Shown: one piece after another, positions 1 through 64,000 of the stretch
Layout: each line of letters starts with the position of its first letter
How positions within the stretch are numbered: the first letter of the stretch is position 1
Source of the DNA: Minisyncoccota bacterium
GTDB lineage: Bacteria > Patescibacteriota > Minisyncoccia > Phycocordibacterales > WO2-35-19
Length of the DNA: 64,000 nt
Direction: 5' to 3'
Assembly (NCBI GenBank): GCA_036517255.1
Contig: DATDXE010000017.1
Coordinates: 39,599 to 103,598, forward strand
Notes under the pieces: generated by a model
The model's input: the letters and a program-made list of their open reading frames with translations, nothing else
Told to the model about the DNA's origin: nothing
The model's database searches: none
Made by a program: the position numbers and the translations under genes

Positions 1-183
1 CTTTCTGTCTTCCTTCTCGCCTTCTTTCTCTTAGGCACCCTAGTGAAAGTACATACTTTTTGGAAGCACAGCGACATGAGTTCCAAAGCCCAAGAGCGCA
101 ATGAATTTCTCAAAAATGCCGCCCTTCTCGGCGCTCTTCTCATGTTTCTCTCCGTTCTCGAGCCTTGGAGTTTGTCGTTTTAA
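1..183 (+). CDS. 3' end of a CDS running in from upstream of the window; C-terminal 60 aa resemble a DoxX-family membrane protein (…HTFWKHSDM…AQERNEFLKNAALLGALLMF…)
   Basis: Open frame 1 from position 1 to TAA at 181-183; hydrophobic tail; motif resemblance only. Confidence 0.35.
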   Translation, partial: LSVFLLAFFLLGTLVKVHTFWKHSDMSSKAQERNEFLKNAALLGALLMFLSVLEPWSLSF

Positions 184-208
184 CTAACCAAGGGTCACCC
201 TTGGTTAG
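184..208. repeat. Palindromic element copy CTAACCAAGGGT-C-ACCCTTGGTTAG (12-bp perfect stem) between two convergent gene ends; terminator-like hairpin
   Basis: Read directly; reverse complement of left arm equals right arm; member of the CCAAGGGTCACCCTTGG family seen 6 more times. Confidence 0.55.
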
Positions 209-540
209 TCTTTTAACCCATCGATCTTGCTTGCCAAGATGAAGTCATTTTCTGATAGGCCTGATATTGCGTGTGTGGAAAGACGGATGGTTACCTTCTT
301 ATAATCATGCAAATTAATGTCTGGGTGATGGCCTTCGGCTTCAGCAATCTTACCCACTTCATTTACAAAATTTAGAGCATCCTTGAAATCTTTAAAAACA
401 TAATTTTTCTCCAGCTCTTTGTCCTCGATTAGCATCCAATTTTCATCTACTTCCTCCAGCATTTCTTTAACTTCTATTTTATCAAAAGGCTTGATCTTAC
501 CTTCACATGGTACGCAGTGTTTTTTTGACAAGTCATTCAT
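205..540 (-). CDS. Pterin-4a-carbinolamine dehydratase (PCD/DCoH family)
   Basis: 111 aa with the characteristic …EAEGHHPD… motif and PCD-like length. Confidence 0.7.
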   Translation of the reverse strand: MNDLSKKHCVPCEGKIKPFDKIEVKEMLEEVDENWMLIEDKELEKNYVFKDFKDALNFVNEVGKIAEAEGHHPDINLHDYKKVTIRLSTHAISGLSENDFILASKIDGLKD

Positions 541-542
541 GG

Positions 543-1259
543 TTACATTTCTTTGTTTCCAGTATGGCTACGTGGCACTCCGAAAGTTATCGGAGCATTC
601 TTAATAGCCTCCAATATTTCGTCGTCGCTATCTGTAAGAACAAATAATGAGAGATCGCTTTTGTCTATCATATTTTCTTTCGACATTTTTTCTTTAAAGA
701 ACGCGACTAGCGGTTCCCAGTACTCTACCCCCACTAAAATGATGGGTACTTGAGATATTTTGAGAGTTTGAACCAGAGTCAATATTTCTGAAAATTCGTC
801 TAAGGTGCCGAATCCTCCCGGGAAGAAGACGTATGCCTCTGCCGAGAAAGAAAGAGCCACCTTCCTACTGAAGAAATGATGGAACATCATTTTACCAGTC
901 AAATATTTGTTAGTTACCTGGCCTTCTGGCAGTTCAATGAGGAGTCCTATTGAATTACCTCCAGCCTCATATGCTCCACGATTACTTGCTTCCATGATGC
1001 CTGGGCCACCACCAGTGACTATTGAATAATGAAGTTCTTCGACTATTCTTTTACCAAGACCACGAGCTTTTTCGTAGTAAGGGTCGTTTTCAGGTGTTCT
1101 AGTCGAACCAAAAACAGTCACTGATTTCGGATAATTTTTTAGAAATTCGAAACCTTCTGAAAATTCTTTCGATATGAGGGCTACTCGATCGAGTGCTATC
1201 TCCGACATCTGTTCGAAGGTGAGAGAGGTAAGTGGTTTTTGATTGTTCCCAGTATCCAT
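543..1259 (-). CDS. LOG family protein (TIGR00730, cytokinin riboside 5'-monophosphate phosphoribohydrolase-like / Rossmann-fold nucleotide-binding)
   Basis: GGGPGIMEA and PGGFGTLDE motifs typical of the LOG family. Confidence 0.7.
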   Translation of the reverse strand: MDTGNNQKPLTSLTFEQMSEIALDRVALISKEFSEGFEFLKNYPKSVTVFGSTRTPENDPYYEKARGLGKRIVEELHYSIVTGGGPGIMEASNRGAYEAGGNSIGLLIELPEGQVTNKYLTGKMMFHHFFSRKVALSFSAEAYVFFPGGFGTLDEFSEILTLVQTLKISQVPIILVGVEYWEPLVAFFKEKMSKENMIDKSDLSLFVLTDSDDEILEAIKNAPITFGVPRSHTGNKEM

Positions 1260-1332
1260 TGCAGTGTTTCTTATCTTTGTTAATCTTTAATCAATTGTCG
1301 TTTAATCAATTGTGAGTATAATCATAATCTAT

Positions 1333-1842
1333 ATGAAAAATTTATCAAAAAGGGAGTGGGTAGCTGTCAGCGTCTCTTTGGCTTTCGTGGTCTATATTAT
1401 GTTCGGTAGTACTGTGATGAGCGTCTTTAATAGGTCTTCTCAAGGTGATGTAGCCGCAGTGGAGTCTATCTTTAATAGCAACGATAATCAAAATATAATG
1501 AATGAAAGCGTAGCGGGTGGTGTCATGACACAAGATCTATCTATCGGTTCAGGCCCAGAAATTCGTTCTGGTATGGCTGTTTCTGTTCACTATGTTTTGA
1601 AACTTTCTGATGGCACTTTGATCCAAGATTCTAAAGTTGTTGGTGGGGGAGAGCCGTTCACCTTTCTTTATGGAGCAGGACAGCTTATCCCTGGTTGGGA
1701 GATGGGTATAGAAGGTATGAAAGTCGGTGGCAAGCGCCTTATCACTATCCCTCCTGCTCTCGGCTACGGCTCTCAAGCAGTCGGTCCTATTCCTGCCGAG
1801 TCTACTCTCTTCTTTGAAATCGAAGTAGTCAGCGCAGAGTAG
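1333..1842 (+). CDS. FKBP-type peptidyl-prolyl cis-trans isomerase with N-terminal membrane anchor
   Basis: FKBP domain …VHYVLKLSDGTLIQDS…FTFLYGAGQLIPGWEMGIEGMKVGGKRLITIPPALGYG; ORF track starts at GTG 1312, first ATG at 1333 preferred. Confidence 0.75.
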   Translation: MKNLSKREWVAVSVSLAFVVYIMFGSTVMSVFNRSSQGDVAAVESIFNSNDNQNIMNESVAGGVMTQDLSIGSGPEIRSGMAVSVHYVLKLSDGTLIQDSKVVGGGEPFTFLYGAGQLIPGWEMGIEGMKVGGKRLITIPPALGYGSQAVGPIPAESTLFFEIEVVSAE

Positions 1843-1879
1843 AGTAGAGACCCTTTCCCTAATATGTTATAATGAGCCA

Positions 1880-2128
1880 ATGAGAAAAAGGCTTATAAAA
1901 TCAAACAAAGGTAAGCATCTCCCTGTCTTTTTAGAAAAAGATGAGGACGGCTTTTATATTGTTGAATGCCCTGTTTTTAGGGGTTGTTATACACAAGGTA
2001 AGACAATAGACGAGGCGCTTACAAATATAAGGGAAGTAATCGATTTGTGTTTAGAGGAGACGGAAAACCAAAAAGTTCTAAAATCATATTTTCCTACCGA
2101 AATAAGTTTGCACACAGTTAGCGTCTAA
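1880..2128 (+). CDS. hicB: HicB-family antitoxin (UPF0150-like, type II TA)
   Basis: 82 aa, …EKDEDGFYIVECPVFRGCYTQGKTIDEALTNIREVIDLCLEE… matches the HicB N-terminal domain; immediately upstream of a HicA-like ORF. Confidence 0.6.
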   Translation: MRKRLIKSNKGKHLPVFLEKDEDGFYIVECPVFRGCYTQGKTIDEALTNIREVIDLCLEETENQKVLKSYFPTEISLHTVSV

Positions 2129-2137
2129 GTATTTAAG

Positions 2138-2356
2138 ATGGGAGACAAAATTCCATCATGGCCGTATAGGAAAGTTGTTAGAAATTTAGAAAAGTTGGGT
2201 TATAAAATAGTACGCCAGAAGGGGAGCCATATCAGAATGTTTTGTTCAGGTAAGGACCCAATCACAGTTCCCGCTAACAGTCCTGTAGCTCGTGGTACTC
2301 TCCGTAAAATTCTCCGTGATATTAATGTTAATCTGTCTGATTTTTTGGATATTTAA
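2138..2356 (+). CDS. hicA: HicA-family mRNA-interferase toxin (YcfA-like)
   Basis: 72 aa; …LEKLGYKIVRQKGSHIRM… conserved G-S-H core of HicA; 10-bp spacing from hicB. Confidence 0.65.
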   Translation: MGDKIPSWPYRKVVRNLEKLGYKIVRQKGSHIRMFCSGKDPITVPANSPVARGTLRKILRDINVNLSDFLDI

Positions 2357-2360
2357 TAGG

Positions 2361-4307
2361 TTATATAACTTTAAAATCTAAGTTCTTGCGATCGAGGTCG
2401 GCGGAGGCGAGGCGGACTTTTATTTTGTCGCCTAAAGAGTATTTCTTCTTGGTGCGAATACCGATAACAGCATAATTCTTCTCATCTAGGACATAAGTAT
2501 CGTCCAACATTTCCTTTAGTTTTGCCATACCTTCCGCTTTGGTATTTGGCTCTTCGATATAAATACCCCATTCAGTCACTCCAGAAATGATACCTTCAAA
2601 TTCCTGACCGATTTTGCCCATCATATATTCCACTTGTTTGTATCTTATGCTTTCTCGTTCAGCTTGGGTTCCTGCAATTTCTTTTTCGGTGGCGTCGTCG
2701 CAGATTTTCTGGAGTTCTGCCATTTCATCCTGTCCGATTTTGCCATTGTTTAAATGTTTTTCTAATGTTCGGTGGATCACCAGGTCGGGGTAACGGCGAA
2801 TAGGGGATGTGAAATGGGTGTAATATTCAAAAGCTAGTCCGAAGTGGCCGATATTCTTGGTCGAATAGACTGCTTTAGCCATCGATTTTACAGCCGCTGT
2901 GCGCACTAGCCCTTCGCTTGGATGGCCAGAGAGTTCCATAAGGAGTTCATTTATTTCTCTTGCCGTTATTCCATCTTCTATTTTCAACTCATGGCCCAAG
3001 GCTCTCACAAATATTGCGAGCTCCTGAAGTTTATCCATATTTGGAGAATCGTGTATTCGGAATATAGAAGCTCCGCCACGCTTTTCCAAGTGATCAAATA
3101 TAAATTTGGCTACCTCACGATTGGCGAGAAGCATCCACTCCTCGATCATTTTCATAGTATCGACCCTAGCTTTCTTAAATACTCTGATCGGCTTTCCTGT
3201 TTCATCAAGTTCAAATTTCACTTCTTCCGTTTCAAATTCGATGGCTCCATTTTCTTTATTTTCTTTTCTGTATATTTTCGCTATTCTATCAAGCTCGCTC
3301 AATTCATACCCAAAGTTCTTATCACTTAATTCTTGGTTCTTTATTCTTAGGTCTATTACTTCCTGCGCTTCTTCGTATGAAAATCTTTTATCAGAGTTTA
3401 TGATGCTCTTGCCAAACCAGCGCGACTTCACTTTTCCGCTTTCTTTCTCTAAGTCAAATATGGCTGAAAAGGCTAGGCGGTCCACATTAGGGTTGAGCGA
3501 ACAAAGTCCGTTTGAAAGTATTTCTGGAAGCATGGGTATAGTACGGTCGACAAGGTAAACGGAAAACTCTCTCTTCCTAGCTTCTTTATCTAGTAAGGTG
3601 CCGGGGCGCACAAAATGCGACACATCGGCAATATGCACTCCTATTCTATAAGTATTTTTATCGACTTCTTCAAAAGAAAGGGCATCGTCGAAGTCTTTAG
3701 CATCGACTGGGTCTATGGTGAAGGTAGTCACTCCTCTTATATCTTTACGAAGCTTAGCCTCCTCGCCCATTCTAGCTTCTTCTTTTTTGGCAATTTCCGT
3801 AGCTTCTTTTTCGACTTCAGGAGGGAAGTCATAGATGATACCTTTATCAACAAGAATAGAACGCATCTCTGTCTCATGTAAACCTTTCTTTCCTATTATT
3901 TCTACTATGGTGCCGGAAGGATTTATTTTAGGGTCAGTCCATGCGTCCATTTTTAACAAGGCCTTCATTTCCTCTTTCACTTCAGATGAAGGATTTTTGA
4001 TTTCAATATTTCTGTAGAATTTGAAATCGTCGGGAATAAGTAAAAAGCCAGTAGCCGATTTTTTTATGGTACCCACGAAATCAGTTTTGTTTCGTTTGAT
4101 TATTTTTATTACCCGACCTTTCTTTTTGTCGTATGATTTGCCGGTGATCTCTATTTCCACCTCGTCCCTATTCAGGGCGCAGTTTAGATCCTCTTCAAAA
4201 ATAATCACATTTTCTCCTTCAGCTTCCGTCTCACTTATTAATTCTACAAACCCGGTCGGTTTAGAAGTTATTTTTATTATGCCAGTTTTATTTTCCTGTA
4301 AGTTCAT
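2361..4307 (-). CDS. rnr: Ribonuclease R (RNase II/R family, RNB domain + C-terminal S1 domain)
   Basis: 648 aa; RNB catalytic-region motifs (…DPVDAKDFDDALS…, …HFGLAFEYYTHFTSPIRRYPDLVIHR…), S1-like C-terminus. Confidence 0.85.
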   Translation of the reverse strand: MNLQENKTGIIKITSKPTGFVELISETEAEGENVIIFEEDLNCALNRDEVEIEITGKSYDKKKGRVIKIIKRNKTDFVGTIKKSATGFLLIPDDFKFYRNIEIKNPSSEVKEEMKALLKMDAWTDPKINPSGTIVEIIGKKGLHETEMRSILVDKGIIYDFPPEVEKEATEIAKKEEARMGEEAKLRKDIRGVTTFTIDPVDAKDFDDALSFEEVDKNTYRIGVHIADVSHFVRPGTLLDKEARKREFSVYLVDRTIPMLPEILSNGLCSLNPNVDRLAFSAIFDLEKESGKVKSRWFGKSIINSDKRFSYEEAQEVIDLRIKNQELSDKNFGYELSELDRIAKIYRKENKENGAIEFETEEVKFELDETGKPIRVFKKARVDTMKMIEEWMLLANREVAKFIFDHLEKRGGASIFRIHDSPNMDKLQELAIFVRALGHELKIEDGITAREINELLMELSGHPSEGLVRTAAVKSMAKAVYSTKNIGHFGLAFEYYTHFTSPIRRYPDLVIHRTLEKHLNNGKIGQDEMAELQKICDDATEKEIAGTQAERESIRYKQVEYMMGKIGQEFEGIISGVTEWGIYIEEPNTKAEGMAKLKEMLDDTYVLDEKNYAVIGIRTKKKYSLGDKIKVRLASADLDRKNLDFKVI

Positions 4308-4352
4308 TTAGAGCTTTAAAGTAACACGTTTTTTCCATATCTACAATTAGAC

Positions 4353-4380
4353 GTGACATGATATTTGGAGGGTGTATAAT
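4353..4380 (+). promoter_or_regulatory. Sigma70-like promoter GTGACA-N16-TATAAT upstream of rpsP
   Basis: Hexamers read directly at 4353-4358 and 4375-4380. Confidence 0.4.
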
Positions 4381-4547
4381 GCAGACATCTCGGACGGTGC
4401 CCTATGTACCGTCGCAGTCAAGTTGCCGTCACTATAGGGTGATGGTTGTTGTGCCCTCATTTGGACCTCAGTCTCTCAGCAGGATTGGGGTCCACGGGGG
4501 CTTTTTGTTTGCACTTTTTTCATATATTTGTTAATGTATTTCTCGCA
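4381..4547 (+). promoter_or_regulatory. GC-rich structured 5' leader of rpsP with alternative pairings (CCCTAT / ATAGGGTG / GTGCCCTCA; GACGGT/ACCGTC; GGACC/GGTCC) ending in a T-run
   Basis: Inverted repeats read from sequence; function not established. Confidence 0.3.
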
Positions 4548-4964
4548 ATGCTATCGATACGACTTCAAAGAGTGGGCAGAAAACACGAGCCGTTGTTTAG
4601 GCTCGTTTTGACCGATTCCAAAAATTCCACTAAAAGCGGCAAATTTCTAGAAATACTAGGCTCTTACGATGCCCGCCGATCTGAAAAAGCAGAATTTAAT
4701 AATGAGAAAGTTTTACACTGGATTTCCAAGGGAGCACAGCCGTCTGACACAGTTCACAATCTTTTGTTAAAAAGAAGCCTGATAAAGGGTGAGAAAAGAA
4801 ACGTTCTTTCTAGAAAGCCTGTGCCCCCTAAAGCAGAAGAAGTTACTCCAGTAGTGGAAGCTCCAGTCCTAGAGGCTGTAGTTGAAGCTCCAGTCGCGAC
4901 AGAAGAAGTCGTTCCTCCAGAAACAGCTCTGGTTGAAAATGTTACAGAAGAAGTAGTACAATAA
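4548..4964 (+). CDS. rpsP: 30S ribosomal protein S16 with C-terminal Glu/Ala/Pro/Val-rich repeat extension
   Basis: MLSIRLQRVGRKHEPLFRLVL… classic S16 N-terminus; ATG at 4548 inside the longer ORF-track frame; C-terminus has VVEAPVLEAVVEAPVATEEVVPPE repeats. Confidence 0.85.
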   Translation: MLSIRLQRVGRKHEPLFRLVLTDSKNSTKSGKFLEILGSYDARRSEKAEFNNEKVLHWISKGAQPSDTVHNLLLKRSLIKGEKRNVLSRKPVPPKAEEVTPVVEAPVLEAVVEAPVATEEVVPPETALVENVTEEVVQ

Positions 4965-5004
4965 AGTTGAAGCCAAAAGGCTATTAAAATTTAAATATAC
5001 GGAA

Positions 5005-5331
5005 ATGGAACAAGATGCACAATTTCTAGAGTTTGTGGTGAAAGCTCTGGTTGACAATCCTCAGGATGTGAGGATAACAAGGACGGTGGATGAGATGGGT
5101 GTCCTCATGTCGCTTGATGTCAACCCTCTGGATATGGGTAAAATAATCGGTCGTGATGGCAATACCGCTAAAGCTATGCGCACTCTTTTGAGAGTGGTCG
5201 GTATGAAAAATAATGCTCGGGTCAATTTGAAAATAAATGAACCAGAAGGTGGCCGCAGACCAGAGCGCAGTGAAAGGAGTGCCAATATGCAGTCAGTGGA
5301 TGACGTGATAAATGATTTGAAGATGGAGTAA
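5005..5331 (+). CDS. KH-domain RNA-binding protein (YlqC/UPF0109-like), typical rpsP operon member
   Basis: …GKIIGRDGNTAKAMRTLL… KH GXXG loop; position between rpsP and trmD. Confidence 0.75.
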   Translation: MEQDAQFLEFVVKALVDNPQDVRITRTVDEMGVLMSLDVNPLDMGKIIGRDGNTAKAMRTLLRVVGMKNNARVNLKINEPEGGRRPERSERSANMQSVDDVINDLKME

Positions 5332-5338
5332 TCACTGC

Positions 5339-5980
5339 ATGACTTTCCACATCGTTACACTTTTTCCAGACTCTTTTAAGTCTTATATAAATTCGTCCAT
5401 TATTGGACGAGCTTTGCGTGATGAAAAAATAAAAATAAAATTTTACAATCCGAGGGATTATACAAAAGATAAACACAGAAGAATCGATCGTAAGCCTTAC
5501 GCAGGAGGCCCAGGTATGGTCATCGAAGCCTTACCTGTAATCAAAGCTATTGAAGCAGCGATAAAAAATACCAGGACTTTGAAAATTATTTGGACTTCTC
5601 CATCAGGTAAGCAGTTTGATAATGCTTATGCTGAGAAGGTTTCAAAAAAATTTACAGATATAATAATTATTTGCGGTAGATACGAGGGTATCGATGCTAG
5701 AGTTCGTAAAATTTTTAAGGCAGAACAAATTTCAGTGGGGCCTTTTGTGGTTACGGGAGGGGAGTTGCCAGCTATGATTATCCTCGACACCATTTCGCGT
5801 CGTATTCCTGGAGTGCTTGGGAAAATAGAGTCAGTAGAAGAAAATAGGGTTGCGAGTAGCGATGTCTACACTCGCCCTGAAGTTTTTGAGTATCAAAAGA
5901 AAAAATACAAAGTGCCTAAGATTCTTCTATCTGGACATCAAAAAAATATAGAGGATTGGAAGAAGTCAAAAAATAAATAA
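5339..5980 (+). CDS. trmD: tRNA (guanine37-N1)-methyltransferase
   Basis: 213 aa; TrmD family N-terminus MTFHIVTLFPDSF…, position after rpsP and the KH gene. Confidence 0.9.
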   Translation: MTFHIVTLFPDSFKSYINSSIIGRALRDEKIKIKFYNPRDYTKDKHRRIDRKPYAGGPGMVIEALPVIKAIEAAIKNTRTLKIIWTSPSGKQFDNAYAEKVSKKFTDIIIICGRYEGIDARVRKIFKAEQISVGPFVVTGGELPAMIILDTISRRIPGVLGKIESVEENRVASSDVYTRPEVFEYQKKKYKVPKILLSGHQKNIEDWKKSKNK

Positions 5981-5998
5981 ATTTTATATCAAAGGCTT

Positions 5999-6020
5999 GG
6001 GCTGGCATCTCTGCCAGCCC
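5999..6020. terminator. Hairpin GGGCTGGCA-tctc-TGCCAGCCC between convergent trmD and the downstream minus-strand gene
   Basis: Perfect 9-bp inverted repeat read directly; no strong T-run. Confidence 0.45.
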
Positions 6021-6039
6021 GTATGGTATGGTCGCACCG

Positions 6040-6606
6040 TCAGAAGAGGCGAAAAATTTCGCAGTTCTTGGGGGTTTTCGCGCTTGCGAAGTCGTGATGT
6101 GTTTTTCCCTCGATCACCAACCTCATTGCTCGGAGGAATGCTCCGTGGGAGACGATTAGCACGTCTTCATTCTCTTGGACGTCCTTGGTAATTTCCAGCA
6201 CCCTTTTGTGCGCTTCGGAAGCTCTTTCGCAGAGCATCTCGTCGTTCTCGTACCCCTCGGCCTCTTCGATGTACACATGGTCACCGACATTGCGGTACTT
6301 CGTGGCATGTTTCGAGAGTTCACTGTACTTGACCCCCGTGCACACCCCACAGTTTCTCTCGATAAGGATAGGCATTCCGAACATCGGAACACCGAGATGT
6401 ATCTGGCAGGCAAATGCCATAAGCGATGCTCGTTTTAGCGGCGAGGTCAGGATCATCTTGATGTTGTACTCCTGGCCGCTCACAAGCATCACTAATCGTT
6501 GAAGTTGCCCGTATCCGGCCGAGCTTATTTCTGTTTCTCTGCGCCCGTTTAGGATTTTCTTCGCGTTGTCTACATCTTCCGGATGTCGCACCGCGTACAC
6601 CGCCAT
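6040..6606 (-). CDS. Histidine phosphatase superfamily protein (phosphoglycerate-mutase-like), in a higher-GC segment
   Basis: …VRHPE… (RHG-like), …LTSPLKRA…, …IVSHGAFLRA… motifs. Confidence 0.55.
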   Translation of the reverse strand: MAVYAVRHPEDVDNAKKILNGRRETEISSAGYGQLQRLVMLVSGQEYNIKMILTSPLKRASLMAFACQIHLGVPMFGMPILIERNCGVCTGVKYSELSKHATKYRNVGDHVYIEEAEGYENDEMLCERASEAHKRVLEITKDVQENEDVLIVSHGAFLRAMRLVIEGKTHHDFASAKTPKNCEIFRLF

Positions 6607-6672
6607 AAAGATCGCCTTCTTTCTGGACCCGAGTCCTTTCTAACTATCTAATTTTTCTTTTATTCCCACAAC

Positions 6673-6701
6673 TTGCAAATTATTTTTACATATGCTATAA
6701 T
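6673..6701 (+). promoter_or_regulatory. Near-consensus sigma70 promoter TTGCAA-N17-TATAAT, followed by RBS AAAGGGG and ATG 6725
   Basis: Hexamers read at 6673-6678 and 6696-6701. Confidence 0.5.
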
Positions 6702-6724
6702 TTATAGCAGAAAGGGGTTGGACG

Positions 6725-7273
6725 ATGAACGTCTACCAGAAAGTGAGTACTGCCGTTGCTCTGTTTTTGTATCTGCCACTCGCGTTGCAGATACTGAATG
6801 GCGAGGTAACGCAGAACCTCGCTACATGGATCCTCTGGGGAACTCTCGACGGGATCGCGGCCGCTTCTATGTTCAGGAAGGGAGGGAATTGGCATCTTCC
6901 CACTGCTTACGTTGCGGGCTCTGTGTTTACTCTGGTCTGCATGATCAATAAACACATCTTCGCTTGGACATGGTTTGAGACGCTGATCTGCTTTATGGTC
7001 GTCGCCTGTGTAGTCGGATGGAAAATGTCGGGTTCTACACTCGCGACCATCTTGTCGAGTATCGGCACCGCCTTAGCTGGTGTGCCCCAGCTGAAAGATG
7101 CCATAGCTGACCCCACGGCAATGCCGTTTGAGATATACCTCGGTTTTCTCGGGGTGAACATTCTCTCGGTAAAGGGTGGGAAGGACTGGTCAATCAAAGA
7201 ACGGTTCTATCCCATCTGCTGCGGCGTTATCTGCGTAGCGATCGTCGTCGCTTCTGCTCGCAAATTCTTCTAG
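6725..7273 (+). CDS. Hypothetical polytopic membrane protein (about 6 TM segments)
   Basis: 182 aa, repeated hydrophobic stretches; own promoter and RBS; no family recognised. Confidence 0.45.
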   Translation: MNVYQKVSTAVALFLYLPLALQILNGEVTQNLATWILWGTLDGIAAASMFRKGGNWHLPTAYVAGSVFTLVCMINKHIFAWTWFETLICFMVVACVVGWKMSGSTLATILSSIGTALAGVPQLKDAIADPTAMPFEIYLGFLGVNILSVKGGKDWSIKERFYPICCGVICVAIVVASARKFF

Positions 7274-7376
7274 TTTGTTGATCTCGACCCAAGGCTCCTC
7301 ACGTGCAAAATGTTATGCGCGCGGAGGAGTCTTTTCGTTTGTATCTGTATAGTGTATATTCATCGCGGGAGGTTCT

Positions 7377-7604
7377 ATGTTGATATCTGAAGCGGCTGAC
7401 AAGATTGTTGTCTGTCCACGTTGTGGTTGGAAAGGCCATCTTTCAGAAGTGGCATCTGTGCCTCTCTCTGAACTTCTACCTGAATATCGGGCGACAGAAC
7501 ATCGCTGCCCTGTATCAACCTGTCGTAAGTTACTGGGGTGTTCTAATGCAACGGAAACCCTTTTTGCTGACGGTGTCCAGGTCCAGGAGGCCTCAGCAGT
7601 ATGA
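7377..7604 (+). CDS. Small zinc-ribbon-like hypothetical protein (CPRCG…CPVSTC)
   Basis: 75 aa, two Cys pairs; RBS GGGAGG 7 nt upstream. Confidence 0.35.
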   Translation: MLISEAADKIVVCPRCGWKGHLSEVASVPLSELLPEYRATEHRCPVSTCRKLLGCSNATETLFADGVQVQEASAV

Positions 7605-7694
7605 AGTCCAATCGAGCTCCCTCGTGCATGAAGTTATGTGCACTGGGGAGCTTTCTCGTTGAAAACGTTACTATCCACAAGATAGCTTGACAGC

Positions 7695-7722
7695 TTGACA
7701 AGTAATTCGACTTGACTATAAT
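7695..7722 (+). promoter_or_regulatory. Consensus sigma70 promoter TTGACA-N16-TATAAT upstream of the rpoB leader
   Basis: Hexamers at 7695-7700 and 7717-7722; a second TTGACA at 7687-7692. Confidence 0.5.
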
Positions 7723-7878
7723 AGTATTTACTATTGTTCGATTGAGTTACGGAGGAACCAATAGGCAGCTTTTATTACGAGGGATAAAGGGTCACTGCCT
7801 TGTACTATTATTTGTACTATCATTTGTCACTTGATTTCTATTACGCATAAAATAAAATACTAAATTTTTTCCGTTGTG

Positions 7879-7915
7879 TTCCTTCTAAAAGGAAGGAATA
7901 GCGGGTTTTTGTGCG
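7879..7915 (+). terminator. Candidate leader attenuator hairpin TTCCTTC-taaaag-GAAGGAA followed by a T-rich tract, inside the rpoB 5' UTR
   Basis: 7-bp inverted repeat plus gggtttttgtgcgtttt read directly; weak. Confidence 0.25.
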
Positions 7916-7972
7916 TTTTGGAGCTTCGGATTTTGAGGGGATTTAGTAAATCTAAAAAAATTTTAAATTCAC

Positions 7973-10900
7973 ATGCAAAAAACAGCACTACCTAAGAAAT
8001 ATTTCAGTCGCTACAAGAAGCCTCTCGCGCCGATACCTAATCTGGTCAAGGATCAAGTCGATTCTTTCGATTGGTTGGTGAAAGAAGGCCTGAAGGAGGT
8101 TTTCAATGAATTTTCTTCCATCCAAGATTTCTCTGGTAAAAAATTCCAACTCGATTTCACCGATTTTGAGTTGGAGAAGCCTCGCTATGATGAATATTAT
8201 GCTAAGGATAAGAAGCTTTCCTACGAAGCCCCTCTCAAAGTAACCGTCCGCCTCACCAACAAACTGATGAGCACCGTGAAGGACCAGGAAATATTTATGG
8301 CCGATTTTCCTATTATTACCGACCACGGCACTTTTATTATAGGAGGAGTGGAGAGAGTGATTGTGCCTCAACTTACTCGATCTTCCGGAGCGATGTTTAC
8401 CAGTGTAGTCATGAAGGGCCTCAATCTTTTCGGGGCAAAAATTATTCCAGGTAGAGGAGCTTGGATCGAAATCGAAACTGAGGTAGATAAAAGTTTGTTT
8501 GTCCGTATCGATAGAAAAAGGAAGTTCCCAGCCACTGTACTTCTAAGAGCTTTTGGTGCTGAAACTGATACTGATATTTTTGATTTATTTAAAAATAATC
8601 CTGCAGCTAAAGAATATATAGAGAAAACTTTGGCCAAGGATCATGCCAAAACAGTGGATGATTCTTTTATAGAGATACATAGGAGGTTACGTGATGGCGA
8701 TTTGGCGACAGCAGAGAATGCTCGTGAATTTGTCAAAGGCCTATTCGGGGTGGAGCGATATGACCTGTCAAAAGTTGGTCGTTTCCGTTTCAATTCTAGG
8801 TTCGGTAAAACTCTCGGAGGGAAGGAAGCGGATAGGAAAACTCTTTCTCTCGACGATCTCGCTACTATCATAAATCACATCGTCACTCTCAATATTACTC
8901 CAGGTTCTACGCCTGACGATATCGATCACCTTTCTTCTAGGAGAGTGCGTTATGTCGGTGAACTTTTCCAGCAGAAAATCCGTTTTGGTATGGCTCAAAT
9001 CAAGCGTAATATTCAAAATAGGATGTCGACTATCGAAACTGACGTCACTCTTCCAGTACAATTTATTTCGCCTAAGCCGTTGCAGGCTCGTATCAAAGAA
9101 TTTTTTGCTACCAACCAGCTCTCACAATTTATGAGTCAGGAAAATTCCCTGGCTGAAATCGAACATTTACGTACTCTCTCGGCTCTCGGCCCTGGAGGCC
9201 TCAATCGTTCTCGCGCTGGATTCGAAGTGCGCGATGTACATCCTTCGCACTACGGTAGGCTTTGTCCCATCCACACTCCTGAAGGTCCAAACATCGGCCT
9301 AGTACTTCACCTTGCCGCTTATGCTCGTATCAACGAATTTGGCATTATCGAAACTCCTTATGCCAAAGTAAAAAATGGTAAAGTTTCAAGTGATGTGGTT
9401 TACCTCAACGCATTGGAAGATGAAAAATTCAATATCGCTCATGCCGCTACTCCATGTGACGAAGAAGGTAACATTATTCCAGAGACTGTGGAGATACGAC
9501 ATGCAGGTAAGCCGACCCTCTGTCCTAAGAGCAAGGTTGACTATATAGATGTAGCTACTAACCAAGCTTTTTCCGTTGCTACATCCATGATTCCATTCTT
9601 GGAAAATGATGATGCGAACAGGTCACTCATGGGTTCCAACATGCAAAAGCAAGCTGTTACCTGCGTTACTCCTGAAGCACCGCTTGTGGCTACCGGTATG
9701 GAGGCCCCTGCCATGAGGGATACAGGAAGGCTCATTCTTTCCAAAACTGAAGGTACTGTTACCGCTGTCGATGGAAGAAGCATCAAGGTGAAGGATGGCA
9801 AGGGCGAAACTCATGAATACAAACTGATAAACTTTTCCAAAACGAATTCCGCTACCTGTTTCCACCAGAGACCTTCGGTTGATTTGGGTGACAAAGTAAA
9901 AAAGGGCGATGTCCTAGCGGATACTTTGACTAGTCAGAATGGGGAAATGGCTATCGGTCAAAACGTGCTGGTAGCTTTCCTTTCTTGGAGTGGCGCCAAC
10001 TATGAGGATGCAATCATTCTTTCCGAGCGTCTGATCAAAGAAAATAAATTTACTTCGATGCACATCGACGAATTTGTAGTCAGTGTGCGTGATACTAAGC
10101 TTGGTCCTGAAGTTACCACTTGTGATATTCCAAATGTGGGCGAAACCAAACTTCGTAACTTGGCGGAGGACGGTATTATCCGTGTCGGCGCTGAGGTCAG
10201 GCCAGGTGATATTCTTGTCGGTAAGATTACTCCAAAAGGTGAAACTCAACTTACTCCGGAAGAACGCTTGCTCCGATCGCTCTTCGGAGAAAAAGCTCGT
10301 GATGTGAAGGATACTTCCAAGAGGATGGAAGGAGGTAAAAAGGGTAGGGTAATCAGGGTGCAGGTATTTTCTCGAGAACAGGGTGATAAGCTAGACTCTG
10401 GTATTTTGAAAAGAATACATATTGAAATTGCTCAAATAAGAAATGTTTCAGTCGGCGATAAACTTGCAGGTCGACATGGTAACAAGGGAGTCATTTCCAA
10501 AATATTACCAGTCGAGGATATGCCATACATGGCTGATGGTACTCCGATGGATGTCATCCTTACTCCTCTCGGTGTGCCTAGCCGTATGAACTTGGGTCAA
10601 ATTTTAGAACTTCATCTCGGGTTAGCCGCGAACACTTTGAAATATCAAGCTGTCGTACCTCCTTTTTCTGGAGCTACTCATGCTGAAGTAAAGGAAGAAT
10701 TACAGAAGGCGGGATTCAGCGAAACAGGAAAAATCCAACTCTATGATGGTAGGACGGGCATGGCTTTTGAGAAGGAAACAGCTGTCGGTTATATGTATGT
10801 CTTGAAGCTTGACCACATGGTGGAGGACAAAATTCACATGCGTTCCATCGGGCCTTACTCTCTTATTACCCAACAGCCTCTTGGTGGTAAGGCTCAGGGC

Positions 10901-11143
10901 GGAGGCCAGAGGTTTGGAGAAATGGAGGTCTGGGCACTCTTGGGTCATGGTGCTGCTTATGTCCTGCGAGAAATGCTCACTATTAAGTCCGACGATATCG
11001 TAGGTAGGAGCGCCGCTTTCGATTCCATCGTCAAGGGAGAGAGGATAAGTGAGTCCAATATCCCAGCTTCCTTCAATGTGCTGATAAACAATCTTCGTGG
11101 CCTGGCTCTCGACGTCGACATGATAAAGGAAATTCAAAATTAA
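7973..11143 (+). CDS. rpoB: DNA-directed RNA polymerase subunit beta
   Basis: 1056 aa; conserved RpoB blocks throughout (e.g. …GGVERVIVPQL…, …NMQKQAV…, …GRHGNKGVISKI…). Confidence 0.95.
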   Translation: MQKTALPKKYFSRYKKPLAPIPNLVKDQVDSFDWLVKEGLKEVFNEFSSIQDFSGKKFQLDFTDFELEKPRYDEYYAKDKKLSYEAPLKVTVRLTNKLMSTVKDQEIFMADFPIITDHGTFIIGGVERVIVPQLTRSSGAMFTSVVMKGLNLFGAKIIPGRGAWIEIETEVDKSLFVRIDRKRKFPATVLLRAFGAETDTDIFDLFKNNPAAKEYIEKTLAKDHAKTVDDSFIEIHRRLRDGDLATAENAREFVKGLFGVERYDLSKVGRFRFNSRFGKTLGGKEADRKTLSLDDLATIINHIVTLNITPGSTPDDIDHLSSRRVRYVGELFQQKIRFGMAQIKRNIQNRMSTIETDVTLPVQFISPKPLQARIKEFFATNQLSQFMSQENSLAEIEHLRTLSALGPGGLNRSRAGFEVRDVHPSHYGRLCPIHTPEGPNIGLVLHLAAYARINEFGIIETPYAKVKNGKVSSDVVYLNALEDEKFNIAHAATPCDEEGNIIPETVEIRHAGKPTLCPKSKVDYIDVATNQAFSVATSMIPFLENDDANRSLMGSNMQKQAVTCVTPEAPLVATGMEAPAMRDTGRLILSKTEGTVTAVDGRSIKVKDGKGETHEYKLINFSKTNSATCFHQRPSVDLGDKVKKGDVLADTLTSQNGEMAIGQNVLVAFLSWSGANYEDAIILSERLIKENKFTSMHIDEFVVSVRDTKLGPEVTTCDIPNVGETKLRNLAEDGIIRVGAEVRPGDILVGKITPKGETQLTPEERLLRSLFGEKARDVKDTSKRMEGGKKGRVIRVQVFSREQGDKLDSGILKRIHIEIAQIRNVSVGDKLAGRHGNKGVISKILPVEDMPYMADGTPMDVILTPLGVPSRMNLGQILELHLGLAANTLKYQAVVPPFSGATHAEVKEELQKAGFSETGKIQLYDGRTGMAFEKETAVGYMYVLKLDHMVEDKIHMRSIGPYSLITQQPLGGKAQGGGQRFGEMEVWALLGHGAAYVLREMLTIKSDDIVGRSAAFDSIVKGERISESNIPASFNVLINNLRGLALDVDMIKEIQN

Positions 11144-11152
11144 TTAAAATTT

Positions 11153-14100
11153 ATGAGACCAAATCAATCACAAGAGGCAAATAATTTCGAAGCTATGAAA
11201 ATAGCTCTCGCTTCGCCGGAGCGTATCAAGGAGTGGTCGTTCGGTGAGGTCACCAAGCCTGAAACCATCAACTATCGCACCCAAAGGAGCGAGCGCAGTG
11301 GTCTTTTCGACGAGAAAATATTCGGTCCGGACAAGGATTTTGAATGTTACTGTGGAAAATATCGCGGCATCCGCTACAAAGGCATTGTCTGTGAAAAATG
11401 TGGTGTTGAAATCACTCGCTCGATTGTGCGCCGTGAAAGGATGGGCCACATCGAGCTTGCTGCTCCCGTCTCTCATGTTTGGTTTCTCAAATCGATGCCA
11501 TCGAGGATTTCTCTTATTCTCGGCATTCCTGCACAAGACATAGAGAAGGTGGTTTATTTTGCTGGTTATATCATCACTCGTGTTTCTGCTGAAGAAAAAG
11601 CTGGTATCTTGCGCGATCTCGATTCAGAATACAAATCCAAATCAAAACAACTAAATGAGGAAAAAGCTAAGGAATCTTTGAAAGAAAGGCTTCTCGCTAC
11701 CAAGAAGGAAATCGAAAGCTTGGTTGAAGGTAAAGTCTTGGACGAAGTCGAATATCACAAATATTCAGTGAAGTACGGTACTCTTTTCGAAGCTCAAATA
11801 GGTGCTGAAGCCATTTTCGATATTTTCAAGAAAATAGATATGGTTAAATTGGAGAAGAAGTTACTCGAAGAATACGAAAAAGCTGGAGCTATGGAATCAG
11901 CCAAAATTGCCAAGCGGCTTTCCACTATTCAGGCCATGATCAAATCAGGAGTGCGTCCAGAATGGATGTTCCTTACCCGTATTCCAGTTATTCCTCCGGC
12001 TCTTCGCCCGATGGTGCCTCTTGATGGTGGCAGGTATGCTACAAGCGATGTTAATGACTTATATAGGAGAGTAATCAATCGCAACAACCGATTGAAAAAA
12101 TTGAAGGAGATCCATGCTCCAGATGTTATTTTGCGTAATGAAAAAAGAATTTTGCAAGAAGCTGTGGACGCTCTGCTCGACAACTCCATCCGTCATGGTT
12201 CTCAAAGTGGAGCTACTGCAGGTATCCAGACAAAAGCTAGAGCTTTGAAATCGCTCTCTGATAACCTCAAAGGTAAAAAAGGCCTTTTCCGTCTGAACCT
12301 TTTGGGTAAACGCGTCGATTATTCTGGTCGTTCGGTTATCGTCGTTGGTCCCGACCTCAAATTACATCAGTGTGGTTTGCCGAAGTATATGGCTCTCGAA
12401 CTCTTCAGACCTTTTATTATTTCCGAACTTATCAAGAAGGAGCTGGCTTACAACGTACGTGGAGCCGGGCGACTTATCGATGAAGCTCTGCCTGAGGTTT
12501 GGGCTATTCTTGAAGAGGTAATCAAGGGTAAATATGTACTCTTGAACCGAGCTCCTACTCTTCACCGATTGGGCATCCAAGCTTTCCAGCCGATTCTGGT
12601 TGAGGGAAGTGCTATTCAGGTGCACCCTCTTACTTGTAATGCTTTTAATGCCGATTTCGATGGCGACACTATGTCAGTCCATGTTCCTCTTTCTGAAGAG
12701 GCACAGATGGAAGCCAAGGAAATCATGGCCGCCAATAAAAACATCTTGAAGCCGGGAAGCGGCGATCCTACTATTTCGAACAAACCCCTCGATATTATTC
12801 TGGGTTGTTATTGGATGACAAAAGACGTATCGGGAGAAAAAGGGGAGAACATGATTTTTGAGGATCCAAACAGTGCCATCATTGCTTACAACTTCAGTGC
12901 TGTTAGTTTACGCGCTAAGATTAAAGTTCTAGGCAACGATTCTCTGAAGTACGCACAATTCGGAGGTAAGATTTTCGAAACTACCATTGGTAAAATCCTC
13001 TTCAACTTCGTATTGCCTCCAGATTATCCTTTTGTCAACTATGAAGTAACTAAGAAGAAATTAGTTCAGCTTGTCGACGATCTTACTAAAATTTATGGCA
13101 TAGGATCTGTACCGGCCATCATGGATAAAATAAAAGAATTTGGTTTTCGTTACGCTACTGTTTCTGGTACTACTTGGGCCATGTACGACATCAATGTGCC
13201 GGAGGAAAAGCACGCTGTTATTGAAGGGGCTTTGAAGAAAGTGGAGGAAGTTTCTAATCAGTACGATCAAGGTTTGGTTTCGGAAGAAGAGAAGAAAATA
13301 AAAAATATTGAAATTTGGACAGCCGCTAAAGACGATATTGAGAAGAAAGTGCAGGATTCGCTTGATAAAACAGGCTCTGTTTACGATCTAGTCAATTCTG
13401 GAGCCAGAGGTTCCTTCGGACAGCTTACTCAGATGATTGGTATGAAAGGACTTATCGTGAACACTGCTGGAGAAACTATCGATTTTCCTATCACTTCTTC
13501 TTACAAAGAAGGCCTGACTCCGCTTGAATACTTCATCACTACTCACGGTGCTCGTAAGGGTATGACGGACACGGCTCTCAATACCGCTAAAGCCGGTTAT
13601 CTCACGAGGAGACTTTTCGATGTAGCCCAGGATGCTATTGTTTTGGAAGAGGACTGTAAAACCAAAGAGGGTATTATAATTAGTCGAGAAACCTCTGCAG
13701 GTATGGAAGTATCTCTCTCTAAACTGGTCAAGGGCCGCTACCTTTCACATGATGTTCTCGATAAAGAGGGTAAAACTCTGTTTGAAAGGAATCATTATTT
13801 AACTAAGGAAGATGCGAAGGCGATAGAAGACGCGGGAGTAGAGAGTGTTACCGTCCGTTCTCCTCTTACTTGCAAAACTTTAAGTGGCGTTTGTATCTAT
13901 TGCTACGGCTCTGATCTCGGTCGCGATGAGGTTATAGATATTGGTGAAGCTATCGGTACTGTGGCTGCTCAGGCGATCGGCGAGCCTGGTACTCAGCTGA
14001 CGATGAGGACCTTCCATGCTGGAGGTACCGCATCTGTCGGAGGCGACATTACTCAAGGTTTGCCTCGTGTTGAGGAAATTTTCGAAAATCGTACTCCTAA

Positions 14101-14812
14101 AAATCCTGCCCTAGTCTCACATATCGATGGTATCGTGTCCGAGATAAAGAGTGACGGTAAAGACAGAACCATAATACTGGCTTCTTCAGGGGCAGAAAAA
14201 AGTAAAGCTAAATCAAATCTTGAATATGCCGTAAACTTCAACCGCGTTATCTTGGTGAAGCAAGGGGATGAAATAAAGAAAGGTGATGTTATGACTGATG
14301 GTTCCATTGATCTTGATGAATTGTTCAAGTATGCCGGTAAGGAAGCTACCCAGAATTACATCATCGATGAAATTACCAAAATTTATGAGCTTCAGGGAGA
14401 GCCAGTTTCTAGGAAACATATAGAAGTTATCATAAGGCAAATGTTTAGCCGTCGTAAAATCAAGAGCCCAGGCGATACCACCTTCTCTTCAAGTGATGTT
14501 ATTCCTCTTTCTGAAGTGGAAAAAGTAAATAATGTCATGAAGGAGCAGAATAAAGAAGAAGCCAAGACGGAGGCTGTCTTGCTTGGGATATCAGAGGTTT
14601 CTTTGACTAGGACTAGTTTCCTCTCATCCGCTTCCTTTGAGCGCACCACCAGGTCTCTTATCACCAACTCACTTCGTGGAGCCGTGGACAACCTTACCGG
14701 CCTCAAGGAAAATGTCATCATCGGCCGTGTCATCCCTGCTGGTACCGGTTTCCCAGGTAGCCGCAAGTTCAAGATGATACAAGAATTGCAGGAGAAGTTG
14801 GATAGAAGATAA
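11153..14812 (+). CDS. rpoC: DNA-directed RNA polymerase subunit beta'
   Basis: 1219 aa; Zn-finger CYCGKYRGIRYKGIVCEKCGVE, catalytic NADFDGD motif, immediately downstream of rpoB. Confidence 0.95.
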   Translation: MRPNQSQEANNFEAMKIALASPERIKEWSFGEVTKPETINYRTQRSERSGLFDEKIFGPDKDFECYCGKYRGIRYKGIVCEKCGVEITRSIVRRERMGHIELAAPVSHVWFLKSMPSRISLILGIPAQDIEKVVYFAGYIITRVSAEEKAGILRDLDSEYKSKSKQLNEEKAKESLKERLLATKKEIESLVEGKVLDEVEYHKYSVKYGTLFEAQIGAEAIFDIFKKIDMVKLEKKLLEEYEKAGAMESAKIAKRLSTIQAMIKSGVRPEWMFLTRIPVIPPALRPMVPLDGGRYATSDVNDLYRRVINRNNRLKKLKEIHAPDVILRNEKRILQEAVDALLDNSIRHGSQSGATAGIQTKARALKSLSDNLKGKKGLFRLNLLGKRVDYSGRSVIVVGPDLKLHQCGLPKYMALELFRPFIISELIKKELAYNVRGAGRLIDEALPEVWAILEEVIKGKYVLLNRAPTLHRLGIQAFQPILVEGSAIQVHPLTCNAFNADFDGDTMSVHVPLSEEAQMEAKEIMAANKNILKPGSGDPTISNKPLDIILGCYWMTKDVSGEKGENMIFEDPNSAIIAYNFSAVSLRAKIKVLGNDSLKYAQFGGKIFETTIGKILFNFVLPPDYPFVNYEVTKKKLVQLVDDLTKIYGIGSVPAIMDKIKEFGFRYATVSGTTWAMYDINVPEEKHAVIEGALKKVEEVSNQYDQGLVSEEEKKIKNIEIWTAAKDDIEKKVQDSLDKTGSVYDLVNSGARGSFGQLTQMIGMKGLIVNTAGETIDFPITSSYKEGLTPLEYFITTHGARKGMTDTALNTAKAGYLTRRLFDVAQDAIVLEEDCKTKEGIIISRETSAGMEVSLSKLVKGRYLSHDVLDKEGKTLFERNHYLTKEDAKAIEDAGVESVTVRSPLTCKTLSGVCIYCYGSDLGRDEVIDIGEAIGTVAAQAIGEPGTQLTMRTFHAGGTASVGGDITQGLPRVEEIFENRTPKNPALVSHIDGIVSEIKSDGKDRTIILASSGAEKSKAKSNLEYAVNFNRVILVKQGDEIKKGDVMTDGSIDLDELFKYAGKEATQNYIIDEITKIYELQGEPVSRKHIEVIIRQMFSRRKIKSPGDTTFSSSDVIPLSEVEKVNNVMKEQNKEEAKTEAVLLGISEVSLTRTSFLSSASFERTTRSLITNSLRGAVDNLTGLKENVIIGRVIPAGTGFPGSRKFKMIQELQEKLDRR

Positions 14813-14815
14813 TTA

Positions 14816-14852
14816 ATTGAAAGATGGAAAAAAGGAAAGATGGAAAGATTTG
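14816..14852. repeat. Left arm of imperfect inverted repeat (GAAAGATGGAAAAAAGGAAAGATGGAAAGATT) flanking a two-gene cassette
   Basis: Reverse complement of 15683-15716 is GGAAAGATTTAAAAATGGAAAAATGGAAAGATT; shared …ATGGAAAGATT ends. Confidence 0.35.
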
Positions 14853-14874
14853 GGGAGGGGGAAATTAAAAGATT

Positions 14875-15249
14875 ATGGTTTACAAAAGATTCGAGGAGAT
14901 AAAAGTGTGGGATGAATCGAGAAACTTTGTAAATGACATATACAATCTTTTCAGAACCCATCAAAAGCTTAGCAAAGACTATTCTCTAGTGGATCAACTA
15001 AAAAGAGCCTCATACTCTATAATGCTCAATATTGCTGAAGGCTTTGAGAGAGGATCAAATAAAGAGTTTGCTAACTTCCTTAATATTGCTAAGGGTTCTG
15101 CTGGCGAAGTTCGCTCGATTCTCTATATTTTGAAAGATAATCAGTATATAAACGAAAGTGAATTTGAGAATCTTTGTTTGAAGGTCGAAAATATTTCCAC
15201 CCAGCTTTCAAACTTCAGAAAATTCTTGATTGCTAATATAAAAAAATAA
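14875..15249 (+). CDS. Four-helix-bundle protein (TIGR02436, the so-called 23S rRNA intervening-sequence protein family; Avd-like fold)
   Basis: 124 aa; …YSLVDQLKRASYSIMLNIAEGFERGSNKEFANFLNIAKGSAGEVRSILYI… family signature; strong RBS GGGGAGGGGG. Confidence 0.7.
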   Translation: MVYKRFEEIKVWDESRNFVNDIYNLFRTHQKLSKDYSLVDQLKRASYSIMLNIAEGFERGSNKEFANFLNIAKGSAGEVRSILYILKDNQYINESEFENLCLKVENISTQLSNFRKFLIANIKK

Positions 15250-15250
15250 A

Positions 15251-15682
15251 ATGGAAGCAGTTGGAAAAACAAATACCCCATTCATATATCCTTCTGTCGA
15301 AAAAGAGATTGGAGAAATCGAGAGAGTGGCTAGAGAATTGAATTTAGGAAAGTCCTTCGCCAATGATTTTTTAGAGAGATCCAAACATACAGAACTTGTA
15401 GAACTATCTGAGAATGATTGGTCAAGGCTAGAAAATACAGACTCGTTTGTTATTTCTGTTGGTGATTGGGATTCTGTAGCGAAAAATACCCTCGCCGGTC
15501 GGCTGGAAAATCCACGTAATTCAGAATTATTGAAGTCAAAAATTGAATCTGGGGTAGTTCTCGATGCTCCTATTGTTGTAAAGATAGGAGATGTGTTGCA
15601 TTTAGTTAGTGGCAATACACGTCTTATGGTAGCAAGAGCTTTGGGAATTAGACCGAAGGTATTGATTGTGGACATGAACTAA
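15251..15682 (+). CDS. Hypothetical protein with C-terminal ParB/sulfiredoxin-like (ParBc nuclease-fold) region
   Basis: 143 aa; …PIVVKIGDVLHLVSGNTRLMVARALGIRPKVLIV… resembles the ParB N-terminal GxRR-type block but with GNTR. Confidence 0.4.
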   Translation: MEAVGKTNTPFIYPSVEKEIGEIERVARELNLGKSFANDFLERSKHTELVELSENDWSRLENTDSFVISVGDWDSVAKNTLAGRLENPRNSELLKSKIESGVVLDAPIVVKIGDVLHLVSGNTRLMVARALGIRPKVLIVDMN

Positions 15683-15716
15683 TTTAATCTTTCCATTTTT
15701 CCATTTTTAAATCTTT
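15683..15716. repeat. Right arm of the imperfect inverted repeat flanking the cassette
   Basis: See 14816-14852. Confidence 0.35.
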
Positions 15717-15720
15717 CCTT

Positions 15721-17427
15721 ATGACTTCCTCCCCCGTAGAACAAATAAAAGATCGGCTCGATGTGGTCGAGGTTCTTGGGTCGTATATAAAACTAGATAA
15801 GGCTGGTAGAAACTATAAAGCTCGTTGCCCTTTCCACAATGAAAAGACACCCTCTTTTATCGTCTCTCCCGAAAGGCAGTCCTTCTACTGTTTTGGTTGT
15901 CAGGCTAAGGGTGATATGTTCGAATTTGTCCAAAAGTTTGAAGGTCTTGATTTTAGGGAAACTCTGAAGCTCCTCGCGGAAAAAGCTGGAGTAGAACTCA
16001 AAAATTATGACAACCACGCTCATGGTGAAGAGAAGAATAGAAAAGAAAAAATAATCGAAGTTCTTGATGCAGCTACTACTTTGTATGAAAATCTTTTGGC
16101 CAGTGGAAATCGTGTGTCCACAGAAATAATGCGTTATTTAGAGGCCAGGGGGATTAAAAAAGAAACTATAAAGAAATGGCGAATCGGATGGGCTCCAGAA
16201 GGGTGGAGAACAGCGCTCACTGGTCTAGGAGAAATGGGATTTAAAGAAAAAGAATTATTAGAGGCAGGATTGATCAAAAAAACTGAAGATGGAAGCAAAA
16301 CATACGATGTATTTCGAGGCCGAATCATGTTTCCCATCTTTGATCCGAGTGGGGAGGTGATCGCTTTCTCCGGGCGCATCTATAATGATCTCGGCAATTC
16401 TCCTAAATATGTCAATACTCCCGAAACTTTAGTTTTCAAAAAATCTGATGTGCTTTATGGTTTACACGAAGCTAAAAGCGAAATACGTCGGCTCGACTAT
16501 ACTGTATTAGTCGAGGGCCAGGTAGACTTAGTTCTCTCACATCAGGCTGGAGTGCGTAATACTGTCGCCAGTTCGGGCACTGCCCTCACGGAATCCCATT
16601 TGAAGCGGATTCAGAAATTGTCGAACCGTTGTATTATCGCCTACGACAGCGATCCCGCTGGTCGGAGTGCCGCCAAAAGGAGTGGCGAGCTTGCTCTTTC
16701 TCTTGGTATGGAAGTAAAAATTGCTTCTCTGCCTGACGGGGAAGATCCGGGCGATGTTATCTTGAAATCGGGAGATAAGTGGAAAGAGCTCTTGAAATCA
16801 TCCGTTAATCTGGTAGAATTCGTAATCGACGAAGCGGTACGGAAAAATAAAAAAATTGGTGAACTCCCACGTGAGTTCAATAAGTCCGTAATACCACTTC
16901 TATCTTTGATTCAAAGCGAGATGGCCCGCTCTGAATTTGTAACTCTTTCTGCTCGCAAGACTGGCTTGCCAGAGAGTAGTATTTTGGGAGATTTAAAAAA
17001 ATTTTCTAGTAAGGCCTTACTCTCAAATAATGAGAGAGAGCAAAATAAAGAAACTTCGGTTGAGCCGTTTGTCCTTACTCCGGAAGAAATGCTTGCTGGT
17101 ATTATCGTTGGTTCTCTTCTTCCAGAAAAAAATCAGGAAGAAATCAGAGAACGGTTTAAGGAAATGTTGGGAGAAGAATTTTTTCGGGAGCTTGTCGAAA
17201 ATTCAAGATTCGACAAGGATACTCTCATCTTTGAAACTGAGGCTCGTTTCGATGGGTTTGATATAAGCGAAGTTGCTCAGGAGTTACTTACAAGGATAGA
17301 AAAAAGCATTCTACTACGACGTCTTTCTGGATTGGGTAGAGAGCTTGATAATGTCGAGAGTGATTCGGAAAGGGATAAATTAAAAGAGGAGGCGCTCTCT
17401 GTTTCAAAAAGACTTTCTAATATTTAA
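15721..17427 (+). CDS. dnaG: DNA primase
   Basis: 568 aa; Zn-binding CPFHNEKTPSF…CFGC, TOPRIM region; no Shine-Dalgarno upstream. Confidence 0.9.
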   Translation: MTSSPVEQIKDRLDVVEVLGSYIKLDKAGRNYKARCPFHNEKTPSFIVSPERQSFYCFGCQAKGDMFEFVQKFEGLDFRETLKLLAEKAGVELKNYDNHAHGEEKNRKEKIIEVLDAATTLYENLLASGNRVSTEIMRYLEARGIKKETIKKWRIGWAPEGWRTALTGLGEMGFKEKELLEAGLIKKTEDGSKTYDVFRGRIMFPIFDPSGEVIAFSGRIYNDLGNSPKYVNTPETLVFKKSDVLYGLHEAKSEIRRLDYTVLVEGQVDLVLSHQAGVRNTVASSGTALTESHLKRIQKLSNRCIIAYDSDPAGRSAAKRSGELALSLGMEVKIASLPDGEDPGDVILKSGDKWKELLKSSVNLVEFVIDEAVRKNKKIGELPREFNKSVIPLLSLIQSEMARSEFVTLSARKTGLPESSILGDLKKFSSKALLSNNEREQNKETSVEPFVLTPEEMLAGIIVGSLLPEKNQEEIRERFKEMLGEEFFRELVENSRFDKDTLIFETEARFDGFDISEVAQELLTRIEKSILLRRLSGLGRELDNVESDSERDKLKEEALSVSKRLSNI

Positions 17428-17459
17428 ATTAAAAATTAATTCATTCTTCGAAAAACCAG

Positions 17460-18671
17460 ATGTCAAAAAAAATAGCTAAAACTAAAAAATATAAAAAACT
17501 AAAAACAGCTCGCTTGAAAAAGGTGGTGAAGAAGCCTGCAAAAAAAGCCATAAAGAAAGAGGTAAAATCAAAGAAGCTTAAAAAAGAAGCTCCAGCTCAA
17601 AAGGCAAAGAAGTCAGCTATGGATGCCGGTGCTCTTCGCCTCATAGCCAAAGGTAAGGATAGAGGCTTCATTACCTACGATGAAATATTAAAAGAATTTC
17701 CAACTGTCGAGAATGATGTCATTTTTCTGGAAGGATTGTATGAAAAACTTTCAGGTTCAGGTATCGATGTGCTCGAAGGAGGCGGTCTTTTGGATGAATC
17801 GGCCTCAAACAAAACTCTCGATTATGTAAAAGAAGATGGTACTTATGATTCTATACAGATGTATTTGAAAGAAATTGGTCAACACCAACTCATTACTGGA
17901 GCTATGGAAAAAGAGCTGGCTAAAAGAATTGCTCTTGGCGATCTCGAGGCTAAAAATCTTTTAGCTCGTGCCAACCTGCGACTAGTAGTTTCTATCGCCA
18001 AAAAATATATTGGCCGTTCTGCCGACCTTACTCTCCTCGATCTTATCCAGGAAGGGAACCTGGGGCTTTTCAAAGCGGTTGATAAATTCGATTGGACCAA
18101 GGGTTATAAATTTTCCACCTATGCTACTTGGTGGATTCGACAGGCTATTACTCGTGCTCTTGCCGATCAATCACGCACTATCCGTGTGCCGGTGCATATG
18201 GTTGAAACTATTGCTAAATATAAGCAGGTAGTGAGGAGGCTTTCTCAAGATTTGGGTCGCGATCCACTAGCTGAGGAAATTGCGCTGGAAATGAATATCG
18301 AACCGGAGAAGGTCTATATGATCGAAAAAATCGATCAAGCCACTGTATCCCTTGAGACTCCAGTAGGGGATGAGGAAGACAAGTCGACTTTAGGAGACTT
18401 CATGGCTGATGATAAAATACTTTCTCCTGATCAGGAATCCAATCGTCGCATTATTCGTGACCAACTGATGGAAATTCTAGCCGAGCTTCCGGAAAAAGAG
18501 AGGAGAATTATAGAAATGAGGAACGGCTTAGCCGATGGCATCTATCATACTTTGGAAGATGTGGGTAAAGAGTTTGGGGTTACTCGTGAACGTATCCGTC
18601 AAATCGAAGCCAAAGCTCTGGAAAAAATGCGTCAGCATGAAAAGGCAAACCGTCTTCAGAATTATTTATAA
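17460..18671 (+). CDS. rpoD: RNA polymerase sigma-70 factor with lysine-rich N-terminal tail
   Basis: 403 aa; regions 2-4 (…[40 protein letters not shown]…; …[24 protein letters not shown]…). Confidence 0.9.
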
Positions 18672-18679
18672 AAAGTGAT

Positions 18680-18708
18680 AGCGGGCGGGCCTTGAGGGTC
18701 CGCCCGCT
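18680..18708. terminator. GC-rich hairpin AGCGGGCGGGCC-ttgagg-GTCCGCCCGCT between convergent rpoD and the minus-strand gene
   Basis: 11-bp stem read directly; belongs to the CCCGCCCG palindrome family. Confidence 0.6.
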
Positions 18709-18711
18709 GTG

Positions 18712-18945
18712 TTACTGCTCGACGACCTCCAATACATCGTCGAACCTGAGGTTTCTGCCGCTGATGCCCGTCCAGAAGTTTCTTCGGGCTAGTTTCAGAA
18801 AGTCGGCTTCTTGACCTGGGGCCAAGCTTACCTCTATCGTCTCGGGGTCGTGGGTCACTATCGTTATTACCCTGAGAGTCCTGACCAAGGCGCTCTCGAT
18901 CTGTTCCTTGTGGGTGCTCCACCCAAATCTGATCTTTAGCCGCAT
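18712..18945 (-). CDS. Hypothetical small protein (78 aa) in higher-GC DNA
   Basis: ATG at 18945 preceded by AGGAGG and a TTGCAA-N16-TATAAT promoter on the minus strand; longer ORF-track frame to 19038 lacks these signals. Confidence 0.4.
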   Translation of the reverse strand: MRLKIRFGWSTHKEQIESALVRTLRVITIVTHDPETIEVSLAPGQEADFLKLARRNFWTGISGRNLRFDDVLEVVEQ

Positions 18946-18967
18946 TGTGTGCTGCCTCCTGACTACT

Positions 18968-19016
18968 ATTATATCATATCTACAGTATTTTGCAAGCAAG
19001 AGCGACGTGCTATAAT
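18968..19016. promoter_or_regulatory. Back-to-back divergent promoters sharing one palindromic -35 hexamer TTGCAA (18990-18995), with -10 TATAAT at 18968-18973 (minus strand) and 19011-19016 (plus strand)
   Basis: Hexamers and spacers (16 and 15 nt) read directly. Confidence 0.4.
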
Positions 19017-19022
19017 CTTTAG

Positions 19023-19883
19023 GTGAAAGAGGCTTCAAAAAATCAAATTCTCCTGATCGTGGCGGCGATAATGTTATTAGCTTTGGTTGGTTGGGGTGGT
19101 TTTAAATTTTATAAAACTGCAGAGAATTTGAAGATGACTAAAGTCGAACTTGCGAGCACTACTGCTGCTCTCCTAACTAAAACATCAGAAGGTGTTGTTC
19201 TTAATGATGCTCTTTATTCAGAACAGCAAAAAAATTCATATTTTGAAAATCAAATAAAAGAAATTGCGGGTACTGTAGGAGTGTTGGACAAACTTTCGAA
19301 AACCGATAAAGAGCTTTTGCAGAAGTATTCCAAAGTATATTTCTTGAACGAACATTATGTACCACAGTCGCTTGCTACGATTACCCCTATATATGTGAAT
19401 GAAGAAAATAGATCGTATAAAATCCACTCAAAAATATTATCTTATTTAGAAAACATGATGCGGGAGGCTGAAGTGGCCAACACTCCTATACGAATCGTCT
19501 CTGCTTATCGCTCATATGATGAGCAGGTAGCATTGAAGGGAAATTATCAATTTACGTATGGCACTGGAGCCAATACCTTTTCTGCCGATCAGGGATACTC
19601 TGAGCATCAACTTGGCACAACTGTTGATTTTACTACAGTGAAATTAGGAGGAAATTTTAACCAGTTTGCTGATACTCTTGGCTATAAATGGCTTTTAGAT
19701 AACGCTTATAAATATGGTTTTATACTTTCGTATCCGGAAAATAATTCTTACTATCAGTTTGAGCCGTGGCATTGGAGGTTCGTTGGTAAAAGTTTGGCTA
19801 TGATGCTTTACGAAGAAAAACAAAACTTCTACGATGTCGATCAGCGCAAAATCGACGCTTATTTAGTAAAAATATTTGATTAA
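19023..19883 (+). CDS. D-alanyl-D-alanine carboxypeptidase, VanY/peptidase M15 family, N-terminal membrane anchor
   Basis: …IRIVSAYRSYDEQVAL… and …SEHQLGTTVDF… zinc-ligand motifs; GTG start 7 nt after the -10. Confidence 0.75.
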   Translation: MKEASKNQILLIVAAIMLLALVGWGGFKFYKTAENLKMTKVELASTTAALLTKTSEGVVLNDALYSEQQKNSYFENQIKEIAGTVGVLDKLSKTDKELLQKYSKVYFLNEHYVPQSLATITPIYVNEENRSYKIHSKILSYLENMMREAEVANTPIRIVSAYRSYDEQVALKGNYQFTYGTGANTFSADQGYSEHQLGTTVDFTTVKLGGNFNQFADTLGYKWLLDNAYKYGFILSYPENNSYYQFEPWHWRFVGKSLAMMLYEEKQNFYDVDQRKIDAYLVKIFD

Positions 19884-19907
19884 TCTTGCGGTATGTATAA
19901 AAACGAT

Positions 19908-19931
19908 GAGCGCGCGGATGGCCGCGCGCTC
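19908..19931. terminator. Perfect hairpin GAGCGCGCGG-atgg-CCGCGCGCTC between convergent genes
   Basis: 10-bp inverted repeat read directly. Confidence 0.55.
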
Positions 19932-20017
19932 TAGCTTGTTTTGGACTCGATAAACTTCTTGAGTCCGAGCTCAACTACTCTGTATTGGAAGTATTCCTCT
20001 TGGGAACCGAGCCACTG

Positions 20018-20458
20018 TTATGCCTCGATTCCTTCGGGGAGCACCTTGTACAGTTGCCGATCGGTCTCTGCCGTTCTTCCCCAGTCACCCTTGTCGTAGT
20101 GTTTTACTACTGCGACAAGAATATCCCAGAATTTCTCGCAGAGGTCTAAGTATCCCAGCCCCTCCAAATCTCTGTCTGGATCATGAGGCATTACCTGGGG
20201 GCTTTTGGGGTTACTTAATGCGCTACGTTCTCGCATGTAGCGCTCGATCAGGCTGGCGGCTCTGGTGGGCGGGACCTTTTCAGGTTCAATCCCGAGAATG
20301 GTTCGGTATAGAGGTGGGTCGTTCGACCAGCATCTCTCTTTACCTTTTTTGTCCCGGTGTTCTCTTATTGCCCACCGGAACTGGACTATAGCGATTTTTG
20401 TCACGGCCTTATCCTTGAGTAGGGGGAGAGCCGCTATATGAGCGTGTGTTAATAGCAT
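20018..20458 (-). CDS. Hypothetical protein (146 aa) in a higher-GC patch
   Basis: Long ORF; opposite-strand ORF translates to Pro/Arg/Leu-rich low-complexity typical of antisense; no family recognised. Confidence 0.4.
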   Translation of the reverse strand: MLLTHAHIAALPLLKDKAVTKIAIVQFRWAIREHRDKKGKERCWSNDPPLYRTILGIEPEKVPPTRAASLIERYMRERSALSNPKSPQVMPHDPDRDLEGLGYLDLCEKFWDILVAVVKHYDKGDWGRTAETDRQLYKVLPEGIEA

Positions 20459-20533
20459 AACCTTCTCCTTCCCGAAGAGTCGGGCAACTTTCTGCCTCTA
20501 GAATAGCAAATTATAATCTACATTGCAATACGT

Positions 20534-20911
20534 TTATTTCCTTTCGTCAAAATCTAAACAGACCGAATTCATGCAAAAACGTTTGCCTGTGGGGGTTGGG
20601 CCGTCTTCAAATATATGGCCCAGGTGCGAGTTGCACTTACTACAAACTACTTCGGTTCTGCTCATGCCGTGTGATTCATCGTGAATCAGATTAACTGAAC
20701 CAGAGAGAGCTTCATCAAAAGAAGGCCAGCCGGTACCTGAATCAAATTTAGTATCCGAAGCAAAAAGTTTATTACCACATACTACACACTTATACATACC
20801 GCTTCTTTTCTCATGCAGCAATTCACCAGTAAACGGCGCTTCCGTCCCTTTCTCCCTCAACACCTTATATTGCTCCTCCGTCAATTTTTTCCTCAATTCT
20901 TCTTCGTCCAT
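20534..20911 (-). CDS. msrB: Peptide-methionine (R)-S-oxide reductase
   Basis: 125 aa; two CxxC pairs and …GWPSF…HLGHIFEDGP… SelR signature. Confidence 0.9.
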   Translation of the reverse strand: MDEEELRKKLTEEQYKVLREKGTEAPFTGELLHEKRSGMYKCVVCGNKLFASDTKFDSGTGWPSFDEALSGSVNLIHDESHGMSRTEVVCSKCNSHLGHIFEDGPTPTGKRFCMNSVCLDFDERK

Positions 20912-20963
20912 ATTTATATTTTAGCAAAATTATACCCCATCCCCGGATGTATTTGATTTTGAT

Positions 20964-21983
20964 TTATCTCTTACTTATGACACTCTTTTTATATACATCT
21001 AAATGTTCCAGAGCGATGCCGGTGCCGAGGGCTACGCAGTAAAGGGCGTCTTTAGCTAGAGCCGCTTTGACCCCGATGCGGCGTAGGACGAGTTCGGGGA
21101 AGTTGCGAAGTTGGGAGGAACCGCCGGTCATGATGATGCCGTAGTCGATAATATCGGCAGAAAGTTCTGGAGGAGTTTCTTGCAGGACATCTTTAATCGC
21201 TTTGATAATATCGCGCAGTTCTTTGCCGATCGCTCTTACTATCTCATTTGTTTTTATTTCTACTGTTCTGGGTAAGCCTGATATCAAGTCCCGACCTTTT
21301 ACATCCATCACTAAATCTTCTTCCAATGGGATAGCCGAACCAATTTTTATCTTTACATCCTCAGCCGTTTTGTCCCCGATAGATAGGTTAAAATTTTTCT
21401 TTATGTAATCGGCGATAGCCTGATCGATTTTGTTCCCAGCACATTTTACAGAGTTGGCTGCGACAATGCCTCCCATGGAAATGACAGCTACGTCAGTTGT
21501 GCCTCCTCCGATGTCGACTATCATGTGACCTCGTGCTTCGTGGATGGGGATACCGGCGCCGATCGCCGCTAGAATCGGCTCTTTTACAACATAGGCATTT
21601 TTGGCTCCAGCTTTTATGGCTGCTTCGATCACCGCTCTGCGTTCAGTCGATGTTACTCCTGCGGGAACTGAAATAAGGACATCAGGTTTTATAAAGGTCC
21701 ATTTACCTAGAGCTTTGTTTATATAATATCGGAGCATGGCTTCTGTTACTCGGTAATCAGCGATGACCCCATCCTTCATCGGCCTGTAGGCGATGACATT
21801 GTCGGGAGTACGCCCAATCATGGTCTTGGCCTCAGCTCCCACAGCTAGTATTTTATTGTCCTGCTCCGATACTGCGACAACTGACGGCTCGTTTAGGACG
21901 ATACCTTTTCCAGGAAGGAAAACGAGGGTATTTGCCGTACCCAAGTCGATGCCGAGCCTTTTATTGAATATGCCCATGTGCAA
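20964..21983 (-). CDS. mreB: Rod shape-determining protein MreB
   Basis: …LGIDLGTANTLVF… phosphate-1 motif and actin-fold motifs throughout. Confidence 0.9.
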   Translation of the reverse strand: MHMGIFNKRLGIDLGTANTLVFLPGKGIVLNEPSVVAVSEQDNKILAVGAEAKTMIGRTPDNVIAYRPMKDGVIADYRVTEAMLRYYINKALGKWTFIKPDVLISVPAGVTSTERRAVIEAAIKAGAKNAYVVKEPILAAIGAGIPIHEARGHMIVDIGGGTTDVAVISMGGIVAANSVKCAGNKIDQAIADYIKKNFNLSIGDKTAEDVKIKIGSAIPLEEDLVMDVKGRDLISGLPRTVEIKTNEIVRAIGKELRDIIKAIKDVLQETPPELSADIIDYGIIMTGGSSQLRNFPELVLRRIGVKAALAKDALYCVALGTGIALEHLDVYKKSVISKR

Positions 21984-22036
21984 GCAATACTACACAAAAT
22001 TGTCGAAAGTCGAAAGTACGTATAGACTTGAAGCAA

Positions 22037-23938
22037 ATGTGGATTATCGAAGTTATCCCAATAAAAAAAGGCTTTGGCAAGGATGGCCTTTCTTACTTCT
22101 CGTCCGTTTCGATGGAAGAAGGGAGTATCGTCAAAATACCTTTAAGAGGTAAAACGGTTTCTGGCATCGTCACTGCTTGCACCCCTGCCGCCAAGGCAAA
22201 GGCCGAATTAAAATCATCCTCTTTTTCTTTGCGGAAAATTTCTAGTATATCGGCTAAGTATTTTTTTGAAGATGAATGGATCGCGGCTGCCAAAAAAACA
22301 GCTAATTTTTTTGCTTATTCTTTAGGTTCGACCATCGCCGCTCTTTCTCCTGTTTCGGTACTTGATAATATTTCAAAATTATCACAGAAGGCAAAAAAGG
22401 ATAAAGTAAAAAGTACAAGTATTAAATTAAAAACAGAAGTACTCTGCATCCAAAGTGAGGATGAGGAACGTTTCGGCCATTATCGGGCCGCTATCCGCGA
22501 AGAGTTTGCTCGAGGTCACTCAGTATTTTTTGTACTCCCTACGATTGAAGATGTTTATGTGGCCGAAGAAGAGTTGCAGAAGGGTATAGCCGATTACACT
22601 TTTTCTTTTCATTCCGATCTCGCTTTTCCCGAAATACTGAAAAGGTCGAAAGCAGTTTCCAAAGTGAAGCATCCGGTTCTCGTGGTCGTGACTCCCCAGT
22701 GGCTCTTTCTTAAAAGGGAGGATCTCGGCACCGTAATTTTAGATAGTGAAAATAGTTCTGGCTGGAAAACTCTGGGCAGGCCGTATCTCGATATGAGGAA
22801 ATTTGCCGAATTTTTCGCCAGAGAAAAAGGAGTGAGGTTTATTTTGGGCGCCGACATCCTACGAGTGGAAACTCTGCATCGATACAAACAGGAGGAAATT
22901 TTTGCCTTCGAATCAGTGAAATTCAGGTTTTCTTCTTTGGCAGAGTCAGCTCTCATTAGTATGGTAGGGAAGGATGTGGAGAAACAGAAGAAGTTTAGGA
23001 CTACTTCGCCCGAACTTATGGCTATGGTCAGTGCTGCTAAGGACGAAAAGAAAAATATATTTATTTACGCTACGCGCAAAGGTCTTTCTCCGATCACGGT
23101 GTGTAGCGATTGCGGGGAAAACGTCGTTTGTCACAATTGCGCTTCTCCTATGGTTCTGTACAAGCGCGCCAGTGTCAATGTTTTTCGTTGTCATCAGTGT
23201 AGTAGCGAAAGGAGTGCAAAAGAAATTTGTAAAAACTGTGCTTCGTGGAGGCTCCAGCCTCTAGGGGTCGGTATAGAAAATATTATTGATGAGATAGAGA
23301 CATCTTTTCCTGAAGTAAATATTTTACAAATTAGTCGGGATGTCGCTACCCAATCCAGAGCTTCGCAGATTGCTGATAAATTTTATAAAACCCCGGGAAC
23401 GATTTTAATAGGGACCGAGATGGCTCTTCACTATTTGCGTCAAGGCCAGGTCGATTTTACGGCTGTAGCTTCGATTGATTCGCTTTTTTCTGTCCCCGAT
23501 TTTAGGATCAGAGAAAAAATATTTCATATTGTGGCCAGAGTGAGGAATCTAGCCCGGGAAGCCTCTATCGTACAGGTGCGCAAGGCTGAGAGGAATACTC
23601 TAGAGCTTGCTTTGAGTGGTAATGTTCTTGATTTTTATAAAATGGAAATTGATGATAGGGAAATTTTACAGTACCCTCCATTTTCAGTATTTATAAAGAT
23701 TACGGTGCGTGGTACTAAAATTACGGTTGAAAAGGAAGCTCATTTCTTAGAAGAATATTTCAGGAAATGGCAGCCGACTATTTTTGACTCTCGTTCCGAG
23801 AGGCGCGATAGTCAAGCTGCCTTAAACTGTGTGTTAAAAGTTCCAAAAACGGATTATCCCGATCCTGATTTAAGCTCTAGGCTCCTCTCTTTGCCTCCTC
23901 AGTTTGAGATCAAAGTCGACCCTGACAATTTATTGTAG
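22037..23938 (+). CDS. priA: Primosomal protein N' (PriA)-like protein with degenerate helicase ATPase motifs
   Basis: PriA N-terminal 3'BD-like start and Cys-rich zinc-binding region CSDCGENVVCHNCASPMV…CHQCSS…CKNCAS; no GxGKT Walker A; DSEN in place of DEEH. Confidence 0.65.
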   Translation: MWIIEVIPIKKGFGKDGLSYFSSVSMEEGSIVKIPLRGKTVSGIVTACTPAAKAKAELKSSSFSLRKISSISAKYFFEDEWIAAAKKTANFFAYSLGSTIAALSPVSVLDNISKLSQKAKKDKVKSTSIKLKTEVLCIQSEDEERFGHYRAAIREEFARGHSVFFVLPTIEDVYVAEEELQKGIADYTFSFHSDLAFPEILKRSKAVSKVKHPVLVVVTPQWLFLKREDLGTVILDSENSSGWKTLGRPYLDMRKFAEFFAREKGVRFILGADILRVETLHRYKQEEIFAFESVKFRFSSLAESALISMVGKDVEKQKKFRTTSPELMAMVSAAKDEKKNIFIYATRKGLSPITVCSDCGENVVCHNCASPMVLYKRASVNVFRCHQCSSERSAKEICKNCASWRLQPLGVGIENIIDEIETSFPEVNILQISRDVATQSRASQIADKFYKTPGTILIGTEMALHYLRQGQVDFTAVASIDSLFSVPDFRIREKIFHIVARVRNLAREASIVQVRKAERNTLELALSGNVLDFYKMEIDDREILQYPPFSVFIKITVRGTKITVEKEAHFLEEYFRKWQPTIFDSRSERRDSQAALNCVLKVPKTDYPDPDLSSRLLSLPPQFEIKVDPDNLL

Positions 23939-23956
23939 AAATGTTAGATTTTAAGC

Positions 23957-24487
23957 ATGGACGAAATTATCCAGAAGGAGAACCCTATTTTAAGGAAAAA
24001 ATCAGAGGAAGTGTTGGTAGGTGATATTCCTTCTAAGAAGATTCAAAAAATTATAGCTTCGATGAAAGAAGCTCTCGAGAGCCAGGAGGATGGGGTGGCT
24101 ATCGCCGCTCCTCAAATAGGCAAGAACCTAAGAATTTTTGTTATGTCTAAAAGGGTATTTGATCTTGTCGGTACTAAGCCCCAAGTTGACAAGCCCTTTG
24201 GAGACGCTGTTTTTGTTAATCCTAAAATTACCAAGTTATCACGAAAAAAAATAGAACAAGATGAGGGTTGTCTCTCGGTCCGGTATTTGTACGGTAAAGT
24301 AATGAGAGCCGAGAAAGCTACTATAGAGGCATATGATGAATGCGGTAAGAAGTTTGTTTCCGGAGGTTCGGGGTTGGTCGCTCAAATATTTCAGCACGAG
24401 TGTGACCATCTCGATGGAGTTCTTTTTATCGACAAAGCAAAGGATCTGCAAGAAATTCCTCCCGAAGTAGAAAAACCACTGAAATGA
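23957..24487 (+). CDS. def: Peptide deformylase
   Basis: …GVAIAAPQIG…, …EGCLSV…, …HECDHLDG… three PDF motifs. Confidence 0.9.
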   Translation: MDEIIQKENPILRKKSEEVLVGDIPSKKIQKIIASMKEALESQEDGVAIAAPQIGKNLRIFVMSKRVFDLVGTKPQVDKPFGDAVFVNPKITKLSRKKIEQDEGCLSVRYLYGKVMRAEKATIEAYDECGKKFVSGGSGLVAQIFQHECDHLDGVLFIDKAKDLQEIPPEVEKPLK

Positions 24488-25410
24488 AATTTGTATTTTT
24501 TGGATCAAGCCAGTTTTCTGTTTATGTTCTCGAAGAGCTAGAAAAATCTAGTGTTTTGCCGAGTCTTATCGTCACTGTTCCAGACAAACCCAAAGGTAGG
24601 AAATTGATTTTGACTGCGAATGTGGTGAAAACTTGGGCACAAGAAAAAAATATCCCAGTCATTACAGAAATTAATAAAGAAAAATTGAAAGCCGAAAATG
24701 CGGATTTCTTTTTGGTAGCAGCTTATGGCAAGATTTTGAAAAAAGAGATTTTTGATATCCCAAAATTTAAAACTCTCAACATCCATCCTTCTCTCCTCCC
24801 CAAATATCGCGGAGCTTCGCCTATGATTTCTCAGATTCTAAATGATGCCGGAGGTCCCGAGAGTAGCGAGGGAATGGGCACTTCTATTATGCTGATTGAC
24901 GAAGGGATAGATACCGGGCCGATATTATCACAACGTAAAATTGTATTTGGTATTCCTCCACCTGCTAAGGAAGGAGGCCCGCCCGAAACGACTGTTTCAG
25001 TCGGGCGGGTGGCCGAAGAGCCGGAGGGGGTTTTTAATAGAAGTGAGGTATTAGATATCGAGGAATTAGAACTTTTGATGGCCAAAGGAAGTGTTGATTT
25101 ATTTGTAGAAATTATAGAAGATTATTTGAACGAAAAAATTGAACCTAAACCTCAAAATAATGCTGACGCCACTTACTGTCATAAAATCAGAAAAGAAGAT
25201 GGGCTTTTGGATTTGGAGGGAGATGCTCGTAAGAATCTTTTAAAAATCAAAGCGTTTGCAGTTTGGCCTCGCACTTATTTTATAAAAAATGGTAAAAGAA
25301 TAATCGTCACAGATGCTAGGGTTGAAGATAATAAACTGGAAATTATCCGTGTTATTCCTGAAGGCAAAAAAGAAATGCCCTACGAGGACTTTTTGAGAGG
25401 AAACATGTAA
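24484..25410 (+). CDS. fmt: Methionyl-tRNA formyltransferase, with a ~40-aa insertion in the catalytic-domain region
   Basis: …NIHPSLLPKYRGASP… formyltransferase motif; overlaps def stop (ATGA); insertion GIPPPAKEGGPPETTVSVGRVAEEPEG coded by GC-rich palindromic DNA. Confidence 0.85.
   Translation: MKFVFFGSSQFSVYVLEELEKSSVLPSLIVTVPDKPKGRKLILTANVVKTWAQEKNIPVITEINKEKLKAENADFFLVAAYGKILKKEIFDIPKFKTLNIHPSLLPKYRGASPMISQILNDAGGPESSEGMGTSIMLIDEGIDTGPILSQRKIVFGIPPPAKEGGPPETTVSVGRVAEEPEGVFNRSEVLDIEELELLMAKGSVDLFVEIIEDYLNEKIEPKPQNNADATYCHKIRKEDGLLDLEGDARKNLLKIKAFAVWPRTYFIKNGKRIIVTDARVEDNKLEIIRVIPEGKKEMPYEDFLRGNM
24976..25014. repeat. GC-rich palindrome GGCCCGCCCGA-N14-TCGGGCGGGTGGCC lying in-frame inside fmt
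   Basis: 9-bp perfect inverted repeat read directly; same core as 18680-18708 and 27954-27991. Confidence 0.5.
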
Positions 25411-25429
25411 AATTAAAGAAATATAAAAA

Positions 25430-27538
25430 ATGTATCTCAAGTCTTTAGAAATATCAGGTTTTAAGAGCTTTGCTAAGAAAAGTAGTCTTGATTTCAAGTC
25501 GGCTGTAACAGCGATTGTCGGTCCTAATGGAAGTGGTAAGAGTAATGTGGCCGAAGCCTTTCGGTTTGTGCTGGGGGAACAGTCTATAAAAAGCATGAGA
25601 GGCAAAAAAGGTGAAGATTTGATTTGGAATGGTAGTGAGGAACAGCCGCGGGCTAACAGAGCTCTAGTCAAAGCGATTTTCGATAATAAAAAAAAGATTT
25701 TTAATTTAGATTTTGATGAAGTGAGTATCGAAAGAGTAGTTAACCGCGATGGTGTTAATGAGTATTCTATAAACGGTACTCAAGTTCGTCTGAAAGATGT
25801 TTTAGAGCTTTTGGCGGGAGCCCATGTTGGCGCTTCTGGCCATCATATTATTTCTCAGGGAGAGGCGGACAGGATTTTGACATCTAGTATCAAGGAGAGA
25901 AGATCCATGATAGAGGATGCTCTGGGACTAAAAGTTTATCAGTATAAAAGAGTCGAGAGTGAACGCAAACTTGAAAAAACTTTTGAAAATATTTCTCAAG
26001 TGGAGTCTCTCCGTAGGGAAATAGCTCCCCATCTACGATTTCTGAAGAAGCAAATGGAAAAAATCGATAAAGCATTGGAAGTAAAGGATGGACTTACGCA
26101 GATATACAGGGAATATTTAAAAAGGGAAAGTGTTTTTATCGAGTATGAAAAAGCAAACTTAGCTCTTGAGAAAAAACCTTTATTTGAAAGGCAGGAGAGT
26201 CTGAAAAAAAATACTGAAAATCATAAAATATTTGAGATAGAAGCTAATATAAAAAAAGAGAGACAGGAGAAGGACACTCTCTCTCGAGAGGCAGGCAGGT
26301 TGGAAGGTGAGATAGCAGCCAGTCAAAAATTGATTGATAAAACAAGACGAGAAATAAATGAGAGAGAAAATATTACCATTTCTATAAAAGAAATTGAAAA
26401 ATTGTTTCAAGAAATTGAGATAGTGAATGAGATAGTAGAGATAAAAAAGATAATAAGGGGGTTTCTTGATAGTAAAAGGGTCATAAACGGAGAGTCTCTC
26501 TTGAAAGAGGCCGAGGAATCGGTACTAGATTTAAAAAGGAGGAAGGAAGAAATAGAACGACAAATCCAAGAAAAAGAATCAAACATCAGAAATCTAGAAA
26601 GTTTGGAAAGAGAAGTTTTACAACTTTCTTCTCAGGCTGATGTTATCAAATCCCAAATTGAATCTCTTCATAATAAAGAAGAGAGATTACGCGCCATTGA
26701 GGGGGATTTCTTGCGTGAAGTAGAGGAGGCTAGTGTGCTTTTAGGTGTTGCTGTTACTGGATTTAATAATCTTGATATTAGTCGAGAACAAATATTAGGT
26801 GAAGAACGAAAAGTTCAAGAAGAAAGGAGGAGGGAAGTAGAGAGGATGAAAATACGATTGGAAGAGCTCGGGGCCTCTGGAGGTGAGGATACAGTAAAAG
26901 AATTTAGAGAAGCAACTGAGAGAGATGCTTTTTTGGAACGGGAACTTGCTGATCTTTATAAATCATCTGATTCTTTGAAAACGATGATAGCCGAATTGCA
27001 AGATAGGCTTAATACAGAATTTAATCAAGGTATAAGCAAAATAAACTCAGCTTTTCAAAACTTCTTTGAATTAATGTTTGGCGGGGGAACCGCTCGTCTT
27101 GAACTTGTCCAAGAAAAAAGCCAAGTTGAGGGAGATTTGGAAGAAGGCTTTGCCCCGAGAAACTCGATCGAAGAGAAGAGCGAAGTGGGGATAGAGATAG
27201 ATGTTTCGCTACCCAAGAAGCGTATACGAGGTCTCAATATGCTCTCGGGAGGGGAAAGGGCTCTTACTTCTATTGCTTTGCTTTTTGCCATGTCCCAGGT
27301 CAATCCACCTCCATTTATTATTTTAGACGAAACCGATGCTGCACTGGACGAAGCAAATTCTAGAAAATACGGTGATATGATAGCTGCTCTTTCTAAGTAT
27401 TCTCAGCTCATCCTCATCACTCACAACCGCGAAACTATGTCCCGTGCTGGTGTCATTTACGGCGTCACTATGGGCAGCTCTGGCATCTCCAAACTTCTCT
27501 CCATCGAATTTGCTGAAGCTGTCGCGGTGGCGAAGTAA
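25430..27538 (+). CDS. smc: SMC-family ATPase, short (702 aa), no recognisable hinge domain
   Basis: N-terminal …FKSFAKKSSLDFKSAVTAIVGPNGSGKSNVAEAFRFVLGEQS…; C-terminal …LSGGERALTSIALLFAM…ILDETDAALDEAN…ITHNRETMSRAGVIYGVTM; coiled-coil middle. Confidence 0.7.
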   Translation: MYLKSLEISGFKSFAKKSSLDFKSAVTAIVGPNGSGKSNVAEAFRFVLGEQSIKSMRGKKGEDLIWNGSEEQPRANRALVKAIFDNKKKIFNLDFDEVSIERVVNRDGVNEYSINGTQVRLKDVLELLAGAHVGASGHHIISQGEADRILTSSIKERRSMIEDALGLKVYQYKRVESERKLEKTFENISQVESLRREIAPHLRFLKKQMEKIDKALEVKDGLTQIYREYLKRESVFIEYEKANLALEKKPLFERQESLKKNTENHKIFEIEANIKKERQEKDTLSREAGRLEGEIAASQKLIDKTRREINERENITISIKEIEKLFQEIEIVNEIVEIKKIIRGFLDSKRVINGESLLKEAEESVLDLKRRKEEIERQIQEKESNIRNLESLEREVLQLSSQADVIKSQIESLHNKEERLRAIEGDFLREVEEASVLLGVAVTGFNNLDISREQILGEERKVQEERRREVERMKIRLEELGASGGEDTVKEFREATERDAFLERELADLYKSSDSLKTMIAELQDRLNTEFNQGISKINSAFQNFFELMFGGGTARLELVQEKSQVEGDLEEGFAPRNSIEEKSEVGIEIDVSLPKKRIRGLNMLSGGERALTSIALLFAMSQVNPPPFIILDETDAALDEANSRKYGDMIAALSKYSQLILITHNRETMSRAGVIYGVTMGSSGISKLLSIEFAEAVAVAK

Positions 27539-27555
27539 ATGATAGTCTGTAAGAA

Positions 27556-29229
27556 ATGTCACCTATTCGTTTTGAGATAGAAAAGAAAATCCCAAATTCC
27601 CTCGGGCGGGCCGGTAGGTTGAGTACACCTCATGGAGATATTTTGACTCCTGCTTTTGTAGCAGTCGGAACGAAAGGGACAGTGAAATCGCTTACTCCAG
27701 AAGAGATAAGAGAAGCGGGAAGTCAGGTCGTGCTTGCAAATACTTATCATCTCTATCTGCAGCCAGGGGATAAGATAATTAAAGAGGCAGGAGGATTACA
27801 TAAATTTATGAATTGGGGTGGCCCCACTTTCACTGATTCTGGCGGTTTCCAAGCTTTCTCTCTCGGTGTAGCTTATGGTAACGGGATAGGGAAGTTTATA
27901 GCCGCAAATGAACCTGATCAGGAGATAATGGAAAGATTGAAAGAAGAAAATAAGCCCGCCCGCCTCGATAACGAGAGCGTTTCGGGCGGGGAAAAATTAG
28001 CAGAAAGAAAATCGAAGGTAACAGAAGAAGGAGTGGAATTTGTATCAGTGCTCGATGGCAGTAAACATTTTATGTCACCGGAAGACTCTATAAGAATTCA
28101 GAATGACATTGGAGCTGATATGATATTTGCTCTGGACGAATTTACTTCTCCTCATGCCGATCACGCAAAGATAAAAGCGACTATTGAAAGGACAGAAAGA
28201 TGGGCGAAGAGGTGTTTGGAGGCGCATAAGAAGGGCCTCACCCCCGACCCCTCTCCCAAGGAGAGGGGGGATCGCTTCGGTTGGGATACTGCGATTAAGC
28301 TTAAGTTTAGGAACTTACAGGAGCAAGCACTTTTATTTAGAAAGAACCCAACAGAAGCTGAAAAGATTTTATGGGAGCGTTTGAGAGGCAATTTCAATGG
28401 TCTTCATTTTAGGAGACAACATGTTGTGGGACATTTTATAGTAGATTTTGTGTGTTTGGCTAATGGATTAGTCATTGAAGTTGATGGTGATATTCACGAT
28501 GATCAAGTAGAGAGAGATCAAGAAAGGACAAATTTCTTAGAACAATCCGGTTTTAAAGTTGTTAGATTCAGAAATGAAGAAGTTCTGAATAATGTCGACG
28601 TTGTTATAAAACAGATTATCGGCATTTTGAAAGCCCTCCCCTTGGGGGAGGGTTTGGGAGGGGCCTCTTCCCAAGCTCTCTTCGGCATCGTCCAGGGCGG
28701 TCGGCATGAGGATTTGCGCAAGCAGTCGGCCAAGTCGATCGGTAATATGGATTTCGATGGTTTTGGTATTGGCGGTACTTTCGTGAAAGAAGATATGGCG
28801 ACGGCAGTGCATTGGGTAAACGAAGTTTTGCCAGAAGAAAAACCACGACACCTTCTCGGGGTGGGGGAGCCTGTGGATTTAATTTTAGGCGTGGAAGAAG
28901 GTTGTGATACTTTCGATTGTGTTGCTCCCACCCGTATTGCTCGCAACGGTACTCTTTATACTCGCAACGGAAAAATAAATATTACAAACGCAAAATACAG
29001 TAATTTTTTTGAGCCGATAGAAAAGGGTTGTGGCTGTTATACTTGCAAGAATTATACGTGTGCTTATGTGTCGCACTTATTTCGGGCTAAAGAAATGCTT
29101 GCGGCCACTCTCGCTAGTATCCACAATCTCTATTTTTTGAATAATCTCATGACTGAAATTCGGCAGAGCATTCTAGATGGTAAATTTACTGAATTAAAAG
29201 AAGAATTTTTAGGTAAGTATAAATCTTAA
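27556..29229 (+). CDS. tgt: Queuine tRNA-ribosyltransferase (tRNA-guanine transglycosylase) carrying an in-frame ~145-aa DUF559 endonuclease-like insertion
   Basis: Tgt N-terminal block (…LTPAFVAVGTKGTVKSL…LANTYHLYLQPG…FTDSGGFQ…), central …ALFGIVQGG…FDGFGIGG…, C-terminal Zn site CGCYTCKNYTCAYVSHL; inserted segment matches the DUF559 signature. Confidence 0.8.
   Translation: MSPIRFEIEKKIPNSLGRAGRLSTPHGDILTPAFVAVGTKGTVKSLTPEEIREAGSQVVLANTYHLYLQPGDKIIKEAGGLHKFMNWGGPTFTDSGGFQAFSLGVAYGNGIGKFIAANEPDQEIMERLKEENKPARLDNESVSGGEKLAERKSKVTEEGVEFVSVLDGSKHFMSPEDSIRIQNDIGADMIFALDEFTSPHADHAKIKATIERTERWAKRCLEAHKKGLTPDPSPKERGDRFGWDTAIKLKFRNLQEQALLFRKNPTEAEKILWERLRGNFNGLHFRRQHVVGHFIVDFVCLANGLVIEVDGDIHDDQVERDQERTNFLEQSGFKVVRFRNEEVLNNVDVVIKQIIGILKALPLGEGLGGASSQALFGIVQGGRHEDLRKQSAKSIGNMDFDGFGIGGTFVKEDMATAVHWVNEVLPEEKPRHLLGVGEPVDLILGVEEGCDTFDCVAPTRIARNGTLYTRNGKINITNAKYSNFFEPIEKGCGCYTCKNYTCAYVSHLFRAKEMLAATLASIHNLYFLNNLMTEIRQSILDGKFTELKEEFLGKYKS
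27954..27991. repeat. GC-rich palindrome GCCCGCCCG-N20-CGGGCGGGG lying in-frame in the tgt 5' region
   Basis: Read directly; encodes …KPARLDNESVSGGEK…. Confidence 0.45.
28232..28672 (+). mobile_element. DUF559 (Vsr/restriction-endonuclease-like) domain insertion inside tgt, bounded by GC-rich hairpins (28248-28268 CCCCTCTCC/GAGAGGGG; 28634-28652 CCCTCCC/GGGAGGG)
   Basis: …EAEKILWERLRGNFNGLHFRRQHVVGHFIVDFVCLANGLVIEVDGDIHD…RDQERTNFLEQSGFKVVRFRNEEV… is the DUF559 signature; visibly GC-richer than flanks; reading frame of tgt preserved. Confidence 0.55.
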
Positions 29230-29258
29230 TTTCTTGCTATCATTGAAGGCTTATTTAT

Positions 29259-31340
29259 ATGCACGGTAAATTCAAAATAAAAAGTACCCATAAACCTGCT
29301 GGGGATCAACCGAAGGCTATAGAGAGTTTAGTGAAAGGATTGAAGAAAGGTTTGAGCAGTCAGACCCTTTTAGGTGTAACGGGAAGCGGTAAGACATTTA
29401 CGATGGCTAATGTCATAGAAGCCGTGCAAAAACCGACTCTTGTCATTGCTCATAATAAGACATTAGCTGCTCAATTAGCTCAAGAGTATCGAGAATTTTT
29501 TCCCGATAACGCTGTGCATTATTTTGTCTCTTATTACGATTTCTACCAGCCAGAAGCCTATATGCCAGTCACCGACACTTATATAGAGAAAGAGGCCATG
29601 ATCAATGAGGAAATAGAAAGATTGCGTCATGCTTCGACTCAGGCACTCTTGACCAGGAAAGACGTGATAATAGTCGCTTCAGTATCGTGCATTTATGGTT
29701 TAGGCAGTCCTGAAGAATACGAAAAAGTAAACCTTAAAATAATAAAAGACCAAAAAATTGCTCGGGGAGATTTTATGCGCAATCTGATAGCTATACATTA
29801 TGAAAGGACTACCCTCGATCTGAAATCTGGCTTTTTTCGGGCTCTTGGGAATACAATCGAGGTCATTCCAGTCTCAGAGAATAATATTTACAGAATAGAA
29901 ATTGCAGAAGACAGGATCCAAAAAATCCAGAAGATAGATGCTATCACTAGACAAGTAATAGAAGAGCCAGAAACATTTTATTTGTTTCCTGCAAAACACT
30001 TTATTACGAGTGACGAGAAGCTCAAGGTTGCATTCAAAACTATAAAATCCGAACTAAGCGATCAACTAAAGAAGTTTGAAAAAGAAGGCAAAATTCTAGA
30101 AGCCGATAGGCTGAAAAGAAGAACAAGTTATGATCTCGCTATGATAAAAGAGATAGGCTATTGTAATGGTATTGAAAATTATTCTCGTCATTTTGATGGG
30201 AGATCAGTCGGTGAACCAGCTCACACTCTTCTATCGTATTTTCCACGCACTTCCGATGGAAAGTCCGATTTTCTCACTATAATAGATGAGTCGCATGTTA
30301 CTGTTCCTCAAATCGGAGCGATGTACGCTGGGGATCAAGCGAGGAAAGCAACATTGGTGGAACATGGTTTTAGATTGCCATCAGCGAAAGATAATCGTCC
30401 TCTCAGGTTTGAAGAGTTTGAACAGAGAGTGGGACAAGTAATTTATACTTCAGCTACTCCTGCCAAATATGAAATCGAACATAGTCAAAACGTCGCCGAG
30501 CAGGTTATTCGACCAACTGGTCTTATTGATCCAGAGGTAAGCATCCGGCCGATCACGGGAAGTTACCAAGGGTCACCCTTGGCCGGAGCCCTTGGGCCAA
30601 AGGTGACCCTTGGTAACCAAGCAAGATATCAGGGCCAAATCCAAGATTTCATTAAGGAAGCTGAAAAGGATGTAAAAAAGGGGGGTAGAGCTATTGCCAC
30701 TACTCTTACTAAGAAGATGGCTGAAGACCTTTCAGAATACTTGAAGGATAAAAAAATAAAAGCAGAGTACTTACATAGCGATATTAAAACAATAGAGAGA
30801 ATAGAGATACTAACAAAATTTAGGAGGGGTTCAAAGAATGGAGGGTTTGATGTGCTTGTGGGTGTAAATCTTTTGCGGGAAGGACTCGACCTGCCAGAAG
30901 TTTCCTTCATCGGAATTTTGGATGCCGATAAAGAAGGTTTCCTGCGAAGCGAAACTTCACTTATTCAAATCATCGGTCGTGCCGCCAGGAATGTGGACGG
31001 TAGAGTCGTCCTTTATGCTGATCGTGTCACTGGTTCTATGGAAAGAGCAATAGGGGAAACCAATCGTCGTCGAGCTATTCAGCTTGAATACAATGAAAAG
31101 CATGGTATTACTCCGCAAACTATCATAAAAGAAATCAAAGATATTACTGATCAACTTCAAAAAGGGCACAGAGAGGTGGTGGGGGCGCTCCTCAAAATTG
31201 ATTCTAAAAATAAAAATATTCCAAAACTTATCCGCACCAAAGAAAAACAAATGAATGCCTCGGTCAAAATCCTTGACTTCGAAACTGCCGCTATCCTCAG
31301 GGATGAAATAAAAGAGCTAGAGAAAATAGCCTCTAAGTAG
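29259..31340 (+). CDS. uvrB: Excinuclease ABC subunit B
   Basis: …LLGVTGSGKTFTMANVI…, helicase motifs, C-terminal UVR motif; in-frame palindromic insertion at 30561-30618. Confidence 0.9.
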   Translation: MHGKFKIKSTHKPAGDQPKAIESLVKGLKKGLSSQTLLGVTGSGKTFTMANVIEAVQKPTLVIAHNKTLAAQLAQEYREFFPDNAVHYFVSYYDFYQPEAYMPVTDTYIEKEAMINEEIERLRHASTQALLTRKDVIIVASVSCIYGLGSPEEYEKVNLKIIKDQKIARGDFMRNLIAIHYERTTLDLKSGFFRALGNTIEVIPVSENNIYRIEIAEDRIQKIQKIDAITRQVIEEPETFYLFPAKHFITSDEKLKVAFKTIKSELSDQLKKFEKEGKILEADRLKRRTSYDLAMIKEIGYCNGIENYSRHFDGRSVGEPAHTLLSYFPRTSDGKSDFLTIIDESHVTVPQIGAMYAGDQARKATLVEHGFRLPSAKDNRPLRFEEFEQRVGQVIYTSATPAKYEIEHSQNVAEQVIRPTGLIDPEVSIRPITGSYQGSPLAGALGPKVTLGNQARYQGQIQDFIKEAEKDVKKGGRAIATTLTKKMAEDLSEYLKDKKIKAEYLHSDIKTIERIEILTKFRRGSKNGGFDVLVGVNLLREGLDLPEVSFIGILDADKEGFLRSETSLIQIIGRAARNVDGRVVLYADRVTGSMERAIGETNRRRAIQLEYNEKHGITPQTIIKEIKDITDQLQKGHREVVGALLKIDSKNKNIPKLIRTKEKQMNASVKILDFETAAILRDEIKELEKIASK
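30561..30618. repeat. Two tandem copies of the palindromic element (CCAAGGGTCACCCTTGG at 30565-30581; CCAAAGGTGACCCTTGG at 30596-30612) in-frame inside uvrB
   Basis: Read directly; encodes …GSYQGSPLAGALGPKVTLGNQ…. Confidence 0.6.
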
Positions 31341-31390
31341 TAAAATACAAAGGTATATATCTTGAAATTAAAAATTAAAAATTTTACACT

Positions 31391-32590
31391 ATGTCCTTAA
31401 AATCTGGGGTGGGTATCAGTCAAGGAGATGATTCATATACTGTCGGAGCCAATGCTTGTCAGGACGCTATAAATAATTTAGGGGAAAGCGACCCAAGCCT
31501 CCTCATCGTATTTTCTTCTGTAAAGTACGATCAGCAAAAAATGCTTGATGGGGTGCGTTCGGTTAGTCCTAAAGCACTTCTCGTTGGTTCCTCTACTGCG
31601 GGAGAAATTACTACTAATGGTCCTGCTAAGTATAATTCTGTCGCGGTGATGGCCATCAAATCCTCCGATATTAAATTTTACGCTGGGGTAGGGGAGGATA
31701 TCGCGAGTGGTGCGAGGGAGGCTGGCAGGAGAGCAGCAGATGCAGTAAAGGCTTTAGCGCAGGAACCGCTGAAAACATTCATGATGATTCCCGATGTACT
31801 CGTGGGTAATGGAGCTGAAATAGTGCGAGGGGTGCTCGATTCTTTAGGAGAGCATTTTCCTGTCGTCGGCGGGGCTTCTGGTGATGATTTCGAATTTAAA
31901 AAAACCTATCAGTATTTGAACGACAAGGTTTATTCCGGGGTGATTATTGGCCTAGGACTTACCGGTAACTTCAAAATAGGCATAGGAGTGAAGCATGGCT
32001 GGATACCGGTAGGTGAACCTCTAAAAGTAACTAAATCTTCTGGTTCGATCCTACATGAACTTGATGGCAAGCCAGCTATAAAAATTTATGAAGATTATTT
32101 TGGTGAGGACGAAGCTAAATCTTTACGCACCGAAACTCTTGCCAAGCTTGCCATTACTTATCCTTTGGGTATGAAAGTAGAAGGCAGTGATGAACTCTTG
32201 ATTAGAGATCCAATAACAGTCGATGCTGCAGGTTCCATCACTTGTGCGGCAGAAATACCAGAAGGCTCTGATATCCGCCTTATGGTTGGTAGTCGTGAAG
32301 AAGCTGTAAAGGTGGCTAAGGCTGCAGCCATAAGTGCAGTAGAGCAGCTTGGTGGTGAAAAACCAAAAGCTGTCATTATCTTCAACTGTATTGCTCGCAG
32401 TAAACTTTTTGGTGATCGTTCGGGAGAAGAAATAGATGCTATACAAGAAGCCGTAGGAACGGACGTTCCCCTAATCGGTTTCTATACCTATGGTGAGCAG
32501 GCGCCTCTTGGAGGTGAGGTGCGTAATATAGAAAAGTGTAACCCCGCATTCCATAACGAGACGGTAGTTATTTGTGTTTTAGCTGATTAA
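31391..32590 (+). CDS. FIST-domain protein (FIST-N + FIST-C putative sensor)
   Basis: 399 aa; …LLVGSSTAGEITTNG… and the C-terminal half match the FIST domain layout; directly upstream of a histidine kinase. Confidence 0.6.
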   Translation: MSLKSGVGISQGDDSYTVGANACQDAINNLGESDPSLLIVFSSVKYDQQKMLDGVRSVSPKALLVGSSTAGEITTNGPAKYNSVAVMAIKSSDIKFYAGVGEDIASGAREAGRRAADAVKALAQEPLKTFMMIPDVLVGNGAEIVRGVLDSLGEHFPVVGGASGDDFEFKKTYQYLNDKVYSGVIIGLGLTGNFKIGIGVKHGWIPVGEPLKVTKSSGSILHELDGKPAIKIYEDYFGEDEAKSLRTETLAKLAITYPLGMKVEGSDELLIRDPITVDAAGSITCAAEIPEGSDIRLMVGSREEAVKVAKAAAISAVEQLGGEKPKAVIIFNCIARSKLFGDRSGEEIDAIQEAVGTDVPLIGFYTYGEQAPLGGEVRNIEKCNPAFHNETVVICVLAD

Positions 32591-32595
32591 AATCT

Positions 32596-33510
32596 ATGGA
32601 TTTATTTTCTTTATTTGTTAAAGAAAACGTAGCTATTGTCATCGGGGCTATCATCACATGTATCTTTATATACAAATTTTCCACTGAATCTAGACTTCGA
32701 AGTCTGCGAGACAAGGTAACCAAACTTGAAGAAGTTTCCAAGGATCACAGTAAAAGTGCCACTCTCCTTATTAGGCGTGATTTGGAATTGCAAAGAGCGA
32801 CTGAAAAAATGCGGGAGTTGGACAAAATAAAATCAAACTTTATCTCGGTTGTGGCACACCAACTACGCACTCCGCTCTCTGGTATTAAGTGGACTTTAAA
32901 CATGATTATTTCTGGAGAACTAGGGCCTATAAATAATGAACAAAAAACTTTTCTGCTCAAGAGCTATGAAAGTAATGATAGGATGATAAATTTAGTCAAT
33001 GATATGCTCGGGGCCGACAGGGTGCAGTCAGGCAAAGTGCATTACAATTTTAGGTATATCGATATTCTTGATCTTTTAGATAATGTGCTTTTTGAAATGT
33101 CCTCTCAGGCTCATAAAAAAAACGTCTCAGTGGAATTTAATGAAAAAATAGCTTTTCTGCCCAAAGTTTGTGTCGATCCGGATACGATGCGAGCAGTATT
33201 CCAGAATTTGCTTGAGAACTCTATAAAATATACAATTGATGGAGGTAAGATAATTATAGGAGCGAAGACAGAAGGCAAAAACGTCCTCATAGAAATTAGC
33301 GATAACGGTATCGGTATCCCTAAGGTTGAACAAAACAATGTCTTCAATCGTTTTTTTAGAGCTACTAATGCTGTTAAAAAAGAAACAGATGGTTCAGGTT
33401 TGGGCTTATTTATTGCCAAGTCTGTAGTAGAAAAGCATGGAGGCAAGATCTGGTTTGAGAGCGAAGAAGGTCAGGGCACTAAATTTTTCTTCACCATACC
33501 AATCACTTAA
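32596..33510 (+). CDS. Sensor histidine kinase (one N-terminal TM, HisKA + HATPase_c)
   Basis: H-box …SVVAHQLRTPLSGIKW…; N, G1, G2 boxes (…NLLENSIKYT…, …DNGIGIP…, …GSGLGL…). Confidence 0.8.
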   Translation: MDLFSLFVKENVAIVIGAIITCIFIYKFSTESRLRSLRDKVTKLEEVSKDHSKSATLLIRRDLELQRATEKMRELDKIKSNFISVVAHQLRTPLSGIKWTLNMIISGELGPINNEQKTFLLKSYESNDRMINLVNDMLGADRVQSGKVHYNFRYIDILDLLDNVLFEMSSQAHKKNVSVEFNEKIAFLPKVCVDPDTMRAVFQNLLENSIKYTIDGGKIIIGAKTEGKNVLIEISDNGIGIPKVEQNNVFNRFFRATNAVKKETDGSGLGLFIAKSVVEKHGGKIWFESEEGQGTKFFFTIPIT

Positions 33511-33519
33511 TTTATTTTA

Positions 33520-34326
33520 ATGTTACAGAATATGAAAAAAATACTTATAATAGAGGACGATTCCTTTTTGGGTGATGTTTTGGTGCAAAAACTAAAAGGT
33601 GAAGGTTTTGAGGTTTCTCTCGCTCGAGATGGTGCAGAAGGATTGAAAGACATAAGAGAAATAAAACCTGACTTAATCCTGCTAGACATTGTTCTTCCAA
33701 CCATGAATGGATACGAAATACTTGAAGCCAAACAGGCTGATAAAGAAATATCGACTATTCCTGTTATCGTCATTTCTAACTCTGGTCAACCCGTCGAGAT
33801 AAGTAGAGTCCTTTCTCTGGGAGTGAAGGATTATTTAGTGAAAGCCCAGTTCGATCCTCAAGAAGTAGTTTCGAAGGTGAAGTCGCAACTCATCAAGGGT
33901 AATGAGGCTGCAGGTTCTAAAACTTCTGGAGAATTACCTCGGGGGGCCGCTGCTCTTGCCGGTAAGAAGGTTATGTGGGTGGAAGATGATAAATTTCTTT
34001 CCGATATTATTGCTCGAAAGCTCTCTTCAACCGGCTGTACGCTCTTTCATGCTCCTGATGGTGAAGCCGCTTTAAAATTGATAGCTGAGCAAATGCCGGA
34101 TATAATTATGCTCGATGTTCTTCTCCCGGGTATGGATGGATTTGAAGTATTACATCGTATTAAAGCTGATCCTAAAACAAGTAAGGTTCCAGTTATAATG
34201 CTTTCAAACTTGAATCAAAAGGTCGATATCGATAAGAGTAAGGAGTTGGGGGCAGCTCAATTTTTGGTCAAAGCTACCATGTCTCTCGATGAAATTATCG
34301 AGAATATTCGTCTTATTCTTAAATAG
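33520..34326 (+). CDS. Response regulator with two tandem receiver (REC) domains and no output domain
   Basis: Two CheY-like blocks (…KKILIIEDD…[10 protein letters not shown]…; …KKVMWVEDD…[14 protein letters not shown]…). Confidence 0.8.
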
Positions 34327-34401
34327 AAAGAGGTTTTTTTCTGTGTTATACTGCTGCACATATACCCCCTAAAGCGAAGAGAGGGGTGTTGTTTTGTACC
34401 C

Positions 34402-37095
34402 ATGAATAAAAATATAAACAATAAAAGAGAAGTAAGAAAAGAGGAACTACTTATAGTAAAAGGAGCTCGTACCCACAATCTCAAAAATATTACAGTAGAA
34501 ATGCCACGTAATAAGATGGTGGCTTTCACTGGTCTTTCTGGTTCGGGCAAATCTTCTCTCGCGTTTGATACTATATTTGCTGAAGGCCAGCGGCGTTATG
34601 TGGAGTCACTTTCTTCTTATGCTCGTCAATTCTTGAGGCAAATGGCTAAGCCTGATGTGGATGAAATATCGGGCCTTTCTCCCGCCATATCGATCGATCA
34701 GAAATCGCGTTCCAACAATCCTCGTTCTACCGTAGCTACAATTACGGAAATCTATGACTATTTACGCGTCCTGTATTCACGCATTGGTCGGCCGCACTGC
34801 CTGACTTGCGGAGAGGAAATTAAACGCTTATCAAATGATGAGATCAAAAATTTTATTCTTGAAAAGGTTTCAAAAACGGAAAAGAAAGATTTATCTTCTC
34901 AGAAAGTCCTCGGATCTCCGAAGAAAACTTCGGCCAGACTTTCTTCTAAGACAAATTTTCCTTTTCCTATTTATTTAGAACTTTTTGCTCCGATAGTAAG
35001 AGGTAGGAAGGGAGAGTACTACCAACTTCTTTACGATATGCTTGGTAAAGGTTACACAGAGGCTGTGATAGATGGTAAGCGTCAGAGTTTGCGAGAAAGA
35101 ATAGAACTTTCAAAAACAAAACGTCACGACATTTCTGTCCTTGTCGATTCGATTAATGTGGCTGATTTTACTACTGATCCAAAAGCGGCAAATGAAAGAT
35201 TGTCGGAATCACTTGAACACGCTCTCTCTGAAGCTGATGGTTTAGTAGAGATTTCTTTCCGTGATATCGGAAAAGATGGGCATCTTCAAAAAGATTCCCT
35301 TGAAGATGCCCATCAAGGAGAGAAAACTATTATGTCCAACAAATTTGCTTGCCCGAATGATGGCTATTCTTATCCAGAAATAGAACCTCGTCTTTTTTCC
35401 TTTAACTCTCCTTATGGAGCTTGTCCAGAATGTAATGGGTTAGGAACACGACATTTTTTTGGTGATGAAGTTTGTCCAGTTTGTCATGGTGCCAGACTCC
35501 GTCCTGAGGCTCTTCAGGTTTTAATCGGTGGTAAAAATATAGTTCATTTTACCTCGCTCTCCATCAAAGATGCTTTTGAATTTCTTGATTCAGCCACGTT
35601 AACTCTCCGAGAGAAAAATATTTCAAAGGTAATAGTAAGAGAAATAGAATCGAGGCTTAGGTTTATGCTAAATGTTGGTATCGAGTACCTTTCACTCGAT
35701 CGTAGGGCACACACACTTTCTGGCGGTGAGGCCCAGCGTATAAGGCTTGCGAGCCAGCTTGGTTCAGGTCTTGTAGGAGCTCTTTATGTGCTGGATGAAC
35801 CGACGATCGGTCTTCATTCTCGTGACAACGAAAGATTGATCAAGACTCTTCTGGAGCTAAGAGATTTTGGTAATACCATTCTTGTGGTAGAACATGATGA
35901 AGATACTATTTTTGCTTCCGATTACATTATTGATATTGGTCCAGGAGCTGGTGTGCATGGTGGGGAAGTAGTGGCTTCTGGCTGGCTTGATGACTTACTT
36001 ACCGCTAAAAAAAATGATTCTGGTTCCCGTACACTTGCATATCTTCGTGGGGAGGATCATATACAAATTCCGGACGAGAGGCGTACTCAAGATAAGGGTA
36101 AACTGGCAATCAGGAGTGGTAATATTTTTAACATAAAAAATATGGACGTGGATGTGCCCCTAGGCCGCATGGTGGCCATAACCGGTGTATCTGGTTCGGG
36201 TAAATCATCATTTGTGTACGAAATTATCCATAAGAATTTGCAAGCACGATTTGAAAGAAAATATCGTAGCAACGAGACTTACAATTGCGCTTCTTTCACT
36301 GGTAGTGAATATCTGGGGCGTTCGATACTTATCGACCAGTCACCGATCGGGCGTACTCCACGATCAAATCCAGCCACGTACACTGGAGCTTGGAGTTTTA
36401 TTCGTGAACTTTTTGCTGAGAGTTCAGAGGCCCGTGTCCGTGGCTGGGGTCCAAGTCGATTTTCTTTCAATGTTAAAGGAGGTCGTTGCGAAACTTGTCA
36501 GGGTAATGGGGAAATAGAAGTAGAAATGCATTTCCTGCCTACTGTTTATGTGCCGTGTGATGTCTGTGGGGGAAAGAGGTTTATGAAAGAAACTTTGGAG
36601 ATCAGGTATAAAAAGAAAAGCATTTACGATGTGCTCAAAATGACGGTGGAGGAAGCCCTCAAATTTTTTGAAGATATTCCTGCAATTTACGATCGGTTGA
36701 AAACTATGGATGAGGTGGGCTTAGGTTACTTACAGCTTGGCCAATCAGCCACCACTCTTTCAGGTGGGGAAGCTCAGAGAGTCAAAATTTCATCTGAACT
36801 ATACAGACCTCATATTCAAAAAACAGTTTATATTTTGGATGAGCCAACCATAGGTTTGCATTACGATGATGTTAAGAAGCTCTTAGCTATCTTGCAAAAA
36901 CTTATCGACAAAGGCAATACAGTCATAGTCATCGAACACAATCTCGATCTCATAAAAAATGCCGACTATGTGATCGATATCGGTCCTGAAGGCGGGATAG
37001 GGGGTGGTAAAGTCGTAGCCAAAGGCACCCCCGAAGAAGTGGCCAACAACAAAAATTCCTACACCGGTGCTTATCTCAAAAAAGCACTCAAGTAG
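34402..37095 (+). CDS. uvrA: Excinuclease ABC subunit A
   Basis: Two ABC modules (…[16 protein letters not shown]…; …[11 protein letters not shown]…), …[12 protein letters not shown]… signatures, Zn-finger Cys clusters. Confidence 0.9.
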
Positions 37096-37154
37096 GAATT
37101 ACCTATCTGAGTATGTCAAACTCGTATGTTTAAAATTCTTGATATAATTAAGCT

Positions 37155-38501
37155 ATGGCAAGTAAACCTATAATAGTACGGTTCCCCCCTAGTCCGACGG
37201 GGTTGCTCCATGTGGGAGGAGTAAGGACTGCTCTTTATAATTACCTTTTTGCTAAACAGAACGGGGGTAAATTTTTACTACGTATAGAAGACACAGATAA
37301 AGAGAGGAGTAAAAAAGAGTATGAGGAAGATATTATAGATTCTTTAAATTGGCTCGGTTTAGATTGGGATAACAAAGGAAGTGAGTGGAGACAAAGTGAC
37401 AGAACAGAAATTTACAGAGGGAAAATACAAGAACTTATCCAGAAAGGAGCTGCTTATATTGCAGAATTACAGGAAGGAGAGACGGACGAAGATAAAAGAG
37501 TAGTGAGATTCAAAAACCCAGGAGGAAAAATAAAATTTCAAGATTTGATCCGAGGGGAGGTGGAAATGGAAGTAGGTGATCTCAATGATTTTATCATTGC
37601 CAAAAATATTGAGGAACCACTCTACCACCTGGTTGTCGTTGTAGACGATATGGAGTCGAGAGTGACTCATGTCATAAGAGGGGAAGATGGTATTTCAAAT
37701 ACTCCTCGTCAGATACTCATTCTCGAAGCTCTAGGTGGCGCTCGGCCTATTTACGCCCATTTACCACTAGTGCTTGCAGAGGATAAATCAAAACTCTCGA
37801 AGAGGAAGCATGGAGAGGCTGTTTCGCTCAAGTACTATCGCGATCGTGGTTATAGCCCGGAAGCAATATTAAATTTCGTTGCATTGATTGGCTGGAATCC
37901 TGGAACGGATCAGGAGGTATTTACTTTGGATGAGTTGGTCAAGGTATTTGACCTCTCTAAGGTGCAGAAAAAGGGAGGAGTGTTTGATATCAAAAAATTG
38001 GATTGGGTAAGTCGAGAGCATTTATTGAAAGAAAGTAAAAATGGAAAGATGGAAAAATTGGGAGAACAAATACAGAAAACAAAATATAAGGATAGTGAAA
38101 AATGGGGTGATTATGGATTCCTCGATAAATTTTTAGATATAATCTTAGATAGAATTCATAGGTGGGGCGAAGTGAGCGAGGTGCTTGAGGCAGGGGAGTA
38201 TGACTACTTATTTATCGATCCTGTCTTGGACAGGGGATTGATCGCTTGGAAAAAAAGTAGTCCAGAAAAAGCGAAAGAAAATTTAGAGAAGATAATTGAA
38301 ATCATTGATTCAAAAGTAAATGATAAAAGATTAGAGATAGAGACATTAGCAGGGGAGAGAGGGAAGGGAGATGTGCTTTGGCCCCTGCGTTATTCCCTAT
38401 CCGGTAAAGAAAAATCACCTGACCCGTTTACGCTACTTGATATTTTAGGAGTGGAGGAAAGTAAAAAAAGAATAAAAGCTGTGATTGAGATATTAAATTA
38501 A
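37155..38501 (+). CDS. gltX: Glutamate--tRNA ligase
   Basis: …RFPPSPTGLLHVGGVRTALYNY… HIGH-type region and KLSKRK motif. Confidence 0.85.
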   Translation: MASKPIIVRFPPSPTGLLHVGGVRTALYNYLFAKQNGGKFLLRIEDTDKERSKKEYEEDIIDSLNWLGLDWDNKGSEWRQSDRTEIYRGKIQELIQKGAAYIAELQEGETDEDKRVVRFKNPGGKIKFQDLIRGEVEMEVGDLNDFIIAKNIEEPLYHLVVVVDDMESRVTHVIRGEDGISNTPRQILILEALGGARPIYAHLPLVLAEDKSKLSKRKHGEAVSLKYYRDRGYSPEAILNFVALIGWNPGTDQEVFTLDELVKVFDLSKVQKKGGVFDIKKLDWVSREHLLKESKNGKMEKLGEQIQKTKYKDSEKWGDYGFLDKFLDIILDRIHRWGEVSEVLEAGEYDYLFIDPVLDRGLIAWKKSSPEKAKENLEKIIEIIDSKVNDKRLEIETLAGERGKGDVLWPLRYSLSGKEKSPDPFTLLDILGVEESKKRIKAVIEILN

Positions 38502-38545
38502 AAAATTGAAAATCATAAATTCATTAAAAATTGAAAATCATAAAC
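38502..38545 (+). repeat. 19-bp direct repeat AAAAATTGAAAATCATAAA x2 spanning the gltX stop and the TTG start of the M23 peptidase gene
   Basis: Two exact copies at 38502-38520 and 38527-38545; related AAAAATTGAAAAT upstream of cysS (54552-54566). Confidence 0.4.
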
Positions 38546-39831
38546 CAGCCCGACGAAGTCATTCTGGCGAGTTAAAAATTGCCGTCACCTTATCGGCCTT
38601 ATTTTTGTTTGGTGCGGTGGGCGTTTTTGCTCAAAATGTAACCGAGCTCGAAAACAAAATAGAAAACCATACAGAAGAAATAAAAAAACTCGATCAGGAA
38701 ATTAAAAAATGGGAGGGGGAAATAAACAGTAAACAGCGGGAAGCTAAGACTCTACAAAACACGATTCAAATTCTGGACACTAATGCTAAAAAAATAGGTA
38801 CCGAAATAAAGAAAACAGAAGTAAATATAAGTAAGGTCAATCTTTCCATATCAGAACTATCAAAAGAAATCTCTATTATTGAAGGTAAAATAGAGATAAA
38901 TTTTAAAGCTACTGCTTTGTCTTTAAGCGATCTCAATAGAGCCGATGACGAGTCGCTTGTAGAGGTATTTTTGGGTAGTGAAAGTATGGCTGAAGTACTT
39001 GATCAGTATGAAAGTGCTGGCCAGTTCCAGGATAGTATAAGGAGCAAGAGTGTTGAGCTAAGCCAGTATAAAGATGATTTGCAAGGTAAGAAGGTGGAAG
39101 TCGAAGGTGAAAAAAAGGAGTTGGTTAGTTTGAAAACTGAATTGGGCGACCAAAAGATGGTGCTCGATATAAACAAGAAAGAGAAAAATACTGTACTAAC
39201 TGAAACAAAAAATAAAGAATCGGAGTATAAAAAGATATTGGCTCAGAAGCAGATTGAAAAAGAAAAATTTGAAAAGGAGTTGTTTGATTTTGAATCGCAA
39301 TTGAAAATTGCTATCGATCCAAATAACTATGCTTCCGCTAAAAAAGGAGTGCTAGAGTGGCCTCTTGATAGTATTTTTATTACTCAGCAGTTCGGCAAGA
39401 CTGCTGATGCTAAGAGGCTCTACACTTCAGGTACTCACAATGGTGTGGACTTTAGAGCCTCACGAGGCACTAGAGTCTTGGCTTCACTTTCTGGCGTGGT
39501 GCAAAGCACGGGTAATACCGATGCTCAAAAGAGTTGTTACTCATACGGTAAATGGGTACTTATAAAACATGGTAACGGCCTGACGACTCTTTATGCTCAT
39601 CTTGATCTTATAAAGGTTGTTGCCGGTCAAGCCGTAAGCACAAGTGATATAATTGGTTACAGCGGACAAACCGGCTATGCCACTGGGCCTCACCTTCACT
39701 TCACGCTCTATGCGAGTGAAGGTGTGAGCGTCCAGAGGTATTCCCAAAGCCGTAATTGTAAGAATGTCGACATTCCTGTTGCTTCAAGCAATGCGTATCT
39801 CGATCCGATGAGATATTTTCCATCTTTATAA
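38506..39831 (+). CDS. Peptidase M23 family murein endopeptidase with N-terminal signal/anchor and long coiled-coil (EnvC-like)
   Basis: C-terminal …GTHNGVDFRASRGTRVLA…YAHLDLI…GYSGQTGYATGPHLHF… LytM motif; TTG start. Confidence 0.8.
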   Translation: MKIINSLKIENHKPARRSHSGELKIAVTLSALFLFGAVGVFAQNVTELENKIENHTEEIKKLDQEIKKWEGEINSKQREAKTLQNTIQILDTNAKKIGTEIKKTEVNISKVNLSISELSKEISIIEGKIEINFKATALSLSDLNRADDESLVEVFLGSESMAEVLDQYESAGQFQDSIRSKSVELSQYKDDLQGKKVEVEGEKKELVSLKTELGDQKMVLDINKKEKNTVLTETKNKESEYKKILAQKQIEKEKFEKELFDFESQLKIAIDPNNYASAKKGVLEWPLDSIFITQQFGKTADAKRLYTSGTHNGVDFRASRGTRVLASLSGVVQSTGNTDAQKSCYSYGKWVLIKHGNGLTTLYAHLDLIKVVAGQAVSTSDIIGYSGQTGYATGPHLHFTLYASEGVSVQRYSQSRNCKNVDIPVASSNAYLDPMRYFPSL

Positions 39832-39853
39832 AATAAAAATAATTTTTAAAAAT

Positions 39854-40048
39854 ATGAAAAAAAATCAAGTAAATAATGAAGGCAACTTCCCTCTTGATAA
39901 AGCAGGGGAGAGGGGCTTCATAAGAGAGATAGTATTAATAGTAGTGGCACTTATTGTAGTGAAGTATTATTTCGATGTAGATGTGATCGCGTATGGGGAA
40001 GAATACTTCGGAAAACTAGTTGGCTGGGTAAAAGGCTGGTTTGACTAA
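39854..40048 (+). CDS. Small hypothetical membrane protein (64 aa)
   Basis: Single TM (IVLIVVALIVV); followed by a strong terminator; no similarity recognised. Confidence 0.3.
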   Translation: MKKNQVNNEGNFPLDKAGERGFIREIVLIVVALIVVKYYFDVDVIAYGEEYFGKLVGWVKGWFD

Positions 40049-40147
40049 ATTCTCAAAGAGACCTTTTGTCTAAAGGCCAATAGTGTCAAAACATATATTG
40101 TGCGACGTTAGTACCCTAGAGCATTGTTCTCCCCCGTCGCAAAAGAA

Positions 40148-40187
40148 AACCACCCCTGACCTATTTGGCTCGGGGTGGTTTTTTTTA
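40148..40187 (+). terminator. Rho-independent terminator AACCACCCC-loop-GGGGTGGTT + T8
   Basis: 9-bp stem and TTTTTTTT run read directly. Confidence 0.6.
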
Positions 40188-40206
40188 TTAATTGACTCCT
40201 TTGCTG

Positions 40207-40764
40207 TTACCTATTCAGAGCAAGCTCTGTACGGTATTTGGAGTAAGCTTCGGTTTTCTTCCAACACTTTGAGGATGAGATCCAAGGCTGGAGACCTTCC
40301 TTTTCGAAGAGATACCTCGCATAAGCGGTGTTACCTTCTATAGTATGAAGATCTATACCAAGTTTCTCAGCACGATCAAGGTGATAATATTCATTGATCT
40401 GCATCACTCCCTTGTCGCTCTTGTTTACGAAACCGACGAGAGTTTTTCCATTTTTATCATGCTGCCTAAACTGTGACTCACAGCGAGCAACCTCGACAAG
40501 TACGGGCACATCAGAGAAATACTTGTTAACGTATTCCTCCACAGTCAATTCAGATTGGACATTTTCAGTGATGTCGATATTATCTTGAGAAAGAACGCCG
40601 TTAAAGTTTGCTCCGATACCCGATACTGACATAAGAAGACCAATCGCTGTAATCTGGAAAATAAGCCTAAGTTTTAAGTATAATCCGTTTACTCTCCTTT
40701 TCTCTTTGATGTTGCTCCAGAGTATTCGGGAGCCTATCTTGGAAAGAATCGAGAACACAACCAT
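40207..40764 (-). CDS. Lysozyme-like / lytic-transglycosylase-like domain protein with N-terminal TM
   Basis: …VARCESQFRQ…GVMQINEYYH… resembles the transglycosylase catalytic Glu-Ser…Q motif; assignment tentative. Confidence 0.4.
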   Translation of the reverse strand: MVVFSILSKIGSRILWSNIKEKRRVNGLYLKLRLIFQITAIGLLMSVSGIGANFNGVLSQDNIDITENVQSELTVEEYVNKYFSDVPVLVEVARCESQFRQHDKNGKTLVGFVNKSDKGVMQINEYYHLDRAEKLGIDLHTIEGNTAYARYLFEKEGLQPWISSSKCWKKTEAYSKYRTELALNR

Positions 40765-40929
40765 TAATTCTGCTCTCGCTTTGACCAGTTAGGCTCTGAC
40801 TTCCCTTATAAAGGAAAGGTCCGGTAAGAAACCAGACTTGTATACATTATACACCTATTCAACCTTGCTGTCAATAGTAATCTGTGGTCAAATAATTTGA
40901 CCCGAAAAAGACTCAAGAATAAGCCTAAA

Positions 40930-40978
40930 ATACCAAGGATGACCTTCAGGCTGCTGTACTGAGGGTCATCCTTGGTAT
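40930..40978. repeat. Palindromic element copy ATACCAAGGATGACC-N19-GGTCATCCTTGGTAT immediately 3' of the surface-protein gene
   Basis: 15-bp inverted arms read directly. Confidence 0.55.
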
Positions 40979-40983
40979 TTTTT

Positions 40984-43677
40984 CTAGAATTCTTGATATG
41001 TCGGATCTATAGCAAAATTGGCTGTACAGCTGACGGAGGAACTCACTGTAAAGCTATATGAAGGATTGGTGCCACTGCAATTCCCTGTCCATCGAACGAA
41101 TATCCTGCCTGTAGCTGGGGTGGCAATGAGAGTAACATTAGAATCTTGGGCGTATGTTTCTGAACAGTCAGCTCCACAGTTGATTCCTCCTGGATTACTT
41201 ACTACTGTTCCCTGCCCTGTTTTGTTGACACTTACATTTACCGTAGGGTTCTGTACTGTTATGGTTATATTATCAGTACCGTTTCCTGGTTGACAGGTAG
41301 CGGTGTAGGTTCTTGATGAAGTGAGGTTACCGGTAGCTTGGTTGCCAGAAGTGCCTGTCCAGCCGGTTGGTGATACTGTACATCCTCCACTAGCCCCATT
41401 TGAACTCCAGATTATATTTGTGCCTGTGTTGTAGGGTATGGTAGTTTGCCCGGCATTTATATCTACTGTAGCAGCTGAAGCCTGTTTGGCCCAAGAGAAA
41501 CTGTATGAAGCCCCTCCTCCATTTTCGTAATATTCCATGACTAAAGTTTTATTTCCTGCTGTAACTGCAACTGGTGTAGATGCTACCGTTCTATAACCAT
41601 GGTCGCTCCAATCATTTACTAAGTAACCAGAATCGGGGCTGCCGTCAAGATTATTGTCGAAATAAAGCCTTACCCCATCGTCCCCTCCTATAGTAAATAT
41701 ATAATTGCCGGCAGTGAAATTGAACGTGCCTTTTGATCTTATGGAATAGGTATTAGTATTTGAAGAATCAGGGCCGCTATTCCCCCAATCTCTATATGGA
41801 ATAGGGCTTGCAGTATCAGGGGCTGGACTTGATAAAGCGGATTGATTTACTGCTGTGGTCGTAATCGTGTTGAAAGCCATTCCATCATAGAGACAGCCTT
41901 TCATAAAGTTTGATCCTGCTCCCGTATCGCAGGAAGCGAGTGGAGCTACAGTCACCGTTACCGATCCGTTTCCTGTTCCTCCCGGGCCAGTACAACTGAG
42001 GGAGTAGGTCGTAGAAGTAGTTATATTTCCAGTCGAGACGCCTGTACTATTAGTAGTTCCGGTAGACCAATTTCCTGCTGGCATATTAGTTCCTGTGCAA
42101 CTTGTAGCATTAGTTATGGTCCAAGAAATATTAGAGGAAGTATTGTAGGCAATGGAAGTAGGGTTTGCGGTAAGAGTTATCGTCGGTAGTCCTGGCACTG
42201 CCGCCCGGCTGGCGGTACATGAAGCAGAGGTACTGCCGCCGTTTTGCCCACTACAAGTCCAATTTACTGAAGTGCCTGCAGCTGGGAACGAAGTGTTCGA
42301 AGAGGATCCATTGCCACACTGGGTATCTGGACTGTATTGGGTTATGCTAGAAGCATAGGTTTTTCCATTCGCTGTGCCGCAAGTGCCATTTATTGGAGCA
42401 ACTGTTGCAGTAAATGTCTGAACAACACAATTATTGGATTCGTTAGATTCAGAAACTGAATTATTTATATCAGCGCAAAATTCAAAACGATGAGTGCCCG
42501 CATTAATAGAAGCATTCCAGTTTTCACTTTCTGAGGCTCCGGAAGACAGTGCCCCTGTCGTTGCGTTTCCTGGAGTTAGATCCCACGAGCCATTATTCCC
42601 AATATCTATTCTTAATCGAGCCTGACTAGAACCAGCAGAACCTGCTCCGGAATTCCTAATATTTACTCTGAAGTCCATATTACCAGCAGAGACTGAGCCT
42701 CCTGGGAGTACGACTTCTGCAATCAAATCAGGCCGAGTAACATTTATTGTAAGAAGCCCGCCCAAATCATATCTATCGTCACTATTCCAGCGTCCTCTTA
42801 TTCCAATAGAATAAGTTGATAAGGGAGTGTTGGCGGCCGTTACGACTCTGAAGGTAGTACTTGCCATGCCATTATTGGGCACACTTACATTTGTAACCGT
42901 AAAATTGCAAGTAGCGTTGTTGGGACAAGCGTAGTATCGACTCATATTGACCGTACCCGACATACCGTCAATTGCTTGTATAGTTATCGGGTAGTATGCA
43001 GTCTGTCCCGCGTTTATAGTTTTACTTTTAGGTGAATTCAAAGTGACGGTGAAATCGGGTGGGGGCGCGCTACAATCTCCCCCACTACTTATATTGCAAT
43101 TACTATAGTTTTCTCCAGCATACTCTTGGCATACTCCGTCTCCGCAAGTAGGTCCGGAAGGTTCATCAGAGGCTGGCACCACTATTTGGTACCCATCGTG
43201 ATCCGCAGTACCGGCACAAAAAGAATTAGAGATTGAAGGTGGAACTTGTGTACCTCCAGGCTGAAGTCGCCTACCCTGGTATTGCAAACCATTATTACAA
43301 TCAAAAATTTGAGTCCCAGAAGGATAATCTCCATTCATAAATCCCTGCAGAATTGGAGGAGTAATCCAGACCCAAGGGTCTGACACCAGAGAACCAGGAT
43401 CACAAGCCAGAACCGTCGGATAACATATGCCAGGACTATAAACATTCATACTAAAAAACCCCAGGTCATTTATACTTTCAATGAAATCATAACTCTCAAG
43501 CACAACCTCACGCCAAGAAGAGGTATTCATAAAAGAAATATCCATCCTGTCTGACCAACCAAAATTTTGTTCTTGAAAGAAATAGGTTTTAGCTGGCTCA
43601 GCATCTACTATCGTCGGAATACAGAAGAGAAAAAGAGTGTAGACAATTAATAATAACTTTCTGGAAATAGATTTCAT
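40984..43677 (-). CDS. Large secreted Thr/Ser/Gly/Asn-rich surface protein with PA14 domain and C-terminal InlB-B-repeat-like domain
   Basis: N-terminal signal peptide; …GNYIFTIGGDDGVRLYFDNN…DHGYRTVASTPVAVTAGNKTLVMEYYENGGGASYSFSWA… PA14-like; …GQGTVVSNPGGINCGADCSETYAQDSNVTLIATPATGRIFVRWTGNCSG… bacterial-repeat domain. Confidence 0.7.
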   Translation of the reverse strand: MKSISRKLLLIVYTLFLFCIPTIVDAEPAKTYFFQEQNFGWSDRMDISFMNTSSWREVVLESYDFIESINDLGFFSMNVYSPGICYPTVLACDPGSLVSDPWVWITPPILQGFMNGDYPSGTQIFDCNNGLQYQGRRLQPGGTQVPPSISNSFCAGTADHDGYQIVVPASDEPSGPTCGDGVCQEYAGENYSNCNISSGGDCSAPPPDFTVTLNSPKSKTINAGQTAYYPITIQAIDGMSGTVNMSRYYACPNNATCNFTVTNVSVPNNGMASTTFRVVTAANTPLSTYSIGIRGRWNSDDRYDLGGLLTINVTRPDLIAEVVLPGGSVSAGNMDFRVNIRNSGAGSAGSSQARLRIDIGNNGSWDLTPGNATTGALSSGASESENWNASINAGTHRFEFCADINNSVSESNESNNCVVQTFTATVAPINGTCGTANGKTYASSITQYSPDTQCGNGSSSNTSFPAAGTSVNWTCSGQNGGSTSASCTASRAAVPGLPTITLTANPTSIAYNTSSNISWTITNATSCTGTNMPAGNWSTGTTNSTGVSTGNITTSTTYSLSCTGPGGTGNGSVTVTVAPLASCDTGAGSNFMKGCLYDGMAFNTITTTAVNQSALSSPAPDTASPIPYRDWGNSGPDSSNTNTYSIRSKGTFNFTAGNYIFTIGGDDGVRLYFDNNLDGSPDSGYLVNDWSDHGYRTVASTPVAVTAGNKTLVMEYYENGGGASYSFSWAKQASAATVDINAGQTTIPYNTGTNIIWSSNGASGGCTVSPTGWTGTSGNQATGNLTSSRTYTATCQPGNGTDNITITVQNPTVNVSVNKTGQGTVVSNPGGINCGADCSETYAQDSNVTLIATPATGRIFVRWTGNCSGTNPSYSFTVSSSVSCTANFAIDPTYQEF

Positions 43678-43681
43678 ATCT

Positions 43682-44152
43682 TTATTTTATACTAGTTATT
43701 GATACAACCGGAGAATTAACCACAACACTCACAACTATACCGTTCTTGGTCATTATTATATTTTTGAAGCTTTTATCGAAAGTGGCCACTTCCCAATTAT
43801 TATCTAAAAAGTACTTTGCATAAAGATTATTGATAGCCTTTAGAGTTAAATTACTACTATACGAAATGGTGGATTGGGTCTTACCATCCTCTGTTTTGCT
43901 GGTATAGCTCGATAGAATGACAGCGTCTTTATCTAATACAATATCCTGGGGTAGATCAGATGGAATTTCCTCATTGGACAGTGGCAAAATACTATTTGTA
44001 TTTTGATTTTCTTCCTTTGGTAGAACTTTAGTAAGAGATCCATTATTCCAATACAAAAAGGCTGTAAGTAGAATAATCACCACTACAGCCAAAATTGCCT
44101 GATACTTCCTCCTACCGTTGGTAGACTGATCCATCCCAAAATTATACAGCAA
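43682..44152 (-). CDS. Hypothetical membrane-anchored protein (156 aa)
   Basis: One N-terminal TM (ILAVVVIILLTAFLYW), rest Ser/Thr/Asn-rich; no family recognised. Confidence 0.4.
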   Translation of the reverse strand: MLYNFGMDQSTNGRRKYQAILAVVVIILLTAFLYWNNGSLTKVLPKEENQNTNSILPLSNEEIPSDLPQDIVLDKDAVILSSYTSKTEDGKTQSTISYSSNLTLKAINNLYAKYFLDNNWEVATFDKSFKNIIMTKNGIVVSVVVNSPVVSITSIK

Positions 44153-44168
44153 AAATAAAAAGCGTATC

Positions 44169-44882
44169 TTATTTTGTGGATAAGGCCTGATCGATAATTT
44201 GCTTCAATTCAGTATAAGAAAGCGCGCCGACATGTTTTTGACCGTTGATAATGAAAGAGGGGGTACCAGAAATACCAACCTTTCCCGCCATTTGTATGTC
44301 AGCATTTACGACACTGGTCTTCTCTCCCCCATCGAGGCATTTATTAAATTCATTGGTATCTAGACTGAGATCTGATGCATAACGCTTGAGACTAGGAATG
44401 TCTAGCCCTGCTCCATTCGACTTACCATTTTCAAAAAGTAAGTCGTGATACTGCCAAAATTTATTTTGATCGTTTGCACATTCACTTGCCTCGGCTGCTT
44501 TGTGTGCAGACGGGTGTAAGGAAGCTATGGGAAACTGCCTGTATATAAAAGTTATTTTATTAGTATCGACGTACTCTTCTTTTATCTGTTTGTATGTCGT
44601 ATTCCAAAACTGCTGACAAAATGGGCATTGAAAGTCAGAGAATTCATATACCACCACTTCCCCGTCCCCCTCTGTCGCTTCATCTGCTCTAGATACAATA
44701 TCTATTATTTCCGTGTTTTCTTGTTGAACATTTATTTCTTGTTTTTGACTTGCTTCTGATGAAGTATTATTACTACTCCAGAAAATACTTATAGCAATAA
44801 GTATGCCACTCAATAAAATGCTATTTGAGACTGATAGTATATCTTTATTCTGATCCATTGATGTGTACTGTATCACTTTCAC
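44169..44882 (-). CDS. DsbA-family thiol:disulfide oxidoreductase, membrane-anchored
   Basis: …YEFSDFQCPFCQQF… CxxC thioredoxin-fold motif. Confidence 0.75.
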   Translation of the reverse strand: MKVIQYTSMDQNKDILSVSNSILLSGILIAISIFWSSNNTSSEASQKQEINVQQENTEIIDIVSRADEATEGDGEVVVYEFSDFQCPFCQQFWNTTYKQIKEEYVDTNKITFIYRQFPIASLHPSAHKAAEASECANDQNKFWQYHDLLFENGKSNGAGLDIPSLKRYASDLSLDTNEFNKCLDGGEKTSVVNADIQMAGKVGISGTPSFIINGQKHVGALSYTELKQIIDQALSTK

Positions 44883-46263
44883 TCAAACCAGACAATACTT
44901 CCACATAGCCATCACTTCCTGTAATACCGGTTGTTATTTCCACCTTTTCTATAATCTTTTTCTCTACAAATTTATTTACGTACATTTTACCATCTTCTCT
45001 CATCACCGCGTATGTTGGTATCGAGAGAACATCTTTTTTTTCCGCTGAAGCTATAGTTACCCCTGCAGTAAGGCCACTTCTTATTTTGACATCTGGATTG
45101 TTTATTTCTATCCTCAATTTATAATTCACCACTTCGTCTACCACTGTTTCTCCCGGATCTATGAAGGTCACAGTGCCCTGGAACTTTTCTCCCGGATAAG
45201 CATCGAATTCGATCTTGACCACATTGCCTGCTGCTACTTTACCGATATTTATTTCAGAAACATTAGCCTCTATATACATGTCGTTTTCCGAGATGACTGA
45301 GACAAATATTTCTCCTGCTTGAGCGATTTCTCCCACATCAGCATCTTGCCTACTCACCGTACCACCGAAAGGAGCTGTAATGCGTGATTTACGCAGCTCA
45401 GCTTCTAGAGAGGAGATAGATGATTTGATTTGATTAACCCTTTCCTCTCCTGCGCCACTTGCACTAAGTACTCCATCGCGCGCAGTGGCCACTGTGTTTC
45501 TGGCGCTGTCTATGGCAGTTTTATAACCAGTGACAGTTGCTTCATAAGCAAAATTAGCGGGGGCAAAAGAGTTGACGGCGTAAGCTACTTTATTTAAGAA
45601 ATTAGAAACAGTGTTTATTCGCTCCAGAGCGATACTCACAAAATTTTTACTGTCACTAGAATTGAGCTGTAAAAGTTCGGCCTGGAATTTATTGAGAGTT
45701 ATTTCGATGTCAAAACGATTTGAGTTTAGTTCTATCACGATGTCGGATGGTACAGAGAAATAGTGTACGTAGTTTCCATCACTAAACTTAACTTCGAAAT
45801 TAGGATTGGTGCGCGGAGTTTTGAAAAATTGATCAGCCTTGTTTCGCACTGCATTGTCGGCCGCACTAAAAGCTTCACGAATGGCCGATTCGATCTTCTT
45901 CCCCTCGTCCAAAAGCCCGGATTCCTCTTCAGCTAAAAGCGCTCTTTCCTTGGCCAAATTTGCTAAATCAGCTCCCATATCAAGCTCAGCAATAACTTGT
46001 CCTTGCACTACCCTATTACCCACCTCGACATAAGAGCGGGCCACTCTGCCATTTTTATCAAACCCTAGCTCTACCTCATTCCTGGCTTTAGTTTTTCCCG
46101 TCACCACCACTTCCTGTACAATATCTCTCCTCTCCACCTTGGCTATTTGTGCTTCCTCTCCTCCACCAGCTATCACAAAACCTATAATTACCACAAGCAA
46201 TAAAATAGCGGAAATAATGTATTTCTTTTTGAAAAATTTTGCCTTCATAAGATTTCCCATCAT
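44845..46263 (-). CDS. Efflux-pump periplasmic adaptor (HlyD/membrane-fusion protein family)
   Basis: N-terminal TM, coiled-coil, beta-barrel/lipoyl-like segments; adjacent to ABC ATPase. Confidence 0.75.
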   Translation of the reverse strand: MMGNLMKAKFFKKKYIISAILLLVVIIGFVIAGGGEEAQIAKVERRDIVQEVVVTGKTKARNEVELGFDKNGRVARSYVEVGNRVVQGQVIAELDMGADLANLAKERALLAEEESGLLDEGKKIESAIREAFSAADNAVRNKADQFFKTPRTNPNFEVKFSDGNYVHYFSVPSDIVIELNSNRFDIEITLNKFQAELLQLNSSDSKNFVSIALERINTVSNFLNKVAYAVNSFAPANFAYEATVTGYKTAIDSARNTVATARDGVLSASGAGEERVNQIKSSISSLEAELRKSRITAPFGGTVSRQDADVGEIAQAGEIFVSVISENDMYIEANVSEINIGKVAAGNVVKIEFDAYPGEKFQGTVTFIDPGETVVDEVVNYKLRIEINNPDVKIRSGLTAGVTIASAEKKDVLSIPTYAVMREDGKMYVNKFVEKKIIEKVEITTGITGSDGYVEVLSGLSESDTVHINGSE

Positions 46264-46270
46264 ACCACAT

Positions 46271-46942
46271 TTATCCCTCTATTATCCCATCGACTAATTT
46301 GAAAATTTTGTGGGTGAGGCGGGCGTATTCGGGCTCGTGAGTGACCATGACGATGGTCTGGCCGTGTTCTTTGTTGAGGTTGAGGAATACTTTGAGAACC
46401 GTGTCAGCTGTTTCTGAATCGAGGTTCGCAGTCGGCTCATCAGCAAAAATAATTTTGGGTTCATGAGCGATAGCCCGAGCGATAGAGACTCTCTGTTGTT
46501 CCCCACCAGAGAGCTGGCTCGGCAAGTTATCCATCCTATGTTCCAAATCCACCTTATCGAGTGCTTTGCGGGCAATTTCATAAGCTTTTTCTTTCTCATG
46601 GCCTTGCATAAGAAGCGGTACAGCTACATTTTCTAAAGCTGAGAGCTCTGGTACCAAAGCATAATCTTGGAAAACATAGCCCAGCTCTTTCAGTCGGAAG
46701 CCGACCCTTGCTTCTTCATTCAAGCTAGAAACATTTGTGCCATCTATGATAATTTCTCCTGAATTTGGATAATCAAGAAGCCCAAGTTGATACAAAAGGG
46801 TCGACTTACCAGAGCCTGACCTACCAGTGATAGCCACAAACTGCCCCTTCTCAATATTGAGCGACAAATCTTTTAGCACATGGAGTTCTTTGTCTCCAGA
46901 GCGAAAAGATTTCTTTAAATTTCTTACTTTAATTATTTGCAT
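46271..46942 (-). CDS. ABC transporter ATP-binding protein (MacB/LolD-type)
   Basis: Walker A GRSGSGKST, signature LSGGEQQRVSIARA, Walker B IIFADEPT. Confidence 0.9.
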   Translation of the reverse strand: MQIIKVRNLKKSFRSGDKELHVLKDLSLNIEKGQFVAITGRSGSGKSTLLYQLGLLDYPNSGEIIIDGTNVSSLNEEARVGFRLKELGYVFQDYALVPELSALENVAVPLLMQGHEKEKAYEIARKALDKVDLEHRMDNLPSQLSGGEQQRVSIARAIAHEPKIIFADEPTANLDSETADTVLKVFLNLNKEHGQTIVMVTHEPEYARLTHKIFKLVDGIIEG

Positions 46943-47001
46943 TTAGTCGTATATTTTATTATATTTCTATCCTATATTATCTTCTATTATTTTCCTAGGA
47001 A

Positions 47002-47463
47002 ATGCCTCCATTTAAATTATTTAAAAAAGTAAACCAAGAGATAAAATATAAGACTGAGAATAATGAGGACGGTCTTTATATTTATATACTCTTTCCTATT
47101 GCCTTCATCTTCCTGCTTACCTTCATGGGAGCCAGGATAATTAGTCATATAAACCCGGACTTACACATCCCATGGTGGGGGGTGCACGTGCACCATTATG
47201 CTTATGGTTTTTTCATTCTTGCGGCAGCTGGATATCTTTCCCTAGTTTTTTCTGGACCTAGGGCAAAATATTGGATAGCCATGCTGCACGGTTTTGGCCT
47301 TGGTCTTTCTTTCGATGAGTTTGGTATCTGGCTCCATCTCTCCGATGATGATTTGGCCAGATGGAGTTATGATGGTTTTCTCATCATCATTGGCCTTATC
47401 GTACTTATCCTCTCTGCCAAAAGAGGCATCAGATTCATTAAAAATTTTATCCCTTTCACCTAA
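47002..47463 (+). CDS. Hypothetical membrane protein (153 aa, about 4 TM; HVHHYAYGFF motif)
   Basis: ATG with AGGAA RBS; opposite strand to the flanking ABC genes. Confidence 0.45.
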   Translation: MPPFKLFKKVNQEIKYKTENNEDGLYIYILFPIAFIFLLTFMGARIISHINPDLHIPWWGVHVHHYAYGFFILAAAGYLSLVFSGPRAKYWIAMLHGFGLGLSFDEFGIWLHLSDDDLARWSYDGFLIIIGLIVLILSAKRGIRFIKNFIPFT

Positions 47464-47473
47464 ATTAACCAAT

Positions 47474-47515
47474 AACCAAGGATGACCCTTGGTATACCAA
47501 GGGTCATCCTTGGTT
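47474..47515. repeat. Perfect 42-nt palindrome made of two opposed element copies (AACCAAGGATGACCCTTGGTA | TACCAAGGGTCATCCTTGGTT) between convergent genes
   Basis: Reverse complement of the 21-nt left arm equals the right arm exactly. Confidence 0.65.
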
Positions 47516-47519
47516 AAGC

Positions 47520-48797
47520 CTATCGGCCTAGGATAGAATCTAAAGTGTTTTTCTTTACTACTAACCTTGCAGGAACAAAGCCGGCGATGATAGTGGCGAG
47601 TATGATGAGGAAGGCGCGTAAGAAAGTGCCTGGGACTTCAGCTACTAATATGCCGTCGGAGAATGGGAAGTTGATCGGATGAGCAGCGAAGAATGGCACC
47701 ATAAATCCGTAAAGGAGGGTCATGCCTATAAAGATGCCTAGAGTGGCATAGAAGACTGATTGCAAAACGTATGATATCTCGATCGCTCCTGGAGCAATAC
47801 CGATACCTTTCATAATACCGATAAATTTTCTTCTTGTAATCGCGTTAATAAATACTACGATGAAGATGGTAATAGAGGCGACGACCAGGCTGATCGAGCC
47901 CATGACGTTTCCGAGCATGCCAAAAGTATTTTGAATATCGAGTAGGAACTTCGGCAGTGATTCCTGCCAGGTTTGTACTCGCGATGTTTCCCCTACCCCG
48001 GCTTTAAGCAGAGCTTCTTTTACTAAATAAGGGTCACTTCCTGGTTTTAATTTGATCGCAATTTCGTCCACATTAAAATCGCCTCTTCCGATAAGTGGTC
48101 GTAAACTTCTATCAAGCATAAATATTCGCATGTCGATAGAATCTGTTTTAGATTGCACGATGCCTTTTATCATTACTTCTTTGGTATTACCGCCTACAGT
48201 AAGTCGTACTCTGTCGCCCACAGCTACGTTTTCTAGGAGGGGAAATCCCGGAATGTCGACCGGTAAATATTTTTTAGTTAGGTTGGCGCCGATTAAGATA
48301 GCGTCGGCATCGCCGGAATTAAGGTAGGAACCCTCGATGATTTTGGAAGCCAGATGAGTTGTCGCATCTTCTGTATCAGGATCAATACCAGCGACTACTC
48401 CCCCAGCACTATTTGGATCATCGGCAAGGCGCACTCTTGCTTTGTAATTGGCCTCGATACTTCCTGATTCCATATATCGAGCCGCCACATTTTCCACCCA
48501 AGGCATATTTTTGATCGTGCTCAGTATCGCTGGGCTGTTTTCAATATAATTTTTCTTAGTCAGGTTTGTGATCAAAATATCACCCGAATAATTTTCTACA
48601 TACACGTCAGTCGAACCTTGAAGTAATCCGACTAATATTCCACGCACCACTACTAAATTTAAGAACGTGAGCGTCATCACAAATATAATCAAAAAAGTCG
48701 TCGATTTCCCCGACCTCTTCAGTTGCCGCAGGGCCAAAAAGAACCCAACTTCCATATTGGTTCCCCACCTATTTATTTTTTTAGTTATTCTTTCCAT
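47520..48797 (-). CDS. ABC transporter permease, FtsX/MacB family (large extracytoplasmic domain between TM1 and TM2)
   Basis: 425 aa, 4 TM with C-terminal FtsX-like helices. Confidence 0.8.
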   Translation of the reverse strand: MERITKKINRWGTNMEVGFFLALRQLKRSGKSTTFLIIFVMTLTFLNLVVVRGILVGLLQGSTDVYVENYSGDILITNLTKKNYIENSPAILSTIKNMPWVENVAARYMESGSIEANYKARVRLADDPNSAGGVVAGIDPDTEDATTHLASKIIEGSYLNSGDADAILIGANLTKKYLPVDIPGFPLLENVAVGDRVRLTVGGNTKEVMIKGIVQSKTDSIDMRIFMLDRSLRPLIGRGDFNVDEIAIKLKPGSDPYLVKEALLKAGVGETSRVQTWQESLPKFLLDIQNTFGMLGNVMGSISLVVASITIFIVVFINAITRRKFIGIMKGIGIAPGAIEISYVLQSVFYATLGIFIGMTLLYGFMVPFFAAHPINFPFSDGILVAEVPGTFLRAFLIILATIIAGFVPARLVVKKNTLDSILGR

Positions 48798-49271
48798 TTA
48801 CTTCAACCCTTTGCAGTTTGCCGCTGGAGTATAGCCTGCAGCTCGGGCTTCGTCGATAGAGGTAAAGGTAATTTTATTTTTATCTGATATTTGTTTGGCT
48901 CCAGCACATGTCGGCAGGTGGTACTTGGTGCCGTTTTTTGACGCCACTACCTCAATTTTCCCCAAAGCCTCTTCTTGAGGAATTGTGGCCGCCGCAGGTT
49001 GAGTATTTTTTATAACAGAGGTCTTATTTTTTTCTATATCTTGTTCTTGGTTCTTGATACTTGATACTAAATTTTCTTTTTCTTGCACTACTCTCACTGG
49101 TTCCTTCTCGCTCCTTATTGCAGTAAATCGACCCACACAAAAAGCACTTATTGCTACCAACACTACTACTGCGACCCACCACCAAGTACTTCCCAGAAAC
49201 TTTTCAAACTTGGATTTTAGGCTGTTTTCCTCTTTTTTTTCTAGATCATCTATATTTGCATATTCTTCCAT
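48798..49271 (-). CDS. Membrane-anchored protein with C-terminal Ada-like metal-binding domain
   Basis: …KYHLPTCAGAKQISDKNKITFTSIDEARAAGYTPAANCKGL… matches the Ada N-terminal zinc-binding pattern (YHxPxC…I…N…F…EA…AGYxPC). Confidence 0.45.
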   Translation of the reverse strand: MEEYANIDDLEKKEENSLKSKFEKFLGSTWWWVAVVVLVAISAFCVGRFTAIRSEKEPVRVVQEKENLVSSIKNQEQDIEKNKTSVIKNTQPAAATIPQEEALGKIEVVASKNGTKYHLPTCAGAKQISDKNKITFTSIDEARAAGYTPAANCKGLK

Positions 49272-49294
49272 ATTAGTTTATTATACATCCCAAT

Positions 49295-49567
49295 ATGGCA
49301 CATAAGAAAGCAGCAGGTTCAACTAAAAATGGTAGAGATTCAGGCCCTCAATATCTCGGGGTCAAACTTGGTGCTGGTTCTGTGGCTCAAATCGGCTCTG
49401 TTATTATCCGCCAACGCGGCTCTGCTATCCTACCTGGTAAAAATGTAAAAATGGGTCGCGACCACACCATTTTTTCCTTGAAAGAGGGTAAAGTAGAATT
49501 TTCCTCAAAACGCAAGACTCATTTCGACGGTAAGATTATGGTGAAGAAACTTGTGAGTGTGGTGTAA
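49295..49567 (+). CDS. rpmA: 50S ribosomal protein L27
   Basis: [16 protein letters not shown]…GVK…G…VIIRQRG…. Confidence 0.9.
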
Positions 49568-50240
49568 GTATATATTTCTTATACCTCACCCCTCTATATA
49601 AGAGCCAGATAATAGCCACGGCGATGGCGAAACGCAGACCTATCAGTTTTATTGTATTTTCTCCTATCACAAAGGCTAAGATGCCCCAGAAGGCACTCCA
49701 TGCGATTATTGTTGGTATGGAATAAAGAAGGAATTTTTTAAATGGAAAATGTAGTATGCCGGCTGATGTAGAAATGAGCGCGGCCAAATTTGGATGCCAG
49801 TAACTCAAGAATATTGCTTTCTTACCGTATTGAGTCAGTTTATTTTGAGCGTCTTCTATCGGTTTTTGAAGCCCAAATTTTAGGAGGATCTTGTACCAAC
49901 CGTATTTTCCAAGTAGATAGTTGCAGGTATAGGCAATGGTGAGGCCGAGACTCACGAGAGTGATGACCAAAGTGACAGCCATTTTATTATTCCCGGCGAA
50001 TATTACCCCCAGGAAAATGACCAAACTCCCTGGGTAATAGAGCCCAGCGAAGAGCATCCCCTCTATAATCGCACTTGCAAGTACTATCCAATATCCATAG
50101 AGGTCGAAATAGTGTCGAGTCGCTAGTATAAGTTCTGTGTCGTTTGGTAAGCCCGACTTTTTCCAAAAAATCCACAACAAAGTAAATACGACGAGGAGTA
50201 CTAAGGGCGCCCCCACTACTCTCCAAATATTCCTAATCAT
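49536..50240 (-). CDS. DedA/SNARE-associated (TVP38/TMEM64) family membrane protein
   Basis: Hydropathy and …[35 protein letters not shown]… DedA core. Confidence 0.7.
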
Positions 50241-50310
50241 GCTTTTATCTTATCATCTTATTGACTTAATAAATTCTTGTAGTATCCTTTTTTATCGGAG
50301 GGAAAAAACT

Positions 50311-50550
50311 ATGAAGTTTAGCTTGTATCGGGTCGCTCTCGCGTGCCTTATTGGCGACTTTGGGTCGGCACTGGTTGGGGTGCTCGGCAGCGAGGCAAAC
50401 AGTGCGAGGCGTCTAATGGTTCAGACTGTGGACCATGTGCTTTTTACAATCTTCGTGATTCTCATTTCTTACCAACTCATCTGTGATATCGTGGATCGGA
50501 AGAATAAAGCCGATGCTCCGGATGATGGACATGGTGAGCAAACAGGTTGA
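50311..50550 (+). CDS. Small hypothetical membrane protein (79 aa)
   Basis: ATG 50311 preceded by GGAGGG RBS; two hydrophobic segments. Confidence 0.3.
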   Translation: MKFSLYRVALACLIGDFGSALVGVLGSEANSARRLMVQTVDHVLFTIFVILISYQLICDIVDRKNKADAPDDGHGEQTG

Positions 50551-50587
50551 GAAGCGGGGGCGTGGAGAGATCCGCGCCCCTTCCGTT

Positions 50588-51031
50588 TTATAATGCCTCA
50601 ACTGATAGAACAAGTTCAGCTTTCTTACCTTCGGTTTTGATTTCTATTCTATGCTCTCCAATTTCTTTTAGCATCCCTTTCATCAGCAAAGATTCTTCCG
50701 GCAATTTGATATTAGTTTGTTCTTCGATTGCTTTTAGAACTTCTGTTTTGTGAATGCCAGCAAACAAATGTCCTGCTTCACTTGCTTTTGATTTGATTAC
50801 AATTTTCTTTTCTGAAAGAGATTCAATGTTTTTTTCCAAGAGTTCTTCTTGAATTTTTCTTTCTTCTTCATCTCTACTTCTCTCTATTTTTAATCTCGCC
50901 ACTTCTTTCTCTGTCGCTACTACTCCCATTTTCCTCGGCAACAAAAAATTCTGCGCATAACCCTCCGCTACATCCTTCACATCTCCCTTCCTTCCTATTC
51001 CCGCTATATCTTTTAGCAAAATTACTTTCAT
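50588..51031 (-). CDS. rplI: 50S ribosomal protein L9
   Basis: MKVILLKDIAGIGRKGDVKDVAEGYAQNFLLPRK…. Confidence 0.85.
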   Translation of the reverse strand: MKVILLKDIAGIGRKGDVKDVAEGYAQNFLLPRKMGVVATEKEVARLKIERSRDEEERKIQEELLEKNIESLSEKKIVIKSKASEAGHLFAGIHKTEVLKAIEEQTNIKLPEESLLMKGMLKEIGEHRIEIKTEGKKAELVLSVEAL

Positions 51032-51032
51032 A

Positions 51033-51314
51033 TTATCCTAACTCGGCTATATCCTTATCTAAAAGATAATACTCTTTTAGAGTAGCTTCTGCTCTTGGAT
51101 CGTCAAAAGGAATAAATTCAAGTTTGCTATCTTCTCTTTTTTTACCGAACCAAAGATGTTTATCACCTGGAGCTGGGTTAGGGTTGATATACATACCTCT
51201 GTCAGGACCGATTCTATTTTGATGAGCAATAACTTCCCTAGCCGCATCCCTTGCTTCTATTTCTTGAGGGCTATTTTCTGGAGAGTCTGCTGTTGGTTGT
51301 GAATTGAAACTCAT
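51033..51314 (-). CDS. Hypothetical protein (93 aa) co-oriented with and abutting rplI
   Basis: ORF only; no family recognised. Confidence 0.35.
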   Translation of the reverse strand: MSFNSQPTADSPENSPQEIEARDAAREVIAHQNRIGPDRGMYINPNPAPGDKHLWFGKKREDSKLEFIPFDDPRAEATLKEYYLLDKDIAELG

Positions 51315-51397
51315 GAATTATAAATTACCTATAATGGAATCATTCTAACCCAATCCTATATATAATTAAAGCTAAAATTGGGTTTAGGGTATTTAAC

Positions 51398-51427
51398 TTG
51401 ACAAGTACCCCAATTTGGGTGTATAAT
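51398..51427 (+). promoter_or_regulatory. Sigma70 promoter TTGACA-N18-TATAAT
   Basis: Hexamers at 51398-51403 and 51422-51427. Confidence 0.45.
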
Positions 51428-51575
51428 ACAGGAGGTAAATCCATTGCCAAAACCTTGGCTATCGGTAGAGGTGAAGTGCTTTTCCAGAGGAACGCAAACC
51501 CACTGGATCGAGACACATAGTCTCCACCTCGTAGTAACTTGTCAAAGGCAAAATCTCTCGAAAGGAGATAGTAGT

Positions 51576-52211
51576 ATGAAAACCAAAAGTGCAATTTTCC
51601 AGATGTACGCCCCAACGGACAGCGAGGTTCCCTCGCATGAATCCGGCCCGGGCCTGCCGGTGGTGTTATTTTTGGCTTTTGTTGCTGTGGTGGTTGGAGT
51701 TATTTACTCTCTGCATACCAACAAAGAGGGATACTCCCTGGCGGCTCTAGTGATGTTGGTTGCCTTAGAGGCTATGTGCCTCTGCACCATCATAATCCTC
51801 CTCCTCGACAAAAAACGGGGCGGGTGGGAGAGGCTTACCACAGATTACAAGCTCCGCATCGTGCAAGCAAAGGCTGACGAGCTCCAATATCTTTTGGGGT
51901 GGCACTTCGCCAAGGACCTACTCTTCAGGATGACCGAGGAGGAAATCCGAGAACGCGCCCACTCTGTATTGCTCTGGGCCGTGAAGGACATTTTGGAAGC
52001 CCAGAGCAACCGGAGTGGGATCCCAAGGATCGATTCGCCCACGGTTCGTCAGTATATCGACGAAGCCACCAATTCTCACAGATCAGGACTCGAAGCCGAC
52101 CTCGGAAAACTCTATGATGGTCTGCTTCGATTCGGAGTCGTCGAGTCGGGCGGGTACGGCAAGTACTTCGATGAGGTGCGGGAAAAGTATCCGCACCTCT
52201 CTGAAATGTAG
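51576..52211 (+). CDS. Hypothetical membrane protein (211 aa, 2 TM) in higher-GC DNA
   Basis: ATG 51576 with AAAGGAGA RBS; ORF-track start 51444 (TTG) would lie upstream of the predicted transcript start. Confidence 0.45.
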   Translation: MKTKSAIFQMYAPTDSEVPSHESGPGLPVVLFLAFVAVVVGVIYSLHTNKEGYSLAALVMLVALEAMCLCTIIILLLDKKRGGWERLTTDYKLRIVQAKADELQYLLGWHFAKDLLFRMTEEEIRERAHSVLLWAVKDILEAQSNRSGIPRIDSPTVRQYIDEATNSHRSGLEADLGKLYDGLLRFGVVESGGYGKYFDEVREKYPHLSEM

Positions 52212-52241
52212 TTGTGTAGGAGTAACTCTCCAGCACACCAA

Positions 52242-52265
52242 GGGCCGCGCGGCAACGCGCGGCCC
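52242..52265. terminator. Perfect hairpin GGGCCGCGCG-gcaa-CGCGCGGCCC between convergent genes
   Basis: 10-bp inverted repeat read directly. Confidence 0.55.
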
Positions 52266-53560
52266 TATTTCGTATTCAAAAACTCCACCGCTCTCTCTAG
52301 TACCCTGTCCTTACCAGAAGCTACATCTTCCGCCGTATTTTTTATTTCTATTTTAGGCAACAGGCCCCCATTTGATATCGAGTTACCGAGCGGGGTGAGC
52401 CAGTGAGCGATAGTCACTTTAAGTGATGTGTCCCCTGTTATATCGACGAGTTCCTGCACCGAACCTTTCCCAAATGTTTTTTCACCGATAAGAACGGCTT
52501 TGCCGTGCTCACTCAAAGCTCCAGCCAAAATTTCGGAAGCTGAGGCTGAACCGCCATTTACTAGGATGACAAATTTCAAATTTTTGTTGAATATATCGTA
52601 ACCATAACTCCTATGTTCTACATTTTCTCTCTTACCTCCAAAATCTTCCGACACGATTATCTCTCCAGTTGGCAGGAACCAGCTTGCCATCGATACTGCC
52701 GCTTCCAAGTAACCTCCTGGATTATTGCGTAAATCCAAGATTAATTTATCTGAACCTGATTCGACGAATTGTCGGAGAGCTTGTCTGAACAAATTTGCTG
52801 AATTTTCGGAGAAGCTGAAAAGTTGTATGAGGTAGGCTCCGCTTGGAAGTTTTTTGTAATCAATAGTTGGGATGTTGATCGTATCGCGAACTATACTTTT
52901 TACTAGTGGTTCTTTCACTCCGTCCCGAGCGAAAGTGATAGTGACAGCAGTTCCCTGCTCTCCTCTTATGAGTGAAATAGCTTCTTCGGTCGACATTTTC
53001 ACTGCGTTGGTGTCGCCTATCTGCAATATTTTATCGCCCGCTTTTACTCCAGCTTTCTCCGCTGGAGTATCTTTGAGTGGAGCGATGACAGTCAGGATGC
53101 CGCTTTGTGAAGCGATTTCCATACCTACTCCACTAAACGAACCTCTTATTTCTTCGGCAAACATTTTTGATTCGACTGGAGGAAAGAAAACAGTGTAAGG
53201 GTCGCCATAAGCGGAGGCCAAACCTTCGATCGCTCCCCAAACTTTTTTGTCGGAGGTTAGAGCAGTCGTGTTGGTACTTGTCGAAGATACAAATTTTTCT
53301 TCGAGTACCCTCCAAGTTTCCCAAAATGGATCAAAATTTACATCAGCTATTTCGCTCTCTGGAACTCCGCCTATGTTTATGACAGCTCTTTTTTCTTCTT
53401 TCCCTTTTCCAAAATAAAAACCAGCGCCAAATATGAGGCCGATCAAAGCTATGGAAACAAATGTCTGGGTCAGGGTGCCCTTGTATGTGGATAAAGGCGA
53501 GGCGGTAAATTTCTCTTTAATATTGAACATTGATACAATTGTATCAAAGTGATCACTCAT
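52265..53560 (-). CDS. ctpA: Carboxyl-terminal processing protease (peptidase S41) with PDZ domain and N-terminal membrane anchor
   Basis: PDZ …GVKAGDKILQIGD… and …LILDLRNNPGGYL… S41 motif; start placed at ATG 53560 (ORF-track start 53674 also possible). Confidence 0.75.
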   Translation of the reverse strand: MSDHFDTIVSMFNIKEKFTASPLSTYKGTLTQTFVSIALIGLIFGAGFYFGKGKEEKRAVINIGGVPESEIADVNFDPFWETWRVLEEKFVSSTSTNTTALTSDKKVWGAIEGLASAYGDPYTVFFPPVESKMFAEEIRGSFSGVGMEIASQSGILTVIAPLKDTPAEKAGVKAGDKILQIGDTNAVKMSTEEAISLIRGEQGTAVTITFARDGVKEPLVKSIVRDTINIPTIDYKKLPSGAYLIQLFSFSENSANLFRQALRQFVESGSDKLILDLRNNPGGYLEAAVSMASWFLPTGEIIVSEDFGGKRENVEHRSYGYDIFNKNLKFVILVNGGSASASEILAGALSEHGKAVLIGEKTFGKGSVQELVDITGDTSLKVTIAHWLTPLGNSISNGGLLPKIEIKNTAEDVASGKDRVLERAVEFLNTK

Positions 53561-53626
53561 TATCAAAAAAAATATTCTTCTTGGCTCGATGTTAGTTTGC
53601 CTCAAAAGGAAGAGATAGAGAAAATT

Positions 53627-54454
53627 ATGCGTGAATACGGACTCGATTCTTCCATCGCAAATGATTTGTTGCATCCTACTCCCAAGCCGAAAGTAGTTGC
53701 TTCAGGCGACAAGCTCTACACCGTGGTCCATATTCCTGTTCTTAAACACAGTCACTCTGGTACAAGTAGTGAACAGGAAATAGATTTCGTCATTGGTCGT
53801 AAAGTTCTTATTACTGTGCGCTATGACACGATCGACGCTCTTTATAAATATGCCAAAGAATCGGAAGTGAAGGAGATGCTCGAACGCGAGGAAGGCGGTA
53901 ACCACACTTTCGTAGAAATCATGACAGGAATTTATACCTGCCTTTTTGATGAACTTTTATTCATTGAAGATAGATTAAATGGTATAGAGAAAAAAATATT
54001 TCAAGGAAAAGAAAAAGAGATGGTTCTCCATATATCCAAAGTTGGTCGCGACCTACTTAATTTTAGAAGGGTGATCGAGCCTCATGGACAGATGTTTGCT
54101 GAACTGAAGCTTCTCGGTACTGAAGTTTTAGGTAAGAAGTTTAATACTGAAATGGATGAACTTATCGAGGAATGGCAGCGTTTGGTAAAATCGGCTAACG
54201 ATCATGCTAATTTCCTTTCAGAACTTCGAGAGACGAATAATTCCCTTCTTTCTACCAAACAGAATGAAGTGATGAAAACTCTCACCGTTCTCGCTTCTAT
54301 GACTATTCCCGCTTCTATTATCGCTTCCATCTTCAACATGGCAGTCGATCTGCCCCTGGTTGACCGGGCAGACGCTTTCTATATAATCATCGCCAGCATG
54401 ATAGGGCTTTCGCTCTGCATGTTTGCCTTCTTCAAAATAAAAAAGTGGCTATAG
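53627..54454 (+). CDS. CorA-family divalent-cation transporter-like protein lacking the canonical GMN motif
   Basis: Two C-terminal TM helices and terminal …FKIKKWL; position expected for YGMNF reads …IFNMAVD…; ATG 53627 preferred over GTG 53549. Confidence 0.6.
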   Translation: MREYGLDSSIANDLLHPTPKPKVVASGDKLYTVVHIPVLKHSHSGTSSEQEIDFVIGRKVLITVRYDTIDALYKYAKESEVKEMLEREEGGNHTFVEIMTGIYTCLFDELLFIEDRLNGIEKKIFQGKEKEMVLHISKVGRDLLNFRRVIEPHGQMFAELKLLGTEVLGKKFNTEMDELIEEWQRLVKSANDHANFLSELRETNNSLLSTKQNEVMKTLTVLASMTIPASIIASIFNMAVDLPLVDRADAFYIIIASMIGLSLCMFAFFKIKKWL

Positions 54455-54570
54455 GATTAATTTCTAATTTTTAGTTCCTAATTTTTATTTAATTATTAAT
54501 GTGTTAATGTTTGGAAATTCCTAAATTTAGTCATTGATTAAAAATTTTAAATTAAAAATTGAAAATTAAG

Positions 54571-56004
54571 ATGGATATCAAACTTCAGAACACACTTACG
54601 GGAGAGAAGGAAAGATTCTCGTCAATATCTGATGGCACAGTCAGTATGTATCACTGCGGACCGACAGTTTACGGTAGGCAGCATATTGGCAACCTCTCCA
54701 TGTTTGTTTTCACCGATGTTTTGCGAAGAACTTTTGAGTATTTTGATTATAAAGTAAATCAAGTGATAAATATTACTGACTTCGGACACCTTTCTGGTGA
54801 CAACGAAGGTAATGCCGATATAGGGGAAGATAAAATGACTAAAGGTTTGAAAGCTGAAGGTCTAGAAATAAATATGGAGAATATGAAAGTGCTGGCCAAA
54901 AAGTATGCGGACATTTTCAAAGCCGATCTGGAACAACTTAATATCAAGAAACCTTCCCACTTTCCTTTTGCATCTGACTATATAGAAGAGCAAAAAAAAC
55001 TAATAGAAAAATTAGAAGAAAAAGGTCTCGCTTATATTATTAGTGATGGAGTTTATTTTGATACGGAAAAGTTCCCAAATTATGGCAAGCTCGGCCCCCA
55101 CTCCGTCAAAGACTTCGCGGGGCAAGCAAGGATTAGTGAAAATCTGGAAAAGAAAAACCCTAAAGATTTTGTTTTATGGAAAATTTCAGAGGTTCCCCCG
55201 ATGTCTGACATAGGGAAACAGGAATTAGGTTGGGAGAGCAAATGGGGCCGAGGCTTCCCGGGTTGGCATATCGAATGTACCGCTATGATTTTTGCTTTGC
55301 TCGGTGAGCAGATTGATATCCATACCGGAGGGATCGAACACATAGGTGTACATCACAATAATGAAATCGCTCAGGCCGAAGCGGCGTCGGGCAAATCCCC
55401 TTTCTCCCGCTTCTGGCTGCACCGCGAACATATTCGCATTGACGACACGAAACTCTCAAAATCGACTGGCAACGTGCTCTACCTTTCTGACCTCAAAGAA
55501 CGCGGCATCCACCCGCTCTCTTACCGCTACTGGCTTTTGACTAGCCGCTACAACACCCCAAGCAATTTTACCTGGGAAGCTGTGGAGGGAGCGCAGGTGG
55601 CGCTTGAAAAAATCGTCGCGGAATATGCCGAAAAACCAAGGATGACCCTTGGTTCCGGAATTGCCGAAGGCGAACCAAAGGTCATCTTTAGTTTTTCTGA
55701 AGCTATTGCAGATGATCTCAATACTCCCGTTGCTATTGCTTTGCTTCAAGAAATAAATGACAAAGAAACTATAAATAAAATGGATCAGGTTTTGGGTTTA
55801 AACATAAAAAAATTAGCAGAACAGATTCGGGAAATCCCTGATGAAATAAAAGATTTACAAAAACAACGTGATGAGGCTCGCAAAAACAATGATTATAAAC
55901 TCTCCGATGAATTGCGCGACAAAATTGAGCATGCCGGTTTTATGGTAAAAGACACGGGCAATTCTAGTCTTATTTTAAGATCTCTCTCTACTATTGCCCA
56001 ATAA
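54571..56004 (+). CDS. cysS: Cysteine--tRNA ligase
   Basis: …MYHCGPTVYGRQHIGN… (HIGH-type) and …KLSKSTGN… (KMSKS); ATG 54571 (ORF track begins at TTG 54559). Confidence 0.9.
   Translation: MDIKLQNTLTGEKERFSSISDGTVSMYHCGPTVYGRQHIGNLSMFVFTDVLRRTFEYFDYKVNQVINITDFGHLSGDNEGNADIGEDKMTKGLKAEGLEINMENMKVLAKKYADIFKADLEQLNIKKPSHFPFASDYIEEQKKLIEKLEEKGLAYIISDGVYFDTEKFPNYGKLGPHSVKDFAGQARISENLEKKNPKDFVLWKISEVPPMSDIGKQELGWESKWGRGFPGWHIECTAMIFALLGEQIDIHTGGIEHIGVHHNNEIAQAEAASGKSPFSRFWLHREHIRIDDTKLSKSTGNVLYLSDLKERGIHPLSYRYWLLTSRYNTPSNFTWEAVEGAQVALEKIVAEYAEKPRMTLGSGIAEGEPKVIFSFSEAIADDLNTPVAIALLQEINDKETINKMDQVLGLNIKKLAEQIREIPDEIKDLQKQRDEARKNNDYKLSDELRDKIEHAGFMVKDTGNSSLILRSLSTIAQ
55634..55654. repeat. Palindromic element copy AACCAAGGATGACCCTTGGTT in-frame inside cysS
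   Basis: Read directly; encodes …KPRMTLGS…. Confidence 0.55.
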
Positions 56005-56005
56005 A

Positions 56006-56034
56006 CTTGACGGATGATTATTAATTTGCTATAA
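56006..56034 (+). promoter_or_regulatory. Sigma70 promoter TTGACG-N17-TATAAT with downstream RBS AGGAGGG
   Basis: Hexamers at 56006-56011 and 56029-56034. Confidence 0.5.
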
Positions 56035-56075
56035 TACTAGAGGATAGGTAGTTTGTCAGTCTACAGGAGGGAAAC

Positions 56076-57194
56076 ATGAATCGTCTTTTGCAGGTGTTGT
56101 TTTTGCTTGTGCTACTCGTAGGGGTTACCCTAGTGGCACAAGAAGCGCCGGAAAACATCCCGATCATCGAGCCGGCCGGCGGGGACAACCCGACCGGAGG
56201 CACTTATTGCTTCATGGGCTACGTCCCCAAAGACGTGAACGCCTTGTGGCACATCGTCGGTTCGCGTTGGCGTGAGGCTCTTGCCCACCCCAAGAATGTG
56301 GTGTTACAGGAAGCCGAACGCGAGTTTACTAAGAAGGGAATGGTGTTCTACGCCATGAACCTCGGTGAATGCTTCTTCGTCCCTCCGGGGATGAAAGCAT
56401 ACGTTCCACTGATCGCGGAAGAAGTAGTCAAGTCCGACGGCGCGAGGAACGAGGGTGGTACGAACGCAACTTCTAACGAAGCGGCGATCGATACTCCGCC
56501 AATCGTTAGTGATTCCATTCTTTTGGGTGTGTTCTTCCTGTTTGTCGTGGTTCTTACGATTTTCGTTATTATTGAAGTCAAGAGAGATCGGACAAATCGG
56601 CTGGAAGCGCTCAATTGGGAGCGCGACCATCCCGCTGAAGCTGGTCCTCCTGTCATCGAAGGCGGAATGGAGCAGATCCGTGCGGTGGATCGAATCGAAG
56701 TCGCTACTGGCCTACTGCAGGATGTGGCCGCGGCGAGCTTCGTCCCGGATTCGAAACCTCGGGAATACCGGGTGATCGGAGAGATCGTCCGCGGTGTTCT
56801 CAACGGGACTGGGATGGTCCAATATGACGGCATCGATCCGCAGGAGAGAGTGTTTACCGACACTCCTGCTGTGCGGGCCCTCATGGAACACATCCCGACC
56901 GGGCAACGTGTTCACCGATTCGTCCTGTGGGCATGTGCCAACGGCGCGTGGTCGCAGATGATCGGCGGTGACGGGCTCACTTTCACTCCGACTCTCGATC
57001 AAAACGGCCTGCAGATTCGTCTCCAGACTCCTATCGTCCAGGCAACCGCCGCGGATGTTCAGAAGTATGGGGAGCCTGATTACGATCCCCGTTACGACAC
57101 TGTCGCGGCGGCCATGGGCAGAAATGAACCTCTCGTCCACCTGGCTGCCGATCTACCTCGTCGCAACCGAGTATTCATCGGGGGCGAACGGTAG
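56076..57194 (+). CDS. Hypothetical signal-peptide protein with one central TM helix (372 aa); markedly GC-rich gene
   Basis: Signal peptide MNRLLQVLFLLVLLVGVTLVAQEA, TM ILLGVFFLFVVVLTIFVII; own promoter, RBS and terminator; no family recognised. Confidence 0.5.
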   Translation: MNRLLQVLFLLVLLVGVTLVAQEAPENIPIIEPAGGDNPTGGTYCFMGYVPKDVNALWHIVGSRWREALAHPKNVVLQEAEREFTKKGMVFYAMNLGECFFVPPGMKAYVPLIAEEVVKSDGARNEGGTNATSNEAAIDTPPIVSDSILLGVFFLFVVVLTIFVIIEVKRDRTNRLEALNWERDHPAEAGPPVIEGGMEQIRAVDRIEVATGLLQDVAAASFVPDSKPREYRVIGEIVRGVLNGTGMVQYDGIDPQERVFTDTPAVRALMEHIPTGQRVHRFVLWACANGAWSQMIGGDGLTFTPTLDQNGLQIRLQTPIVQATAADVQKYGEPDYDPRYDTVAAAMGRNEPLVHLAADLPRRNRVFIGGER

Positions 57195-57218
57195 CGGAGA
57201 CCACGCACCACAATCCCG

Positions 57219-57245
57219 TCCCGGGACTCAACCAGAGTCCCGGGC
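57219..57245 (+). terminator. Hairpin TCCCGGGACT-caaccag-AGTCCCGGG
   Basis: 10-bp inverted repeat read directly, followed by GGTTTACGTTT. Confidence 0.45.
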
Positions 57246-57434
57246 GGTTTACGTTTGATAAAACTAGTGAGGTGTGCTTTAATTTAAAAAGATGTGGCGG
57301 TCAAACTCGTTTTGCGGAGGGGCAAGTGGAAGGGTACATACCGGACATTGTTTTTCTTTGCGTCGCTATAACGCTTTCAAGTTGTGCGGCGTTTCGACAC
57401 AGTCAAAATAAACACAAGAGAAAGGAGGTCAAAA

Positions 57435-57608
57435 GTGAGGGATTGGTTCTACAACCAGAAACCCGTGGAGAAGGACAGAAACAAGATTGCAGACGCCAGA
57501 CGTTCGAAGAAACGGGGGCGCAGTCATTCCCACCGGCTTAAGAGAGGTCCCAAATGCCGTATCCCCAAGGGAGAGCGCGGGATCTATCGGCGCCGGAATT
57601 ATGGGTAA
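57435..57608 (+). CDS. Candidate small, highly basic protein (57 aa, Arg/Lys-rich)
   Basis: GTG start 6 nt after a perfect AAAGGAGG RBS; followed by a 12-bp perfect hairpin terminator; no family recognised. Confidence 0.35.
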   Translation: MRDWFYNQKPVEKDRNKIADARRSKKRGRSHSHRLKRGPKCRIPKGERGIYRRRNYG

Positions 57609-57617
57609 AGCTTTTAC

Positions 57618-57648
57618 CAGCGGTCGGAGTGTGATGCTCCGACCGCTG
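57618..57648 (+). terminator. Perfect hairpin CAGCGGTCGGAG-tgtgatg-CTCCGACCGCTG
   Basis: 12-bp inverted repeat read directly. Confidence 0.55.
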
Positions 57649-57711
57649 AATGTTTATTTATATTGAGAGTATCACTAGAAAGTGTTAAATTGAACCTGGA
57701 GAGAAGATCCT

Positions 57712-58263
57712 ATGATAGTGAGATTAGTAGCACTCGCAGTTCTTTCTAGTCTTTGTTTGGTGCCCGTCGTGGCTCAAGCAAGGATAGATGTCGTCGCTTT
57801 AGATCGAGCGAATGACAAAATCGCGAAAAAGGAGTTTGACAGCGCGGTCGGCCTTTTCGTATTGATTTTCACGGATTTTAATCCGAGAGATCTTGAGACC
57901 TGTAACTTGGTCTCTGCTCACGCGGCTATAAGGTGGGTTGAAAATCATGCAATGAGGCGACCAGGGGAAATGGCCGCGCTCGGAGTGACGGCCCAAGCCG
58001 CCGCAAGGGTACGCAGAGTATTTGCGGGGATCCTTGCGAGAAACATTTTCGAGAAGCTTGAGAACGGTGAGTCCGTAGAAGGAGGCAGGTGTAGTTTACC
58101 GACCTTCGTTACAGGATCGCCGACCGGTTCGGGTTTTACCGACCTGACGAGTTTTTCCAAAATGATCTCGTTTCTCGAGTCTCTCATCACGAGGGACAAA
58201 GAGGTGCGAGATGAGATTCCCGAGAAAGGAATCCGCAAACTTCGAGAGAAGTACCTAAAGTGA
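57712..58263 (+). CDS. Hypothetical secreted protein (183 aa, signal peptide), GC-rich
   Basis: Signal peptide MIVRLVALAVLSSLCLVPVVAQA; followed by a strong terminator. Confidence 0.5.
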   Translation: MIVRLVALAVLSSLCLVPVVAQARIDVVALDRANDKIAKKEFDSAVGLFVLIFTDFNPRDLETCNLVSAHAAIRWVENHAMRRPGEMAALGVTAQAAARVRRVFAGILARNIFEKLENGESVEGGRCSLPTFVTGSPTGSGFTDLTSFSKMISFLESLITRDKEVRDEIPEKGIRKLREKYLK

Positions 58264-58278
58264 ACGCGAGCGGATGGA

Positions 58279-58320
58279 AAGCTTCGGCGTCCTCCAAGAT
58301 GCCGAAGCTTTTGCTTTTTT
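58279..58320 (+). terminator. Rho-independent terminator AAGCTTCGGC-loop-GCCGAAGCTT + TTTGCTTTTTT
   Basis: 10-bp stem plus T-run read directly. Confidence 0.65.
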
Positions 58321-58374
58321 AATATTTTTACATTACTCTTAGTTTTGTAATAAAATTTTTGTATTTAAATTAAA

Positions 58375-60591
58375 ATGAAACTTGTTATCGTAGAATCACC
58401 AGCGAAATCGAAAACAATTTCCAAGTATTTGGGAAGCGAGTATAAAGTGCTCGCGAGTATTGGGCATGTGCGGGATTTACCAAAGAGTAACAAAAAAGCT
58501 ATCGATATCCCTGGTGGCTTCATCCCCCATTACGAAATAAGTAAAGGCAAAGAAAAAGTGGTAGCTGAAATAAAAGCGGCTGCAAAAAAGGCAGATGAAA
58601 TATTGCTCGCGACAGACCCCGATCGTGAGGGAGAAGCTATTGCTTGGCACCTCTCAGAGATTATTACTGAAGGAAAGAAGGAAAAAAGGAAAGATATTAA
58701 AAGAGTTACTTATCATGAAATTACGAAGGAAGCTGTGGAAGAAGCCTTCAAACACCCACGAGATATAGATGAAAATTTAAAGGAAGCTCAAGAAGCCAGG
58801 CGAGTTCTGGACAGGCTCGTCGGTTATGATTTATCTGGTTTAATTTGGAAAAAGGTGCGATATGGCTTATCCGCTGGGCGCGTCCAATCCCCCGCTTTGC
58901 GCATTATAATGGAACGTGAGCGCGAAATCCGCGCTTTCAAACCGGAAGGATATTGGGTGGTAACGGCAAAACTTTCTACAGAAAAAAAAGAAGAAATTTT
59001 ATTTACTTGCACTGAAGAGCCGAAAACAGAAAAAGAAGCAGCCAGTATCGTAGAGACAGGAAAGAACAATGGATGGAGAGTGGTGAGCGTGGAAGAAAGT
59101 CAGGTGAAAAGAAGTCCACGGCCACCATTTATTACTTCTACATTACAACAAGCTGCTTCAAGTAGGCTCGGTTTCGCTCCTTCGAGAACTATGGGTATTG
59201 CCCAGAAACTTTATGAATCAGGCCTCATAACTTACATGAGAACTGACTCTATCACTTTGTCGGGCAATGCTATTTCCCAGATAAATAACATCGTGGAGAA
59301 AAAATTTGGCAAAGGATTATTTTTAGCCAGGAAATTCACAAGCAAATCCAAAAACGCACAAGAAGCCCATGAGGCAATAAGACCGACAGATTTCAGCAAG
59401 GATTCTGCGGGTATAAACGATGAACAGAAAAAGTTATACAACCTCATTTGGTCCCGAACCGTCGCCAGCCAAATGCAAGACGCAGAGATGATGAGGACGA
59501 GGGTGCTTGCGAATGTCGGGGAACCAAGGGTCACCCTTGGTATTCCTGATTTTGCAGCCAATGGCCAAAGAGTCGTCTCCCCTGGTTGGCTCTTAGCAGA
59601 TATAAAAGCTCGCGGAGAAGATGTGGAATTGCCAAAAATGAAAGCTGGGGATTCTCTCAATCTTTTAAATATAGGAAGTGAAGGTAAGCAGACAGAGCCA
59701 CCAGGTCGTTACAGTGAAGCAGGTTTAATTAAAGAATTAGAGAAAAGAGGTATCGGCCGCCCTTCTACTTACGCTTCTACTATTAAAACTATTGTGGATA
59801 GAGGTTATGTGGAGAAAGATGGTAAGGCTTTGAAGCCGACGGACACTGGCGACGTCGTCTCTACTTTCTTGGAAAATAATTTCGAAAAATACATTGGTGA
59901 CACTTTCACCGCCGATATGGAAGATGAGCTGGATGATATAGCCCTAGGTAAAAGGAAATATGAGCCGACCCTGCGCGAATTCTATGGGCCATTTCTGAAG
60001 GATGTGAAGAGTAAAGATAAAATAGATAAACTGACTACTCTGGGCGACGTAGATCCCCAAATTAAATGCCCTATTTGTGGCAAAGGCATGGTAATTAAGC
60101 TCGGTCGCGGAGGCAAATTCATGTCTTGCGAGACTTTCCCAGATTGTAAAGGTATGCGGACGATACTCGGAGAAATCATAGAGGAAGCCAAACCTATTGG
60201 GGTGGACCCAACAACAGATTTGCCTATATATGTCATGGACGGCAGGTTTGGGCCATATGTACAGTTGGGTGAGAAAGGAAAAAAGGAAAAAGGAAAGAAG
60301 GAAAAATTAAGAATGGCCAGTATTCCGAAAGAGAAGAATCCTCATGAGGTAACAGTGGAAGAAGCTTTACATTACCTCTCTCTCCCCCGCTTACTCGGTA
60401 ATCACCCCGAAACTGGCAAACCAATCTCAGCCAATATTGGGCGCTTCGGCCCATATGTCGTACATGAGAAAGATTTTAGATCTCTAAAAGAAGACGACGT
60501 TTATAAAGTCACATTTGAACGAGCTCTAGAAATATTCTCTGAACCCAAAAAATTCCGCCGTGGTAGATTTGCAAAGAAGGAAGAAAGTTAG
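58375..60591 (+). CDS. topA: DNA topoisomerase I with C-terminal zinc ribbon
   Basis: TOPRIM N-terminus MKLVIVESPAKSKTISKYLG…, …TDPDREGEAIAWH…, Zn ribbon CPICGKGMV…CETFPDC; in-frame palindromic element at 59523-59541. Confidence 0.9.
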   Translation: MKLVIVESPAKSKTISKYLGSEYKVLASIGHVRDLPKSNKKAIDIPGGFIPHYEISKGKEKVVAEIKAAAKKADEILLATDPDREGEAIAWHLSEIITEGKKEKRKDIKRVTYHEITKEAVEEAFKHPRDIDENLKEAQEARRVLDRLVGYDLSGLIWKKVRYGLSAGRVQSPALRIIMEREREIRAFKPEGYWVVTAKLSTEKKEEILFTCTEEPKTEKEAASIVETGKNNGWRVVSVEESQVKRSPRPPFITSTLQQAASSRLGFAPSRTMGIAQKLYESGLITYMRTDSITLSGNAISQINNIVEKKFGKGLFLARKFTSKSKNAQEAHEAIRPTDFSKDSAGINDEQKKLYNLIWSRTVASQMQDAEMMRTRVLANVGEPRVTLGIPDFAANGQRVVSPGWLLADIKARGEDVELPKMKAGDSLNLLNIGSEGKQTEPPGRYSEAGLIKELEKRGIGRPSTYASTIKTIVDRGYVEKDGKALKPTDTGDVVSTFLENNFEKYIGDTFTADMEDELDDIALGKRKYEPTLREFYGPFLKDVKSKDKIDKLTTLGDVDPQIKCPICGKGMVIKLGRGGKFMSCETFPDCKGMRTILGEIIEEAKPIGVDPTTDLPIYVMDGRFGPYVQLGEKGKKEKGKKEKLRMASIPKEKNPHEVTVEEALHYLSLPRLLGNHPETGKPISANIGRFGPYVVHEKDFRSLKEDDVYKVTFERALEIFSEPKKFRRGRFAKKEES
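59523..59541. repeat. Palindromic element copy ACCAAGGGT-C-ACCCTTGGT in-frame inside topA
   Basis: Read directly; encodes …EPRVTLGIP…. Confidence 0.55.
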
Positions 60592-60600
60592 CTTCCTCTA

Positions 60601-61692
60601 CTATAAAGAGAAATTTTTGACGGAGTAAATATCTTGATCTTCCTTGCCCAGCGAAGCTCGACCACCAGGAGATGCGGCGTTGGGTATTAGAGTGTTATCG
60701 TCTTTCTTTATATCTTCAGGAGTCCTGTCATCCTCGGCCGTCGTAGCTATTTCAATTTTATCTACCTCCTCCTCTTTTTTGGGTTCTATATTCTGACTTT
60801 CAACTTTATGAACTTTTGACTTCTCACTCTCCTCATATCTCTCCATCATCTCATTCCTGCTACTAGCCTTTTTATTTTTTAGGAGTTCGAATATTGCATT
60901 AAGGTCGTCGTATGAAAAGAAGTCGATCATCAGCTTACCCCCCGTTTTTTTCCTTTCTATCTGCACACGGGTACCTAGACTTTCAGAAAACTTTTCTTCA
61001 AATTCGAAAACGACCGGATCCATTTCTGGAGTAATAACACGAGCTCTTTCCACAGCGATTTTGCGAGCGATAAGCTCGGCTTCGCGCACTGATATTTTTT
61101 TGTAAAGTACTTCTTTGAACAGAACTGATTGTTCCTGTGGCCTGTCCGAGAGCATGAGGAGTGGTCTAGTATGGCCTTCGGTAATCTTTCCTTCTGAAAC
61201 AGCATTTTGTATTTCTTCCGGAAGGGAAAGTAGGCGTAAGGTATTCGATACGTATTCTCTACTCTTGCCTATTTTCTGAGCGATAGTGATGTGTTTGAAA
61301 CCAAATTCGTCCACTAGTTTTTTGAAAGCTCTGGCGCGTTCGACTGCGTTCAAATCTTCTCTTTGCACATTTTCGATGATAGCAAGCTCGAGTTTCATCA
61401 GGTCGTTTTCCTCCCCTGCTCGTATGAGTACTGGCACCTCTCTTAGGCCTGCGAGCCTCGATGCTCGTAGGCGCCTCTCTCCTGCGATCAATTCATATTC
61501 TACTTTAAGACCGTCCTCTCGAAAGTTTTCTTTGCGGGTGACTACAAGTGCTTGGAGTACACCATATTGTTTTATCGAATCAGCCAGGGCCTGCAGAGCC
61601 ACTGGGTCAAATTCTTTCCTTGGCTGGTATGGGTTTGGTTTTATTTTATCCACCTCGACCCAAAATATAGAATCATTATAAAACTGTGACAT
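60601..61692 (-). CDS. parB: ParB/Spo0J chromosome-partitioning protein with long acidic C-terminal extension
   Basis: …YQPRKEFDPVALQALADSIKQYGVLQALVV…YELIAGERRLRASRLAGLREVPVLI… ParB box; HTH; divergent C-terminus. Confidence 0.85.
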   Translation of the reverse strand: MSQFYNDSIFWVEVDKIKPNPYQPRKEFDPVALQALADSIKQYGVLQALVVTRKENFREDGLKVEYELIAGERRLRASRLAGLREVPVLIRAGEENDLMKLELAIIENVQREDLNAVERARAFKKLVDEFGFKHITIAQKIGKSREYVSNTLRLLSLPEEIQNAVSEGKITEGHTRPLLMLSDRPQEQSVLFKEVLYKKISVREAELIARKIAVERARVITPEMDPVVFEFEEKFSESLGTRVQIERKKTGGKLMIDFFSYDDLNAIFELLKNKKASSRNEMMERYEESEKSKVHKVESQNIEPKKEEEVDKIEIATTAEDDRTPEDIKKDDNTLIPNAASPGGRASLGKEDQDIYSVKNFSL

Positions 61693-61791
61693 AAATAATT
61701 TGTGTAATTATAGAAAAATTATAGCAGAATAATTTGAAAAATGGTAAAGTCTAAAGTAAGTCCGCTGTTGCTCGAGCTATGGCGGGACAAA

Positions 61792-61872
61792 GCCGGAGTG
61801 GCGGAATGGTAGACGCGCACGACTCAAAATCGTGTATCGCAAGGTGTGAGAGTTCAAGTCTCTCCTCCGGCA
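61792..61872 (+). tRNA. tRNA-Leu (anticodon CAA), long variable arm, no encoded CCA
   Basis: Acceptor GCCGGAG/CTCCGGC, anticodon stem CACGA/TCGTG with loop CTCAAAA, variable arm TATCGCAAGGTGTG, T-arm GAGAG-TTCAAGT-CTCTC. Confidence 0.8.
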
Positions 61873-61915
61873 CTTGACAAACACTACGTAACCTGCTATA
61901 CTGTGAGCAGGAGGC

Positions 61916-62242
61916 CTAGTATAAAAGATCCCAACTAACACCGGCTCCCACAGTAACTTCCATTTTTTCCTCATCAAAATAAGTATTTTGGATATTACTC
62001 AAGCTAATTTGGACTCCATTGGTAATGGTTTGTCCGTTAGTAGAATGTCCTGTATTTCTGATTTTTACAGCAATATCACGATCGTGATAGCCCTTTAGTA
62101 TTTTGGCAAGTTCTTCTATATTCGTGGGTGATTCAGTGATTTTGGGTACACCGCGATATATTCCACCAAAATCACTTTGATCAAAATCGTGAGGAGAAAA
62201 ATTCCCACTAGTTTTATACGGTTGGTCGGGCTCAGTGGTCAT
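61916..62242 (-). pseudogene. N-terminal fragment (108 aa) of an FAD-binding (PCMH/FAD_binding_4-type) oxidoreductase, truncated 44 bp from the tRNA-Leu 3' end
   Basis: …IAVKIRNTGHSTNGQTITNGVQISLSNI…VTVGAGVSWDLLY matches only the FAD-binding subdomain; full proteins of this type are about 4 times longer. Confidence 0.45.
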
Positions 62243-62307
62243 ATTTTCATAATGAATTTACAATTATAATCATAAGTATATACTAATCTTTTTCAAGATA
62301 AACTTCT

Positions 62308-63228
62308 ATGCAAAAAATACTAGTGATTCTCGGCCCCACGGCATCGGGCAAAAGTGAGGTGGCTGTCGAGTTGGCCAAACAATTTAATGGAGAAATTGTT
62401 TCGGCTGATTCGAGGCAGGTGTATAAGGGGCTGGATATTGGTACCGGCAAAATTACCAAGAAAGAGATGCAGGGTGTCCCCCACTACTTACTTGATGTTG
62501 TGAGCCTTAAAAAACAGTTTTCTGTTTCTGATTATAAAAAACTGGCAGATAAAGCAATAGACAAAATTTTAAAGAAAAACAAGCTTCCTATTATTTGCGG
62601 CGGCACAGGGCTTTATATAGATGCTCTACTTGGCAAAATTAATATCCCTGAGGTACCACCCAACCCCAAACTACGCAAACAACTTGAAAGCAAACCTGTA
62701 GCAGAACTATTCAATATCTTGAGAAACTTAGACCCAGAGAGAGCTGGGAATATCGATGCTAAAAATCCTAGAAGACTTATTCGAGCGATAGAAATAGCAT
62801 TAGCTGGCCCCCACTCTACATCTCCCTCTGGTCGAGTTTCGCGGGGCAACACATTGAAATACAATGTGTTGAAAATTGGGATCAAAATAGAAGAGAAGAA
62901 TTTAAAAGAAAAGATAAATAAGAGGATCGGGGGGTGGATGAAAAAGGGTTTAGTAAAAGAAGTTCAAAATTTGCATAAAGGAGGTCTTTCCTGGAAACGG
63001 ATGGAAGAAATTGGATTGGAGTATCGTCTTGTCGCTCTATATTTACAAAATAAAATCACCAAAGAAAAATTAATAGATAGGATACAGATAGAGACTTGGC
63101 AGTATGCTAAGAGGCAGATGACCTGGTTTAAAAGGACTGTCCGTCAAGGAGGCGGGGACAAAAAAATAATCTGGCTTCCACCTAATATCTCAAAGATGAA
63201 ATCTGAAGTTAAAAAATTTATAAAATAG
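62308..63228 (+). CDS. miaA: tRNA dimethylallyltransferase
   Basis: …ILVILGPTASGKSEVAVELAKQFNGEIVSADSRQVYKGLDIGTGK… P-loop and MiaA signature. Confidence 0.9.
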   Translation: MQKILVILGPTASGKSEVAVELAKQFNGEIVSADSRQVYKGLDIGTGKITKKEMQGVPHYLLDVVSLKKQFSVSDYKKLADKAIDKILKKNKLPIICGGTGLYIDALLGKINIPEVPPNPKLRKQLESKPVAELFNILRNLDPERAGNIDAKNPRRLIRAIEIALAGPHSTSPSGRVSRGNTLKYNVLKIGIKIEEKNLKEKINKRIGGWMKKGLVKEVQNLHKGGLSWKRMEEIGLEYRLVALYLQNKITKEKLIDRIQIETWQYAKRQMTWFKRTVRQGGGDKKIIWLPPNISKMKSEVKKFIK

Positions 63229-63230
63229 AT

Positions 63231-63252
63231 GCTCCGGCTTTTCAGCCGGAGC
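63231..63252. terminator. Hairpin GCTCCGGCT-tttca-GCCGGAGC after miaA
   Basis: 8-9-bp inverted repeat read directly. Confidence 0.5.
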
Positions 63253-63283
63253 GAGGGGTTTTGCCTTGAACTGGGAGCGGGTT

Positions 63284-63841
63284 CTAGGCGAACAGTGGTT
63301 CTTGAATTTCCGTAGGTACTGCTTTCCAGATTCTTGCAAACTGTTGGTTACTGGTCAGCAGTGCGAGTCCCTCGGCCTCTTTCAGCGTGATCTGGTCGAG
63401 CCTACAAGCGAGGCAAAATAGTATCGCCTCACAAGTTTCTCGAGGACCACCCGCAAGAGAGAAAATGAATCCTCTTGTGCGGATCGCACTGGCTACTTCT
63501 TTCTGTGGATTACCCGTTAGACAGAGGAAACTCGTGTCCTGTCCAGGGTTTGCAGCAAGCTGGGCCGCTTCTTCAGCGACTGCTCCAGATAGAGCGGCTA
63601 CCTTGTTCGAATGTATTTCTCCAGTGATGGTTGTGAATAAGGCTACTCCATTTACTGGATTTGCTACCATGAAAAAACCGCCCCGAATCCGTTCCATGGG
63701 AGAAACATTGTTCAGAATCCACGCTAGCTGGTCATGGATTTCAAAAAACTTCTTTTGAGTGTAGATCAAGTTGCGTCCTCCAAAAACTAAGGATCTGCCT
63801 CTGCCCTTTTGGGGACGAGAGAACTGATAATATTTTAACAT
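63284..63841 (-). CDS. Hypothetical protein (185 aa), relatively GC-rich
   Basis: Long ORF with coding-like composition; no family recognised. Confidence 0.4.
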   Translation of the reverse strand: MLKYYQFSRPQKGRGRSLVFGGRNLIYTQKKFFEIHDQLAWILNNVSPMERIRGGFFMVANPVNGVALFTTITGEIHSNKVAALSGAVAEEAAQLAANPGQDTSFLCLTGNPQKEVASAIRTRGFIFSLAGGPRETCEAILFCLACRLDQITLKEAEGLALLTSNQQFARIWKAVPTEIQEPLFA

Positions 63842-63904
63842 GTTGTTTTATTGAAAAATGGATGTGACTTGATACTGTGGATATGATATAAACTATATGG
63901 AGGA

Positions 63905-64000
63905 TTTCGCCTATGAAGACGACAGAATTTCCGTCTTCACAGACGGTCATCGACAACTGCACTAGCCAGAGCCACATCGTCATGGCTTTGCGATATGTGC
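63905..64000 (+). CDS. 5' end of a hypothetical CDS running out of the window
   Basis: ATG 63905 preceded by TGGAGGA RBS; open to the window end. Confidence 0.25.

Follow-up and report, generated by a model that had tools for sequence, protein, structure and literature searches.

In a REPtron, REP hairpins in inverted orientation lie on both sides of a RAYT gene, and hairpin derivatives that lack the ORF exist as well; RAYTs are HUH/Y1 enzymes, and REPs are dispersed as tens to hundreds of extragenic copies. Among selfish DNA lying within genes, Rickettsia palindromic elements (RPEs) are translated as an extra peptide that is predicted to be compatible with the fold and function of the host protein (reviewed in PMC10969869). 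Homing endonucleases include the Vsr-like EDxHD family with I-Bth0305I, which has a Vsr-related nuclease fold (PMC3239194), and 3r3p, a homing endonuclease of a group I intron, has been grouped with Vsr and DUF559 (PMC3424549). Free-standing DUF559/Vsr-like proteins have been discussed as repair nucleases, and in Caulobacter the DUF559 protein VsrA accounts for an SOS response in vivo (PMC12907096).

Here we describe a DUF559 insert in the tgt gene of a 64,000-nt stretch of bacterial DNA (hereafter the window), which is probably a selfish autonomous DNA cassette with a homing-like mode of spread and not a domain of Tgt. No prior description of such a cassette was found in open-access papers and preprints.

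The tgt gene and its nuclease cassette

The host gene encodes a queuine tRNA-ribosyltransferase. Its product matched the Pfam TGT family (E=1.4e-138) in three separate stretches, and solved Tgt structures in the PDB (E ~1e-91) aligned with residues 14-104, 154-222 and 371-551, so that the DUF559 segment substitutes for a loop of ~6 residues. Residues D94, D194, D441, C492, C494, C497 and H523 occupied invariant alignment columns; the fold, the catalytic Asp and the Cys3-His Zn site of a bacterial Tgt were thus all present in a continuous ORF, bearing out the original prediction that the reading frame, Zn site and catalytic blocks had stayed intact. In the AF2 model the Tgt barrel and the nuclease domain mostly had pLDDT values above 90, and the insert was placed between helix 203-227 and strand 374-379 of Tgt. 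Loops leading from a helix to the next strand of a TIM-barrel enzyme lie on the face opposite the active site, and in the modelled Tgt of the window the cassette occupies a loop of this kind. At the DNA level it adjoins the invariant LFGIVQGG codons of tgt. The same loop is a general hot spot in relatives, where it holds unrelated small inserts and also houses other short repeat families. In the genome to which the window belongs, further in-frame palindromic inserts without an ORF were observed in uvrB (30562-30617) and in tgt (27955-27990).

Table 1. Features of the tgt locus and its cassette (positions within the window)
Feature	Position	Strand	Remarks
tgt host gene (queuine tRNA-ribosyltransferase)	27556-29229	+	one uninterrupted ORF, 557 aa including the insert
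Whole cassette	28234-28665	+	432 nt, 144 codons, aa 227-370 (GLTPD...LGGA)
Left terminal inverted repeat	28234-28268	+	C-rich box then hairpin; encodes GLTPDPSPKERG
Left outer C-rich box GGCCTCACCCCCGA	28234-28247	+	
Left hairpin CCCCTCTCC-CAA-GGAGAGGGG	28248-28268	+	
DUF559/Vsr-like PD-(D/E)xK nuclease domain	28315-28626	+	aa 254-357
Right terminal inverted repeat	28634-28665	+	hairpin then G-rich box; encodes LPLGEGLGGA
Right hairpin CCCTCCCC-TTG-GGGGAGGG	28634-28652	+	
Right outer G-rich box TTTGGGAGGGGCC	28653-28665	+	

The assignment of the insert to the DUF559/Vsr family was confirmed by a strong HMM match covering a complete domain. Pfam DUF559 (PF04480) was detected in the whole ORF with E=1.4e-33 and 115 bits (cutoff 20.6), the insert searched alone gave E=1.3e-34, with scores of 115-119 bits overall, and the solved DUF559 protein 3hrl matched residues 266-361 (E=1e-19). 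All 16 columns that are invariant in a 41-sequence DUF559 alignment (T, E, W, RQ, DF.C, E.DG..H, D..R and R..N) were present in the insert of the window, and the invariant motifs were also kept in 14 Tgt inserts and 61 embedded copies. Judging from these conserved residues, and with indirect support from Caulobacter VsrA, the nuclease of the cassette is probably active. The AF2 pLDDT was ~90 or higher across most of residues 246-360 and fell below 50 in the repeat-encoded segments 231-242 and 364-369; the nuclease is thus modelled as a separate, confidently folded domain and the repeat-encoded peptides as low-confidence linkers.

The boundaries of the cassette were set from the sequence itself, from a comparison between the left end and the reverse complement of the right one, and from empty alleles, such as that of P0019, in which 'HKKEDQALFG' corresponds to 'HKK[insert]SSQALFG' of the window. 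The insert proposed earlier at 28232-28672 is real, and its limits were refined to those listed in Table 1. Both hairpins that had been named as its bounds are present at the predicted positions, but they are more than boundaries and belong to terminal inverted repeats of ~32-35 nt. The cassette ORF has neither an in-frame ATG of its own nor a stop codon. The two hairpins are mutual inverted repeats (25 nt, 84% complementary) and the only such sites in the 64 kb, where 0.02 would be expected by chance; elsewhere in the 64-kb window neither the hairpins nor DUF559 recurred, and no solo end was found. When compared with shuffled sequences, the folding energies of the hairpins (z = -2.3 and -0.8) were unremarkable for their composition, and their significance was therefore taken from conservation across elements and from a comparison of element flanks with controls (see below). 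The GC content was ~0.52-0.55 in 150-nt intervals at the cassette ends, 0.35 in the DUF559 core and ~0.44 in tgt; the original claim that the insert far exceeds tgt in GC content is thus wrong, only the ends being GC-rich and the core lying below tgt.

Each terminal repeat consists of a pyrimidine run followed by a purine run, and the stems are therefore stop-free in any sense frame and in both orientations, being translated into Pro/Ser/Leu and Gly/Glu/Arg peptides. The left-end peptide GLTPDPSPKERG occurs identically at the N-terminus of P0142, a free-standing DUF559 protein of Flavobacterium hauense, the end 'LPxGEGLGGAS' recurs in Acs-embedded cassettes and in free-standing Mucilaginibacter proteins, and the LeuRS cassette ends in the degraded form LPFIEDSGQAS. 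As a class, the cassettes are ~430-500 bp long and carry a DUF559 ORF without its own start or stop codon between inverted repeats of ~30-38 nt, each of which is composed of an outer C-rich box and a hairpin with an 8-10-bp stem.

Distribution of the cassette among tgt alleles and in other genes

Among the 120 best Tgt matches, 14 Patescibacteria proteins carried the insert at the same loop; it is thus not common to all Tgt orthologues. Of the two conditions named as refuting the original prediction, a missing DUF559 match and an insert present in every orthologue, neither applies. These proteins were scattered over at least 11 positions of a Tgt-core tree which, like the DUF559 tree, was built by neighbour-joining on short domains without support values. 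The nearest neighbours of each of the 14, which shared 78-94% core identity with it, lacked the insert, some of them being sisters at 93-94%. Divergence of the host core was uncoupled from that of the insert (Spearman 0.135, p=0.2). The Tgt cores of P0006 and P0013, for example, are 96% identical and their inserts 54% identical, and the DNA identity of this pair drops precisely at the element ends. Irrespective of how their hosts are related, tgt alleles have acquired, exchanged and shed the cassette, which resembles a homing element in that it occurs sporadically at a single site of a conserved gene and has a history uncoupled from that of the host. The earlier reading of a mobile element tolerated in-frame is supported by this patchy distribution, as it is by the occurrence of the same cassette in unrelated genes. 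An assembly artefact was rejected, the insert being carried by 14 independent assemblies. Empty tgt alleles are exemplified by L050 and L052, and a Tgt-protein scan of species-representative genomes returned 46 tgt loci, none of which carried the insert.

Remnants of the cassette were also encountered. In L133, an SMC-Tgt-UvrB locus syntenic with the window, the left box, one hairpin and the right box were present and the ORF was gone, and in L134 two hairpin units were left without an ORF. Decay of the cassette to solo-hairpin footprints likely proceeds by recombination between the end hairpins, because each hairpin is palindromic and the two also act as direct repeats.

Outside tgt, 46 of 85 related DUF559 units were internal to long ORFs and in-frame. 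Their host genes included those for LeuRS (at least three sites), MetH, RecG, an IcmF-like protein, PriA, Acs, TsaB, a CapD-like enzyme and helicases, and the cassette type was found in several bacterial phyla. Of the nearest 150 representatives of DUF559 clusters at 50% identity, ~40% exceeded 250 aa, and a scan of 61 long representatives yielded matches to 79 Pfam families. Ends made up of a C-rich box and a hairpin were detected in 119 of 160 flanking intervals of elements and in 20 of 682 control intervals (25-fold enrichment), the enriched ends including the non-coding flanks of free-standing DUF559 copies. A search for tgt alleles with and without the insert, and for free-standing copies with the same ends, had been proposed with the original prediction, and all of them were found. 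In any one element the left end is near-identical to the right end in reverse complement, but from element to element the ends are different; hairpins of in-frame copies are read in all three frames, and those of free-standing copies often lie outside the ORF. End matching, frame use and flank enrichment together indicate that the cassette ends function at the level of the nucleic acid.

The inserts of Tgt, MetH, RecG and IcmF each formed one nuclease clade per host gene, and those of LeuRS and Acs nested within the Tgt-insert clade. Tandem extra hairpins occurred at four loci (L094, L078, L047 and L051). No consistent signal of a target-site duplication was obtained across 51 elements, the boundaries of which were fuzzy by a few nt, and collections of plasmids and phages gave few matches, which were free-standing, and no sign of the cassette travelling on them. 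Recent transposition as the source of the four near-identical free-standing copies L085, L100, L107 and L125 was considered and rejected, these copies representing one orthologous locus in related strains.

Mode of spread and alternative explanations

In the homing-like mode of spread that we favour, Tgt would stay functional despite the insert, as the conservation of its residues suggests, and the nuclease would be produced solely as a Tgt fusion through transcription and translation of the host gene. By nicking or cutting, the nuclease would stimulate recombination through which the cassette is copied into alleles of that gene lacking it, and rare ectopic jumps would give rise to new host-gene lineages. 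Such spread would explain why the nuclease clades are specific to a host gene and why the cassette sits beside the LFGIVQGG codons. The conserved repeats would be DNA- or RNA-level sites needed for spread, most plausibly putative binding or cutting sites of the nuclease itself. The per-host-gene clades argue for homing-like spread, and so does the fact that a target-site duplication is not evident. Terminal inverted repeats, however, are not needed by pure homing and yet are the most conserved DNA feature of the cassette, and the matches to 79 Pfam families, together with intergenic copies bearing the same ends, resemble a promiscuous transposon. Likewise counting against the favoured explanation, the LeuRS and Acs inserts fall within the Tgt clade, in unsupported neighbour-joining trees of short domains, only one copy is present in the 64-kb window, so that no recent activity is evident there, and the P0006/P0013 pair could be explained by recombination of tgt alleles without the help of a nuclease.

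Rather unlikely, in our estimate, is a true transposon, in which the DUF559 nuclease would recognize the hairpin repeats and excise or copy the cassette to near-random targets; the surviving copies would be those in tolerant in-frame loops or between genes, and the site specificity in tgt would reflect loop tolerance and later allele recombination. Ends that match each other in one element but not from element to element would be expected of such a transposon, as would the intergenic free-standing copies with the same ends, the very wide host range with LeuRS entered at several sites, the tandem extra hairpins, the MITE-like ORF-less derivatives and the character of the Tgt loop as a hot spot for unrelated inserts. 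However, no consistent target-site duplication was found, neither a second copy nor a solo end lies elsewhere in the 64-kb window, the nuclease clades largely track the host gene, and more than 11 independent events at exactly one loop would need extreme selective filtering. Moreover, we know of no transposase that consists of a PD-(D/E)xK domain alone, here of ~110 aa, which makes such an enzyme unprecedented to our knowledge; TnsA requires TnsB.

Improbable is a passenger role of the nuclease, in which REP- or MITE-like repeats would be moved or recombined in trans by machinery of the host or of another source, with DUF559 as cargo and not as the mobility enzyme, for example as a repair or defence nuclease. 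The ORF-less palindromic inserts in uvrB and tgt, the other short repeat families in the Tgt loop of relatives and the persistence of hairpin remnants without an ORF are in keeping with a passenger role, whereas the enrichment of the ends ties them to DUF559 across phyla, the ends co-vary with the element, no further such ends occur in the 64-kb window, and the invariant nuclease residues are kept in all examined in-frame copies, which fits selection at the level of the element. An old lineage-specific fusion that serves Tgt, by nucleic-acid binding or a Dpd-like restriction, and is inherited vertically with repeated loss would agree with the conserved nuclease residues, with the frame kept in 14 proteins and with the clustering of Tgt inserts in the DUF559 tree; it is highly improbable given the patchy presence beside insert-free sisters, the 54% identical inserts in 96% identical cores, the same cassette in LeuRS, MetH, RecG, Acs, TsaB and others, and the inverted repeats that free-standing copies keep at non-coding positions.

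The chance that intein splicing, intron self-splicing or translational bypass eliminates the insert and leaves a canonical mature Tgt is negligible: the ends can pair mutually, which in RNA could cause the insert to be looped out, and phage T4 offers a precedent in bypass elements associated with mobile nucleases (bioRxiv 10.1101/2022.08.31.505936), but 432 nt far exceeds the known 50-nt bypass, and copies of variable length are all in-frame and stop-free, with loops spelling TAA or TAG read out of frame, a constraint for which splicing or bypass of the segment would leave no need. An intein was rejected, as the insert begins with Gly-Leu-Thr and ends in ...Gly-Gly-Ala|Ser (junctions K|G and A|S) without His-Asn, and Pfam detected no Hint/intein family. 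Group I and II introns were rejected as well, an Rfam scan of 27400-29400 yielding only a chance-level sRNA match (E=0.9, 15.9 bits, threshold 37). The cassette is therefore neither an intein nor a known homing-endonuclease architecture, as originally predicted.

Significance and relation to known systems

We tentatively put forward a joint reading that goes beyond tgt. First, these Vsr/DUF559 cassettes with hairpin inverted repeats could form a widespread, unrecognized class of autonomous elements built for read-through. Second, it is conceivable that their stop-free, linker-encoding stems have permitted the colonization of essential genes (Tgt, LeuRS, MetH, RecG and PriA) without splicing. 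Third, a sizeable share of the DUF559 proteins that bear the annotation 'very short patch repair endonuclease' might be this element. If true, nuclease-encoding selfish elements would have a third route into essential genes besides introns and inteins, namely to remain in the protein and be built to do no harm, and a part of DUF559 (unknown function, ~23,000 clusters at 50% identity) would gain a testable function. The presence of the cassette in many host genes explains odd multi-function annotations, such as that of the 130-aa P0125 as 'methionine synthase/leucyl-tRNA synthetase/helicase', and extra domains of Patescibacteria housekeeping proteins should be viewed with caution as they may be mobile DNA. 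Here the insertion of a domain by mobile DNA can be traced from the full element to its footprint, and the natural portable insertion cassettes and the loops that tolerate them may be of use in protein engineering.

Like RPEs and intragenic MITEs, the cassette is selfish DNA, bounded by inverted repeats or palindromic, that lies in-frame in unrelated housekeeping genes; both terminal inverted repeats and in-frame intragenic insertion were found. RPEs, however, are ~150 bp long, non-autonomous, without an enzyme and multi-copy within one genus, whereas the cassette measures 430-500 bp, carries a full nuclease domain, occurs in several phyla in host-gene-specific lineages and is present once in the 64-kb window. 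With REPtrons it shares a single nuclease-type gene placed between two inverted GC-rich palindromic hairpins, but PD-(D/E)xK is its only domain, its ends occur only at the cassette and are not dispersed in the 64 kb, and it is translated within a host protein.

The homing endonuclease genes of inteins and group I introns likewise are nuclease inserts at conserved sites of essential genes, with a sporadic occurrence among orthologues that is incongruent with the host phylogeny. Unlike these, the cassette has no splicing element and does not lie between genes, staying in-frame in the host ORF and in the protein, and it possesses conserved terminal inverted repeats that contain hairpins. Nor does it belong to the EDxHD family: I-Bth0305I (3r3p) was absent among the PDB matches at E<=1e-3, the motif is E-x-D-G-x-x-H (IEVDGDIH) in contrast to the E-D-x-H-D of that family, and an additional N-terminal DNA-binding domain of the I-Bth0305I type is lacking, the linkers being too short for one in the model.

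The free-standing DUF559/Vsr-like proteins (N. gonorrhoeae 3hrl, Caulobacter VsrA and E. coli Vsr) belong to the same family by HMM, and the cassette shares with free-standing DUF559 proteins the sequence match to 3hrl and the invariant residues, although its domain lies inside Tgt and lacks both a start and a stop codon. As many free-standing DUF559 relatives carry the same terminal repeats, a part of this family may itself be the element described here.

Anatomy and in-frame persistence of the tgt cassette

The tgt of the window is a single frame whose full product matched the Pfam TGT family in three stretches (E=1.4e-138) and DUF559 (PF04480) on aa 254-357 (E=1.4e-33). The insert by itself matched DUF559 with E=1.3e-34, in support of the original prediction of such a domain carried in frame within this gene. 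Bacterial Tgt structures aligned to aa 14-104, 154-222 and 371-551 (E about 1e-91), and the solved DUF559 protein 3hrl to aa 266-361 (E=1e-19); the DUF559 segment therefore stands in place of a loop of about six residues. The cassette, delimited by reading the junctions and by matching its left end to the reverse complement of its right end, comprises 432 nt (144 codons, aa 227-370) and has neither an in-frame ATG nor a stop codon. The hairpins predicted to bound it were found at exactly the expected positions, are mutually inverted repeats and represent the only two such sites in 64 kb, against a chance expectation of 0.02. No further DUF559 copy was found across the 64-kb window. The view that the insert DNA is much GC-richer than tgt had to be abandoned, as high GC is limited to the two ends (about 0.55), whereas the nuclease core (0.35) lies below tgt (about 0.44).

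Features of the window (positions on the forward strand)
Feature	Position	Strand	Description
Palindromic-family copy	183-209		
SMC-like ORF	25430-27538		directly upstream of tgt; 702 aa
tgt ORF, insert included	27556-29229	+	single ORF, 557 aa
Second, smaller tgt insert	27955-27990		aa 134-145
Cassette	28234-28665	+	
Left hairpin	28248-28268	+	CCCCTCTCC-CAA-GGAGAGGGG
Right hairpin	28634-28652	+	CCCTCCCC-TTG-GGGGAGGG
uvrB ORF	29259-31340	+	
Palindromic-family copy	30562-30617		within uvrB; near-perfect, 56 nt
Palindromic-family copy	40927-40981		
Palindromic-family copy	47473-47516		perfect 44-nt palindrome; overlaps 131-aa minus-strand ORF

An AlphaFold2 model (148-row alignment, mean pLDDT 86) comprised a confident barrel and a separate confident DUF559 domain (aa 246-360, mostly >=90), pLDDT falling below 50 at aa 231-242 and 364-369, which are largely repeat-encoded peptides. 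The model places the insert in a loop between helix 203-227 and strand 374-379; helix-to-strand loops of the TIM-barrel fold are found at the end of the barrel remote from the active site. The catalytic and Zn residues are all invariant in the alignment, and with the continuous frame this bears out the expectation of an intact reading frame, Zn site and catalytic blocks. In related Tgts the insert loop is also a hot spot where other families of short in-frame repeats occur.

In Patescibacteria Tgts (P0015-P0120), no fewer than five further families of short peptides (LEQPGYFSAEKSPHSRASRAPRVALE, KSSSSKSPRVSSLRSARLSSEDFF, KIVPLHPATRDPHGSNF, ENSKLKIENSK and KKSSREQLSERDWRESEGIFQQKNTPVVRENLFS) recur in frame at this loop, between the RWAxRC and FGIVQGG blocks; they are scattered across the Tgt tree and suggest further small mobile inserts. 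The second insert in the window's tgt (about 12-17 aa within PARLDNESVSGGEKLAER), absent from the 23 other Tgts in alignment A1, sits in a CPR-specific segment of low AlphaFold2 confidence (aa 98-143), and its DNA holds the inverted repeat CCCGCCCG...CGGGCGGG. The SMC-like ORF is short for a bacterial SMC; the recorded product of its counterpart in a syntenic relative (L133) has 747 aa. The palindrome within uvrB (two arms of 23 nt, 96% complementary; RNA fold of the surrounding 103-nt stretch, -48 kcal/mol) is in frame, encodes SYQGSPLAGALGPKVTLGN, contains no separate ORF and resembles an in-frame insert of the RPE or MITE type. E. coli UvrB is not known to have such a segment at the matching point. 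The palindrome is one of four copies in 64 kb of a dispersed palindromic family (core ACCAAGG(G/A)T(C/G)A(C/T)CCTTGGT) unrelated in sequence to the cassette ends.

Host-independent turnover and decay products

Among the 120 best Tgt matches, all Patescibacteria-type, 14 carried DUF559 at the insert loop, the loop measuring 10-60 aa in the rest. On a neighbour-joining tree of Tgt cores (loop removed, without support values) the carriers fell in at least 11 separate places, and the nearest neighbours of each were insert-free, with core identities of 94% (P0008/P0042), 93% (P0002/P0023) and 90% (P0004/P0074) in carrier/insert-free pairs. The insert is thus not common to all orthologues and, judged from these sequences, is not a fixed Tgt domain. 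Core and insert identities were uncorrelated (Spearman 0.135, p=0.2, 91 pairs), the inserts being more diverged than their hosts (mean identity 56% and 73%, respectively). In the sharpest case, that of P0006 and P0013, the cores are 96% but the inserts 54% identical, so that a near-identical gene carries two different element variants at one site. Between the loci of this pair, L047 and L048, DNA identity is mostly 76-100% in the flanks and falls to 36-70% between '...GAGCATAAAAGA' and 'GGCATCGTCCAAGG', the element ends.

Locus L133, which encodes a Tgt of the window's own sub-clade (P0024) and shares its SMC-Tgt-UvrB synteny, lacks DUF559 but retains AGCCTACCCCTAA-CCCCTCCC-GAA-GGGAGGGG-TTTGGGATGGGTAGGGGCT, that is, the left outer box, a single hairpin and the right outer box. 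As each end hairpin is a palindrome, the cassette ends double as direct repeats, and recombination between them predicts exactly such a product. Another locus (L134, encoding P0110) retains two hairpin units without the ORF, and several 'empty' tgt alleles contain 'LGGS'- or 'GEG'-type remnants. Full, degraded and empty tgt states therefore coexist, as a cycle of gain, decay and loss would predict.

Generality of the cassette and its terminal repeats

Searching with the insert alone recovered this unit in two contexts: free-standing in Bacteroidota, and embedded in TsaB, LeuRS, a polysaccharide-synthesis protein and an AMP-binding enzyme. Its end peptides (PSPKERG or PLPEGEG on the left, LPxGEGLGGAS on the right) are shared by both. 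One free-standing Flavobacterium protein begins with GLTPDPSPKERG, the window's left linker, the nuclease domains being just 49% identical. Eighty-five units were compiled from 80 loci (metagenome scan, DUF559 alignment), the window and four tgt loci: 46 lay within a long frame without stops (>=100 aa to either side), nine were fused in frame upstream of a gene (Gmk, IspF), seven downstream of one (e.g. PurL-type amidotransferase), and 23 were free-standing. Host genes, identified via Pfam, were LeuRS (23 loci, at least three different sites), MetH (8), RecG (3), IcmF-like mutase (3) and, with one locus each, PriA, Acs, TsaB, a CapD-like enzyme, Tgt, an AAA_11/12 helicase, a type ISP enzyme and HsdR, the last near the N-terminus and tallied among the N-fused copies. 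An exhaustive HMMER search (E<=1e-3) yielded 23,017 clusters at 50% identity; about 40% of the nearest 150 representatives exceeded 250 aa, and 61 scanned long representatives matched 79 Pfam families.

Two or three DUF559 stretches per protein occur in P0241 (377 aa), P0247, P0249, P0251, P0256, P0258, P0313, P0326 and P0367, which may be tandem or nested cassettes. A free-standing DUF559 gene of the cultured alphaproteobacterium Azospirillum brasilense (L135, NZ_CP059450.1, 1557103-1557522), preceded by longer C-rich/G-rich hairpins of the same type and then TTAGGGTGGGGGCC, may serve as a culturable experimental system.

Every element follows a common plan (right end reverse-complemented) of an outer C-rich box, with a consensus of about GCCYCACCCC, 2-4 nt and a hairpin with a stem of 8-10 bp and a loop of 3-5 nt. 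The two ends are near-identical inside one element; stems vary among elements (CCCCTCTCC, CCCCTCCC, CCTCCCCC, CCCCCTCC and others) with pairing kept in each variant. C-rich hairpins were present in 119 of 160 flanking windows versus 20 of 682 controls drawn from those contigs. Translation of in-frame copies runs through the hairpin in each of the three frames (21/5/10 on the left, 26/7/6 on the right), and many free-standing copies have their hairpin beyond the ORF; the peptide alone therefore cannot explain hairpin conservation, and the cassette ends appear to be DNA-level features. Since in each repeat a pyrimidine run precedes a purine run, the arms cannot hold TAA, TAG or TGA in any sense frame and either orientation, and loops spelling TAA or TAG are out of frame when read. 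Extra end hairpins stand in tandem at the HsdR locus L094 (three left, two right) and at L078 (two per side), and L047 and L051 have a second right hairpin; apparently, the ends can themselves be duplicated.

Possible routes of spread and comparison with known systems

The cassette nuclease, with 16 of 16 family-invariant DUF559 residues retained, is probably active. In Caulobacter, a DUF559 protein is responsible for an SOS response in cells without the cytosine methyltransferase ScmA (PMC12907096). Two routes of spread are compatible with the data, and we rank first a mixed model in which allelic spread would proceed through nuclease-stimulated recombination, with rare ectopic jumps alongside. 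Homing-like copying of the cassette into empty alleles fits the host-gene-specific nuclease clades of Tgt, MetH, RecG and IcmF, the insertion point, which LFGIVQGG, an invariant block, follows at a distance of 3-5 codons, the lack of a consistent target-site duplication across 51 elements (boundaries fuzzy by a few nucleotides) and the precedent of a Vsr-fold homing endonuclease, I-Bth0305I (PMC3239194). Transposon-like movement by means of the repeats fits the conserved and co-varying ends, the wide host range and the intergenic copies with the same ends. Other readings were rejected: an intein, as already doubted in the original prediction, by the absence of both Hint domain and junction residues; an intron by the lack of an Rfam match; translational bypass by the 432-nt length and the frame kept in every copy; an assembly artefact by the presence of the insert in 14 independent assemblies; and a Tgt-specific function by the same cassette within LeuRS, MetH and others.

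The open-access papers and preprints searched nowhere describe DUF559 as a mobile cassette carried in frame. Rickettsia palindromic elements are likewise in frame and tolerated but, unlike the cassette, carry no enzyme (PMC10969869). Intein- and intron-borne homing endonucleases show the same population behaviour, yet are spliced out. REPtrons similarly place a gene between inverted hairpins, but their enzyme class differs and their repeats are dispersed. Each of these systems has one or more defining features that the cassette lacks. There is a substantial chance that the cassette deserves the status of a class of its own.
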